Shown here piece by piece: positions 1 through 64,000 of a stretch of DNA of 64,000 nt. Under the pieces are notes generated by a model that was given only the letters and a program-made list of their open reading frames with translations, had not been told where the DNA came from and searched no databases. The translations under genes were made by a program, and so were the position numbers. Position 1 is the stretch's first letter. Every line of letters begins with the position of its first letter. This DNA is from Mobula hypostoma (Eukaryota): assembly GCF_963921235.1 (NCBI RefSeq), contig NC_086114.1, positions 27,900,001-27,964,000 of the forward strand. Reading direction: 5' to 3'.

Positions 1-1129
1 CAATACAAATTCCTGCAACACAGTGCATTTTTTATACAGCTGGTGAATTATATTTTTGAGTACAAGTTACTAAAATTTGAGGTTAACTAAATAGAATGTG
101 AAAATACCAACTTTAATCATGAAATGTGTTTCTTTAAGCACTTATGTGTATCACACAGAACTATTTGAAGCTAGATTCCCCCCTTTTTGAACCATTAATT
201 TGCATAGGGTTTATCAGCACCACTTCCCATCAAAATTTCTGCATCTTGAGATATTCCAGTGTCTACTCTACTTTCCTGACCCAATTCCCTTGATCTCATT
301 CTTATTTTGCCTGGTATCCCGTATGAGTTTTGTGCGGTTCTACAAAGTGGCACTGGTGCCACTAAAAACCCGAGGCACCAATTTACTGGGAGCAGAGGTG
401 TGAGAGATTTACCTCTTTAATTATGCCTTCTCAAATACACTGTGTGTAATATTTAATTACTTTTGATACTCTTTGTAATACTTTCCCTTTCAAGTTTGTT
501 CTTTGATGACCAGTTTGCTGTCATTCAACACTTTTTACAGTGATTTGATTATACTTTGCTCCCAGTTACATGACCATATATTTGCACCTTGATGGACTTA
601 CCAATCCTTATTACTTAGGTCTTCTGAAGTTCCTGAGTCTGAAAGGGATAGAAAGTTAGGCTTGGACTATAGTGATTTGGATGCAAGCAGGCAGTCAACC
701 ATGTTCACCTTTTTACCTCGAGATCAATATTGTGCTCATTCTGATGGCAGTGGCTGAGCGATGAATTGGATGATATCCATTTATTCAAAGAGTTCTGCAG
801 TTCTTGTACTCGAACAAACAGAAGGGACCTGTGTTTAATTTCCCATTTGAAGTGCAATTCAACACCCATCTAGAATGCACTAAAGTCTTAAATAATATTG
901 CAGGATCCAGGTGAGTGAAGGAACGTGCGGTGGTTCAAGCTACAGCTTTCTGATTCAGACAAGAATGTGATCATTTAGTTCTTTAGGGTCTAACTACATT
1001 TCTGATTAATACATAAAAATATTAATTATTTTAGTTTAGCCTGTAACCTCGATACTCTTACCTGCAACTCTATCCACATGAACTTTGAAGTTTCTTTGCA
1101 TTTACTGATAAACCAAAACTTACCTGAAA

Positions 1130-1347
1130 TTTAGATGTTTCAGGAGGGGCGAGGAAGGAGGTAAAAGAGGTGGGGAGTGTCATTGTTATTCAGGGATAGT
1201 ATCACAGCTGTAGAAAAGGAGAACCCCTTCTCTGAGCTCTTCATGATTTTTGTAAATGACTTGGGTGAAAAATTGTAAGCGTGGGTTAGTAAGTTTGCAA
1301 ATTACATGAAGATTAGTGGTGTTGTGGATAGTTTAGAAGGTTGTCAA
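1130..1347 (+). mobile_element. CR1 LINE fragment (left half of an interrupted copy)
   Basis: Endonuclease piece resembling the 5' part of ORF 26992..27549, followed by an RT piece (degenerate FMIFVNDL...VSKFA...GVVDS.EGC) that continues at ~4190. Confidence 0.7.
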
Positions 1348-1379
1348 AGTTCAAAATAAATTTATTATCAAACTACATA

Positions 1380-3504
1380 CAAAAGTATGCAAAAGGTATG
1401 CAAAAGTTTGGGCACCCTGGTCAAAATTTACATTACTGTCAATAGCTAAGCGAGTAAAAGATGACCTGATTTCCAAATGGCATAAAGTTAAAGATGACAC
1501 ATTTCTTTAATATTTTAAACAAGATTACTTTTTTATTTCCATCTTTTACAGTTTCAAAATAACAAAAAAGGAAAAGGGCCCAAAGCAAAAGTTTGGGCAC
1601 CTTGCATGGTCAGTACTTAGTAACACCCACTTTGACAAGTATCACAGCTTGTAAACGCTTTCTGTAGCCAGCTAAGGGTCTTTCAATTCTTGTTTGGGGG
1701 ATTTTTGCCCATCTTCCTGGCAAAAGGCTTCTAGTTCTGTGAGATACTTGGGCCATCTTGCATGCACTGCTCTTTTGAGGTCTATCCACAGATTTTCGAT
1801 AATGTTTAGGTCGGGGGACTGTGAGGGCCATGGTAAAACCTTCAGCTTGTGCCTCTTGAGGTAATCCATCGTGGATTTTGAGGTGTGTTTAGGATCATTA
1901 TCCTGTTGTAGAAGCCATCCACTTTTCATCTTCAACTTTTTCACATACAGAGTGATGTTTGCTTCCAGAATTTGCTGGTATTTAATTGAATTCATTCTTC
2001 CCTCGACCAGTGAAATGTTCCTCGTGCCACTGGCTGCAACACAAGCCCAGAGCATGATCGATCCACCCCCATGCTTAACAGTTAGAGAGGTGTTCATGAA
2101 ATTCTGCACCCTTTTTTCTCCAAACATACCTTTGCAGCCAAAAAGTTCTATTTTAACTTCATCGTTCCACAGGACTTGTTTCCAAAGTGCATCAGGCTTG
2201 TTTAGATGTTCCTTTGCAAACTTCTGACACTGAATTTTGTTGTGAAGATGCAGGAAAGGTTTTCTTCTGATGACTCTTCCATGAAGGTCATATTTGTGCA
2301 GGTGTTACTGCACAGTAGAACAGTGCACCACCACTCCAGAGTCTACTAAATCTTCCTGAAGGTTTTTGCAGTCTTACAAGGATCTTAATTTGCCTTTCTA
2401 GCAATCCTACGAGCAGTTCTCTCAGAAATTTTTCTTGGTCTTCCAGACCTCAACTTGACCTCCACCATTCTTGTTAACTGCCATTTCTTAATTACATTAC
2501 GAACTGAGGAAATGGTTACCTGAAAATACTTTGCTATCTTCTTATAGCCTTCTCCTGCTTTGTGGGCATCATTTATTTTAATTTTCAGAGTGCTCGGCAG
2601 CTGCTTAGAAGAGCCCATGGCTGCTGATTGTTGGGACAAGGTTTGAGGAGTCAAGGTATTTATAAAGCTTTGAAATTTGCATCACCTGGCCTTTCCCAAC
2701 AATGACTATGAACAAGCCATAGCCCTAACGATGCTGAGGATGTTCTACGAGTCTGTGGTGGTCAGTGCTATCATGTTTGCTGTTGTGTGCTGGGGCAGCA
2801 GACAACAACAGAATCAACAAACTCATTCGTAAGGCCAGTGATGTTGTGGGGATGGAACTGGACTCTCTGACGGTGGTGTCTGAAAAGAGGATGCTGTCCA
2901 AGTTGCATGCCATCTTGGACAATGTCTCCCATCTAATACATAATGTACTGGTTGGGCACAGGAGGACATTCAGCCAGAGACTCATTCCACTGAGATGCAA
3001 CACAGAGCGTCATAGGAAGTCATTCCTGCCTGTGGCCATCAAACTTTACAACTCCTCCCTTAGAGGGTCAGACACACTGAGCCAATAGGCTGGTCCTGGA
3101 CTTATTTCCTGCATAAATAATTTACATGTTACTATTTAACTATTTATGGTTTATTACTATTTATTATTTATGGTGCAACTGTAACAAAAACCAATTTCCC
3201 GCGGGATCAATAAAGTATGACTATGACTATGACTAACAAGCTAATTAAGGTCTGAGACCTTGGTAAAAGTTATCTGAGAGCTCAAATCTCTTGGGGTGCC
3301 CAAACTTTTGCATGGTGCTCCTTTCATTTTTTCACTCTAAAATTGTACAAAACGAAAATAATACACTAATCTTGCTTAAAATGTTGAAAAGAATGTTTCA
3401 CCTTTAACTTTATGACTTTTGGAGATTAGTTCATCTTCTACTCACTTAACTATTCACAGTAACAGAAATTTTGACCAGAGTACCCAAACTTTTGCATGCC
3501 ACTG
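1380..3504 (-). mobile_element. Tc1-family DNA transposon with long IR/DR terminal repeats and a decayed DD34E transposase
   Basis: ~210 bp imperfect TIRs, each carrying two gcaaaagtttggg(c/t)ac repeats. ORFs 2385..2654 (GEGYKKIAK...SGRPRKIS) and 1672..2127 (TVKHGGGSIMLW, QQDNDPKHT, WPSQSPDLNIIENLW). Confidence 0.95.
2730..3232 (+). mobile_element. 5'-truncated Rex1/Babar-like LINE inserted in the Tc1
   Basis: RT C-terminus ...RINKLIRKAS...RCNTERHRKSFLPVAIKLYN. AATAAA followed by a (TATGAC)3 tail. CTAAC duplicated at 2725-2729 and 3233-3237. Confidence 0.85.
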
Positions 3505-4185
3505 CATATGTCGTCATATAAAACCCTGAGATTCATTTTTTGTGGGCGTGCTCAATACATTCATAAAAGCATCAGTGCACCAACTTGGGCATTCAACCAA
3601 TGTGCAAAGATCTGTGCAAATGCAAAAAGAAAGAAATAATAATAATAAATAAATAAATAACAATAAATATCAAGAACAGGGGATGAAGAGTCCTTAAAAC
3701 TTAGTCCATAGGTTATGGGAACATTTCAGTGATGGGGCAAGTGAAGTTGAGTGAAGTTATTCCCTTTGGTTCAAGAGCCTGATGGTTGAGGAGTAATAAC
3801 TGTTCCTATACCTAGTGGGGTGAGTCCTGAGGCTCCTATACCTTCTTTCTGATAGCAGTAGCAAGAGCATGACCTGGGTGGTGGTGGTCCTAATGTTGGG
3901 TGCTGCCCTTCTGCAACAATGCTCCATGTCAATGGGGAGAACTTTACCCTTGATGGACTGGGCCATATCCACTACTTTTTATAGGATTTTCAGTTCAAGG
4001 ACATTAGTATTTTCATGCCAGGCTGTAATACAGCCAGTCAATATGCTCTCCACCACACATCCATAGAATTTTGTCGAAGTTTTAGATAGCTGAATCTTTG
4101 CAAACTCCGAAAGAAGTAAAAGCGCTGCTGTGCTTTCTTCATAATTGTACTTACGTACTGGGCCCATGACAACTTCTCTATAGAC
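3505..4185 (-). mobile_element. Rex1/Babar-like LINE 3' part (tail continues at ~1348-1380 across the Tc1)
   Basis: FYGCVVESILTGCITAW and RRYRSLRTHPTRYRNSYYSSTIRLLN. The 3'UTR resembles the tail at ~6030-6085. Confidence 0.8.
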
Positions 4186-4189
4186 CCTC

Positions 4190-5045
4190 CATTTTAGCTT
4201 CAGTAAGATATTGACAGGGTTTAGAGCTGGGCTAAGAAGTGGTAGATAAAGTTCAATCTTGAAAAGTGTGAAGTGATACATTCTGGAATGTTGAGCTTGA
4301 TGGCAGAATACAAAGTTAATAGCAGGATTCTTAGTAGTGTGGAGGAACAGAGGGATCTTGGGGTCTAAGTCCATTGATCCCTCAAAGTTGCCGCGCAAGT
4401 TGATAAGGTGGTTAAGAAGGTGTATGGTGTATTGGTCTTTGTTAGTCAAGGGATTTAGTTTAAGAGCTGTGGAGTTATGTTGCAGGTCTATAAAACTGGC
4501 TAGACCACACTTTGAGTATTGTGTCCAGCTCTGGTCATCTCATTATATGAATGATGTGGAGGTTTCTTTGGAAGAGGGTGCGGAGGAGATTTACCAGGAT
4601 GCCACTTGGATAATAGAACATGTCTTCTGAGGAAAGGTTAAGCAAACTGGGGCTTTTCTCTTTGAAAGGAAGGAGGATGACTGGAGACATGTTAGAAGTG
4701 TACAAGATTATAAGAGACATTGATAGTGTGGACGGCCAGTGCCTTTTTCCTGGGGTGGCAATGGCTAATACAAAAGGAAATACTTTTTAAGATGATTGGA
4801 GGAAAGCTTAGGGGAGATGTCAGAGATAAGATTTTTACAAGAGAGTGGTAAGTGCATGGACCACACAGCCGGGACGGTGGTAGATGAGGGATGTTAAGGA
4901 GACTCTTAAATAGGCATATGGATGAAGAGAAATGAAGGGCTATGTGGCAGGAAAGGCTTAAATTGACATTGAATTAGGTTAAAAGATTGACACATAAAGG
5001 GCTGGAGGGCCTGTACTGTTCTGTATTGTTCTAATTTCTGTTCTA
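4190..5045 (+). mobile_element. CR1 LINE 3' part (right half of the interrupted copy)
   Basis: LARPHFEYCVQLWS and CR1-like 3'UTR with a degenerate ttcta tail. Confidence 0.85.
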
Positions 5046-5719
5046 AAACACATAATGTGTGAATATTCTTTCACACACATAAGCTGTACCTAACTTAGTT
5101 GGTTATTGAACAGAGGTAGATGTTTGTTAATTATATAGACTGACATACAGCACATTTACTTGTACTATGTAACAGAAACATATCATTAGGGGTATACAGC
5201 AGATCAAGCAGTATCCATAGGGAGAGAAAATGCCAACTTTTCAGGTCAAGGATGATTGTGTGAAGTTTTCTAACAGTGGAAATTGAATAGTGTCACTAGA
5301 ACTACTTCTTTCACTTCTTTTACAGCTTCTTTTTCTTTCAAACCTGTTGGAGCCTGTGATCTACATTTTGGGGATGTGTTTTCGGGTTGATTGAGCAATC
5401 TGGTGTTTTGCTGTCTCCAAGGGGGTTTGATGAGGTTTCGAGCAAAATGTGCAGCCTTGAGGCCAAGAAGCCTGTAGATGAGGCAGGAAGGCCATGATCA
5501 AGTCTATTTCTCACCAATCTCGGCAATTAAAGTGTTGAAGAAGATGGAAATTCATCAAGGATGAGAGCTGAAGGTGGGTGGGTGTTTAACGCTGTGTACC
5601 TGCATGTGTCCAGTCTCTCTCTCCCTCTCACCTGCTGATCCTGGAGGAAAGTCCTTGCATTTGAATGACCTTTCTCTCTCTCCCTCTCGCTTGATGGTCA
5701 TGGGTCTTGGGTAAGGTTC

Positions 5720-6090
5720 AATCGACGCAGTTTGTGGATTGGGTTTTATAGTTATGATGTGTTTCTGCTTTCTGGTCGCTTTTTTTGTTGCTATTTTGTG
5801 TGATTTTGATGAGGGCGGATCTGCAGGCTGAAGTTAATGAACGACACAGCACTAGATTGAACTGAACTGATCTAAATTGAATATACCTGGACTCTTTCAA
5901 TGACTGTTTCCTATTCTGTGTTTTTCACTAGTTTTTTTTTGCCATTTGCGCGATTTGTTTTCTTTTGCGCGTTGGTGTTTGATATTTTTCTTTGAACATG
6001 TTTCATGGTTTTCTTTGTTTCATGGCTATCTGGGAAGACAAATCTCAGGGCTGTATACTGCATACATACTTTGATAATAAATGTACTGTA
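5720..6090 (+). mobile_element. LINE 3'UTR/tail fragment
   Basis: aatctcagggctgtata...tttgataataaa tail shared with the split element at 1348-1380/3505-3540. Confidence 0.5.
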
Positions 6091-6268
6091 CATTAACTAT
6101 TACCTGGTGCTGGTCAGTAATTTTCTTTCCTTGGTGGAACGGATCAGGTGTGTTAGTGTTCTGTACATTGGACTTCAACTGAGCATTTAAAGAATATAAA
6201 GTACAAAGATTCTTCAAAAGCCTTGCTGCACAGGCAGAGAACAAAATAGACTCTGGTTTTGTTGACAT

Positions 6269-6354
6269 TTTATTTCATTTAGAAAATTGTTGCTTGACAA
6301 TAAATAGAGGCATTCGTAAGCCATAAATGTATATCCACCATCTTTGACTTTATT
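6269..6354 (-). other. Candidate MYOZ1 polyadenylation signals
   Basis: AATAAA on the minus strand at 6349-6354 and 6269-6274, 255-340 nt past the stop. Confidence 0.4.
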
Positions 6355-6608
6355 TAAGTTTAGTTAAACCATATAGATTCCATCTGTCACAAGAACCCAA
6401 AAGTTGTTCTTGATCAGTATACGGTAAAATTACAAAATGCATTGAAATTGAATAGGGGTGAAATGACCAGCTTTTAAAGAATATGTATTTTATGCAGTGA
6501 TGATTATTAGCCAAGTGCCACTTTTAATCCAATGTTTTCCAAGTGCTCCTGTGCAAAGGCCAACTGAGTGCTGGAAACAGCTGGCTTCATGGCACTTGTC
6601 CAAGGGCT

Positions 6609-6840
6609 CTACAGATCATCAGTTTCAGCGTTAAACTCGAGATCTATTCCAAGGTTAATCAAATTATCTGTGCTTGTTGGAGTCCAGCCCAGAGGCGTCC
6701 TGTTGAAGTTGGGCCGAGTGCTGATGTCTTGGTGGAACACGAGCACCGGCTCAGGCTCTGGAAGAGTGGCTTCAAACTCTGGGAGCTGAAAAGTCATCAG
6801 TTTCACTGCCTTTTCAAACCCTCCATAGGGCATAGCAGTT
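6609..6840 (-). CDS. MYOZ1: MYOZ1 last coding exon
   Basis: (R)TAMPYGGFEKAVKLMTFQLPEF...RPNFNRTPLGW...NAETDDL*, ending in the myozenin E[ST][DE][DE]L PDZ-binding motif. Acceptor ctttgcag|. Confidence 0.95.
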
Positions 6841-7194
6841 CTGCAAAGTATTTTAAACATGTTTGAGTTTATTATATTCAACAATTCTTTAAATTTACTA
6901 CTGACCTTTCTTACACTCTTTTTGGAATTATAATACTATTCTGTTGACATTTGAAATATAAAACAAGTTAGCAATTCTCTTGCTGACTTTATCCAAGGAC
7001 TATCAGCAAAGAAACAATTAATGGTTAGAAATATTAAAGAGCAGAAGAGAGGTGGTAGGATGCTCATATGGAGCATAAAAAACTGAAATAACCTGCAGCT
7101 ATATTATACATTGAAGTTGCTATTAAAGCACAAAAAATTCAAAACCAGCAGTGGGAATTAACTATGTAAAGAGTCATGCGGTCCGCAACTTTTA

Positions 7195-10100
7195 AAATCT
7201 ATTTTTGGAATGTGGGGTATTGCTGACAAGATCAGCATTTAATGCTCTTGCCCTTGAGTCGCGTTGGTGAGCCACCTTGATCTGTTCTATTGTAAAAGTA
7301 CTCCCACTATTATTGGGTAAGGAACTGAAAGATTTAGCACCCAACAACAGTAAAATAATGGTAATATAGTTCCAAGTCAGGATACTCTGCAATTTGGAGG
7401 AAACATGTCGGTATTAATAGAAACATAGAAACATAGAAAATAGGTGCAGGAGTAGGCCATTCGGCCCTTCGAGCCTGCACCGCCATTTATTATGATCATG
7501 GCTGATCATCCAACTCAGAACCCAGCCTTCCCTCCATACTCCCTGACCCCTGTAGCCACAAGGGCCATATCTAACTTCCTTTTAAACATAGCTAATGAAC
7601 TGGCCTCAACAGTTTGCTGTGGCAGAGAATTCCACAGATTCACCACTCTCTGTGTGAAGAAGTTTTTCCTAACCTCGGTCCTAAAAGGCTTCCCCTCTAT
7701 CCTCAAACTGTGACCCCTCGTTCTAGACCTCCCCAACATCGGGAACAATCTTCCCGCATCTAGCCTGTCCAATCCCTTTAGGATCTTATACGTTTCAATC
7801 AGATCCCCCCTCAATCTTCTAAATTCCAACGAGTACAAGCCCAGTTCATCCAGTCTTTCTTCATATGAAAGACCTGCCATCCCAGGAATCAATCTGGTGA
7901 ACCTTCTTTGTACTCCCTCTATGGCAAAGATGTCTTTCCTCAGATTAGGGGACCAAAACTGCACGCAATACTCCAGGTGTGGTCTCACCAAGGCCTTGTA
8001 CAACTGCAGTAGTACCTCCCTGCTCCTGTACTCGAATCCTCTCGCTATTGTTCCTCTGTATCTGCTTCCCCTATTATTATTGCTGATGAGGTGCTGCACT
8101 AGCAAGTAGTGTTCAGAATAACGTAAGTGCTGTGAGTTTTGATTATTGTGCCAGTGATGGAGAGAAAGTATGAGATATAATTAATTATATGTTGGTCAAA
8201 CCAGCATTTTGCCTTGGATGTTATGGAGCTCATTAAGGTGACTAAGTAGCACTCATCCATGCATGTCATGAATATTCCATCATATACCTGACTTATGTTT
8301 TGCAAATGGTGGAAAGATCTTGGGAATCAGATTGTGATTCACTCCTGGGAGTATATCCAACCTGATACAGTTGATTGTGTTGAATTTTCTATAAATGGTG
8401 ACCATCTCCTCCTAGGGTATTGGTTCTGGGGGACAGTGATGGCAATGTCACTGGATATCAAGGGTAGGATTAAGTTGTCCCATTAAGCAGCACCAGCCTG
8501 AATTGTGTTCAGGTCTGGTCACATGCAGGTTTGGGTTGTTTCATTTCCAAAGAAGTTGCATATGAAGTTACACATTGCAAAATCTTCAACAGGCATTTCC
8601 ACTTTTGACTGTGATGGAAGGGAAGTCATTGATGATTGAATCAAGGTTCCTGTGAGGTCTGAAGCTAAACTAAGCATTATTAAACATACTGATCGCACAA
8701 AAGACTACGTATGCTGGAAACTGGAGCAATACACAAAACGCAGGAGAGCTCCGTATGGATTTGGCAGCACCTGTTGAGAGGAGAGGACAGTTGACATTCC
8801 TGTAGAAACCCATCAGTTTTGTTGGAGGCACAGCTATTTCTGGAACTTAAGACTTCTCAATTAAAAGCAACAAATCTAGTTCCATAGTTGAATCAGTCAG
8901 TGATTTCATGATATCATCTGAAATTACATAGTTTGGCTCAAGACTGACTTCTGTAATGTTGGAGACAGGATGGAGCTCAGGTGGACTTGCATGAAGATGA
9001 CCTAAGGTGCTTCAGACCTGTCCTCACATGTTGGTTTCAACATTACTGAAGATGGGATTTTTTGGAACTTCGTTCCCCTGTCAGCTGTTGATCAGTTTAT
9101 GGTTATTCACAAGTGCTATGTCAGGACTGCAACTCCACCACAGACGGTCCCAAGCCCAACTGTGAAAAGTTGTTTACAAGGCAACTTTACCATGCTTCTT
9201 TTACTGTTGGCATGCACGTCGTTAATGTAGCTTCGTTGTGTTGGTGCTTCATTTTTTGGTACACCTGGTGCAGCTCCTGGCCCACCCTTCTACTTTCTCC
9301 ACTGATCAGGGGGCTGAATTCCTGGTTTGATTGGTAGAGCAATCAGTGGAGTGAGGGGTCACAAGATTAACTTATACTGAAATACAGTTATGCTTTTGCT
9401 GATAATCCACTGTTTTGAACTAATAAATCAGTTCCAATCAACCCCATTCAGCGCAATAGAGGGGGTATGGGACTGTCTCCACAACGATTAAGTGATGCTC
9501 ACTCCTAATAATTTTGTCATGGACCAGTGCATCTCCAACCTAAAGATTGGTGAGAACAAAATCTATTGCACTTCCTTCATTTTGATTCACTCACCACCTC
9601 CTGCAAACTCAATCTGCCAGGTGTTTCAACTTCTGTAGATGCTCTCAAACATTCAGGTTCCTCATCAGGGCCCATTCTTTCACCTTGCTAGTATCATTTC
9701 CAATATTACTCTACATTGGAGAGCACAGATTCTTTAGCTGAAAGAGAACTGCAGGAAGTTCCTCTGTCTATAGTTGACCTGATAACACAGAGAGTTAATA
9801 TTAAGCCCTCCCCCCCCCAACAAGGCCATCCTTCCTGCCTATATATCATAGTACAATTATCTCTGTTGGCTCTGAACTGTGATACAGAATGTACCAGGGG
9901 CTGTGATGGAGGAGTCTTGAATATCTGCCAAAACAATTCTCTGAATATGACACCAGGCTCTTGCTTGACTAGAGTGGGACAACTCTTCCAATTTAGCTAA
10001 AGGTCCACAATTGATCATGGGAAAGATTTTGCAAAGTTAACTGGATTAAGAATGATTTGTCCATGTCCAACTCTCATTCTGTTTTAAAGTAGTTTTATTT

Positions 10101-10360
10101 AATACAACAAAATGGCTACTGGGCGATTTCAGTGGTCCATTATTGGTTTGTCACATTACTACAGATCCAGAGTCACACTGGCTGTAGTAGACAGCGTAGT
10201 AAATCTTCCTCCATGAAGGTTATCTGTGAATGACATGTCTTTCAGGATAGGGGTTTCATGGCTCCATTGTAGAGTCTAGTTTTTCCTTAAAATTCCAGAT
10301 TATTTAATTGAATTTAGCTTGCCCAACAGTTATGGTAGGATCTGAACCGATGCCTCTGTA
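7195..10360 (-). mobile_element. Old, highly decayed LINE (L2/CR1 group), interrupted by younger repeats
   Basis: ILTWNYI...SLPN 3' motif shared with 57381..57629. The remainder is degenerate and the extent is uncertain. Confidence 0.4.
7417..8048 (-). mobile_element. Young 5'-truncated CR1 LINE
   Basis: Uninterrupted ORF 7515..8105 (LYKALVRPHLEYCVQFWSP...FFTQRVVNLWNSLP) and a (TTTCTATG)n tail. Confidence 0.95.
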
Positions 10361-10374
10361 TTGGTAATCTAGAT

Positions 10375-10454
10375 CAGGGGTTCCCAACCTTTCTTATGCC
10401 ATGGACCGCTACCATTAACTGAGGGATCTGTGGGACCCAGGTTAGGATCCCCTG
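10375..10454. mobile_element. 80-bp hAT-type MITE
   Basis: Imperfect TIRs caggggttcccaacct ... aggttaggatcccctg. The TSD is only partly recognisable. Confidence 0.7.
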
Positions 10455-11159
10455 ATCCAGTCATTGCATCGCTCAACTAGTTACTTAACCCTATACCACC
10501 AAAACATTACATTATGGTGCCATTTTTTAAAGAAAAGGTATTTGATATTTATTTTATTCTCCAAGGAGACTGAAGTCCTTTAAGTAAGGCAGCTCTGCTG
10601 GAAGAATGTGGACAGATTTCAAAGCTAAGCCACCATATCCAATGACACAGCTATATCAAGACACAGGGCAACAGTCTAATTTAAGAATACTGATCGGGTC
10701 ACACAGATATTAGAGACTTTTGGCAGTATAGTGTTGAAACTCTTATCACCTTTTGCGCAGTTACATGCAAAATTGTCCCTTTGCCGCTTTATTATTTGAT
10801 ATTTATTGGAGGTTACAAGATCAGCACTAGTCATTCTGAGCTTACACACATTAATTATCTTCTAGTAAAATGGGTGGGCTGATTATTGGTCAGCATGCCT
10901 CTCTAACCAACCAGCTGTTGTAAAGAGTGCACTCTAGGCAGTTTGAAGACTAATAGGCAACAAGACTCATTGCATAATTATTTTCCGTACACAAAATGCC
11001 CACCCGGCCCATTCACCCCTACCTCCCACACCTTCAGTCTGTTGTTTCTCTTGCAACGACTTCTGCTAGCTATCTCCACATCCTTTAATCTGTACATTGC
11101 ATCTGAAGGCCACTCAGCCTCTCAGGCTTGTTCACCAATCAATGATATTCATTTATTTA

Positions 11160-11430
11160 GAGATACACTGCTGAACAGGCCCTTCTGGCCCAATGAGCCA
11201 CACTACCCAGCAACCCATCTATTAAACTCTAGCCTAATCGTAGGACAGTAACCAATTAACCTACTTACTGGTATGTCTTTGGACTGTGGAAGAAACCCGG
11301 AGCACCTAGAGGAAATCCATGCACTCACAGGAAAACGTACAAATGCCAGAATTGAACCCTGAGCTCTGGAACATACCCGCCCCCCCCCCCCAACCCCCGG
11401 AGCTGTAAGAGTGTTATGCTAACCGCTACC
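11160..11430 (-). mobile_element. V-SINE-like element
   Basis: Reverse complement of the core gtgggtttcc...gtgctccggtttc. Confidence 0.65.
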
Positions 11431-11756
11431 TGTCATTCTCATTTAATTAACGTTGCCCCGCCCCCCCCAAATCCTGACACCTTTGGTTAACAAATTTATC
11501 AGTCAGTTACAACTGATCTGGTATCAGCCAGCATTTTCATTTTTTTTTACCACTTTCTTTGTTGTATCCTACATATCCTGAGCATGCAGTGTAGAATATT
11601 CTGGTCTTTTAGGATATTTCTGACAGTTCCTAATTTCGTGTCAATTTTACTTAAGCGAAGTGTCCATGTGATGGAATAGTTACACATTCCACATCTAAAA
11701 TGAACTAAAATTTTAAAGAAACAAAAAACATTTTCAGTTGTATGTGTATAAAAACA

Positions 11757-11985
11757 AGTTTGTACGTTCTCCCCATGACCCTGTGGGTTTCCACCAGGTG
11801 CCTGGTTTCCTCCGTATTCCAGAGACTTGTAGGTTAGGGTTGTCAGCATGCTATGTTGGCATTGGAAGTATGGCAACATGGCGGTATTTGCGGGCTGCCC
11901 AGCACAGCCCTAGCTGATTTGTTTTGATGCAAACGATGCGGTTCAATGTTTTGAAGTACATGTGACAAATAAAGCTAAGCTAATC
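11757..11985 (+). mobile_element. V-SINE-like element (partial)
   Basis: gtttgtacgttctccccatgacc...gtgggtttcc...ggtttcctcc core. Confidence 0.65.
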
Positions 11986-13829
11986 TTTCCACGATACAGT
12001 AACATTTCCATATTAACTTTCACCTGAAATTTGGTTGCATTTACTTCAGTGAACTTAAATGCACCGACATTAGTGCATTCCATATCTGTTGCACGCAAGT
12101 GTGAATAAATTTCTATGTCAATATGGGAAGGTCAGAAAGATAGATAGGGGACAAATGAAGGGCAGACTGAATATGGTCAGCCAACACCCTGGCGAACTCT
12201 GCAGCCTAGTAATCGCATTAGTAGAAGTCACATGACAAGAGAAGGAGTCCTGTTGACTTCAGTGTTAAAACACATACTCCTGAAAACAGACTTGTAAATG
12301 GGCCAATGAAAGACTGGTAGTAGCTGTTAGTATTTCTTCCAACACTACAGATACCACACAAAAAAACACAAATATAAATATTCATACATGCAAAGACAGG
12401 TGATATGAAAGTAGTGACAGACCGCACCTAATTCTCTCTTTCAAGGTTGCTTTAAGGATGTGGAAAGGATTCAACAAGTGCACGATTAATTGAAATTGTT
12501 AGCCTGGATTTGTGACTAGCACACCTTTTACTATTTAAGAATTAACAGAGACATTGTGCAGTCAAAATAAAAAGCACTTCTGAAATGCAAGTTATGTACA
12601 GTAGAAAATGGAGAATACTCAGAGTACCAAGTGCTACCAAAGACTGGAGTGCCCATCTTTCTCCACCAGTCATTTATCTTCTTTCTATCCAGCAATGTAA
12701 GATTGTTCAGAATACTTGGCCAGTATTCCAGCTATGGCCAAGCCAATAATGTGTAAAGGTGCAGCATCACTTTGTTATTATATTCAATATCTGTTGTTTA
12801 CAAAGGACTTCCCCAACCACATAGACAATTTGCTCTGCCACCTTCAAAGAAATATTGTTGACCCTAGGGTCCTCTGATCTAGTACTCCCTCAAATGAGGA
12901 CCACTCAGATTATACCACTGCTCCCAAAGAGAACCATTTCATGCTAATTTGCAAATGTTGACCAAATACCTACCTCATTGCAAAGTTTCATATCAACTGC
13001 AATCTTTGGAATTAAATTTCCTGTACCCAAATATCAAAAGAAATAGCCAATATTAAACCCAGGAAAACCACAATGCATATTTTTCTCCATTTAGATATAC
13101 ATCCAATCACCATTAACCTTATTTCCCTTGTTGAGTTAGTTTTGTAACAATGTTATTTCTTTAAAATCACAAGTTTCAGTTTTCTGATTAATTCTGATGT
13201 GGCTAATTATGAAATGCCTTTTGGGAGTCATTATGTATATATGTTGCACTTCCTCTCTGTCACTTCTTCATTCCCTTGGGTAACAGTGCATGCAAGAACA
13301 ATCGGGTATTGGCATCCAAAATATTCAAATGAGCTGGCTAGACTGACATTTTAATCTTTCCCATTCTTTCCCCAAGGTAACAAACTAATCTCAGAGGTAT
13401 TCACCAATTTCTTTCAGCAACCATTTTGGTGCTAGGCCAAACTCCGTAAGAATTTGAGAAGAACAAAGTACCTCCAATAAAGAAGGAGAAAGAGAAAAAA
13501 AAAACAAAACTTCAGTTTTTCAGGGAATCTTAGAATTTTAGGGCACTGAAGGAAGCTAATAACGTAGTTGTTCAGCTTACTTCCACCTCCCAGGTCTTAG
13601 TCTGGTAGCCTGTTAGGGGACAGAATATTGTGCTCAGTGCCATCTTTTAAATGTGATGGGACTCTGTCTCCATCATTGTTTCAAGCAGTGAATTCCAGAC
13701 CCCCACTAATATACATTTCAGACCTGCTTGCATCTCTCTTAAATTTTCTTAAATCTATGCCTCTTTGTTATTGGCAAGCAAGTCCTTCCTGTTCAAGTTG
13801 TCTAGTTCTTTTTACAGAAAGGTAAGTAT

Positions 13830-14118
13830 GGAAATTGGCCCTTTGGCTCAGCAAGTCCACACCAAACATCAACCACTCATTTTACACTGATCCTACATTA
13901 ATGGCATTTATTTTTATTATCCCCTCATTCTACCATCTACCTACACACTAGGGGGAATTAACTGACCTATCAACCTGCACATCTTGGGACATGAATGGAA
14001 ACTTAAGGCACCCAATGGAAATCCATGCAGACACATGAAACCTCCACAGCAACCAAGTTGGGATTGAACTTGGGTCTCTGCCGCTTAGAAGCAGCAGCAC
14101 TGCTAACTCTGCCACTGT
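13830..14118 (-). mobile_element. Decayed V-SINE-like element
   Basis: Same core, plus ggattgaact...gcactgctaactctgccactg corresponding to a tRNA-like head. Confidence 0.5.
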
Positions 14119-15570
14119 ACGTAATAGTCATTTCATAATTTTGTACACCCCAATTAAATTAGATTGCAACCTCTTGTGCTTGAAAGAAAACAATCCTAGT
14201 CTATTTCATCTCTCCATATAATTTTATAGCCTGGTCAAATCTTTATAAATTTCTTCAGCACCCATTCTTATACAATCATATTATTCCTATAGTGTCATGA
14301 CCAAAATAATACTTCACACTACCATTGATGCTTTTATGCTGGCTAGAATTTTCTTCTCTATTAACCACACTGCCACTTTTGACATCATTCTCAGTTGTGG
14401 TTCTTCCATTTAAGTCCTTGTTATTAATGTACAGTATGTCGCAAAAAGAAAAGGACTATAGAGCCTTTCTGCTATAGATCTCCAGTCTCTAAAGCTTCAG
14501 TACTTTCTGCTTCTCCTACTGAAAAATAAATATCACATGGGCTTTTACACCCTAGTTAGTCTACCATGTAGGGTTTGTCAAATCAACTGCTTGTAAGTAG
14601 ACTACGTCAAAATTACTATCCTCATCCGCACATTGTTTCTCAAAAAATGTTAACATAATTAGTCAGATTTGGACATGACTTACTCTTAGAAAATATATTA
14701 TGACTGCTTTTAATTTAACTCTGAGTGTTGATTTACCCAATTTGAAGTCTTCAACCAAGGAAGACTGGACAGTAATAGAGCTATATCCTCCCTTGATTCA
14801 TTTAAGAGTCTGGGATACAGTTTAGCTAAGCCTGGTGATTTATCCATTTTTAAAGATCCTGTTCCCTCTCATTATGCCAAAATTTCCAATATTTCTCATT
14901 CTTCCTTCTTAATGTTAATGACAACAAATTATGCTATTTATCTTAAGTATCTTTAGAACCCTTATGAAACATTCAGTAACAGCGCAAGGTAATTAATCCT
15001 CGTGAAACTGATTAACTGGTCATCGCTAGTTTGGTGCCAACTTTCTTCCAGTATAGAACATAAGATTTTGCACTAAATAATATTAGTTGACTGGGCAACT
15101 GTAAATCTCCTATTAACTATTTTTTTCTGGGGAGCCATTGCCAGAAGCTTAAATGTGGTTGGTCATTTTAAGAGGATTTCACCAAATCCTAATACCATGA
15201 CAGTTCTTTTATACACAAATTGCTTGCCAATGAATTTTAATAATTCATGAAAGTGCCAATAAATTGCAAAGAGTGAGTTACTAAAATGGTGGCAGGTGCT
15301 GGTGTAAATGAAATGGAGTGAATGAGGGGGATATGATAGGTGGTGTAATTTTGACTTCTACTCCAAGCAGAGTGGGATTCTTGCCCAAAGTGCATCACTT
15401 TACCTCCCACCATAAATCCCCTGTCTCTAATTCCCAGATCCCACTCTTTTGGCTTCATCTCATGTCTGTGGATAGATAGCCCATCAAGGAGTGAAGCTGA
15501 GAAACTCTTAAGTGTCATTTCCTAGGCTTTGTAATTCTAACATCTGTTCACTTTGTGGCTAGAGCCTCAC

Positions 15571-15757
15571 CTGTTAAAACACTTAAAGGCACGAAGTTTG
15601 GCTGGAGCACCTGGTGGTTCCATATGAAGACTCATGGTGGACTTCAGTTCCGGATCATTCCCCATGGCCTGTTCCCAGGGTGACACATAAGTTTTGATTG
15701 TCGATGTATGCTTTTTGCCTCCTCCTCCTCCAGTTCCCTTCCTATCAACACCTCCAC
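15571..15757 (-). CDS. MYOZ1: MYOZ1 coding exon 4 (not in ORF track)
   Basis: Hand translation GGGVDRKGTGGGGGKKHTSTIKTYVSPWEQAMGNDPELKSTMSLHMEPPGAPAKLRAFKCFN(R), containing the KTYxSPWE motif. Acceptor tgacag|, donor AG|gtgagg. 187 nt. Confidence 0.93.
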
Positions 15758-18700
15758 CTGTCAGGGAGCAAACAGCACAGCAACGGATATTAACATGATG
15801 TCACACTACCATTCCAGCTCATGTAGTTCTGATCACCAGGAGAGCAAAGACCATGGTTTTCCAGTACCCATTTCTGTGAATACACACAATGTAATTACAT
15901 TTATGCCTTGCTATGCTTTTATGAATATAACATGAAATTGATGTAGGAGAAGCCTCTCAGGTCTGTTCCACTATCAATAATGTCAGAGCTTATTCCTTGC
16001 CTCAGATCACATACTACCGATTCACTGGTTCTCCAACCCATTCCCACCACTCATGTTCTTCGTGTCCAGAAATCCATCAATCTCAGTCCTGAAATTTCTC
16101 AATAAATTATGGGGTTCTGTATAAAAAGGCATCTGAATGGACAATTCTTTATCCTAACAATATGCCTCCTTATTCCAGATTCATTGGATTGAGAAAACCG
16201 TTTCTGAACATCTACAACATTGATCCTTTCTCAGAATGAATTTCCCATTGATATCATATCTTGTCCTTCTTAACACCCAAATATAGTCAATCTTATTCAA
16301 TTTTTCCTCAGAATTCAGCCCCATCATTCCTGGAATCAATCAATGAAATCTACAATTCACTGACTTCCAAGCTAGTGTACCCTTCTTCAGGTACAAAAAC
16401 CAAAATTGCACTCAGTTGTGGAAATGAGATTTCACCAAAGCCCTAAGAATCCAGAAAGACTTCCTTACTTTTGCATTCTTGTAAAAGACACAAACATGAT
16501 ATTTGCTTTCCTAATTGTTTGCATGGTTACTTTCTCCAATCATGATTCAGCATATCTTTGGTATGCTAAAATTTTCCAGTGTTCGTCCATTGAGAAGTAT
16601 TGCTCTTTCTATTTTTAGATTGGACAGTATATTTTTCCACATCATACTTCATGTTCTGGGCTATTTACTTAAATTGTATACCTTTAAAACTATTTTGCAT
16701 TGCTGCTCACAGCCCAATTTCCCATTTAGGATAAGCAACATTTCACCCAAGTTTTTGATGCATTGATTCCTGTGGCACCCTACTAGTAATGGTCGTTCAA
16801 CCTGAATGCAACCCATTATTGCTTTACATGTAGACTCTGCCTAATCAAAATTCAGTCTAACTTATGCCAGTTACAACATCCTTAATGGAGGATTCCAGTG
16901 TTATGGTGACAATGTATGCCAGGTAAACAGGTTTGTAGTTCCTTACATTTTCTCCCTTCTTAAAACTTGCTATTTCATTTACTACCTTTTAACTGCTAAG
17001 ATAGTTCTAGAATTGAAGGAATTTTGAAATAATGCCAATAATTGTGCTGTCTCTATAGCCAGCTTTTTAAAATCTCTAAGGTGTAGGTTATTAGCCATAA
17101 AGGATTTGTTTGCTCCTTACTTTCTTCTCTGTTTTCTTATTTGTGGTACTAATTTTTCATAAACATTTAGTTTTGTTCCACTTAAGTCTTCAGCAAAAAG
17201 ATAAGCACAAAATAGTTATTTAATGTTAAGATATTTACAATTATAATTTGAATCTTTATTTTTACTTTCTTCCTTTTACTGGTTCAAAGAAATTTTAACA
17301 ATATTTTGATGTACTTTTTGGCTAACCAATAATCTATTTCTTTTCTGTACTTTAATTGTTCACTATTACCTCTTGCCCAAATCCTCAGGGTTACTGTTCC
17401 ACCTGGCAACATCAACTGCCTTTTCTTTTGAATTAGTGCTATTATTAACTTTAGTTAGATGCTGATTATTTTTTATTATTTTCTACTTCTCAATAGAAGT
17501 ATCAAATCTTATATAATTAGCTAGCATGTCTATTTTCTTGATTTTAACAACTTAGCTAAACCTATGTAAAATGATTCAATGTTGTATATCTATCTTTTTG
17601 TCTGTTATTTTAAGAAGGATAGTTTAACCAGTATTAGCTGCAGATAAAATGTAAATACTTACTTTCTGAAGCTTCCATGAATCATCATGTAAAGGAGGAA
17701 TAAAGCAACATTTGCTTTTCACTCTACACAAATTCTCTTGCTAAACAAACTCCTCCTGACAGAGCACCCTATTAAAGCTGCACTTCTTTCAAATTTACCC
17801 TGTTCAATCACAGAATGTTAATAGAATCACTACACACAAAATGCTGGAGGAACTCAGCAGGCCAGGCAGCATCTATGGAAAACAGTAGAGTCAACGTTTC
17901 AGGCAGACACCCTTCATCAGGCTAACCTCTTCCTTTTTACACATCTAAAGGAAACTGTTATTTCCAAATCAGTGTTGATTAGCTTCCCAATTTTCACTTG
18001 CATAGCCTTTTCAATTTGTGTTGTTCTTTGTGCATTGGTTGGGAAAATGCAACTGTTTTACTGAAGCTTGAGGTTCGTCTAAATAAATTATTTTCATTCC
18101 ATTGCTTTTTAAATTTTGCTTGTATTTTCTCCTCTTTTATTCCTTCTCTCTTGAAGCTATTTCACTGTCCTGATGTTTAATTTCATTGGCTGCTCCTGAA
18201 CCAATTAGCCAAATCATTAAAATGTATGCATGGTTACTGAATTCAATTATCTGGATGACAGGGAGGGAGCAAGCACTACAACTGAGTACGATAATCAACA
18301 AGCTATGGATTAATTTTTCTTCCCCTTTTTTGCAGAGAATAAGAACAGTGGCCTAAATCTGGTGTTGATGAGAAGCATTCTCAAGTATCTTGCTCAAAAT
18401 CCAGTGATGGGTGGCATTTAACACCTCAGCTCATAGAGAAGATCTATCATTGTGAAGACCCATCTTGTCAGCTAGGCTGTATCAAATGTGCCATTGTCAG
18501 TGCCATTCACATCCAAAGAATTTAAAGAAAGTTTGTTTGCTTTTTTTGTTACTGATTATTTGAAGGATAGGAGTCAGTTTACTTTTCCTTTGGAAATAGC
18601 AAGTTCTATGAAAATCTTGACCAAAAGAATTATGCATTTGTGGAAAACCTTTGAAGCAGTTGAATCCATTCATAACTATGAAAAAAATTCCAAAACAACT

Positions 18701-19317
18701 TAATTGGCTGCAAAATCTCTCAAGATTTTGAAGCTGTTAAAATCACCATAAGCTCCTTTCACACTGCCTATCTTTACAGATACTGGTCCAAGTTGACATT
18801 ACTATAGTGTTTTGTTGTGGGTTTTACATATGCAGTGATAACCCATTTATTTCCTGAACTTCAAACAAGCTTTAAAATAGTTAGGATTTCTATCTTCTTG
18901 GCAGCCTTGGTACTTCTGCAAAATGTAGACTTCATTTCAGTATTCAAACCCTATGATGCTTAGTTCTCACTGGTATTTTCAAGCTTTCAGGAGACTCGAG
19001 GGGTCACTGGAACAGCAACTCTTTGGAGAAGAGCTAAAATATTGAAACATTCCTAATATTTTGTGGAGATAAATTAGACTCTTTTACTCCAAGAGACAAA
19101 AAAATCACATCATTTTTTCCTCTACTGACTGTTTGACCCCATGCACCCTTCCTTCCATCTATGAGGTGGAATTACTATGTCTCTGACAGAATAATTGTTT
19201 CAGAGTACTTGTGTTGTTTACCGACAAGGCTTGAGTGCAAGCTTACTCAGATCTTTTAGCCTCTTTGCTAAGTTCCTCAAAACCTATTCATTTTCAGAAC
19301 CTCATTCATATGCTTAC

Positions 19318-19579
19318 CCTGAACCCCACTTCCCTCTGGACCTCCAGCCCCTCCGCTCCCTCCATCTCCTTGGCCACTTCCTTGTTTCCCAATGATTCCA
19401 GAGACAGCCGCAAGATGTTGAGGTTTGGGTTGAGGTGCTGGTGCTGTGCCCTTTGAATGTGTTCCATGCAGGCTGTACCCACTTTGGAATTTGGAGTCCA
19501 TCCCTCCAATCACCTGGATACCACCTGGCCCAGTCTTCAGCACAACACCAGAGCCAGGGAGGAATTTCTGGAAGTTGTC
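19318..19579 (-). CDS. MYOZ1: MYOZ1 coding exon 3 (glycine-rich region)
   Basis: DNFQKFLPGSGVVLKTG...GSGQGDGGSGGAGGPEGSGVQ. Acceptor ttttctag|, donor G|gtaagc. 262 nt, phase 0 to 1. Confidence 0.92.
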
Positions 19580-20989
19580 CTAGAAAATTAAAATTGTGAA
19601 TAAAAAAAACATTTCATTAAATTTAATTGTAAACAAAGTTCAGAGGTGAGGTGATTAGGATTCTTGTTGGTTTCAATTGGAATTTGCTTTAGATTTTGGC
19701 CTTCAACTCCAATAACTTTTTTAAAAAAGGCTATATTGTATTATCAGGTATGGAAGTGTTGTGGGAATATGGGATGTGGTGGGTAAAGAAAGTTGCAGAG
19801 CAATCGTGTGAGATGATGCTTTCCTTTCAAAGTAATCCTCCAAAGCTCAAAACAAATATTTACCCACACCAACCAGGATATCTCTCTCTCCCAGCCTGAT
19901 TTTCCTTTCCACCCCCCATTAGCTAAATTTGTTCTTTCATTCAGCTCTTCAGCATCCTCATGTTACTTAACCCATTGAAAAATGGTCTTCCACAGAGTTC
20001 TAATTATTTCTGTGCCATTAGCCTATCATCAGCTCAAACCACCTGTTGTATATTGGTATCCTCTCTCTTCAATCTTGACAGATTTTCAGAGATAGTTGAG
20101 GAACTCACAGTAAACAAGTCACATGATCCATTAGATAAAAACATTTTCCATCATCACTTGCCACACTGTTGTGCTAGCTTTCTAGTTGCAGAAAATTCAG
20201 CGACCCCAAAAATTCCTTTATGATGCAGCTTTCTATTTTTTTCTCCATTTAAATGATACTATTGATCTTAATTCCAAAATGAAAACCATCACATTCTGTT
20301 ATAGTCCACATGCCAGCATTTTGCTTACTCACCTTTCTCTTCAATATTATATAAACTGTTTGCATTCTTGCAACTTGCTTTCCCATCTATTAGTGTGTCA
20401 CCCACAAATTTGACCATCATACATTCACTTGTAAACAGTTGCAGTCCCAACACGGGTTCCTATGGTACCCACTTGTCACAGGTTAACAATATGAAAATGA
20501 GGACAAAAGAGATGCAGGTGCTGTACTCTGGAGCAACACAGAATCTGCTGGCTGAATGGCAGTAGGCGGAAAGAAACTGTCAAGATCTTGGGTCAGACCC
20601 TGTATTAGGACTGAGAGTGGAAAGGCAAGCTGGTCAGCAAAGACAAGGGAAGCAGAGTGGCAAGCTTGAAAGATATAACTAATACATATATTACCTCAGT
20701 AGCTGCTACTTTTAGGATTCTAGGATATAAGTCACCTGGTAAAGCAGTCTTATCAACCTTCCACCCCTATTAGTTTGCCTCATACTAAATCTCTTGTGAT
20801 GCTCTCAGTATTTAATTCCTCCCCATCATCATTCAGTATTGATGTCTGTTGCACCCATTTTGTATTAAGATTTCCTTACTTTAATATTTCAACCCTCTTG
20901 AAGTAAGAGCCAACATGCCATTCATATTCTCTATTGCCTGCTACACTTTTGTGCTAGCTTCTTATTATTATTAAGAATCTATCTTACTA

Positions 20990-23110
20990 CAATGTACAAA
21001 GATAGCTGTAAAACCTCTGTCAAGCTCCTCTGCCATTTCCTTGTTTCCCATAAACATTCACCAACCATTCTTTAGAGAGCAATATCTACATGGATTCCTT
21101 TCTGACTTTATATATACTGAAAGAAACTATTATTGTCAATAGTTATATTTCTCATCCGTTTTCCCTCCTAGTTTATTTCCTCTGTTTTTTATTATTATGG
21201 TCCTCCTTTACCAGATGCAGAATTTATCCCAATCTTCAGATACACTGCTGACTTATGCCTCTATATGCTTTCATTTTCAATATCTTCCTTAAATTCCTTG
21301 GTAAGCCCTGGTTGGATCATTCTTTCTTGGAATCTTTTCTTATTACTGGATACAATTTTGCTGAATGTTATGAATTACCTCATTAAACACCTGCCAATAC
21401 TTAACTATTGTTGTCCTGCTAATCTATCAGCACAGTTTGCTTTAGCCTTATTCATTGTAATTCCCTTTATTTGTTACAATTCCCATACAACTGTTTCTGT
21501 TCCATTGCGGCTTTCTCCCTCTCCCTCTCAACTTACATACAAAATAGTATGATCCCGTGATGATTACTTACCAGGAGACTCAGTCAATTATTAAGAATCT
21601 GCCACACTACCCTTTATCAAAGCCAAGATAGCTTGTTCCTGCTTGGCTCCAGAAAACCACCCCAAATGCACTCCATGAATTCATTCTCAAAGCAGATTTT
21701 TCCAACTTCACTGACTGAATCAAAGTGAAAGTTAAAGATTCCTATAATGAAAGCACTGATCTTTTAACAGCTCCACTTCCCCCCATAATTTTGTTGATTT
21801 ATATCCTTTCTGAACATGTGGTTACTGTTTGGGGATCTGTACACTACTCCTACAATGGTTTTCTTTCCCTTGTTGCTTTTTAACCCCAGCCAAATAGATT
21901 CAACATCTTCTGAGCCTTGATCAACTGTGACAAGTAAACCTATTTCATACCTTATTAATAGTGTTACCCACCACCCTTACCTTACTGCCTATCCTTGTTA
22001 AAAATCACATATCTCTAATCATTAAGTTCCCAGTTTTGATTTTCTATTAACCATGTCTCCATAATGGTTATGAAATTATACCCTTTTGCCCGATTTGTTC
22101 ATCTAAGTACCTAACTGTAAATACTTCATGCATTGATCCTAAATCTTCAGGCATGCCTTTTCACCATTTTTTAATTATCTTGTCTTTTTTGTACTATGAC
22201 CCTTTTGCTCTTTATTTTCCCTTCTTTTGCTTTTAAATTCTAGAGTTAACTTCTTCTTTTATTCCTGTTTTTTCTCTCTCTCTTCCTGGTCATCTTGCTT
22301 AGGTTCCCATTCCCCTGCCACTCTAGTTAAACCCTCCCCAATAGCACCAGCAAACAACCCTGTCAGTCCTTCACGGATGTAAACCAAACCACTTCTATAG
22401 CTCCTATCCTTTCCAAAACTGATTCCAGTGTCTCTGGAAACTAAATCCCTCCATTTCTTTAGTATGCATTCCCAGTCTATTTTTCCTGTACTACATTTAA
22501 TGCTCTGCTTTTCTAATTTATCTTTTAGAAGCATAGAAAACCTACAGCACAATATAGGCCCTTCAGCCCACAGTGCTGTGCCGAACATGTACTTACTTTA
22601 GAAATTACCTAGGGTTACCCATAGCCCTCTATTTTCCTAAGCTCCATGTACCTATCCAGGAGCCTCTTTAAAAAACCCTACCATATCTGCCTCCACCACC
22701 ATCGCCGGCAGCCTGTTCCACACACTGCCACTCTCTGTGTAAAAAAACTTACCCCTGACATCTCCTCTGTACCTAATTCCAAGCACCTTAAAACTGTGCC
22801 CTCTTGTGATAGCCATTTCAGCCCTGGGAAAAAGCCTCTGACTATCCACACGATCAATGCCTCTCATCATCATCTACTTTAGCTACTTTAATTTGTTTTC
22901 CAGGACCTTATTCCTTTCTCTCACCTATGTCATTGGTACTGATATGTATTACCAGCACTGGCTGTTCACCATCTCCTCTCAAGGTGTTCTGTCATTGCTC
23001 CAAGACATCCTTGACACTGGCATCAGAGAGGCAATATGCCACCCAGGAGTCATGTTTGTGGCTGTAGAACCACTTATCTGTTTCCCTTAGAATGGAATTA
23101 TCTGTCACTC
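20990..23110 (-). mobile_element. Old decayed CR1 (EN/ORF1 region) with a young CR1 3' fragment inserted at ~22530-22872
   Basis: ORF 22652..22873 (MRGIDRVDSQRLFPRAE) is near-identical to 24890-25210. The flanks resemble 27000-28100 at low identity. Confidence 0.7.
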
Positions 23111-23659
23111 TAGCTCAACAACTCTCTGCTCACCCCTCATCTTCTATCTACTTTCCAAAGCAATAATTTATTGCAACCTTCCAGCTCCAGATTACAGTTT
23201 GATCTATTAGTTCACACTTAAAAGTGGCAGCCCACTGGGGGACCTGTTGAAACAGTTTTAGCATCCATCTGTTCTTCACAAGTTGTCATTTTCTCTAGTC
23301 AATCATTAGACTCCCAGTACCCAGATCTTTTCCAGTCAAGGGATGCATCTTAAACGTTACTTGTATTTGTAATTACTTTTGATGCTGTTGATTCCTAAAT
23401 CTTTTCCAAACAATGAGAAATGACTGCTTGTAGTTCCTCTACTCAATGTGTTCTGTTTGCAGAGTTTAGGACACTTCTTGGATTATCCCTGTTCTACAGG
23501 TTTTCATTCGCACCAAACCCATCATATAATATGTGATAAAAATTAATTTATAGATCAATTTCAACAGAAAGGAAAATGGATGTAACATAAATTGGATTGA
23601 GGTAAAGATGAGGCTCAGTGTAAATCAGATCATGTGTGAATCTGGTGTGGTTTTAACTT

Positions 23660-23925
23660 GGAGCAAGTTTTTCCACTGAGGTTGAGTGAGACTAGAACTA
23701 GAGGCCATGAGTTAAGGGTGGAAAAATAAAATGTTTAAGGGGAATATGAGGAAGAACTTCTTCACTCGGAGGGTGGTAAGAGTGTGAAATGAGCTGCCAG
23801 CAGAAGTTGTGGATGTGGGTTCAGTTTCAACATTTTAGAGAAGTTTAAATAAGTACATGGGACTGGACTAGTTCAGCACTTACTAGATGAGCCAAAGGGC
23901 CTGTTTGTGTACTGTAGTGCTCTAA
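23660..23925 (+). mobile_element. CR1 3' fragment
   Basis: gagactagaactagagg...aacttcttcactcggagggtggt...gagctgccag pattern. Confidence 0.75.
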
Positions 23926-24876
23926 GAATAAAAACTGGCAGAGTGGAAAGTTGGCATGCAGAACATTTAAAGTAGCTTAAATGAGATGCAGTGTTTATCA
24001 GCAGAGGCTTACAGGTGCTTCAAAAACTAAGGTGCTAATTCATTATGAATTCATACAGTCTACCTTGGGACATATCTCCGCCTTTGAAGATGATATATCA
24101 TTGCTTTGTGCACATTGAATCCACGTTGTGATGATAGGTTTATTAATTGTTCACTATTTTTATTGATTATACTTCCCACTTCTCTCATTACTGCTTTTTC
24201 CAGTTTACATATTTTTAAATACTTTTTCACATCTGTGCTATTTAGATTTCGTCTATTAGAATGCCCATACACTATGAAACATCATTGGGCCACACTAACT
24301 AACCAACACCTTATTTTAAAACATTTTATTACTTTCCCCAAACCTCATTTTACAGTATTACAAATTACTTAACACTCATACCACAATATCCATTCAGTAT
24401 GGATGGGGAGATTTTTAGCATAAATAGATTGATGTTATGTTTATTTTATTTCAATATCTTCATTATCTCAAAGGGGGGGTCTTTGAATATCAACCTGACG
24501 ATAGAATAAAAAATATAACATTTTCTTTAAGTGATGGAAATTTTTAAAAATTTTGCACTCTAAAATTTCATTCTTTTTTTTGGCAGACGGTATCATAAAA
24601 GCACATTATCGAGAAACATCATGAATAGTTGGGATGCATTGATTGAAAAGTAATGTTAATCAGTTTCTCATCAGTAATAAACTTGTTTTTTTTTCTTTAT
24701 TTATGAGAGAAGTCGACAAGAACTTGAAGCCCAGTCATGTCAGTCAATTATTAGACATGTAGCATGTAGGAGGAAAAGTTCAAACAGAATGTCATGAAAA
24801 AAAATCAAATGAGTGATAAATTCCAGCGTGGAAAGGCAAATAGCACCAGAGGAACACACACAGAATGCTGAAGGAA

Positions 24877-27800
24877 CATAGAAACATAGAAAACCTACAG
24901 CACAATACAGGCCTTTCGGCCCACAAATCTGTGCTTACCTTAGAAACTACTGAAGGTTACCCATAGCCCTCTATTTTTCTGAGCTCCACGTACCTGTCCA
25001 GGAGTCTCTTAAAAGACCCTGTCGTATCCACCTCCACCACCGTTGCTGGCAGTCCATTCCACACACTCACCACTCTCTGCGTAAAAAACTTAATCCCTGA
25101 CAGCTCCTCTGTACCTGCTTCCAGGCACCTTAAAACTCTGCCCTCTCGTGCTAGCCATTTCAGCCCTGGGAAAAAGCCTCTGACTATCCACACAATCAAT
25201 GCCTCTCATCATTTTATACACCTCTATCAGGTCACCTCTCATCCTCCTTCGCTCCAAGGGAAAAAAGACCAAGTTCACTCAACCTATTCTCAAAAGGCAT
25301 GCTCCCCAATCCAGACAACATCCTTGTAAATCTCCTCTGCACCCTTTCTATGGTTTCCACATCCTTTCTGTAGTGAGGTGACCAGAACTGAGCACAGTAC
25401 TCTAAGTAGGGTCTGACCAGGATCCTATATAGCTGCAACATTACCTCTTGGTTCCTAAACTCAATCCCACGATTGATGAAGGCCAACGCACCATATGCTT
25501 TCTTAATCACAGAGTCAACCTGCGCAGCAGCTTTGAGTGTCCTTTGCACTTGGACCCCAAGATCCCTCTGATCCTCCACACTGCCAAAAGTCTTACCATT
25601 AATACTATATTCTGTCATCATATTTGACCTACCAAAATGAACCACCTCACACTTATCTGGGTTGAACTCCATCTGCCACTTCTCAGCCCAGTTTTGCATC
25701 CTATCAATGTCCTGCTGTAAACTCTGACAGTCCTCCACACTATCCATTACACCTCCAACCTTTGTGTCATCACCAGATTTACTAACCCATCCCTCCACTT
25801 CCTCATCCAGGTCACTTATAAAAATCATGAAGAGAAGGGGTCCCAGAACAGATCCCTGAGGCACACCACTGGTCACCGACCTCCATGCAGAATATGACCC
25901 ATCAACAACCACTCTTTGCCTTCATGCCTCCTTACTTTCTCAATAAACCTTGTCTGGGGTACCTTGTCAAATGCCTTGCTGAAATCCATATACACTACAT
26001 CTACTGCTCTACCTTCATCAATGTGTTTAGTCGCATCCTCAAAAAATTTAATCAGGCTGGTAAGGCATGACCTGCGTTTAACAAAGCCATTCTGACTATT
26101 CCTAATTATATTATGCCTCTCCAAATATTCATAAATCCTGCCTCTCAGGATCTTCTCCATCAACTTACCAACTACTGAAGTAAGACTCACTGGTCTATAA
26201 TTTCCTGGGCCATTTCTACTCCCTTTCTTGAATAGTGGAACAACATCCACAACCCTCCAATCCTCTGGAACCTCTCCTGTCCTGGATGATGCAACAATGA
26301 TCGCCAGAGGCTCAGCAATCTCCTCTCTCGTCTCCCACAGTGGCCTGGGGTACATCTTGTCCAGTCCCAGTGACTTATCAAACTTGATGCTTTCCAGAAG
26401 CTCCAGAACATCCGCTTTCTTAATACCTACATGCTCAAGCTTTTCAGTCTGCTGTAAGTCATCCCTACAATTGCCAAGATCCTTTTCCATAGTGAATACT
26501 GAAGCAAAGTGCTCATTAAGTACCTCTGCTATCTCATCCGGTTCCATACACACTTTTCCACTGTCACACTTGATTGGTCCTATTCTCTCACATCTTATCC
26601 TCTTGCTCTTCACATACTTGTAGAATGCCTTGGGGTTTTCCTTAATCCTGCTCACCACGGCCTTCTCATGGCCCCTTCTGGCTCTCCTAATTTCATTCTT
26701 AAGCTCCTTCCTTCTAGCCTTATAATCTACTAGATCTCTGTCATTACCTAGTTTTTTAAACCTTTCGTAAGCGCTTCTTTTCTTCTTGACTAAATTTACA
26801 ACAGTCTTTGTATACCACAGATCCTGTACCCTACCATCCTTTCCCTGTCTCATTAGAATGTACCTATGCAGAACTCCTTGCAAATATCCCCTGAACATTT
26901 GCCACATTTCTTCTGTACAATTCCCTGAGAACATCTGTTCCCAATTTATGCTTCCAGGTTCCTGCCTGATAGCCTCATATTTCCCCTTACTCTAATTAAA
27001 CACTTTCCTAACTTGTCTGTTCCTATCCCTCTCCAATGCTATGGTAAAGGAGATAGAATTGTGATCACTATCTCCAAAATGTTCTCCCACTGAGAGATCT
27101 GACATCTGACCAGGTTCATTTCCCAATACTAGATCAAGTACAGCCTCTCCTCTTGTAGGCTTATCTACATACTGTGTCAAGAAACCTTCCTGAACACAAC
27201 TAACAAACTCCACCCCATCTGAACCCCTCACTCTAGGGACATGCCAATCGATATTTGGGAAATTAGAATCTCCCACCACGACAACCCTGTTATTGTTACA
27301 CCTTTCCAGAATCTGTCTCCCTATCTGCTTCTCGATGTCCCTGTTACTATTGGGTGGTCTATAAAAAACACACAGTAGAGTTATTGACCCCTTCCTGTTC
27401 CTAACTTCCATCCACAGAAACTCCGTAGACACTCCTTCCATGTCTTCCTCCTTTTCTGCAGCCGTGACACTATCTCTGATCAACAGTGCCACGCCCCCAC
27501 CTTTTTTGCCTCCTTCCCTGTCCTTTCTGAAACATCTAAAGCCTGGCACTCTTAAGTAGCCATTCCTGCCCCTGAGTCATCCAAGTCTCTGCAATGGTCA
27601 CAACATCATAGCTCCAAGTACTGATCCACGCTCTAACCTCATCCACTTTGTTCATAATACTCCTTGCAATAAAATAGACGCATCTCAAACCATCGGTCTG
27701 AGTGTGGCCCTTCTCTATCAATCTGCCTATCCTCCCTCTTGCACTGTCTCCAACCTTTCTCTATTTGTGAGCCAACCGCCTCTTCCTCCATCTCTTCAAT

Positions 27801-28213
27801 TTGGTTCCCACCCCCCAGGAATCCTAGTTTAATCTCTCTCCAATAGCCTTAGCAAACCACCCTGCCATGATATCGGTTCCCCTGGGATTCAAGTGCAACC
27901 CGTCCTTTTTGTACAGGTCACTCCTGCCCCAAAAGAGGTCCCAATGATCCAGAAATCTGAAACCCTGTCCTCTGCTCCAATCCCTCAGCCATGCATATAT
28001 CCTCCACCTCACTCTATTCCTGTACTCACTGTCACATGGCACAGAAAGTAATCCCAAGATTACTACCTGTGTGATCCTGTTTTTCAACTTCCTTCCTAAC
28101 TCCCTGTAGTCTGCTTTCAAGACCTCCTCCCTTTTCCTGCCTATGTCAATATGTTGGTACCAATATGTACCACAGCCTCTGGCTGCTCTTCTTCCAACTT
28201 CAGGATATCATTG
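24877..28213 (-). mobile_element. Long CR1 LINE: ORF1 3' part (SGNH esterase-like) plus ORF2 (APE endonuclease and RT), disrupted
   Basis: ORF 27824..28120 (DGLHLNPRG), 26992..27549 (YRPPN, GDSNFP, SDHN), 25873..26934 (NYRPVSLTS, YMDFSKAFDKV) and 25232..25912 (GVPQGSVLGP, SGDDTK). Has stops, frameshifts and a short deletion near 25925. (TTTCTATG)n tail. Confidence 0.97.
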
Positions 28214-28395
28214 GCACAGCAGGTCAGGCAGCGTCTATGGAAAAGAATAAACAGTCGACGTTTCAGGCTAAGACCCTTCCTCAGAAACAATGACTATTAC
28301 TCTTTTTCATGGATTCTGCCTGACCTGCCAAGTTCCTCCAGCATTTTGTATGTATTGTTGTGGACTTCCAGCATCTGCAGACCTTCTCATGTTGG
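28214..28395. repeat. Short dispersed repeat (Penelope-terminal-like, inverted halves); left end at 24853-24876
   Basis: acacacaaaatgctggaggaactcagcagg.caggcagc.tctatgga family, also seen at ~17832, 36873, 54330 and 55415. Confidence 0.6.
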
Positions 28396-29999
28396 TAAAT
28401 AGCACCAATCTGAAAGAACATTTTGTATGGATGGAAGAGTTTGGTTAAACACTGAGACTGATAGACATAAGACAGATAAGAATAAGGATGTCCAGATGAA
28501 AGTCTGAAATAGCAAGTTATGTAGCAATTCCAAGTGGGATTCAGGAAATTTATTTTGATCTTATTAGAGCAAACTAAACAAATGTTCATACCAAATAGCC
28601 TTAGAGCTGGTCAAGTATTGTAATCAGGCCACCGAGATGTTTAATGTTTTAGGACAATGGAGAATTCAACATGCTATCTAATACCAAAGCACTGGATGTG
28701 TAGCATTATAAAGCAGACTTCTGCTGCACAGAAAAAGTCAGGAAAATGGATAGCCAACATTTCAGCTTCAGGTAGACTAGGTGAAGAGTTTTCACCCAAA
28801 CGTTCAACTGCCCATTTCCCTCCACAGATTCTGCCTGACCTACCATGTTCTTCCCTCTTTCAGCATCTGTAGTCTCTTGTGTCTCCTCCTCATTACAATT
28901 ATCTCATGCCTATAGTTATTAGTTGGGAGGTCCAGCATTAGAGTCTTCAACATTCTTAACCTCCAATTAGTAATCTTTTCCAACATTCAAAACTTGAATA
29001 GACCCCCTCTGTCAGGACAACTCTTGCAGCACAATTCTGTCTATACGTTATATTTCATGGGTTTACTTGTACCAGGCCGGGAATGAAATTGGGGGTGTGA
29101 ATGGTTCAATATGAGGGTTTGGTAAAAGAGGGACAGGTGCCAAAGGCCTTCCAAGGGCTTAGTTGGATGAAATCATCTTACATTGGATGTTGATGACACA
29201 GAGGCAGCAAGTGATTGAGGGATGTGGGAGAAATAGATCTGGAGGGTGATGACATTTCAAGCAAAGCTGATGCCAGATTAGTGTAAGGGATGGAGATTTA
29301 GAAGAGGAGGAAGAGCAGGGTGTATCCCAGGAAACTTCAGAAGCAAGCTCAGGAAACAATTACTGGAGATGCTTTAGCATAGAAAGTTTAGGGTGTAGAA
29401 GGATACCATTTGGCCCATTGCATTGGTGATGGCTACATAGTGCTTTGCCATCTAATCCTACTTCCCAGCACTAGATCTGTAGCTTTCCTGTTCATGGTTT
29501 TTCAACTATACATCCTGTAATTTTGTAAATATCGCCAACATATTTTCAGGAAATGAACTTCAGGCTTCTTGATTCCTCCCTCCACCCCCCCCCCCCCACA
29601 CACACACACCCCAAACCCTATCTCACCTCTAATCTTTCAAGCAATTATTGTAAATCCATGCTTTCTAGTAATTACTCCTCAGCTGTGGGAAATGAGATCT
29701 TCCTATTCACTCTACCTGGACCCCTCATGATCTTGTGCTGCTCAATCCCCTTACTCTTTTCCAACTTAAAAAATGAACAATAATTTTAGGTTATCCAATC
29801 TATCCTCACAGCAATAAATTTTCATCTTCTAGTTATCCTCTGTATCCTCTCCAGTGCAGTCTCTGTAGCGGAATGACCAGATTGTGGGCAGTACTCAAGC
29901 TGTGGTCCAAATAATGATGTGTAAAATTCTCCCTTCCTCTTATATTCTATGCCTCAACAAAAAAAAATGAAAGCATCCCATGAACTTTTTAAGGGTAGA

Positions 30000-30400
30000 A
30001 CCATTTGAGGCATTTCCCATTAAGGTGATGAGAAGCTTTGGAAGGGAAAGATGTGATTGACTATGTCAGAGTTTAGGGAGGTCAAGGAGAATGAGTTTAA
30101 TGCAGCACAATCACATTTACAGAGAAGGTCATCCATGTCTTTGGTAAGGCATATTTTAGTGGGAGGAACAGGAATCTGATTGGCGATCTTCAGTCAGGAA
30201 GGTGCAGAAGAAATGCCTAGGAGTTGGAACTTAACCATCTGTTCCATTGGAGAGGACGGTGAGGTCTGAGTACAGAAAGTTTCATGGAGAGATTGGAGTG
30301 AAAATTGTAAAGCTTAAGATGATCATCTTGGCTTTGTAAGAGAGATAGAACTACTTACCATAACACCATGGTCACCTGGAAAAGAAAGTTGTAGCATCAG
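30000..30400 (-). mobile_element. Ancient L2-like RT remnant
   Basis: The minus strand around 30125-30165 gives TKICLTKDMDDL, resembling the HSTETALxKVxxDL motif. Confidence 0.35.
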
Positions 30401-30699
30401 AAATTTGGTGAGAATGGAGTAAGAGAGCAGAAGGTTGGTTTTCTGGAAGTTATGAGATTAATTGGTCCATGAGAGAGTTGAGAGTGACAATGTAGGGTGC
30501 TCAGGATTCAGGATTGTGTGAGATTCTGTTCAGTGAGCCAGAGGAAAGGAGAGCATAGAATGAAAGGGAGCAGGGTTCCATCTGGGTGAAATTGGGACCA
30601 ACTCCTCGTCAGAGATGTGATTGCCAGGGCCGGTGAGCATGCATTTGAAGAGGACCTTAACATCATAAGTGGAAGAAGGAAGTCAGATGATCTCCATTA

Positions 30700-30895
30700 G
30701 AATTAGAATCAGGTTTATTATCATTCCCATCTTCTGAAATTTCTTGTTTTGTGGTAGAAGTACAGTGCACATTAAAATTACTACAAATTTCAAAAAATAG
30801 ATGGAAAGACAGACCAAAAGGTATATAGAAAAATAGATAGTGAGGAAGAGGGAGGTAGTATTCATGGGTTCATTAACCATTCAGTAATCTGATGG
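30700..30895 (-). mobile_element. Rex1/Babar-like LINE tail
   Basis: ccatcagatt.ctgaat...aataaacctgattct tail, similar to 53760-53955. Confidence 0.6.
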
Positions 30896-31312
30896 CTTCC
30901 CGAGATGTTCTAGGACACTGTAGGATTTGGCACGGTGTCTGATTTGTTCAGGCCCCATCTGGTGATGAGCAGTTTAAACAAATTTAACACCAAAATTCAG
31001 ATTAGTTCTTGAGGAAGCAAACACCTGTGTAATTGGGATAAGGCACCGATTTAGCTGGAGGCGAGATAGGATCTTGCCATCTCTACTCGTCTGAATATTA
31101 ATTATTACTTGTTATATGTTGGGATTTTCTTTAATTCAAGTGTTAGACAGACGTTCACTGTCAGGCAATATAAAGTACTTCAGAGAAATGGAGAGGTGGC
31201 GTGCATGAGAATGTTACACAGATGGAGTGAACTTTTGTTCAGGGGCAGGATTGGAGGTTGTGTGTGAATATGAAAGTTAACTGGATAACATCCTGGAGGA
31301 AGAAATGCATAC

Positions 31313-31482
31313 CATCGAATCGGGGTTAAAGACGTCGGGGTGTGACTCGTAGATGAATCTCTCGACCCTGCGCTGCCGCTCTTTAAACATCTGAGATCCT
31401 TTATTCTTCAGCAGTGACAATTCCTCCAACATCACATCCCGGGGGATGCTTATCTTCTTCCCGAGGTTAATCTCGGCTCCGG
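31313..31482 (-). CDS. MYOZ1: MYOZ1 coding exon 2
   Basis: AGAEINLGKKISIPRDVMLEELSLLKNKGSQMFKERQRRVERFIYESHPDVFNPDSM, the calsarcin N-terminal signature. Acceptor gcag|, donor |gtatgc. 170 nt. Confidence 0.95.
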
Positions 31483-32085
31483 CTGCGCAGAAAGTTGGTT
31501 TTAAAAATGTGAAACAGTTAACTAGGGGGAGCGGCAGCAAGATCCACCTTTGGAGCTGGTTATTTAATGAACTGCACCCTCGCCAATTCCTCTCGCCTTC
31601 GAGGCTGGAGTTACAGGCAAGCGCGGCAAATATTAGACACATTTCACTCAGTAAATCATACACATCCTCAGCTGTTTGCATTCGACAGCGCAGGGGACTG
31701 ACATGTTCTCCTCGGAGGAGAGGACAGACGTATGGCTGCGCGAGTTTTATAAAATTATTGGAGGCACGGACTGAGTGGACCAATCAGTGACTGCTTAAAA
31801 AAACTTGGAGAAGATACAGTGTTTATTAATAAGATGCAGCTTGCAAAATTTCACCATAAAAAGGCCATGTTTTCTGTATTAACTACAGAACTCACTAGTC
31901 ACAACGCCTCAATTTCACAGTTTACCGCGTTATAATCAGCTGCGGATAAATACTAACAGCAGGTTGAATAACCCTGTAATCCGAGTAAGCGCTCCATCTT
32001 TTTTTGGGGAGAGCTCGAGCTCAGTATCTTTATAGGGAAAGCTGTGATCCAAATGTGTGCCGATGTGCTCAAGCGTTGGACCTAC

Positions 32086-32161
32086 CTTCCTTCAGCGCTT
32101 TTGTGATGATTCTCGATGACTTTTTCCTCTTGGCGGGTGCGGGGGTTCCAGCTAACGGCAT
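32086..32161 (-). CDS. MYOZ1: MYOZ1 first coding exon (exon spans 32190-32086 including 5'UTR)
   Basis: MPLAGTPAPAKRKKSSRIITKALKE, matching the MYOZ1-type N-terminus MPLSGTPAP. Upstream acceptor ctcttgacag at 32191, donor G|gtagg. Phase 1. Confidence 0.92.
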
Positions 32162-33489
32162 GGTCGATGGAGTTTAATCCTTTCTTGCCACTGTCAAGAG
32201 CCAGGAGAGGAAAGTACACACATTGGCAAAGTCATTAAAAATTGGGGAAGGTGTCCGATTGATGCATACTAACGACTATCCAAAGCACCAACATTTAGCT
32301 TCTCATTAACTACTTCAAGATTATTGATCTTAAACACCAAATAAATGTTTTAATCTTAAGATATTGGATGGATACTGTACCCACAACAGAAAAGAAGGAA
32401 CACAAAAAGTTCAGACGTATTCTTATTCTCTGCAGTCAAACATTTCTATAACAAAGACATATAGAGAAAAAAATATCCTTGCAGTAAATCAACCACATAA
32501 AGCTGTTACTTTTGATAACAACTCCATGGAGATCCTGTCACTGCCAGACAATCCAACATTATCTTATAACATGGAGATGTTCACGGTGACATACCTTTAA
32601 AAAAAATCTGCTGGAATACCTGGCTACTGGTTGCTGACTTAGCTCCGAATCTGCTAAATAAAGATGTTCATGAGATAAGCTGAAGAAATTGTGCAGAAAG
32701 AACAGACAGGAGTTGGGTCTGCACAGCACCAAGTGCTGATGCAAAGTGCAGTGAATTTGATTCCAAATGTTTTTCTTGCATATGCATCATTGAGATAAAT
32801 ATAGTATTGAACCAAGGGTCTCAGATAGCAGTGAGACAAGATAAAACCATGTATGTAAGCAGTCTTCAAACTTCAGATGTTAAGGTAGAAACAAAATGAA
32901 AATCAGACTGAGGCCGTGAAGAACTGTAGTCCTCATATAATCACAAGGCAGCAAACTGGTCAGAATTTCCAAGAAGTGTGCTGGTTTTTAGTCAAGTAAA
33001 GAAAAGTCTTGCTGCTCCTCTGCTGACTCGTGTACAAAGGCATCGGGTGTCAAAGCTGGGAAGTTGACATGTTTGCTCCCTGACCTGCACTAAGTTAACA
33101 GGTGCTGCCCAGAACATTGAGTGAGTTATTCGAAGTGACAATGTCCTTGGCCAAGGGAAGAACTAAATCATCTTACAGGTTTAACATTCCCTAACTCCCA
33201 TGGAGTGAGATAACACCTGACCACATATGTTTTAGCACAAACATTTAGCAGACATGAGGAATAAATGAATTGTCAGTAGGCTAGAGGCCCACTCAGTCTT
33301 GAGAGCTGATTCTGCAAACCTGCACTGATGTGGTGTTATGAACTTACTTCTTATCATGCAATGCAAGTAAAGGCTATTTGAAGCAGATAGGACAGTTGCT
33401 CAGACTGCATGAATTCACTATGAACTTCCCTGGCATTCCTTTACATTCCCTGTAACGCCTTTACATTGAGGTACACGGAGGAGGATCTT

Positions 33490-35300
33490 AGAATCATAGA
33501 GTCATAGAACAGTACAGGACAGAAATAAGCCCCTTGGCCCATCTAGTCCATGCCAAACTATCAATCTGCCTAGTCCTATCAACCTGCCATACTCCTCCCA
33601 TCCATGTACCAATCCAAATTTCTCTTAATTGTTGTAATCAAAACCACATCTACAACTTGGCCCATCTAGTCCATGCCAAACTATCAATCTGCCTAGTCCC
33701 ATCAACCTGCCGTACTCCTCCCATCCGTGTACCATTCCAAATTTCTCTTAATTGTTGTAATCAAAACCACATCTACAACTTTTGCTGGCAGCTCATTACA
33801 CAGCCTTGCAATCCTCTGAGAGAAGAAGTTCCCCCTCATATTCCCCTTAAACATTCCACCTTTCACCTTTAGTCCATGAACTCTAAATCTAGTCTCATCC
33901 AACCTCAATGGGAAAAGCTTGCTTTCTTTTACCCTATCTATACATCTAATAATTTTGTATATCTCAATTAAATCCCCCCTCATTCTCCTACGCTCTAGGG
34001 AATAATGTCCTAACCTATTCCACCTTTCCCTATAAATTAGGTCCTCAAGTTCTGACAGCATCCTTGTAAATTTTCTCTGCAGCTTTTCAATTTTATTGAC
34101 AGCTTTCCTGTAGTTAGGTGACCAAAACTGCACACGATACCCCAAATTAGGTCTCACCGATATATTATGCAACTTCATCACAACATCCCAACTCCAGTAC
34201 TCAATGCTGTACTTTGATTTATGAAGGCCAATGTGCCAAAATTTTTCTTTACAACCCTATATATCTATGAAGCCACTTTCAAGGAATTATGGATTTGTAT
34301 TCCCAGAATCCTCTGTTCATATGTACTCCTCAGAACCCAACCACTCACTGTGTAATTCCTACCATGGTTTGTCCTCCCAAAGTGCAACACTTCACACTGT
34401 CTGCATTTAATTCCATCTGCCATTTTGCAGCCAATTTTTCTAGCTGGTCCAGATTCTCTTGCAAGCTTTGATAGCCTTCCTCGCTGTCCACTGTAACCCC
34501 AATCTTGGTGTCATCCACAAATTTGCTGATCCAGTTTACTTCATTATCATCCAGATTGTTGATATAGATGACAAACAGCAGCGGACCCAGCACCAATCCC
34601 CGCGGCACACCACAATTCATGGGCTTCAGTCAGAGAGGCAGCCATCTTCTAACACTCTCTGGCTTCTCCAGCAAACCCAATGGTCTAATCCAATTTATGG
34701 GTTGAATTAAATGCCAAGTGACTGCACCTTCTTGACCAACCTCCCACGTGGGATCTTGTAAAAGGCCTTGCTGAACAATATCCACTGACTTGCTGTCATC
34801 AGCTTCCCTGTAGCTTCCTCAACAAACTCTATAAGATTGGTTAGACATGACCTATCACGCACAAAGACATATTGACTATCTCCAACCAGTCGCTGTCTAT
34901 CCAAATACTTATATATTTGGTCCTTCAGAATATCTTCCAATAACCTACCCACTGCAGATGTCAGGCTCAGCAGCCTATGATTTTCTGGCTTATTCTTACA
35001 GCCTTTCTTAAACAACAGTTCTTTAATTATCCTCAATCCTCCAGCACCTCACACATAGCTAAGGACATTTTAAATATCTCTGTAATTCCTGCACTAGCCT
35101 CCCATGGGGTCCAAGGGAACACTTTGTCAGGCCCTGGTGATTTGTCCACCCTAATTCGCCCGATCACAGCAAACACCTCCTCCTCTGTAATCTGTATATG
35201 GTCTATGGCCTCACTGCTGCTTTGCCTCACTTCCATAGACTTGGTGTCCATCTCCTGAATAAATACAGATGCAAAAGATCCATTTAAGATCTCCACCATC
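33490..35300 (-). mobile_element. Decayed CR1 LINE (RT to 3' end)
   Basis: ORFs 35033..35299, 34707..35036, 34345..34620 (GVPRGLVLGP, FVDDTK) and 33702..34181. Confidence 0.92.
33534..33779. repeat. 123-bp tandem duplication (2 copies, 4 mismatches)
   Basis: ttggcccatctagtcc...catctacaac at 33534-33656 and 33657-33779. Confidence 0.95.
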
Positions 35301-35959
35301 TTGTCCTTGTTTCAATGGTTTCTCGTCACAGTTCTGCTCCTTCCCAATCTTTACAATGGTTCATTCTTAGCCTCCTCCTGTTTCTCGTTTACACAGTGTC
35401 CGTCAGCATTGGAAGATGTGTTGAGACCTGCACCTACCTTTCTCTATTTTCTAGTTCCTTTGCTTTCACTGGGTTATCTGGCACTTAGCCTCACATAATG
35501 AGCAAATCCCTCTAACCAGGTTAGACACATTGTCTTTAGGAATAAAAACAGAAGATCCTGGAAACACTCTGGTGTTCGGACAGCATCAGAGAACATGTGT
35601 TCTGATGAGATGTCATTGACTTGAAACACGGTTTCTTGCATTGCAGATACAGCCTGAGCTTCAGAGTGTTCCCAAAAGTTTCTGTTTCAGATTTTCAACA
35701 TCTGCAGCATCATTACTTATTTCCTCATGAAATAAGAGGAGGCCATTTGGCCCATTGAGTGTTTGTCAGCTGTCAGAACAATCGGATTTCCCATTAATTT
35801 TCCTGCTACCTATTATCCTTACATTCCCACTGACTCTCGACACTTGTCACATTCTACTTCTCACCTATACCAGTTAACTCTAAATATTTGGGTTGAGGGA
35901 AGAAACCAGAACACAGCCTCATTGTTTTTACATTGTTTTCAATGACAACAGGAATATTA

Positions 35960-36795
35960 TCTGGATGTAGTGAGGACCTACAAGTACCTGGGGGTGCACC
36001 TGGATGACAGACTTTAGTGGAGCACTAACACAAAGGCTGTGTACAAGAAGGACCAGAGTCACCTCTACTTTCTGAGGAGACTGAGGTTCCTTGGAGTATG
36101 CAGGCATTTCCTTCACATGTTCTACCAATCTGTTGTTGCCAGTACAATCTTCTATGTAGTGGTGTGTTGGTGCAATGGCATCAACACAGGTGATGCCAAC
36201 AGGCTCAATAAACTGATTAGAAGGCTGGTTCTGTTATAGGAGTCAAACTGGACACACTAGAGGCTGTGGTAGAACGAAGGTCCCTCCGGAAAATTCTGGC
36301 AATTCTGGACAATGTTTCTCACCCTCTGGATGCCACCTTGGCTGAACAGAGGAGCGTTTTTAGCTGCTCCAAAGAGCGCTACATGAGGTAATTCCTACCC
36401 TCGGCTATTAGGCTCTATAATGAGTCAACCTATAGTCAGGGATTTGTTGACCCCCTCCTATTAAACTGTTATTAACTTCTGTTTACCAGAGATCCATTTA
36501 AGCTCTGTTTACCACACCCTGTGCAATATTACCATCACTTCTTATCTGTATGGTGTGAATGTGCACCCATTACTGTATAATATTACAGTAATTCTTGCAC
36601 TACCATCTTATCAGTGTGAACTTGGAAATCTTGTAAATCTTGCAATCTTTGACTTGTAAATCTCGTACATCTTATTTTAAGATAACTTATTTTTTATTCT
36701 TTCTTCCTTTTCTTCTAATATTTGTGTATCTGTGCACGTGTAAAGCTACTGTGCCACTGTAATTTCCTTTGGGATCAATAAAGTATCTATCTATC
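35960..36795 (+). mobile_element. Rex1/Babar-like LINE 3' fragment
   Basis: YKYLGVHLDDRL, LYFLRRLR...MFYQSVVASTIFYVVVCW...RLNKLIR. gggatcaataaag followed by a (TATC)n tail. Confidence 0.88.
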
Positions 36796-37482
36796 TTATT
36801 TCTGTCACTGACTTTTGACAAAGTATTATGTACAACCTCCCTATAAATTAGGCAACTGTAAATTGGGTGTTGCACAAAATGCCGGAGGAACTCAGCAGGT
36901 CAGGGAAATGAATAAACAGTCGCCGTTTCAGGCTGTGACCATTCATCAGGAAATTGCGTATGCTGGAAATCAAGAGCCATAAAATAGACCATTACAACAC
37001 AGAAACAGGCCTTTGGTCCATCTTGTCAGTGGCAAACTGTTATACTGCCTCGTCCCATCGACATGCACCCAGTCCATAGAGTTCTGTACCCCTCACATCC
37101 ATGTTGAAACATCTCTTAAATGTTGAAATCGAACCTGCATCCACCAATTCCTCTGGCAGTTTTATTCCACATTTTGACCATCCTCTGAGTGAAGAAGTTT
37201 CCTCACAGAATCCCCTGAAATAATTCAAGAGAGATACAAGCAAAATAGATTTTATATTAAGTGGAGTTTAACTTAGATGAGTGAGTGTCATTGGGCATGT
37301 TGTAAACTGAGGGAGTAAAGACTGAGTTTGACAAAGTGCAGTTCAAGTGGTGGAGGATGTTTTCTGGACTGGGTCTCTTTCAAGTCGAGCAAGGCATAGT
37401 TTGGGTGGGGCGTAGTTCAAGTGTGACAGGATGTAGATTGGGGAGTTTGAATGGAATAGTATAATTTGGACAGGATATAAGG

Positions 37483-37840
37483 TCATCATCATAGCTTGTC
37501 ACACCAGACAGCCAGCCACTCTAGTGTTGTTTGGTTGATGTTGAGCAGGTCAGTGTCAGCTAAATCAGGTGAGAGTGGGCAGTTGTGCAGAACGTGTTCA
37601 ATATTCTGCACCCTTTTGCCACACTTACAGGATTCGCTGGGCTTTAAACCCACTTCACCATATTGTCTCCCGTCCTACAAACTCCCGCTCTCGCTCTGTT
37701 GAGAGTGCACCACTTCCATCTGTCAAGCAGTGCCCCGTCTGGTAACATTTCTGTGGGGTCTTGCACTGTATTGTTTGGTGGGGTTCTGGCTTCTGTTTGT
37801 TGCCAATCCTGTATGTTTGGGGGGTTGTTCCGTGCAGTAG
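37483..37840 (-). mobile_element. I-group (Ingi/Vingi-like) LINE 3' fragment
   Basis: KWCTLNRARAGVCRTGDNMVKW followed, after a frameshift, by a CKCG...EHVLHNC zinc knuckle. (ATG)n tail. Confidence 0.6.
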
Positions 37841-38242
37841 ACTGGTTAGAGTGTAGACTGTGAAGTGTGCAGTTTGAATGGAATGGGTGTAATTTGGTCA
37901 GGGTGTAGCAGAAATGGGATTGGGCATAGTTGGGTAGGGTGTCATTCAGCTGCTCACATTCTATATCAATGATCTGGATGAAGTCACCAAGTGCTCTATA
38001 TCTGAGACAGCTGATACTGAGCTGGCACTGTGGATTGTTAAAAGGATGCTGAGAGATGTCAAGGGGATATAGACAAGTGAATGGGAGAGCAAATGAATGA
38101 TGGAAAAGACTGCAGGAAAATGTGAGGGTATCCACTTGGAATGTGTTGTAATTGGTGAGAGACATCAATGGTGTTCTGGACATCGTAACAAATTGCTCAA
38201 AGTTAACATGCAGGTCAGGCAAGTGCAAAGTAAGAAAAATGC

Positions 38243-38715
38243 ATAGTGCCTATAAACATTATTTACACCCTCTGGAAGTTTTCATGTTTTATTGCTTTAC
38301 AACACAGTGGATTTAATTTGGCTTTTTTGACACTGATCAACAGAAAAAGTCTCTTTTGTGTTGAAGTGAGAACAAATCTCAACAAAGTGATCTAAATTAA
38401 TTACAAATATGAAACAAAATAATTGATTGCCTAAGTATTCACTGCCCCCGCCCTTTAATATGACACACCAAATCGTCACTGGTGCAGCCAATTGGTTTTA
38501 GAAGTCACATAATCAGTTAAATGGAAATCACCATGTGTAGTCAAGGTGCTTCAATTGATTGTAGTAAAAATACACCTGTATCTGGAAGGTCCAACTGCCA
38601 GTGAGACAGTATCCTAGCAAAAACTACACCATGAAGGCAAAAGTATGTGCCAAGCAACTCTGCAGAAAGGCACAAGTCAGGAGATGGATGTAAGAAAATT
38701 TCCAAGTCACTGAAT
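38243..38715 (+). mobile_element. Tc1-family left-end fragment
   Basis: Terminal agtgcc...att.acaccc with internal direct repeat agtattcac. Transposase start HKSGDGCKKISKSLN. Confidence 0.7.
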
Positions 38716-38799
38716 TTCTGATTCATCCCTGCCTTTCCGAGTCGTTGTTAATCATGTCCCTCAGAATATTTTTGATGACCTACCAACCACATGACACGG

Positions 38800-39255
38800 A
38801 CCTATGAAGAGAGGTTGAGTCGCCTGGGACTATACTCTCTGGAATTCAGAAGAATGAGGGAGGATCTTATAGAAACATACAAAATTTTGAAAGGGATAGA
38901 TAAGATAGAAGTAGGAAAGTTGTTTCCATTGGTAGGTGAGACTAGAACTAGGGGACATTGCCTCAAGATTCAGGGGAGAAGATTTAGGACGGAGATGAGG
39001 AGAAACTATTTTTCTCAGAGAGTGGTGAATCTGTGCAATTCTCTGCCCAGGGAAGCAGTTGAGGCTTCTTCACTAAATATATTTAAGATACAGTTGGATA
39101 GATTTTTACTTAGTAAGGAAATTAAGGGTTATGGGGAAAAGGCAGGTAGATGGAGCTGAGTTTATGGACAGATCAGCCATGATCTTATTGAACGGCGGGG
39201 CACGCTTGATGGGCCAGATGGCCTACTCCTGCTCCTATTTCTTACGTCCTTATTA
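38800..39255 (+). mobile_element. CR1 3' fragment
   Basis: ORF 38791..39159 YEERLSRLGLYSLEFRRMREDLIETYKIL. Confidence 0.92.
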
Positions 39256-40489
39256 TGTTATTATACTACCTTATGTCACACAGCCACACATTCTTCTGCC
39301 ATGCATTCTTTCATGTTGTGCTGCTGTATGTTGCACTTGTCATGCATAGTGTTCTCACACCGTCACACCGTCTCACTGTCACACGGTAACAAGTTGCATT
39401 GTCAAGTTTTTCTGTCACACCTTGCACTGTCAGTGAACACCTTGTGTTGTTCTGCTGCATGTTGCATTGCCATGTGTCACACGGTGCACTCACTTGTACT
39501 GTCAATGGTACTGCTGTTGCTCTACTCCAGGTACTGTAAACCATCGCACTACTGCATGTTATGCTACTTATGGACCGTATCGGATCGACTGCATGAATGT
39601 GGTAAGTGTGCATGTGTGTGCCTGCCAATTGATTGTTTGGTGAATCGATTGGGCCTCTTATGTGCGTGAAGCCCTCTCTTTTCAAGTTTTTGAGTTTTCA
39701 AGTGCGCACATTTTCATCTCGGCAGGCCCGATTCATTGCTCCAACGCTGTAGGTTGCCCAGCGTGTAACGTGGCTACATGGCTCAGTAACAATGTTTAAT
39801 CCTACTGCTCCATTGTCGTTCTTGCTCCACACATATGTAACAATCTGTTTTTTTTCCATGGCGCAGTGTCACGTACTGTATTTCACTGTTGCACGTGTTG
39901 TCAATGACGCAAGCTGCTCTGCTAAGTGTAACAATGTTGTATAACTCTGTGAACTATGTGCTCTCGCACACTGCACTTTGCACTGTCACAGTTTGCATTG
40001 GCAAGTGGTCCCTCGAAGGATCTTCCTTCAAGGATATGGTGGGAACAGGTGACTCAGCCCACCACTTAGACGGAGCTCTGTTCCCTCAGGATCCAGTGAG
40101 AACATGAGCAGAATTTTGTGGGAGGATTTACCATAAGTCAGCTGGAGGATCATGTTGACGCTCCACTGACATTTATTGAATCGAACGGTGCCCTCCACCG
40201 GCCCTGGAGAGACAATGTCATGTGGTAGGACGAGCTGCCTATCGAGCACCTCAGGGCTCCAGTCATTCTCCCTTGCCAGCGGTTTGAGGTGCTCTGTCTG
40301 CTCGGTGTCTGAACAGACTGCACAGTAGAGAAGTGATCTGCATGTCTCAGGGGCTGGTGGCTGAAGTCTGTGATGGTCCTGTCACTTTGGATGTGAGGTG
40401 ATCCCAACTGGGTTGATCCTCACTTAGCCAGAACTTCTCATCGGAGCCAGGCTCCAAAATATTCCTTTGGAACTGGTCCCAAGAAGGAC

Positions 40490-42010
40490 TACAAGGACAG
40501 GCCAAGAAACTACAGATCACCAAGCCTTACATCAGTTTTGAGTCTGAATCAGAATCAGGTTTTATAATCCCTGACATATTTTGTGAAATTTCTCAGGGAT
40601 AAGATTTACAGGGATAAGATTATCGAGGACTGATTAGGGATATGGACAGCATGGAAGGTCATGTCTCACTAATTTGATTGAGTTTTTTGAGGAGATTATC
40701 AAGAGGACCAACATGAACAAGGCAGTGGGCGTTGTCTGCATGAACTTTAGACTTCCAGTATGGTAGGGTGGTCCAGAAGGTAAGATCACAGAGGATCCAT
40801 GGTGAGGGAGCAAATTGGATAGCAATTTGGGGCCACGGTAGCGCAGTGGTTAGTGTGTCACTATTACAGCTTGGGGTATCAGAGTTCAGAGTTTGATTCC
40901 AATGTCGTCTGTAAGGAGACTGCATGTCCTCCCTCTGGAATGCGTGCATTTTCTCTGGGTTCTCCGGTTTCCTCCCACAGTCCAAAAACATACCATTTAG
41001 TAGGTTAATTGGTCATTGTAAATTGTCCCATAATCAGGCTAGGGTTAAATTGGGGGTTGTGGGGCAGTGTGGCTCAAAAGGCCAGAAGGACCTATACTGT
41101 ATCTCTAAATAAATAAATTGGTTTGGTGGTAGAAGGCAAAGGGTTGTAGTGGAGGGTTGTTTTTCAAGTTGGAATGATTTAGAGGAAGATATGAGCAGCA
41201 TGATTAATACATTTTCAAGTAATACCAAAATTAGTGGTATATTGGACAGTGAAGAAGGTTATCTAAGGTTACAGCAGGAATTAAATCAACTGTGAAAGTG
41301 GGCTAGGGAATGGCAGATGAAATTCAACACTGATAAGTACAAAGTGATGCAATTTGGAAAGTTAAACCAGGGCAGGACACATAATGAGGGAGTATTATTG
41401 AACAGTGAGACCTCGAATACAAGAACACAGTTCCCTGGAAGTAATAATACAGGCAGATGGAGTGGTAAGGACAAAGTATGGTATGCTTACCTTCATTGGC
41501 TCAGTCACTGAATTTCAGAGCTGAGAAAACACACAACTGTAGTTAGACGGGCCACACTTGGAATATTATGCACAGTTCTTCATCAACATACCATAGGAAG
41601 GAAGTGATTAAACCAGAGAGTGCAGAAAAGATTCATAAGGATTTTGCCTGGACTTGGAATGCTTGAGTTATAAGGAATGATTGTATAGGCTGGGACATAC
41701 ATTGGGTATATAGTCACAATATTCTTTCCCAGGGTAGGGGCGTCAAAAGAGAGTTTAAGGTGAGAGTGGAAAAATATAAAGGGAGTCTGTGAGCAAGTTT
41801 TTCATACAAAGGATAGTGAGTGTATGGAATGAGCTGCCAGTGGAGATGATAGCAGCATGTATAATTACAGCATTTAAAAAATACATGGATAGGGAGGTTT
41901 TAGACAGAAGTAAACCAGATATAGGCAAATGGGATAAACGTAGACAGGCATCTTGGTCAGCATGGATGAGCTGGGCTGAAGGGCCGGTTTCCATGCTGTA
42001 TACCTCAAAG
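40490..42010 (+). mobile_element. Decayed CR1 with a V-SINE-like insertion at ~40830-41115
   Basis: RT remnants (MKFNTDKYKVMQFG, FFIQRIVSVWNELP). The SINE begins ggggccacggtagcgcagtggttag, a tRNA-like A box. Confidence 0.8.
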
Positions 42011-42814
42011 AAACCTTAAACGTGAACAGACCCTCAGGAATGCACTCCATGCTGTCCCAGACAAAGGCATTTCCTGCACAGACTGTTCCTGCAAACTTTC
42101 CACATCCTCATTCTCACCTGCCATAATGGACAGCTCTGTCATTCAGCAGTAAGAGGTCTCCATACATGGTAGTCCTCCCCCTGTACATTGGGGACCTGCA
42201 GTTGACACCGTAACACAGAGCAATGCCATGAAACGGAGTTTTAGCTGGCTCATGAACTGCGATTTCCGTAGCCTGGAGGACTACATGTTCCATGTTTACA
42301 TGCAATGTGAGGGGTTTCAGCCCCTGCTTTGCATTTAAAGGGGCTGCTCCTCAAGTTCTGGTTGCACCTCAAGCCCCTGTTCTTTATCTTCGGGCTCCAT
42401 ATTCAGTGTCGGGGGGGGGAGTGAAAATTGGTCACAGTACCTCCTCTTTGGTCTGATCCTGGGGCCTGGCCACAGTGCCCATTCGCGGGTCACTTATTCC
42501 ATGTTCACCCATGGTGTGGTCACGTGGTCACACAGTCCACTGACTTAGTTTCCGCTGTATTGCATTTTTCTGTGTATGTTTTCCTATGGACTATCAAACA
42601 CACTACTGATCGTGTTATTGAATCCCTTACACTGTCACACATGAGTCCCGATGAAGACTCTTGGCCCAAAACTTTGACAGTTTAATCCCCGCTCCTCCCC
42701 CCCACCATAGATTCTGCCAGACCTGCGAAATTCCTCCAGCACTTTGGCTGTTGTTTTGATATTATGCTGTCAGATGTTGCTCTGTCATATACTCATTGCT
42801 GTCAGTGGCAAATT

Positions 42815-43138
42815 ATATACACCTGCTCATTAATGCGCACATCCAATCAGCCAATCATGTGGCAGCAACTCAATGCATAAAAGCATGCAGACACGGTCAA
42901 GAGGTTCAGTTTTCATTCAGACCAAACATCAGAATGGAGAACAAATGTGATCTAAGTGACTTTGACCATGGAATGATTGTTGGTGCCAGATGGGGTGGTT
43001 TGAGTATCTCAGAAGCTGCTGATCTCCTGAAATTTTCACGGACAGCAGTCTTTATAGTTTACGGATAATGGTGCAAAAAATTTAAAAATCCAGTGAGCAG
43101 CAGTTCTGTGGGCAATAATGCCTTGTTGATGAGAGAGG
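42815..43138 (+). mobile_element. Tc1-family internal fragment (transposase N-terminus)
   Basis: MENKCDLSDFDHGMIVGARWGGLSISEAADLLKFSRTAV, an HTH-type start. Confidence 0.75.
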
Positions 43139-43434
43139 TTGTTGCCCCATTACTCAGTTATGGTGTTCTGTCACTGTTACAAGCTGTGCTGTCAAGTTGC
43201 GTTGACATATTCCTCTACCAGCCCTATCCCCGACGCACATCACACCGTCACATGTCACAGAATGACATTGCAATGATATCAATGTCGAGCATGTTTGGGC
43301 TCTCCAGCTTCACTGAGGCACACTGTTACACTGTACCCTACCAAAAGTTACATCCTTTTACACGGTGCACCGTTACGCACTAACATTTGTCCAAGTGCAC
43401 AGTCACTGTCGAAAGCTGTGCAGTCACAAGGATG

Positions 43435-43823
43435 CTTAAGGCTGTGAAGGGGGAGGGGGTAAGTCGGCAGGTATCTCATCTGCTGCTCAGTTTGCCTTTG
43501 GGCCTGGCCAAGGTGGCCGTCTGTGGGTCCAGGCAGCAGACAGTCGAGGGCACTGCTCAAGCTGACTGCCTGCCCCTCTTTTTGGGGTTACCTCCATGCC
43601 TGGGTGTCACAAGAGAAGGAGGGCAATGTATCCACAGGTACAATGGGGGATTTCTGGGACCAGAGGGCACCTCAGGGGCTCGTGTGATTTGGAAAATGAT
43701 GACCATATTATAATTTGAAAAGATAAACCATGTAACATGAAATCCTGTAATACTCCATTACTGTGATTTTGTAATTATTGAATAAACCAACTTCATAAAA
43801 CATATTATTGTTGAAAGTTGCAT
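43435..43823 (+). mobile_element. Tx1/L1-like LINE 3' fragment with 13-bp TSD
   Basis: LGLAKVAVCGSRQQTVEG...DCLPLFLG. AATAAA at 43781. agtcacaaggatg repeated at 43422-43434 and 43824-43836. Confidence 0.65.
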
Positions 43824-44079
43824 AGTCACAAGGATGGTTATGTTCTCATTTGAATTTGAATTTTATATATATTCAGGTGGAAATATACATATTGTAAGTG
43901 CATAAATAAACCCTTTTTGCAAAGTTCATACAATGTTAGCCACATCAGATGCATTCCTTGCACCGTCACATGTTGCTGTGGTGTATGTTGAGTGAATAAT
44001 GTCACATGACGAGACATCACACAGTGCTCTTTCACACTCACATACTGACATGGTTTGTTCTGTCACACTATACCTACAT

Positions 44080-44550
44080 GCAGTGCTTCCAGCTGCCTGT
44101 CATTTCTGTGGCTGGGAGGAGCCAGTGTATATATGGAGTGTGAGAGGTTGTAGCCACTGTTGACCGAACAGCAGAAGCACGGGCCGAAGGGCATCCGAAA
44201 CCTGAGGAGCAGCCCCTTCAGGTACGCAAGCATGTGTAGAGAGGGGGTGGGGGTGGGTTTGCTCCTGGGCCTGGCCAAGGTACCATTTAGGGGTCCAGGA
44301 GATGGGCAGTAGAAGTTTCTACCTGAGCCGACTGCCTGCCCCCCTCCTGGGGTTACTTCTGGTGCCTGTATGTCCTTGCAAATGCAGCATGTGGTTTCAA
44401 TGGGTTCAACGGGGAATTTTGAGGAGCTTGAGTGCATTCTGGATAGAAATGACAATCTTATGTTGGAACTATGTTATATACTGTGAATAGTGGAATAGTG
44501 TAATATTGTAGTTATGTGATGCTGTAATCACTGAATGAACATCTTTTCAA
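44080..44550 (+). mobile_element. Tx1/L1-like LINE 3' fragment
   Basis: ttgctcctgggcctggccaagg...gactgcctgccc...ggggttac, homologous to 43490-43600. Confidence 0.6.
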
Positions 44551-44769
44551 ACCACTTTCACATGGTCCACTCTCACACTGGACTCTGTCCCCTGCTCACT
44601 TTCATTGTCGGCAGCGTACGCTCACACCTTGTCCACTGTCACACTATACACTGCCAGATGCTGTGCGTGGTGTGCTTCCACACAGCGGTGCACTGCCACG
44701 TGGCATGTTGTAACGCTAGATGTACTGTCATACTGTCAGTTCTTAGCTGCTCCACAAACCGAGTGATAT

Positions 44770-45730
44770 GTCTACAGCCCCTCATGGTATTGATGGCAGT
44801 GGCCCCACGAATAATTCCTGTGTTCTTTATGACCCACCCAGGTTATCCAGTAAGTGAGGGGGCAGGGAAAGAGGAGGATGTCCCAGTTAACCTCCTCCTG
44901 GGGCAGGCTAAAGCCTGATTTATACTTCTGTGTCAACTCGACGCCGTAAGTACGGCGTCGCTGCAAACCCTACGCAGAGCCGACACGGATCCCTACGCCA
45001 GAGCCTGATGCGCACCTCTCCCAAAATGTAACTACGCATCGCGGCAACGCAGAACGCAACAGCTGTGATTGGTCCACTTGGTAGCATCGCATTTCCTCCT
45101 ACGCTGCAATAGCTTCCCATTGGGCGACTGAAGGGTGGGGAAGGAACTCTGGCTGCGATGCTTTCCATAAAGCTTTACAGACTTCCAAAATTATGGAGAA
45201 CACATTTCGCTTTTACGAAAAAAGACGCTTGCTTTAAGCTTGTTTACCCTGAGAAAGACTACCATGACCATGAAACCTTGCGTGGGCAGGTGTTTGCGCA
45301 TGCGCGACGTGCCCAGATTGCAGAGGGATGCAGACACACCAACGCACAAGTATAAATGCTCACAACGCACGTCAGTCACTTGCGTAGGTTACAGCGTCAA
45401 GTTAACGCAGAAGTATAAATCAGGCTTAAGATAGCTATCCGTGGATCCTGGAGAGGGGCAGCAGAGGGCTCTGACCAGGCTATCAGCCTGATAATGTTCA
45501 GGGGGTATGTATGTGCCTGGGTAGATGTCGAAAAAAAACTTGTGGGATTCACAGGTAACATGGGAGTGTTTCAGAACCATTGGACACCATGGGAGTTAAA
45601 TGCCATCCTTGATGAGGATGGGAATGTGTTAGTTTAATGTATATTAGTTATGATTTGGCTGGTCTTTTGTAATATGATTATATATATGTAAAGAGGTTTG
45701 AATTTGTAATATAAGTTTTGTAACAAAAAT
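44770..45730 (+). mobile_element. Tx1/L1-like LINE 3' fragment interrupted by a MITE
   Basis: EEDVPVNLLLGQAK|IAIRGSWRG reads through once 44912-45429 is removed. Confidence 0.6.
44912..45426. mobile_element. PIF/Harbinger-type MITE (515 bp)
   Basis: TIR agcctgatttatacttctg (19 bp perfect, ~37 bp imperfect). 3-bp TAA TSD at 44909-44911 and 45427-45429. CpG-rich. Confidence 0.9.
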
Positions 45731-46244
45731 AGAATGTGGGCTTTGTGACTTGCTGTCAGTTCCCTTCATGATTTATTCAATTTTGTCCCCTGCAGGAGGA
45801 AATTTATCCCTGCTTTCACTTTGCTCCAGGCCAGAAGGGAAGCTGCCAGTTGCTGGCTGATGACTGACTGCCACATTACTGTTCTGCCTGCTGCTTCGGA
45901 CCACACGACTGGAAGGGCTGAGAGTTGGAGAAAGCATGATGGTGATTGCACCCAAAATACAAGAACAATCCCTCTCTTGTGGAATTCACCCTCACTCTCT
46001 GGCTGATCATCTCTTCTGCTCTCTACTCAAAGACATTCCAGGGTCTACAGCCAGGAGTGTGAACAACTTTGTGGTCAGGTTACTGGAATTAAAATCCACC
46101 AAAAAAGAAGTTCCAGGCCCACCATCCGATGGATCCAGTGAAAATGACATCCAAGTGCATGAAGATGGTCTCTGTGAAATGCAGACAGGTACATATGAAA
46201 ATAGGAGGAGGAGTAGGCAGGCCACTCACCACCACCCCAACCCT

Positions 46245-46785
46245 TCTCCCAAGCTTGCCCTGCCAATCATTATGGCTGATCTATACTGGCCTTAATCCTC
46301 TTCTGTGGAAGTTCCTTCTCACCTTCAATTCCTCAATCTTTCGAGCATTTTCCCATCTGCATCTTAAGTACATCCATCCTTGGAAATAGAGAATTCCAGA
46401 GATTCGCTCTTTTTGGAGAGAAATATCCATGTACCTCAGTTTTAAATGATAGGCCCCTTATCTTGTAAATATGGTCACTTGTTTGTGACTCTCCCACAAG
46501 AGAAAGCATCTCAAAATCTAGCCTGACACAACCCCTTAGGATCACACTTGTTTGAATTAGGTCGTCCCTCATTCTTCTGAACTCCAAGGAGCACAGACCC
46601 AAATTGTCAAGCCTGACTTGATAGGACAATCATTTCATCTCAGGAATTAGCCTGATGAATCTCCTTTGCCTGCCTCCAATGACATCATATCCATCTTTAG
46701 GTAAGTGGACTTCAGTATTCCAGATGTGGCCTCATCAACAAAGTGTACAACTGTAACATAAACCTCTCTATTTTAAAACTCAATT
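46245..46785 (-). mobile_element. Decayed CR1 3' fragment
   Basis: ORF 46333..46629 RLDNLGLCSLEFRRMRDDLIQ...NLWNSL. Confidence 0.85.
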
Positions 46786-47194
46786 AAGTTCATTAAAGGA
46801 TGATCTTGGATTCTCATGAACATCTAGTTTCTCATACAAGTTCATTAAAGATCTAAACGCAATTAATGTAATGGGTTCATAAAGGTCTATATTTAGTTAC
46901 AATCCTATACTATCATCACTAACTATATACTAAAATGGCTGAGCTAGACTCAATGCTTACAGACCATTATTCAAGTGGGCAGCCAATTGCTAGACAATAA
47001 GGCTATAGGCATAGACCAGGAGGCTGGATAACCTGCTGTGATCATCTCCCTAAAACCTTTCCACCATTCATAGGTCAGGACTGTGAGAGCATACTTTCTG
47101 CATGTGCAGATTTGTATGTGTTCATTAACTATCAAGAAACTTAACCCCATCCAAGATAAAACATTTGCTGAACTGTCACCCCACCCAACAACCA

Positions 47195-47560
47195 AGACAC
47201 AAGAAAATAGGAATAGGTGTAAACCACAAGGTTCCTCAAGCCTGGCCTACCATTCAAAATGATCATGGCTGATTGAACCCAGACCTCAACTGCTGCCATC
47301 TGCCAAATCCCCGTGGTTTTCAGTTCCTTGTTCTTTCAAAAATTTATTAATCTTCTGTCATACCTCCTCAGATTCTTAAAAAAACACTCTCCTCTCACCT
47401 TAAATCTATCTCCTCATGTTCTTGATTCCCCAACCGTAGGAAAGAGACTGTGTGCATTCATCCTATCTATGCCCCTCATGATCTTGTACAACAACATAAT
47501 GTCCCTTATTCTCCCACAATCCAATAAATTAAATCCTAGCTTGCTCAATCTCTCCCTCTA
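47195..47560 (-). mobile_element. Decayed CR1 3' fragments
   Basis: Similar to the CR1 tails at 7430-7860. Confidence 0.6.
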
Positions 47561-47895
47561 ATCAGTCCCTATATATTAACATTTTTATTGGCTCTGAGAT
47601 TATTGCCCCCGCTCCCCCAGCTTTTCATCTATCAGTTTCTAGGAGATTCTCAATTCTTGTAAAATCCAGACCACCCTGGAAGTTTCGCAGTCTTACCAAA
47701 AGAAAGATCAAAAGTTGTGCCTGTGTTTTGACATGTTGATGTTCCTAAAAAGACATGGATTCAGCTCCCTGGGCAGGAGCCAGATGGTTCCCACTGGCAT
47801 CCACATCTGTTTGAGAGATGCATTTACGATCCACTCGAGACCCACAAATCACATTTTAACTTTCAGCAGCCCATAAATTTATCAATGATTCACAT

Positions 47896-47901
47896 TTTAT
47901 T
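47896..47901 (-). other. Candidate polyadenylation signal of SYNPO2L (~2.65 kb 3'UTR)
   Basis: AATAAA on the minus strand at the end of a stretch with no recognisable repeats downstream of the stop. Other AATAAA copies exist (e.g. ~48210). Confidence 0.35.
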
Positions 47902-50545
47902 ATTTTACATCAGCAAACATAGCACAAATTGAACATTAAAACCACAATAAATGAGTATAGTTTGCACAAAGTAAGGCTAGACTTTTCAAGAAATAAAGCA
48001 CATCATTTGGTGTTAGTAAAGTGCAGAGCTTCACTTACAGTACCTAAAGTGCCCCAAAGCCAAAACAGGTACGCATGTCATTCATTCACTGACGACTCTC
48101 AGCCCAAAGACGCTCCAGTAAAGCACCCAAACACTGCAAAGGTGCTTTTGTATCGTAATTACTAAGAATTAACAACAAAAGGTGCCGGGAGCACTCAGTA
48201 GTTTGGTTCTTTATTGGTAATTGTCTCTATTATCTATCTTTATCTCTATTTTGGTAATTGCTGGAAGGTTTATACAGAGCCTAACTGTACAAACTACAAT
48301 GAAGGGAGCAATGCAAACAAGATCTTGAGCTAGCATTGATCTCCTGAGCTCATTTTCTTCAAAGCTGAAAGCAATTTAATGGTGATGAAGAATTAAAGCA
48401 TGTGAGATTTACGGCTTACAAATTACAGCAACTTTACTTGCCAAAACTGATATCAAACTTCAGTCTGGCAATGCTAATAATCAAGGCACTTAGCAGTTTT
48501 GTGTGAAACTGCAAATAAAAGTGTAGAATTTCCCTACTGAACTCAAATATTTAATTCTCAGTGGTTGGTCAAAAACCATAGCATGAAGAAAACATTTGCA
48601 AATTATTAACTTTCGCAAATGATTAACCCTTGCATTATCAGACATTACAACCTAAACCAGCTCAAATCATTGAACTAACCCCTAGTTCCATTTACTCTGC
48701 TTCCCATCACTACATACAGAAACCAAGATCATCCATGTCTCATCTGATCCAATCTTCCCTACACCTCCAATCATCAATTCCACCTTTTCTGTCTATAACT
48801 GCTCATATCCTCATAATGTAACCAGTCTATATTCACCTTAGTTATTTTCGTACAAACACAGAAAGTACAGCCAGTTCTATGTCACTTAACACTACAGATT
48901 TTGCACTATTATCCAAAAAGCAGGTTTACCTTTAAGAGTAAGCTCATTATCTTACAATAAGAACTAGAGTCAATACTTGGCCATTCCTGAAGTTAATTCA
49001 GGAACAAATTGGATGATTTGAATTTGAATTTGAATTCTCTCACTGAAATGCTTCAACACACTTACAGAGATGCTTTTCGTCCTGACGTATGGTAGTGCTA
49101 ACATCCAAAGTCTGGTACGTTGTTGATCAGTACCCTGTGTGATCTGGTCAGGTCGTCTACACTCTAATTGGACTGAAGGTGACTACAATCAGCAATGTGT
49201 GTATGTTTAAAACAATGCAGTGGATAGATATTATACTTATCCTTCAGAGCTAAGTGCTATTACACAGCTGATGAATAAATGCTTAACTCTACTTGAAAAG
49301 GATGGTACCAGATGGTTGACGACTCACCCTTCATTTAAATGGAAGATCAATTTGGAAACAAATCTAAACTGAGTTGTGCCAGAGTTAATTCTGTTTCCTT
49401 CAATGTAGATACAATCTCTATCTGAGAAAGCAGGGTCAAGCCATTTCTTTTTGGATTTTCCTGAGATTCTTCTGATGTTTATCTTTACCCTCTGAACTGT
49501 TGTCACTATTACAGTATATTTCACCATAGAAAAGAAAACAATCTAATTGTATTGTTGCATGTCCACAATTGGTGCTATCATTTATAACTCATGTGAGACA
49601 TTACGACCAGAAATATATCTAAATTCATAAACTCCTCCAAAAATATTCTGTCTTGAAATCCTTTCCATTGCCCTGGCAATTTCTGCTTGTTGTTTTGACA
49701 TTTAATATACATTTATTGCATACCACTCCGTAAGATAAAAGGGTGTGTGTGTTTGTGCACGCATGCCTGTTTTAAAGAAAAATCCTTCAAAAAGAAACCA
49801 ACATTACATTACACTTCCATTTTGTTCTCCTAAGGAGACATCCAGGGTAAGGAAAGATGATTGTGTTTTATTAGTCAGAACCTTGGATAGGTTCTAGTAA
49901 ATTATAGCGATGCACAGAGAGACCTCAAAATGACACCATCTCACTCCAATACATTTAAGGATATAAAGAAACTTATTCCTGCAGGTATTGCAACACAACA
50001 CAACAGTATATGCTGGTAAATCCTTAATACAGGGCCATGTGAATAATCACTTAGGTTTAGATTGGCATTTTATTAGAACTAACGAGAAGAATTCTTGACT
50101 CTGTGTCAACAAATCCTGAGTTTGTGTCCCACTCAGAGACTTGACTGCATAATGTACACTGAAGCCAATGAGGTATTGAAGGAGCTCTGGTCCAGCAAAG
50201 GTAATGTAGAGACCACCCCCTCGTCCAACTTGGTGCATGGTGCTTATTTAAAAAAATATTGGGGAGAAATTCTGGGGAGTTGGGTCAATAATCTACCCCT
50301 CATACAAAACCCCAGAACAGGTCATTGTCATACTGCTATTTATGGGAGCTTGCTTTGCACAAAAATTGGCTGCAGTGCCTACTACACTGTGATACACTTC
50401 AAAACTAACAAAACTTGGTATATCCTGAGGTCCAGACAGATAACACATAAATGCAAGTCTTCCTTTCCTTTCGGGATTAGAGTCCTTGTTTTGATGGAAA
50501 ATCTTCATCTATCCACTCAGAATCAAAGTGCATATAAACATACTT

Positions 50546-53181
50546 TCATTCCTGGAGTGTCCCTGGTCTCCATGTATGAGAACCGCTTCCACCCCTCACA
50601 GCCGAGAACCTTGGCCTGGGGACGGGGTTCAACGACTTCTTTTGCATTTGCACATCTTCTTTAGGTGGGAACTGAAGCAGTGAAGGTTCTAAGCTTACCT
50701 CTGGACTTTCTCTAGGTGCCCTCCCGTATTCCTGAATCAGTCCATTTCCGTGAGATACTTTGGGCGATGCTGGTGGTGGAGAATTAGGTGCAGACATCCA
50801 CACGGGCTCAGCAAGTGTGGTGGCTGACCGTGGGGCAATAACTGTGGGAGTGACAGTAGGCACTGGGGTGGAAAAGCGTCTGATCTCAAAGGCTCTCGAT
50901 GTCTTCACGGGAACTTGCTTTGTGGAGACAAAGGACTGTTGGCTGAGTGGTATGCTTGGCGCACCTCCTGACAAACCCTGTGATCTCACATTGGATTCAT
51001 CGAAACTGAACATGGCCGGATTTAATTGGTAGGGTTGACGTCTCATGAAATCAATGGCTTTTATTCCCACCTTTTGGTTGCTTGTTGGCTTCCATTTCTT
51101 CTCCGTTTTGGAGGCAGATGCAGCTTGCGACCTGCTGGCTGCTAATGGGTATGACGGGGAATAAATGGGATTATAACCGATCGGAGGTGGAGCCCGGATG
51201 TTGGGAGAATATTTCCATGTAGCCGGAAGGGAAGGAGTGGGAGATGGCCCTCTTGACTGAGGAGAGCTCGAAGGCACCGAATCAATGACAAACTTATCCA
51301 TGCGACTTTGTCTCTTAGCAAAGAGTTCCGCTCCCTTCCCCTTCAGCTGCAAGGTTACTGGTGGGTTGGTTCCATTCACTGCAAGAGAGCCACCACCAAT
51401 TAACTGAGGCTTTAAGTAAGGCTTTGGGGCAACTGGAGGGGGAATACTTTGCCTGCGTGCCTGAGACTGCATAAAATTGGAAGCTTCAGCACCAAGACTC
51501 AGAAAGTCTTCCTCTGGGCCTGATTCGAATCCCACTCCAGCATGGTCTGGCTTTTTCTCATCCAGGTTTTGTACCAGGGAAAGAAGCTCGGGGTTTGGCG
51601 AGGCTTTTTTCTGTTCAGTCTTTGTAAACATTGGCTTCCTGGTGCTTCTGCGACGAGCCTCCTGTAGGATGCCAGTTTTAGAGGCTGGCACTGAAATTCT
51701 TTGCTCTCTCGTGGCCAAGCTTTCTAATGGCTGGTTGGCTGCCCAGGCTGGTGATGAAGTGCCCCCAACAGTGTTCACTGCAGATACGCTCTCTCTCTGT
51801 GGCAGCAGTGTTGAGGAAACGCGAAAGATAGCCGTGCTGGTGACCGGAGCCTGAGGTGCCGAATATGGAGTTGCTGTGAGCAGTGATGTCATTGATGGAG
51901 GTGGTGGTGACATCATTGCGGGTGGTGGTGACATCGCTGCAGCTGGTGGTGACGTCACTGCAGTTGGTGGTGATGTCACAGTGGTTGGTGACACCGTGGT
52001 TGCTGCAGTGTTTGGTGATGTCACCATGGGTAGTGATGACATCACTGTGAGTTCTGCTGGCTTCGGTGCACTCGATAGTAAAGGAACAGTGGTCGGCGGT
52101 GACATTGCCGTAGGTGGAGGTGACATCACTGTGTGTGATGGTGACATCACTATGGCTTGCTGCGACACCTTTACAGGTGGTGGTGGTGACATCACAGGAG
52201 ATGGCGGTGACATCACAGCAGCTGCTGGCGAATAAGGGGTCTCCATTCCCACTGCTGCTGAAGCTTTCATTGGTTCAGATTGAGTAACTGCACTCACATT
52301 TGGGCTGGAGACCAGTGCTGTTGGATGTGCGAAAGATTTGGTTAGTTTGTTTTGCCCAGTAGTTTGTTCCCAAGGCTTTGGAAGTGACGCGTTTATTGTA
52401 CTACGCCGATATAGCACTGGAGCAGAGACTGAGTGCAAAGAGCTCACGTGGCTCTGCTGTAATCCTGGAGTGAATGGTCTTGCTGTCCAATTTGCCACCC
52501 CAGGGAGGCTAGGAGAACCTTGTACAACATGCTGTGAACGCTGCTGTTCACTTGGCCTTGGCAAAGTGGTCTCTGTGCGCTCCCTTGGCGACAGATTCAT
52601 TTCTGTATAATAGTTCAATGTATCTGAAGCTGGAGTCCCAGCACCTACAGTCGTACTCCTGGGCCAGGTCTGGACTTCGTTCGTCGTGGTGTAGCTCATC
52701 ACTTCAGCCTCTGTCTTAGGTTTCACCTGTAGACTGTCTGGTGTCTGAACTGGAGGTTCCTCCAATATATACTCCTTTGCCCGTTGTCTCTGATGTTCAA
52801 ATAACCTCACACCCTTCCCTTTGGTTTCAGTTAAACCCTGGGGCTCAGATTTGGGCTTTTGAATGTCCAGGTAAGAACTGTCCCAATCTGATCCCATTGA
52901 CTGATTCGTCAAACTTTTTGCATCAGAAAATGCCTCTTCATCAAATTCAGACTCACTAGTTGGCAGAAGCTCTCCGTCCTCGTCGATGCTCTGCTTCTCC
53001 TCGTCCACACTCCCATAACTAACAAGGGTGTACTTCTTTGCCCTTTGACGCCGTTTCTTAAACATAAGAACCCCCTTCGAGTGAGGATTGGGTGCAGAGG
53101 TAAGGAGGGAGGCAATGGTCTTGCATTTTGACTTGGCTTCCTTGGCTTGTTTCTCCTGCACACTTTCACTCCGATGTAGCT
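50546..53181 (-). CDS. SYNPO2L: SYNPO2L large terminal coding exon (2636 nt including stop)
   Basis: ORF 50546..53161 extended to the acceptor ctttgcag|AG CTA CAT CGG AGT GAA AGT. Synaptopodin motifs include KCKTIASLLTSAPNPHSKGVLMFKKRRQRAKKYTLVSYG, ESGPEEDFLSLGAEA, KGKGAELFAKRQSRMDKF, WKYSPNIRAPPPIGYNP and PRPRFSA...WRPG. Confidence 0.95.
51880..52225 (-). repeat. Coding degenerate ~21-nt tandem repeat (x-x-[VA]-[MT]-S-P-P) within SYNPO2L
   Basis: About 12 copies of ggtgacatc/ggtgacgtc-like cores on the + strand. Peptide units VMSPP, AMSPP, VTSPP, MMSPP. Confidence 0.85.
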
Positions 53182-53469
53182 CTGCAAAGCCAGAACATGA
53201 AAGAATAAGCTAACAAACTTCCAAAACAAGCTGTTTAAAGTTTAACAAAATAATCCCACAGCACCAAAGGATGTTTTCCTTATTCAGCCTTGTTCAAAAC
53301 AGCAGTAAATCACTCCGACATTCTACCAGTGTTGTTACATTAGTTTAACCAGAATTCTAAAGTAATATGGCATCCATTAACCAAGAAGTGAATAAACCAA
53401 TCAAATCTCTTTAGTTTTTAATATGCTTGACACAATCTGATATTGCCAAGTGTTATAGTTCTACAGGGT

Positions 53470-53955
53470 ACCATGGAGGGCATTCACAGTTCGCATCACC
53501 ATATCAATGGACGGGCCACTGCACAGGATCAGGGAAAGCTGCTGGGGTGGGGTGGGGGTGATGGTTATGGGTTCACTCGGCTCCGTCATGGGCTCTAGCC
53601 TCGCCAGCATCGAGGGCATCTTCAAAAGGCAGTGCCTCAATAATGTGCCATCCAACACTATATATACCCCCACCACACAGAACATGACTCCTTCTCATTT
53701 CTGCAATCAGAGTGGTAGGTCAGGAGCTGAAGACACACGTTCAATGTTTTAGGGACAGCTTCTTCCCCTCCACCATCAGATTTCCGAAATACAAATATAA
53801 ATACAATAAACTACAATAAGAAATACATACACACACAAACTATATATATTTCTTATTGTATTTTATAGTAAATTTTATGTATTGCACTCTATTGCTGCCA
53901 TAAAACAACAAATTTCATGACTTCTGTTAGTGCTAATAAACCCGATTATGATTCT
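53470..53955 (+). mobile_element. Rex1/Babar-like LINE 3' fragment in SYNPO2L intron
   Basis: GSSLASIEGIFKRQCL, ggacagcttcttcccctccaccatcagattt and an aataaac.cgatt tail. Confidence 0.7.
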
Positions 53956-54825
53956 GGGACAGAATCTCAGACCAGGACTGTGAAGAAGGGAGCGCAGAGG
54001 AGTGAAACAAGCTTTGGTCTTTAGGGGGAATCAACACCAGTTGGGAACAAAGCAGCAGTTTGAGAGAGCATGGAGAACCCTTTGATTTTGATGAACAGGC
54101 TGAGGCAGGTTCTGGGTTCAAGCATCTCTCCAAAGCCAAAGCATTAAATCTAGATTGCCTCTTCAGGGGTTACTGCATTGTTACAGTTGCTCCAGATGTG
54201 AAGCTCAACCTTCTATGCTCTCCGGTGGACTTAGAAAAAGAGTTGTATAGTCCTCCTCGGTGCCCTGGGCAATATTCGTCCTCAAGCAACGTCACTGATA
54301 GAGACTAAAAAGCAAAACAAAATGTAAGATGCTGGGCACTTTAAAATAAAAAGGAGGAAATGTTGTTGATATTCAGTAGGTCAGGCAGCATCTGTGGAGA
54401 GAGAAAAAGAGTTAATGTCCTTCACCAGAATTTTAGCATTTTCTACTTTAATAACAGGGATTACCTGGTTGTTATTACCTTGGTGGTGCCTTGCTAGCAC
54501 AAGCAGACTGCAGTGTTGCACAAATTAAAAATGGGATTGTACAACACCAGATTACTGCAAAAAACAATGCAGAGTCCTAATCGCAAATGACCAATATACT
54601 TGATGGCTGCACTCCTCCGAAGGTAGACAGATGCTGGAGGGATGATCTGATTGTTATACGAACCTTACCTGAACCAGGACTGTGCAGCAAGTGTCACACT
54701 ACACACAGGAGTTACTTCACTCTACATCACCCTGTATTCAGCAACATAATGATGAATTATTTGAATTTCAGGTATCTATACACAAAACATTACTTTTAGC
54801 AACCTGTGTCCAAAGTATTTAACGT

Positions 54826-55138
54826 AGAAACATAGAAAACCCTTCAGCCCACAAAGTTGTGCCGTACATATCCCTACCTTAGAAATTACTAGGCTTACAC
54901 ATAGCCCTCTATTTTTCTGAGCTCCATGTACCTATCCAAAAGTCTCTTAAAAGATCTTATCATATCCACCTCCACCACCGTTGCCGGCAGCCCATTCCAC
55001 GCACTCACGGCTCTCTGCGTAAAAAACTTACCCCTGATACCTCCTCTGTACCTACTCCCAAGAACCTTAAACCTGTGCCCCCTTGTTGCAGCCATTTCAG
55101 CCCTGGGAAGAAAGCTCTGACTATCCACATGATCAATG
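54826..55138 (-). mobile_element. Young CR1 3' fragment
   Basis: ORF 54895..55128 is near-identical to 24957..25199. Confidence 0.92.
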
Positions 55139-55934
55139 CTTCAGTATTTATCACAGTATTGTCCCGTTCTGAGAATTAAATGCTTTAGCATTACTGAAAA
55201 TTGTAAGCGATCCTTTCCACACCCATGGAAAATTCAACAATTGTCTTATATTTTTGGTCTTTTCCATCTTTTTTTGCATTTTATTTTCATGTTTTATTTT
55301 TATTTTTATTTTTTCATCTTTGTACTTTTATTCCATTGTAAAGCACCATGAACTATATCATCTATATGAAAAGTTCTCTATAAATAAAGTTATTATCATT
55401 ATTATTACTGTAGCACTCAGTCGGCCAGGCAGCATCTATGGACAGGAATAAACAGTCAACATGTCAGCCTGAGACCTGTCATCACAACTGGAAAGGAAAG
55501 GGGAAGAAGCCAGATTAAGAAGGTGGGGAGGGGGTGCAGAATAAGGAGCACAAGCTGGCAGATGGTAGGTAAGAACAGGTGAAGGTGAAGGTGGATTGGG
55601 TGGAGTAGGGAGGAGGAATTAAGTAAGACACTCAAGATTTCCAGCACCTGCAGAATCCTTTGTTTATGTATTCGAAAGGAATTTGTCAATCGGGAGTACA
55701 TCTCTCTGCAATTCCACATTTCCCCACTGGGGACAGTGAAGTGCATCAGTGGCAGGAAGAAAGCAGTAACAGCACAGGATGCAGAGAAAAATTCATCGTG
55801 AAATAACAATAATTTTTTTTTAGTGAAAGTATCCCCTACCCTACAATTGAAAGCAATGCCTAGCCTTGACTTTTTGTGAAATGCAATGGGTGTTCAGCAA
55901 GTATGTTCCTCAGATACAAGCATCGCAGAAAAGA

Positions 55935-57620
55935 GCAGCATTAAATCACCTATCCCAAATTGCCCTTGAGGAGATAATAGTGAGCTGTTTCATTTTTAAA
56001 CCATTGAAATCCATGAAGGTGCCTTTTAGGAAGTTTCAGTGTTTTCCCCAGCGAAGTTTCATGCTAGTATGGCCTGACAGAGAGTTTGGGAGTGGTGCTT
56101 CTCTCAGTCACCTGCCATCCTTGACTTTCCAGGTGAAGATTCTGGTTGGAAGGTGCTTCCAAAGAATCCTTGCCAAGCAATGACAGTTTATAGCCACAGT
56201 GCTCCAGTGTTGGAAGGTGTGAGTCCTTCGGATAGTGGGAGGGATGAAAAAGTAATGGCGGGGTACTTTGCCTTGGATAGTATCAAACTTCTCCAGCTTT
56301 CCTGGAACTTAACTCATCCAGGCAGGTGAAGATTATGGCATCACTCTCGTTTAGAAGTTGGAATAGCTTTGAGAGGTCAGTGACTCCCTCTCTGTAGATG
56401 ATCAAACGCTGACAACCTACGAGGCCTCACTGCAAGGATTTTCATAACCAGTGCTTGTTCTAAAAGAACTATCCAGAGGTACATACTCTCCAATTACCTA
56501 CTGACTCACATTCAGTCTAGATTTCACCCAGATTGCTTGGCTTCATATCTCAACATAAACTTAGCCCAAGCAAGCAGACAAATTTTAGGGGTCTGGTGAC
56601 AGCATTTGCTCTAGGCACCAAGGCAGTAAGTCTGGCATCCGAATCATGGTAAAACTGAAGTGAATGAGTATCAAGGAGAAAAACACTCTGATAGCTCACA
56701 TCTTGCTTCACACTAAATACGTTGGTTGTAATTGTTGGAGGTCAGTCTCCTCAGCCCTGAGGCCTCACTGCAAGAGTTCCTGGGGCTTTGTCTTAGAGCC
56801 AGAATCTTCTGCATCTTCATCAGTGACCATTATTCCTTCATAATGAGCCATGGGATATCTGGACAATATGATGATCAATATGTTGATAATTTGACAACAT
56901 TTAATTCTATTTTGTACCTCCTCAGCAAATAAAGCAGCTCATGCCTCCATGCCTGATACAAACTTGGATAGCAGTAAATGTCAGGTAACAGTTGCACCAT
57001 AAGAGTGCCAGGCAATGGTAAGCACCAACAAGTTAAACTACCCCTTGATCTTTGATGACATTGCTGTCTCTCAGTTCTATTTCATCTACTCTCTGATAGT
57101 CACTAATGGCTGGAAACTCAACTGGGCCAGACACATAAGTATGGTAACTACAAATGCATGTCTGAATATAGGTATTACACAGTAACTTACATCTGACACC
57201 TTTCTACAATTGAATAACAACATTCAAGAAGCTCAGTATCATCAAGGGCATAGTAGTCTGCTTCATTTCAATCCTGTCCACCATCCTGTATTTTAACCTC
57301 TCAGGCCTCTTAAGTTTGTATATTTATAAAGTCATTTGGAATGATTTGTCTAGGTTACTCCAACAGTAATTAGAGAACTTGTGACCTCTAATGCTAGGAA
57401 TGACAAGGGGAACACAACTACACGAAAGTTCCCCAAGTCATACAGCATCTTGACCTGGAATTATATCACTGGTTGTTCATTGTTGGTAGGTCTAAATCCT
57501 AGAATTCCCTCCCCAACCTCACTGAGAGCATCTTCATCAGAAGGGCTGCAATGGATCAAGGAAGTGGCTCATCATCTCCTCCTCCAGGACAATTACAGAT
57601 GGGCAATAATTGCAGTGACA
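55935..57620. mobile_element. Old LINE remnants (same family as 7195-10360), in both orientations
   Basis: cagcatt...atcccaaattgcccttgag on one side and ILTWNYI (ORF 57381..57629) on the other. Confidence 0.45.
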
Positions 57621-59481
57621 CCCAGATAACAAAATAAAAGAATATGAACAAATTATGGATGAATGTCAACAGACTGGAAGTTTACATTAATTAATCTTCT
57701 GAGATGATTAAGGAAAATCATTCTACAGCAAATTGGTCATGAATAGCGCCAAGACACAGCTCTGATTCTGTGTTTTAAAATGTTACTGTTATCTTTTCAT
57801 CTGACCTTGTGATAAGGTAAACTCAGTTTACTCTATAACATACCAGTTTATTGCAGCATGGTGATCGGTGCTGACGTGTTTGGCACAGACAGTTGTATCT
57901 AATAACTATTGACATATGTGGGAAACTAAGGCATTGAAACATTTCTGTTTGTTACAGGTTCAGAAAATTGCATTTCTGAAAAACTTACTGAAGAGATTCC
58001 GGAAACACTTAATCCAGGTAATCTTCATATATTTGTTTATTTTTGGTCATCCCTGAATTTGGTTTTCCTAAAACACTGATATGAAATGAACAAACCTGGG
58101 CTGCCCTGCTAGAAGCTAATGCAGAGTTCACTCCACTTCATGCAACAAAAGATATGGTTTATCTTGAGTGGCGGTTAAATACGAGACAAAACAAAATGTT
58201 AGTGTACCCAGATGATTAACATATCAGGGCACATATACCAGAGAACTGCCTGATGGGTCTAGGTGTGAGAAGGCCATGGGTGAAGAGGACATATAGCCAT
58301 AAGCCAGTGATGGGGCCTGGAATTAGGGCCAGGAATGGAAACTGCAAGAATCAGAATTAGATGAGAGATTGCAAAGAAGAACTGGGGCCCAGAGTTGAGG
58401 GGCAGTGACCAAATGAGTGGACAGTGGGAGTGGAGAAGAAGGATAACTGGGACCTCCAGTGGCAACTTGGGGAATAACTGGATCAAGGATTTAGACTTTA
58501 TCAGGATACAGTGACTTGTAAGGGAGGCTTTTAAGTAGCCATTTGGATCACAGTCTTTTCCTTGGTTGGTCCAGACCATTGAAAGGGAATCGGAGGCTGG
58601 AGGGCTTTAGAACTTGGGTCTTGGACTATGGGGATAAAAGTGCCTTATGGCTGTGAGGGTTAATGATTAGAAAGTTAAACGTAGTTGTCCCAAGAGTATT
58701 GTTCCCTGGATAACTTGGTCTAGTTTTTCTTGAGATGTTCCTAAGGAGCTCTGCATTGAGAATGTTACATCAAACGATGCAGAGTTCCTATCAGGCATGT
58801 AAGGTCAAGTCATTTCAAGAAGTCCACAAGTTAACTTCTGGAATACTCCAAAATTATGAAAATGACAAACACCATAAATAATGATATTTATACTTCACTT
58901 ATGGAAAAATTCATTTTAAACCCCATGAAACTGGGAGGGGAAAATTATTTCAAATTTTTAGATACTCATATTAATTTTACTACACCAGCCACCAATTAGA
59001 AATAAAATCTCCCCCTTCTTCGACCAGTTCAAAAGACTGGTGACTGATAACTATCACAGTTCAGTAACAATAACATGGCCCTGCACAGAAAAAAAGCCAG
59101 ATTTTTTCTTTGCTGTCTCAGAGATAAACCTCCACAAACAAAGTTTCACAGAGCAATTATTTGAGTTAATTTGCAATGCAGAGACCTTCAGCTCAATTGA
59201 AACAGTATCCCTGTTATTTCTAACCAGGTAAGATATACTAAACCTTTTGTACATCTATTTCTGCAGTAAAGAATATCCAAGAAGAAACTAAAATTTCCAT
59301 ATCTTTTTGCTAAATAAATAAAACACATCAAATGAAATAACATTATGCTAAAATTCTGACTTTCCACCTTACTTTAGATTATAGGCATGAAACCAACTTT
59401 GGTTGCAAAACTTTTATACACAGTACAGAATTCATCGTAAAATCAGCTAACACATTCAAATATACATACACATTCAAATAC

Positions 59482-59581
59482 CTGCATAAATTTGATGGTT
59501 GCTGGTGTTCTTTTTTGATTGAGTTTGTGAGCTTTGCATTCTGATAGCACTTGGACTAATAATCTGTGTTCTCAATTCCAT
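59482..59581 (-). CDS. SYNPO2L: Putative alternative first coding exon of short PDZ-less SYNPO2L isoform (CHAPb-like)
   Basis: ATG in tccATGG context, 33 codons MELRTQIISPSAIRMQSSQTQSKKNTSNHQIYA plus one G, then donor |gtattt. Phase 1 joins the terminal exon to give ...IYAELHRSES. Confidence 0.7.
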
Positions 59582-59707
59582 GGAGAGATTGCAATCTGTC
59601 ACAGTCTGGATTGAGGCCAGGACTGTAAGTCTGCTAAGCTCTCTATCGCTTTTTACTCCCCTTGTCAGACCAGACAAAAGGATGGTTGAGAACTTCTGTC
59701 AGTTCAA

Positions 59708-59717
59708 CTATTTTTAC
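59708..59717 (-). promoter_or_regulatory. MEF2-like A/T-rich site upstream of the putative short-isoform first exon
   Basis: CTATTTTTAC, a 9/10 match to YTA(W)4TAR, ~127 nt upstream of the ATG at 59581. Confidence 0.4.
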
Positions 59718-60842
59718 CCGGTTACATACCAACTAGTTCTGTGATGGAAACAAGCATCTGTCTGCGCTCACACTGACCTTCAGGAGATTTTTTTCCGGGA
59801 CAAAAGCTATTTCACCAAAAACAACATATTGTGGCAATTGACACAAGAATGAATGTGACAACGTCTTTGACAAAGACGTCATAGAAATACTTCTCAGCCT
59901 TAACTTTGGGATGAGCAAGAAAGCATTGTTTCAAAATTCAGGTAAACATGGTCAAATGCTGAATATACTTTGAATCTATAAATTGCTCCCAATGGGGAAA
60001 AAAATCTGCAAATTGTAGCAGTGCCTCATTTCAACAGGGCAATTCTCGTCTCCATGTAGAATTTAAGGCATGTTTAATTTTAAATATGAGATGCTTAAAT
60101 AGGTCATTGGTGTCAGCAGTTCATGAGCATTAGACAAGATATGCCTCTTTATCTGTAACTCTCCTTGATGGCATTGCAATGTACTAAAAACGACTCCCTC
60201 AAGCCTCAACCCCATGCTCAGCCTTTGATTTTCTGTCAACGCATTCCCCCACTCCCTTCCCCCTGTCTCTACTCATCACTGCAATCCAGCACTCTAAAAT
60301 TCCTTATAAAGCTCTTAACCTTACTGCCCTGATCTGCATTTCTCAAAGCCCATGACCAGCAGTCACAAAGCCTCACTTCCAAAGTGTGTGTGTATATATA
60401 CGCACATATATACCTACCCTTTGCTGACATCACCACTACCCACATCCCACCATAGTAATTAGTTTTGAATCTAATTACTTTAATGTGTTAGGTGATTTTT
60501 CGATGGAAGTTAGAATTCTATTTTATTCCAAAAGCTTTAAAGGTTCACATCATTATAGGCAGCTAGAGAGAGAGGGAGAGAAAAATCAATGTCAACATCA
60601 ACCAGCTATCACAGTCGGTATGTTGAAACAGTTTTAGTCTTGTCCCACCTACAATGACATCACCCAGACTATCAAGTAACAGATAGCAACTCAGGCGCTT
60701 TTCAGAGAGTTGACCTCATATCCTTTAGACCTTTTTCCCAGCTCATGTTCCCCTAAATAGCAGCACACAGAACAAGTCAGGAGAGACATCAGAGTTTTAA
60801 ATCACTTAAGGTCGTCTTGGAAGGTATCAAAATAAAACTTAC

Positions 60843-61708
60843 TGGCTTGCTTGGCCTTCTGTTTGTAGGTGGTCGTCAGCGCCTCATCCACGGGGTTGTT
60901 GACTGGGCCCACCATGGGCACCAGCTGCGTCTCTCTCAGGCTGGGCACGCCGGCGGCCGGCAGCAGCTTCTGCTCAGGTGAGCCAGCGTGGGCGGGTACC
61001 TCCTGAAATCCGCTGTCAGCTTCCGATGTGCCCAGGTTGCCCTGTCGCAGGGCGCTGTCCTCGCCGCTGGACTGGGCGGACCAGGTGCTGGCATAGATGG
61101 GGTTCAAGTTGGGATAGGAGGGGTTAGTCGCTGGGTTGCTGGAAATGGGGTGGGTGAGACTGGCGGGGGTGGAAATGGGCTGGGTGATGCTAGGCTTAGG
61201 GTATGTGGCAACCTCCACCTTGGGCTGCCAAATGTTAATCTTGGCTTCCACCTTCCGAGGCTGAAACATCCTTGGGATCGCCCCCTGGGTGAGGCTGGTA
61301 GGCTCCAGCCGGGTGGGCGCTGCTGGTTCCGGCGACAAGGGGCTCAGGGGGCTCCAGACGTGCTCCGGGGCGCTGTCGTACTCGCTCTGCTCCGACGCCT
61401 CATCGGCCGATCCCCGCACCGGGGGTCGGGGACCGGGCCAGCGCCGCCTCTGCCTTCGCTGCCTCTCGCTCGCAGTGTGATCCGCGTCACTGTCGGTCTC
61501 GCCGTAGTAAGCCTCGCTGTCCGGGGGCGATGTGTAGCTCTCAAGCTGACTCCTGAGTCCCCTGGCGCCGCTGGCCGCTTCCTGCTTCACACTGGGGGGT
61601 TCAGGCATCTGCCGGGGGGCTTTTGAAGAGTCTTGGCTCCGTGCACGGGGGGCGGTGGCGAGGCCGGCCTCAGATTGAAAGCTGCCAGTTGCCGGGTTGG
61701 ACGTCATC
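60843..61708 (-). CDS. SYNPO2L: SYNPO2L coding exon (866 nt)
   Basis: Lies within ORF 60802..61707. Contains SPPDSEAYYGETDSD and LVPMVGPVNNPVDEALTTTYKQKAKQA, which are SYNPO2L-like motifs. Acceptor tcttctag|G, donor GCCA|gtaagt. Phase 2 to 1. Confidence 0.92.
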
Positions 61709-62507
61709 CTAGAAGAGGATTCAAGTTACTGGGATCAGGAGCTTTGGAACAATTGAGCATGATGGACCTGCACCCTCCTGGATTACTGACATCTCACGGG
61801 CCTATATGAGATAAGTGGGCAAGGGCGTCCCAGCGAGTGCCAGAGTCCCTCCACCTCATCCCTTTCCTCCAGCTCATATAGGTACACTTATAGAATGAAT
61901 ATAGGAATCTCCAGGAAGGTTGTAGGGTAGGGGCATGCAAAGTAGAGGTAGCAGTTGGTTACATAACTCCTTCCAGTCTGATCCAACACTTACCTTTCCT
62001 CTTTGATTCCCATAATCCCTGCTATCCCCATATCTTCCAAATGTATCTCAGGCTGAGATGTACCTAAGAGATTCTCAGCCTTGACTACACTTGATGATTC
62101 ATTCCCACCAATGCCTCTCTAAGCCAGAGGGGTTCAACATTCCTCCAGAGACACATTGTGCTTCAATTATTTAACCACTGGGAACTTGGCCAGTACATGT
62201 GAGTACAGTGTTCAGCTATGAATGTATCATAAGCCCATCTCGGCTTCATGCTCATGCTTAGTCAGGTTGACGTGCCTGAAATAGAGATGAAGGACAGGAT
62301 CCACAGGAAATATCTCACCACAATTGCACTGAGGGGCTTTGGATTCCCCACCAAACGGAATAACATCTCTGCATTTACTGTTATCATATTCCTTTATCAT
62401 TTAACACAAATTAATTGGGTTTCCCAAACATCTAAACATAAAAGGAGTATAAAATATTTTTATAAAGACCCCATTTTTAAGCTATCTGCATGGTTCATAT
62501 TTGGTAC

Positions 62508-62659
62508 CTCTTGACCCAGATGCGCAGTGTCCCATCGGAAGAATCGATGATGTTCATGGCATCTGCATGTGAAATTCCACTGCAAGATCTTCCATTGATA
62601 GTCAATAGGATATCATTTTCACGTAACCCACCTCTACAAGCTTTCCCTCGCTTCCGCAC
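62508..62659 (-). CDS. SYNPO2L: SYNPO2L coding exon (C-terminal part of PDZ domain); first PDZ exon not found in window
   Basis: Hand translation gives VRKRGKACRGGLRENDILLTINGRSCSGISHADAMNIIDSSDGTLRIWVK(R), a typical PDZ second half. Acceptor ttccag, donor AG|gtacc. 152 nt, phase 0 to 2, matching the next exon. Confidence 0.9.
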
Positions 62660-63799
62660 CTGGAATAAGCCAATTAAAAAGTTCTGTGATTTGAGGCCCC
62701 ATTTCTAGGAATCGTGCTGGTGTCCCAACTTCATTATTTTACACCATTTTTATCCCCTTCACATGAAACAAATGAATCCTAATCTCATGGAACAAAAAGC
62801 TGCCTAAGTTTTACTTGGAAAAAATGAATTTCTCATCCCGTTCAGCCAGACATGATCTGTGCTTGGCTGGGCTGTTACTTTCAGAGCAATACAATCAGCC
62901 AATCCAGAGTAAAATACTGAGAATTTTCCAGTAGGAGTGCACCCAGTGACAAATGAGTTTCAGCAAGTGAAGCTGGTTTTTAATGTGTTGTGCTAAAATT
63001 CAGCCTGAAAACTGGCCAAACCCCTTTATCTGGGGGGTGGGGGTTAGTTTGATACCATTACACATTGCTGAAAATTGCACCAATTCAGGCTGCTGTTAGA
63101 AATACAAAGGCACAAAACACATCATTAGTTCTTTTCCGAATATGTACCTACAATGTATAAGGTATATATAATTTATTCCATTGTGACCATTGTACACCAA
63201 TGAAGCCAATAAATGGTTAAATTGAATTCATAAAGTCAACTTTGATTATTAAGAATTGTACCAAAGGTTGTAATACTGATTAAAAATGCTCAATTTTGTA
63301 AAAAATCATTTTCTGCTGTATTAATAAAATTGCATTTTAAATATATAATTACTTTTAAAAAAATATATACATTTATTCATTACATTCTAATCCATTATCC
63401 AATTGAGTTGGTCCATGCCTAAGCTTTTCATTTGTCAATATACAACTATACTTAGGTAAAGACTCAAGCGCAGCACAATCACTTCTAAAAACATTTGTAA
63501 TTTTTTCCTAGATTACCAACTATCCTGGAAGTATAAATAGTAGGTCAACATGAACAAACTCATCATTCAGAGGTGGGGTCAGTCCAAACTGAGAAATTGC
63601 TACCAGTGACTGATCATACACAACCAGGAATAGTTCCATTTTTCAACAATTCTGTTACTGATCATTAATTGACAAGTGTCTTCAAAACCCATCTAGGCTG
63701 AACAAGGTCAGTGCAGAATATTGACATACTTAAAGAATCAAAATGACCTGAAGCTTGTCAGGTTAAAAAAGTGTCAACTATTTACTTGAGGTACCGCTA

Positions 63800-64000
63800 A
63801 GTACATCTTTACCTCTCCTCCCCTCCCCCCCACCCACTCTCTGCATTCCGCAGGGTTCGCTCTTTCCGTGACTTCCTTGTTCATCCAACCCTCCTGATAC
63901 TTAGCCCTGCAAGCGGCACAAGTACTACATATTCCCATTCATCTCCTCCCTCGCCATCATTCAGGACTTAAACAATCCATTCAGGTGAGGCGAGTCAAGA
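63800..64000 (+). mobile_element. Penelope-like element fragment (region preceding the GIY-YIG endonuclease)
   Basis: Degenerate AFRRxRSxRDxLVH followed by PCKRHKYYIFP...AIIQ...QSIQVR. Confidence 0.55.

Follow-up and report, generated by a model that had tools for sequence, protein, structure and literature searches.

The stretch of DNA analysed here (64,000 nucleotides of Mobula hypostoma, referred to as the window) carries the SYNPO2L gene of a myliobatid ray on the minus strand. The best database match of the gene was the synaptopodin 2-like protein of Mobula birostris, with 98% identity, and the M. hypostoma, Hemitrygon and Hypanus sequences fell into the same 90% cluster. SYNPO2L, also known as CHAP, is a Z-disc gene located at a risk locus for atrial fibrillation. 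Its common terminal exon (50546..53181, minus strand) starts with AGCTACATCGG and comprises 877 codons and a stop; the frame is open from 53181 through all of these codons, and the stop lies at 50546. The acceptor at 53181, ttgcag/AGCTACATCGG, is preceded by the letters ...ctttgcag and is used by both of the isoforms described below. In the long, PDZ-containing isoform, the penultimate exon occupies approximately 60843..61710 (minus strand), and loose contig ends were found at 60843 in all four of the RNA runs studied. The donor of this exon, GCCA/GTAAGT at 60843, joins 53181, and the resulting junction reads AKQA-K-LHRSES. The last intron between these exons (60842-53182) is 7.7 kb long, and it is within this intron that the alternative exon lies. 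Elsewhere in the window, at 25232-27549 (minus strand), three adjacent ORFs matched Exo_endo_phos_2 and RVT_1 and represent a non-LTR retrotransposon copy in pieces.

On the minus strand, ctccATGG at 59581 opens a frame of 33 codons, MELRTQIISPSAIRMQSSQTQSKKNTSNHQIYA, which is followed by a single G at 59482; measured from this first ATG, the alternative first exon thus has its coding part at 59482..59581 (minus strand) and ends in phase 1. The GT of the splice donor occupies 59480..59481 (minus strand), and the intron 3' of the exon begins with gtatttg at 59481, the donor being CAG/GTATTT. Splicing from 59482 to 53181 is in frame and gives QIYA-E-LHRSES, with NTSNHQIYAELHR as the predicted junction peptide and a predicted length of 911 aa from ATG 59581. 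A second in-frame ATG, with an A at -3, was identified from the alignments and the ORF table at 59539..59541 (minus strand). Its leader would be MQSSQTQSKKNTSNHQIYA, and a start at this codon would give a predicted protein of 897 aa instead of 911 aa. Either product would consist of the leader and the terminal exon only, lacking both the penultimate exon and the PDZ domain; the PDZ Pfam matches lay in the upstream exons of the long forms. The first-pass annotation of this DNA had described the ATG at 59581, the 33 codons and G, the GT donor and the in-frame 911-aa reading, and every one of these elements was correct in the sequence; the frames that it gave for the PDZ-less QIYA-E-LHRSES junction and for the long QA-K-LHR junction were also as stated. 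In an intron of 7.7 kb, chance alone would often place an ATG before a short open stretch that ends at a GT. Nevertheless, the exon is taken to be more than a chance arrangement, because its junction was found in RNA contigs and because the block containing it is conserved in batoids and in a shark.

The contigs of four public runs (X1, X2, X3 and X6), which carry coded organisms and no tissue labels, were aligned to positions 55950-61900 of the window (5,951 letters). The 6.3-kb gap between 59482 and 53181 spans beyond this aligned stretch, and the junction was therefore read from the loose contig ends at 59482. The canonical junction between 60843 and 53181 was present in all four runs: the contig match stopped at 60843 and was followed by the first letters of the terminal exon in reverse complement. 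Therefore, spliced RNA was present in each run, whatever its record says. In runs X1 and X6, the contig match stopped exactly at 59482 and continued with TGCACACTTTCACTCCGATGTAGCT, the reverse complement of window positions 53181-53157, which are the first 25 letters of the terminal exon. This junction has canonical GT-AG borders and is the one that had been predicted between 59482 and 53181. The two runs came from two coded organisms (A and F) and two studies and were 95-99+% identical to the window. In run X6, the depth of the junction contig was 7.2 versus 11.9 for the upstream exon, although contig depth is a poor measure.

Run X2 came from a more distant ray, approximately 90-95% identical to the window. 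Its contig also broke at 59482 and continued with 27 other letters, which had no match in the window at three or fewer mismatches. They were placed, with 23 of 27 letters in agreement, on a repeat-like stretch at 53757..53783 (minus strand), 600 nt upstream of the normal acceptor, where the window has GG and not AG in front. A junction of the X2 type would read E-I-stop, that is, two codons followed by termination. In run X3, which was letter-identical to the window, there was no contig across 59482-59645 and no junction between 59482 and 53181, and in two other runs of the same organism none of the words of the alternative exon was present. The junction has thus been observed in close relatives, but so far not in the species of the window.

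The assembled contigs, which are unable to show a start site, extended well 5' of the first ATG. The transcribed stretch 59582..60064 (minus strand), delimited by contig coverage, is probably a 5' leader. In run X6, contigs covered 59482-59608, 59630-59793 and 59886-60064 at a depth of 4-7 versus 12 for the upstream exon, and the depth was zero over 55950-59481 and 60129-60725. A single contig was found in run X2 (59482-59957) and in run X3 (59646-60017), and the coverage of 60129-60842 was close to nil throughout the four runs. None of the contigs of these runs connected the donor at 60843 to the alternative exon, whether by a joint or by a loose end. This pattern fits transcription beginning inside the intron, at approximately 59,650-60,100, and it is from these contigs that we infer a start site belonging to the exon itself. 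Because the contigs reached 59957-60064, the start probably lies further upstream than had been assumed in the earlier annotation. If the exon extends to 60064, its leader would hold at least eight upstream ATGs.

The conservation of the region was studied in the SYNPO2L loci of Pristis pectinata (L001), Rhinoraja longicauda (L002), Narcine bancroftii (L003) and the whale shark Rhincodon typus (L004). The exon region was compared in two alignments, A1 and A2, the latter covering the window and all four loci. The batoid introns aligned throughout, with 70-77% identity to the window, and the exon block stood above this intron background at 85%, 77% and 75% (85 versus 77% for Pristis). With the whale shark, only about four intronic islands could be aligned, one of which, 59747-59472, was the exon block. 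The donor CAG/GTATTTGAAT was invariant in the window, Pristis, Rhinoraja, Narcine and Rhincodon, and both it and ATG 59539 were retained in the shark and in batoids of four orders. No start codon other than ATG 59539 was present and in phase 1 throughout the five chondrichthyans; the frame from ATG 59539 to the donor was open in each of them, and the only indel within it was one of 3 nt. ATG 59581 was variable, being ATA in Narcine and out of frame in Rhincodon because of a +1 indel before the donor. Of the features that the first-pass annotation expected to be kept in related chondrichthyans, the donor and the phase were retained along with ATG 59539, while the ATG that it had proposed was lost in one species and frame-shifted in another. 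The Rhincodon comparison also revealed a short stretch at 54344-54418 with many matches on both strands of that locus, and found in L001 and L002 as well, which is probably an interspersed repeat common to sharks and rays.

The conserved leader is approximately 19-20 aa long (MQSSQTQSKKNTSNHQIYA in the window and MQRFQTQESERNAYKHLSYS in the shark). Its variable columns were distributed over the codon positions as 8/12/12, without third-position bias, and there were three to nine times as many non-synonymous as synonymous codon differences. Tested by codon position and by type of substitution, the leader thus gave no sign of selection at the peptide level, which suggests that the leader peptide evolves nearly neutrally, except for its last residues. 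The untranslated and promoter-like parts were conserved to the same degree as the ORF. Considering this and the lack of coding-type substitutions, what seems to be constrained is the start codon, the frame, the terminal residues and elements at the DNA or RNA level rather than the whole peptide.

Upstream of the exon, a promoter-like block was recognised at 59708..59760 (minus strand). It consists of an E-box, CAGATG (59760-59755), the element CCATCAC (59747-59741) and GGGTAAAAATAG (59719-59708), and these three elements were invariant or nearly so in all five chondrichthyans. On the plus strand, the last of them contains CTATTTTTAC at 59708-59717, 127 nt upstream of ATG 59581, and the core TAAAAATA within it was invariant in six species. 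A MEF2-like site had been reported at this distance in the earlier annotation. The site is indeed there; however, it matches the MEF2 consensus YTA(A/T)4TAR at only 9 of 10 positions on either strand, and this putative MEF2-like site (GGGTAAAAATAG/CTATTTTTAC) could equally be a TATA-like box. The composite pattern CAG[AT]TG-N7-CCATCA-N20-30-TAAAAATA occurred once per locus, directly upstream of the exon, in the five loci, including that of the rattlesnake Crotalus adamanteus (L005), and in the window. It was absent elsewhere in approximately 320 kb on both strands. The two-part pattern CCATCA-N20-30-TAAAAATA likewise had a single occurrence in the window and in each of the five loci, lying in every case on the gene strand and directly upstream of the exon, and its chance expectation was 0.05 in the 64-kb window and 0.01 in L005.

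A second intronic block shared by the shark and the rays was located at 60050..60125 (minus strand). It includes TTAAAATTAA at 60074-60083, which corresponds to a strict MEF2 consensus and is also TATA-like, and the string ATTTAAAATTAAAC.TGCC.TAAAT, which was invariant in five species. Because TTAAAATTAA adjoins the upstream limit of the X6 contigs, the second block may be regarded as an alternative candidate core promoter. A counterpart of this block was sought in the Crotalus locus and was not found.

In the Crotalus locus, the leader exon precedes the terminal exon by 3.7 kb and ends at the donor TATGCAG/GTACCC, and its frame extends to an ATG at 9968 (MESWEL...). Approximately 150 nt upstream, at L005:9763-9816, the arrangement CAGTTG-7 nt-CCATCAC-26 nt-TAAAAATAG was present; its counterpart in the ray is CAGATG-7 nt-CCATCAC-24 nt-TAAAAATAG, in the same order and on the same strand. 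This shared architecture was partly recognised after both the ray and the snake sequences had been seen. Unbiased comparisons did not detect it: blastn of the ray block against the Crotalus locus gave no significant match, the local alignment of ray and snake scored 13 versus a shuffle mean of 13.3, and an nhmmer profile of the five chondrichthyan sequences had no match at the snake promoter. Taking the motif order and spacing into account, the ray and snake internal promoters are likely, though not proven, to be orthologous. The annotated Crotalus protein, KAK9400539 (761 aa; L005 10001-52569), joins the exons of the short isoform to small exons 20-38 kb downstream and looks like a fused model; of the two in-frame ATGs (9968 and 10001), it is the second that has been annotated as the start.

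Short SYNPO2L isoforms are known from mammals. The human gene has three start sites, and its short protein isoform combines a unique first exon with the common last exon, while two further two-exon forms from the same intron have been called lncRNAs (PMC11477451). In the mouse, the fetal form without the PDZ domain is CHAPb (749 aa), which has been detected as protein and whose re-expression leads to cardiomyopathy; zebrafish and chick are said to express CHAPa only (PMC5716575). Short isoforms of other species were collected here by a length-limited protein search, the search with the N-terminal region having given two proteins only. The leader of placental mammals is 33 aa long, METFEPISQEPLSQASCDKAPDPVPELQDPFYA-ELQRAES, and ends with ...QDPFYA-ELQRAES, which agrees with the mammalian leader given in the first-pass annotation. 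Marsupial leaders end with ...ERQDQPYA-E and that of Crotalus adamanteus with ...KHLDQPYA-E. The leader of grass carp isoform X2 (P0182) is MRSFTSPGEVEHERHIYA-E, ending with ...HERHIYA-E, and ray leaders end with ...HQIYA-E or ...HHIYA-E (...NHQIYA-E in the window). The Ensembl model of Callorhinchus (A0A4W3HDB7, P0136, 874 aa) has a differing leader, MTMSVVKLF-E. Between ray and mammals, leader identity was 21-26% over 33 aa, and the alignment of ray and amniote starts was ambiguous. The donor consensus accounts for part of the A-E ending; the Y and the graded H-x-I-Y-A / P-Y-A series exceed it.

The design of the ray form is that of mammalian CHAPb (749 aa in the mouse; 753 aa in humans, SYNPO2L-201). 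Like CHAPb, the ray form would have two exons, with a unique first exon in the intron before the large last exon; both are spliced in phase 1 to the same acceptor, giving E-L[HQ]R[SA]ES, and the predicted ray protein likewise lacks the PDZ domain. The leader also ends with YA-E in both; placentals have 33 aa, as does the ray when its leader is counted from the first ATG. Of the leader length and the terminal YA that the first-pass annotation took to be kept, the YA-E ending is shared, and the length is shared with placentals if the first ATG is used; the conserved ATG 59539 gives a leader of 19 aa. In contrast to these likenesses, the rest of the ray leader is unrelated to that of CHAPb, the conserved ray start may be the second ATG with its 19-aa leader, the ray 5' leader may be long, with many upstream ATGs, and the ray form is known from RNA contigs and sequence. 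The human lncRNAs SYNPO2L.N1 and SYNPO2L.N2, from the third start site, resemble the ray form in having two exons, in originating from the same intron and in using the common last exon; however, they have been described as non-coding and primate-restricted (PMC11477451), whereas the ray exon has a conserved in-frame ATG and is itself kept across chondrichthyans. KAK9400539, carp P0182 and Callorhinchus A0A4W3HDB7 are, like the ray form, PDZ-less models with E at the junction to the terminal exon. Crotalus shares the upstream motif block of the ray, although its model is fused to downstream exons, and the Callorhinchus leader is unlike that of the ray.

The short form was absent from existing ray annotations. 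The NCBI models of Mobula were 1245, 1172 and 1159 aa long in M. birostris and 1252 and 1179 aa long in M. hypostoma, and the 911-aa form was not found in these isoform sets. Among the database clusters examined, there were no models of approximately 890-930 aa for rays or sharks and no short model for Mobula, Hypanus, Hemitrygon, Pristis, Narcine or Rhincodon. Other PDZ-less Mobula isoforms were already present at NCBI, namely X3 (1159 aa), whose start, MTSSPATG, lies within the penultimate exon, and X2 (1172 aa), which has the extra leader MGIAGIMGIKQER. In addition, in the region of 61681-61887 and 60802-61707 (minus strand), a contig of run X1 crossed the acceptor at 61710 into the upstream intron at a depth of 67 versus approximately 770-900 for the exon. 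Because of these NCBI isoforms and this contig, a third start site directly upstream of the penultimate exon is plausible. The annotation of Rhinoraja longicauda (L002 1-20482) splits SYNPO2L into a 403-aa PDZ part and a 971-aa part that starts with MVGPVNNPVDEV inside the penultimate exon.

Taken together, these data make it probable that the exon is a genuine alternative first exon of SYNPO2L in a myliobatid ray, with the two-exon design of CHAPb. It is very improbable that it is instead an internal cassette exon, or a retained piece of intron, of the long transcript. TTGCAG, a possible acceptor, does lie just 5' of the ATG region in Pristis, Rhinoraja, Narcine and Rhincodon, and general intronic coverage was seen in runs X1 and X3. 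However, the window has CAA where the others have TTGCAG, the contigs did not connect 60843 to the exon, the X6 contigs upstream of the exon were fully genomic with zero depth over the rest of the intron, and inclusion after the 60843 donor would meet a stop, as read from alignment A1. Less remote, though still unlikely, is that the exon is transcribed and spliced but that the RNA is mainly non-coding or regulatory, like the human two-exon lncRNAs, and yields little or no PDZ-less protein. Such RNA forms of the same design do exist in humans (PMC11477451), and this explanation would accommodate the contigs running 400-580 nt 5' of the ATG, with at least eight upstream ATGs added, as well as a leader ORF without a coding signature, the unconserved first ATG and the different acceptor joined in X2 with its E-I-stop reading. 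It is harder to reconcile with a frame from ATG 59539 to the donor that was open in each of the five chondrichthyans, always in phase 1 and with a sole indel of 3 nt, and that continues after splicing through 877 codons of a known protein. The YA-E ending is common to the protein-coding short isoforms of mammals, snake and carp, and mouse CHAPb has been detected as protein (PMC5716575).

The exon could also be coding and real, yet not orthologous to the first exon of CHAPb. In that case, internal first exons would have arisen independently, and YA-E would follow from the donor consensus (..GCA G/GT). This possibility is doubtful, although it is given somewhat more weight than a non-coding role. 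The diversity of leaders, including MTMSVVKLF-E of Callorhinchus and several teleost and bird leaders, is in its favour, as are the low ray-mammal leader identity (21-26% over 33 aa) and the lack of significance in the unbiased ray-snake DNA searches. The donor consensus CAG/GT alone favours S, P, T or A before E. On the other hand, the three-part motif has the same order, strand and near-equal spacing (7 nt; 24 versus 26 nt) in ray, shark and snake and occurred nowhere else in approximately 320 kb, and the leader endings grade from H-x-I-Y-A-E in carp and rays to PYA-E in snake and marsupials. On balance, therefore, orthology with CHAPb is what we infer, and it is rather likely that PDZ-less SYNPO2L/CHAPb is not a mammalian feature and that the internal promoter is at least approximately 450 million years old, with a core (E-box, 7 nt, CCATCAC, 24-26 nt, TAAAAATAG) conserved from cartilaginous fishes to amniotes. 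This view is supported because the motif block is shared by ray and snake and because YA-E endings were found in several vertebrates, among them marsupials, snake and grass carp; the first-pass annotation had likewise proposed a two-promoter architecture of deep age.

If the exon is a CHAPb-type first exon, transcription would start within the 7.7-kb last intron, at approximately 59,650-60,100. The exon would end at the donor after 59482, and the common terminal exon, from 53181, would follow it in the mRNA with no other exon between them. Translation would begin at ATG 59581 or at ATG 59539, the latter being more likely the conserved start, and would give a PDZ-less protein of 911 aa or 897 aa, respectively. 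The block formed by the E-box, CCATCAC and TAAAAATAG would be the likely core of a muscle-type internal promoter, to which muscle factors may bind. The same block upstream of the CHAPb-type exon of the snake would then point to orthology of the internal promoter throughout the jawed vertebrates.

The type of isoform is known and short models are already present in some non-mammalian annotations, and in this respect the gain is incremental. The gene models of rays would be corrected by adding an unannotated short isoform. An ancient origin of CHAPb, if true, would contradict the published claim that non-mammalian orthologues express CHAPa only (PMC5716575). It would also provide a candidate promoter core of approximately 55 nt that is testable in vertebrates generally, the human locus included. 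If the short isoform and its promoter date to the ancestor of jawed vertebrates, the switch between PDZ-containing and PDZ-less forms would be an old and conserved regulatory device rather than a mammalian peculiarity.
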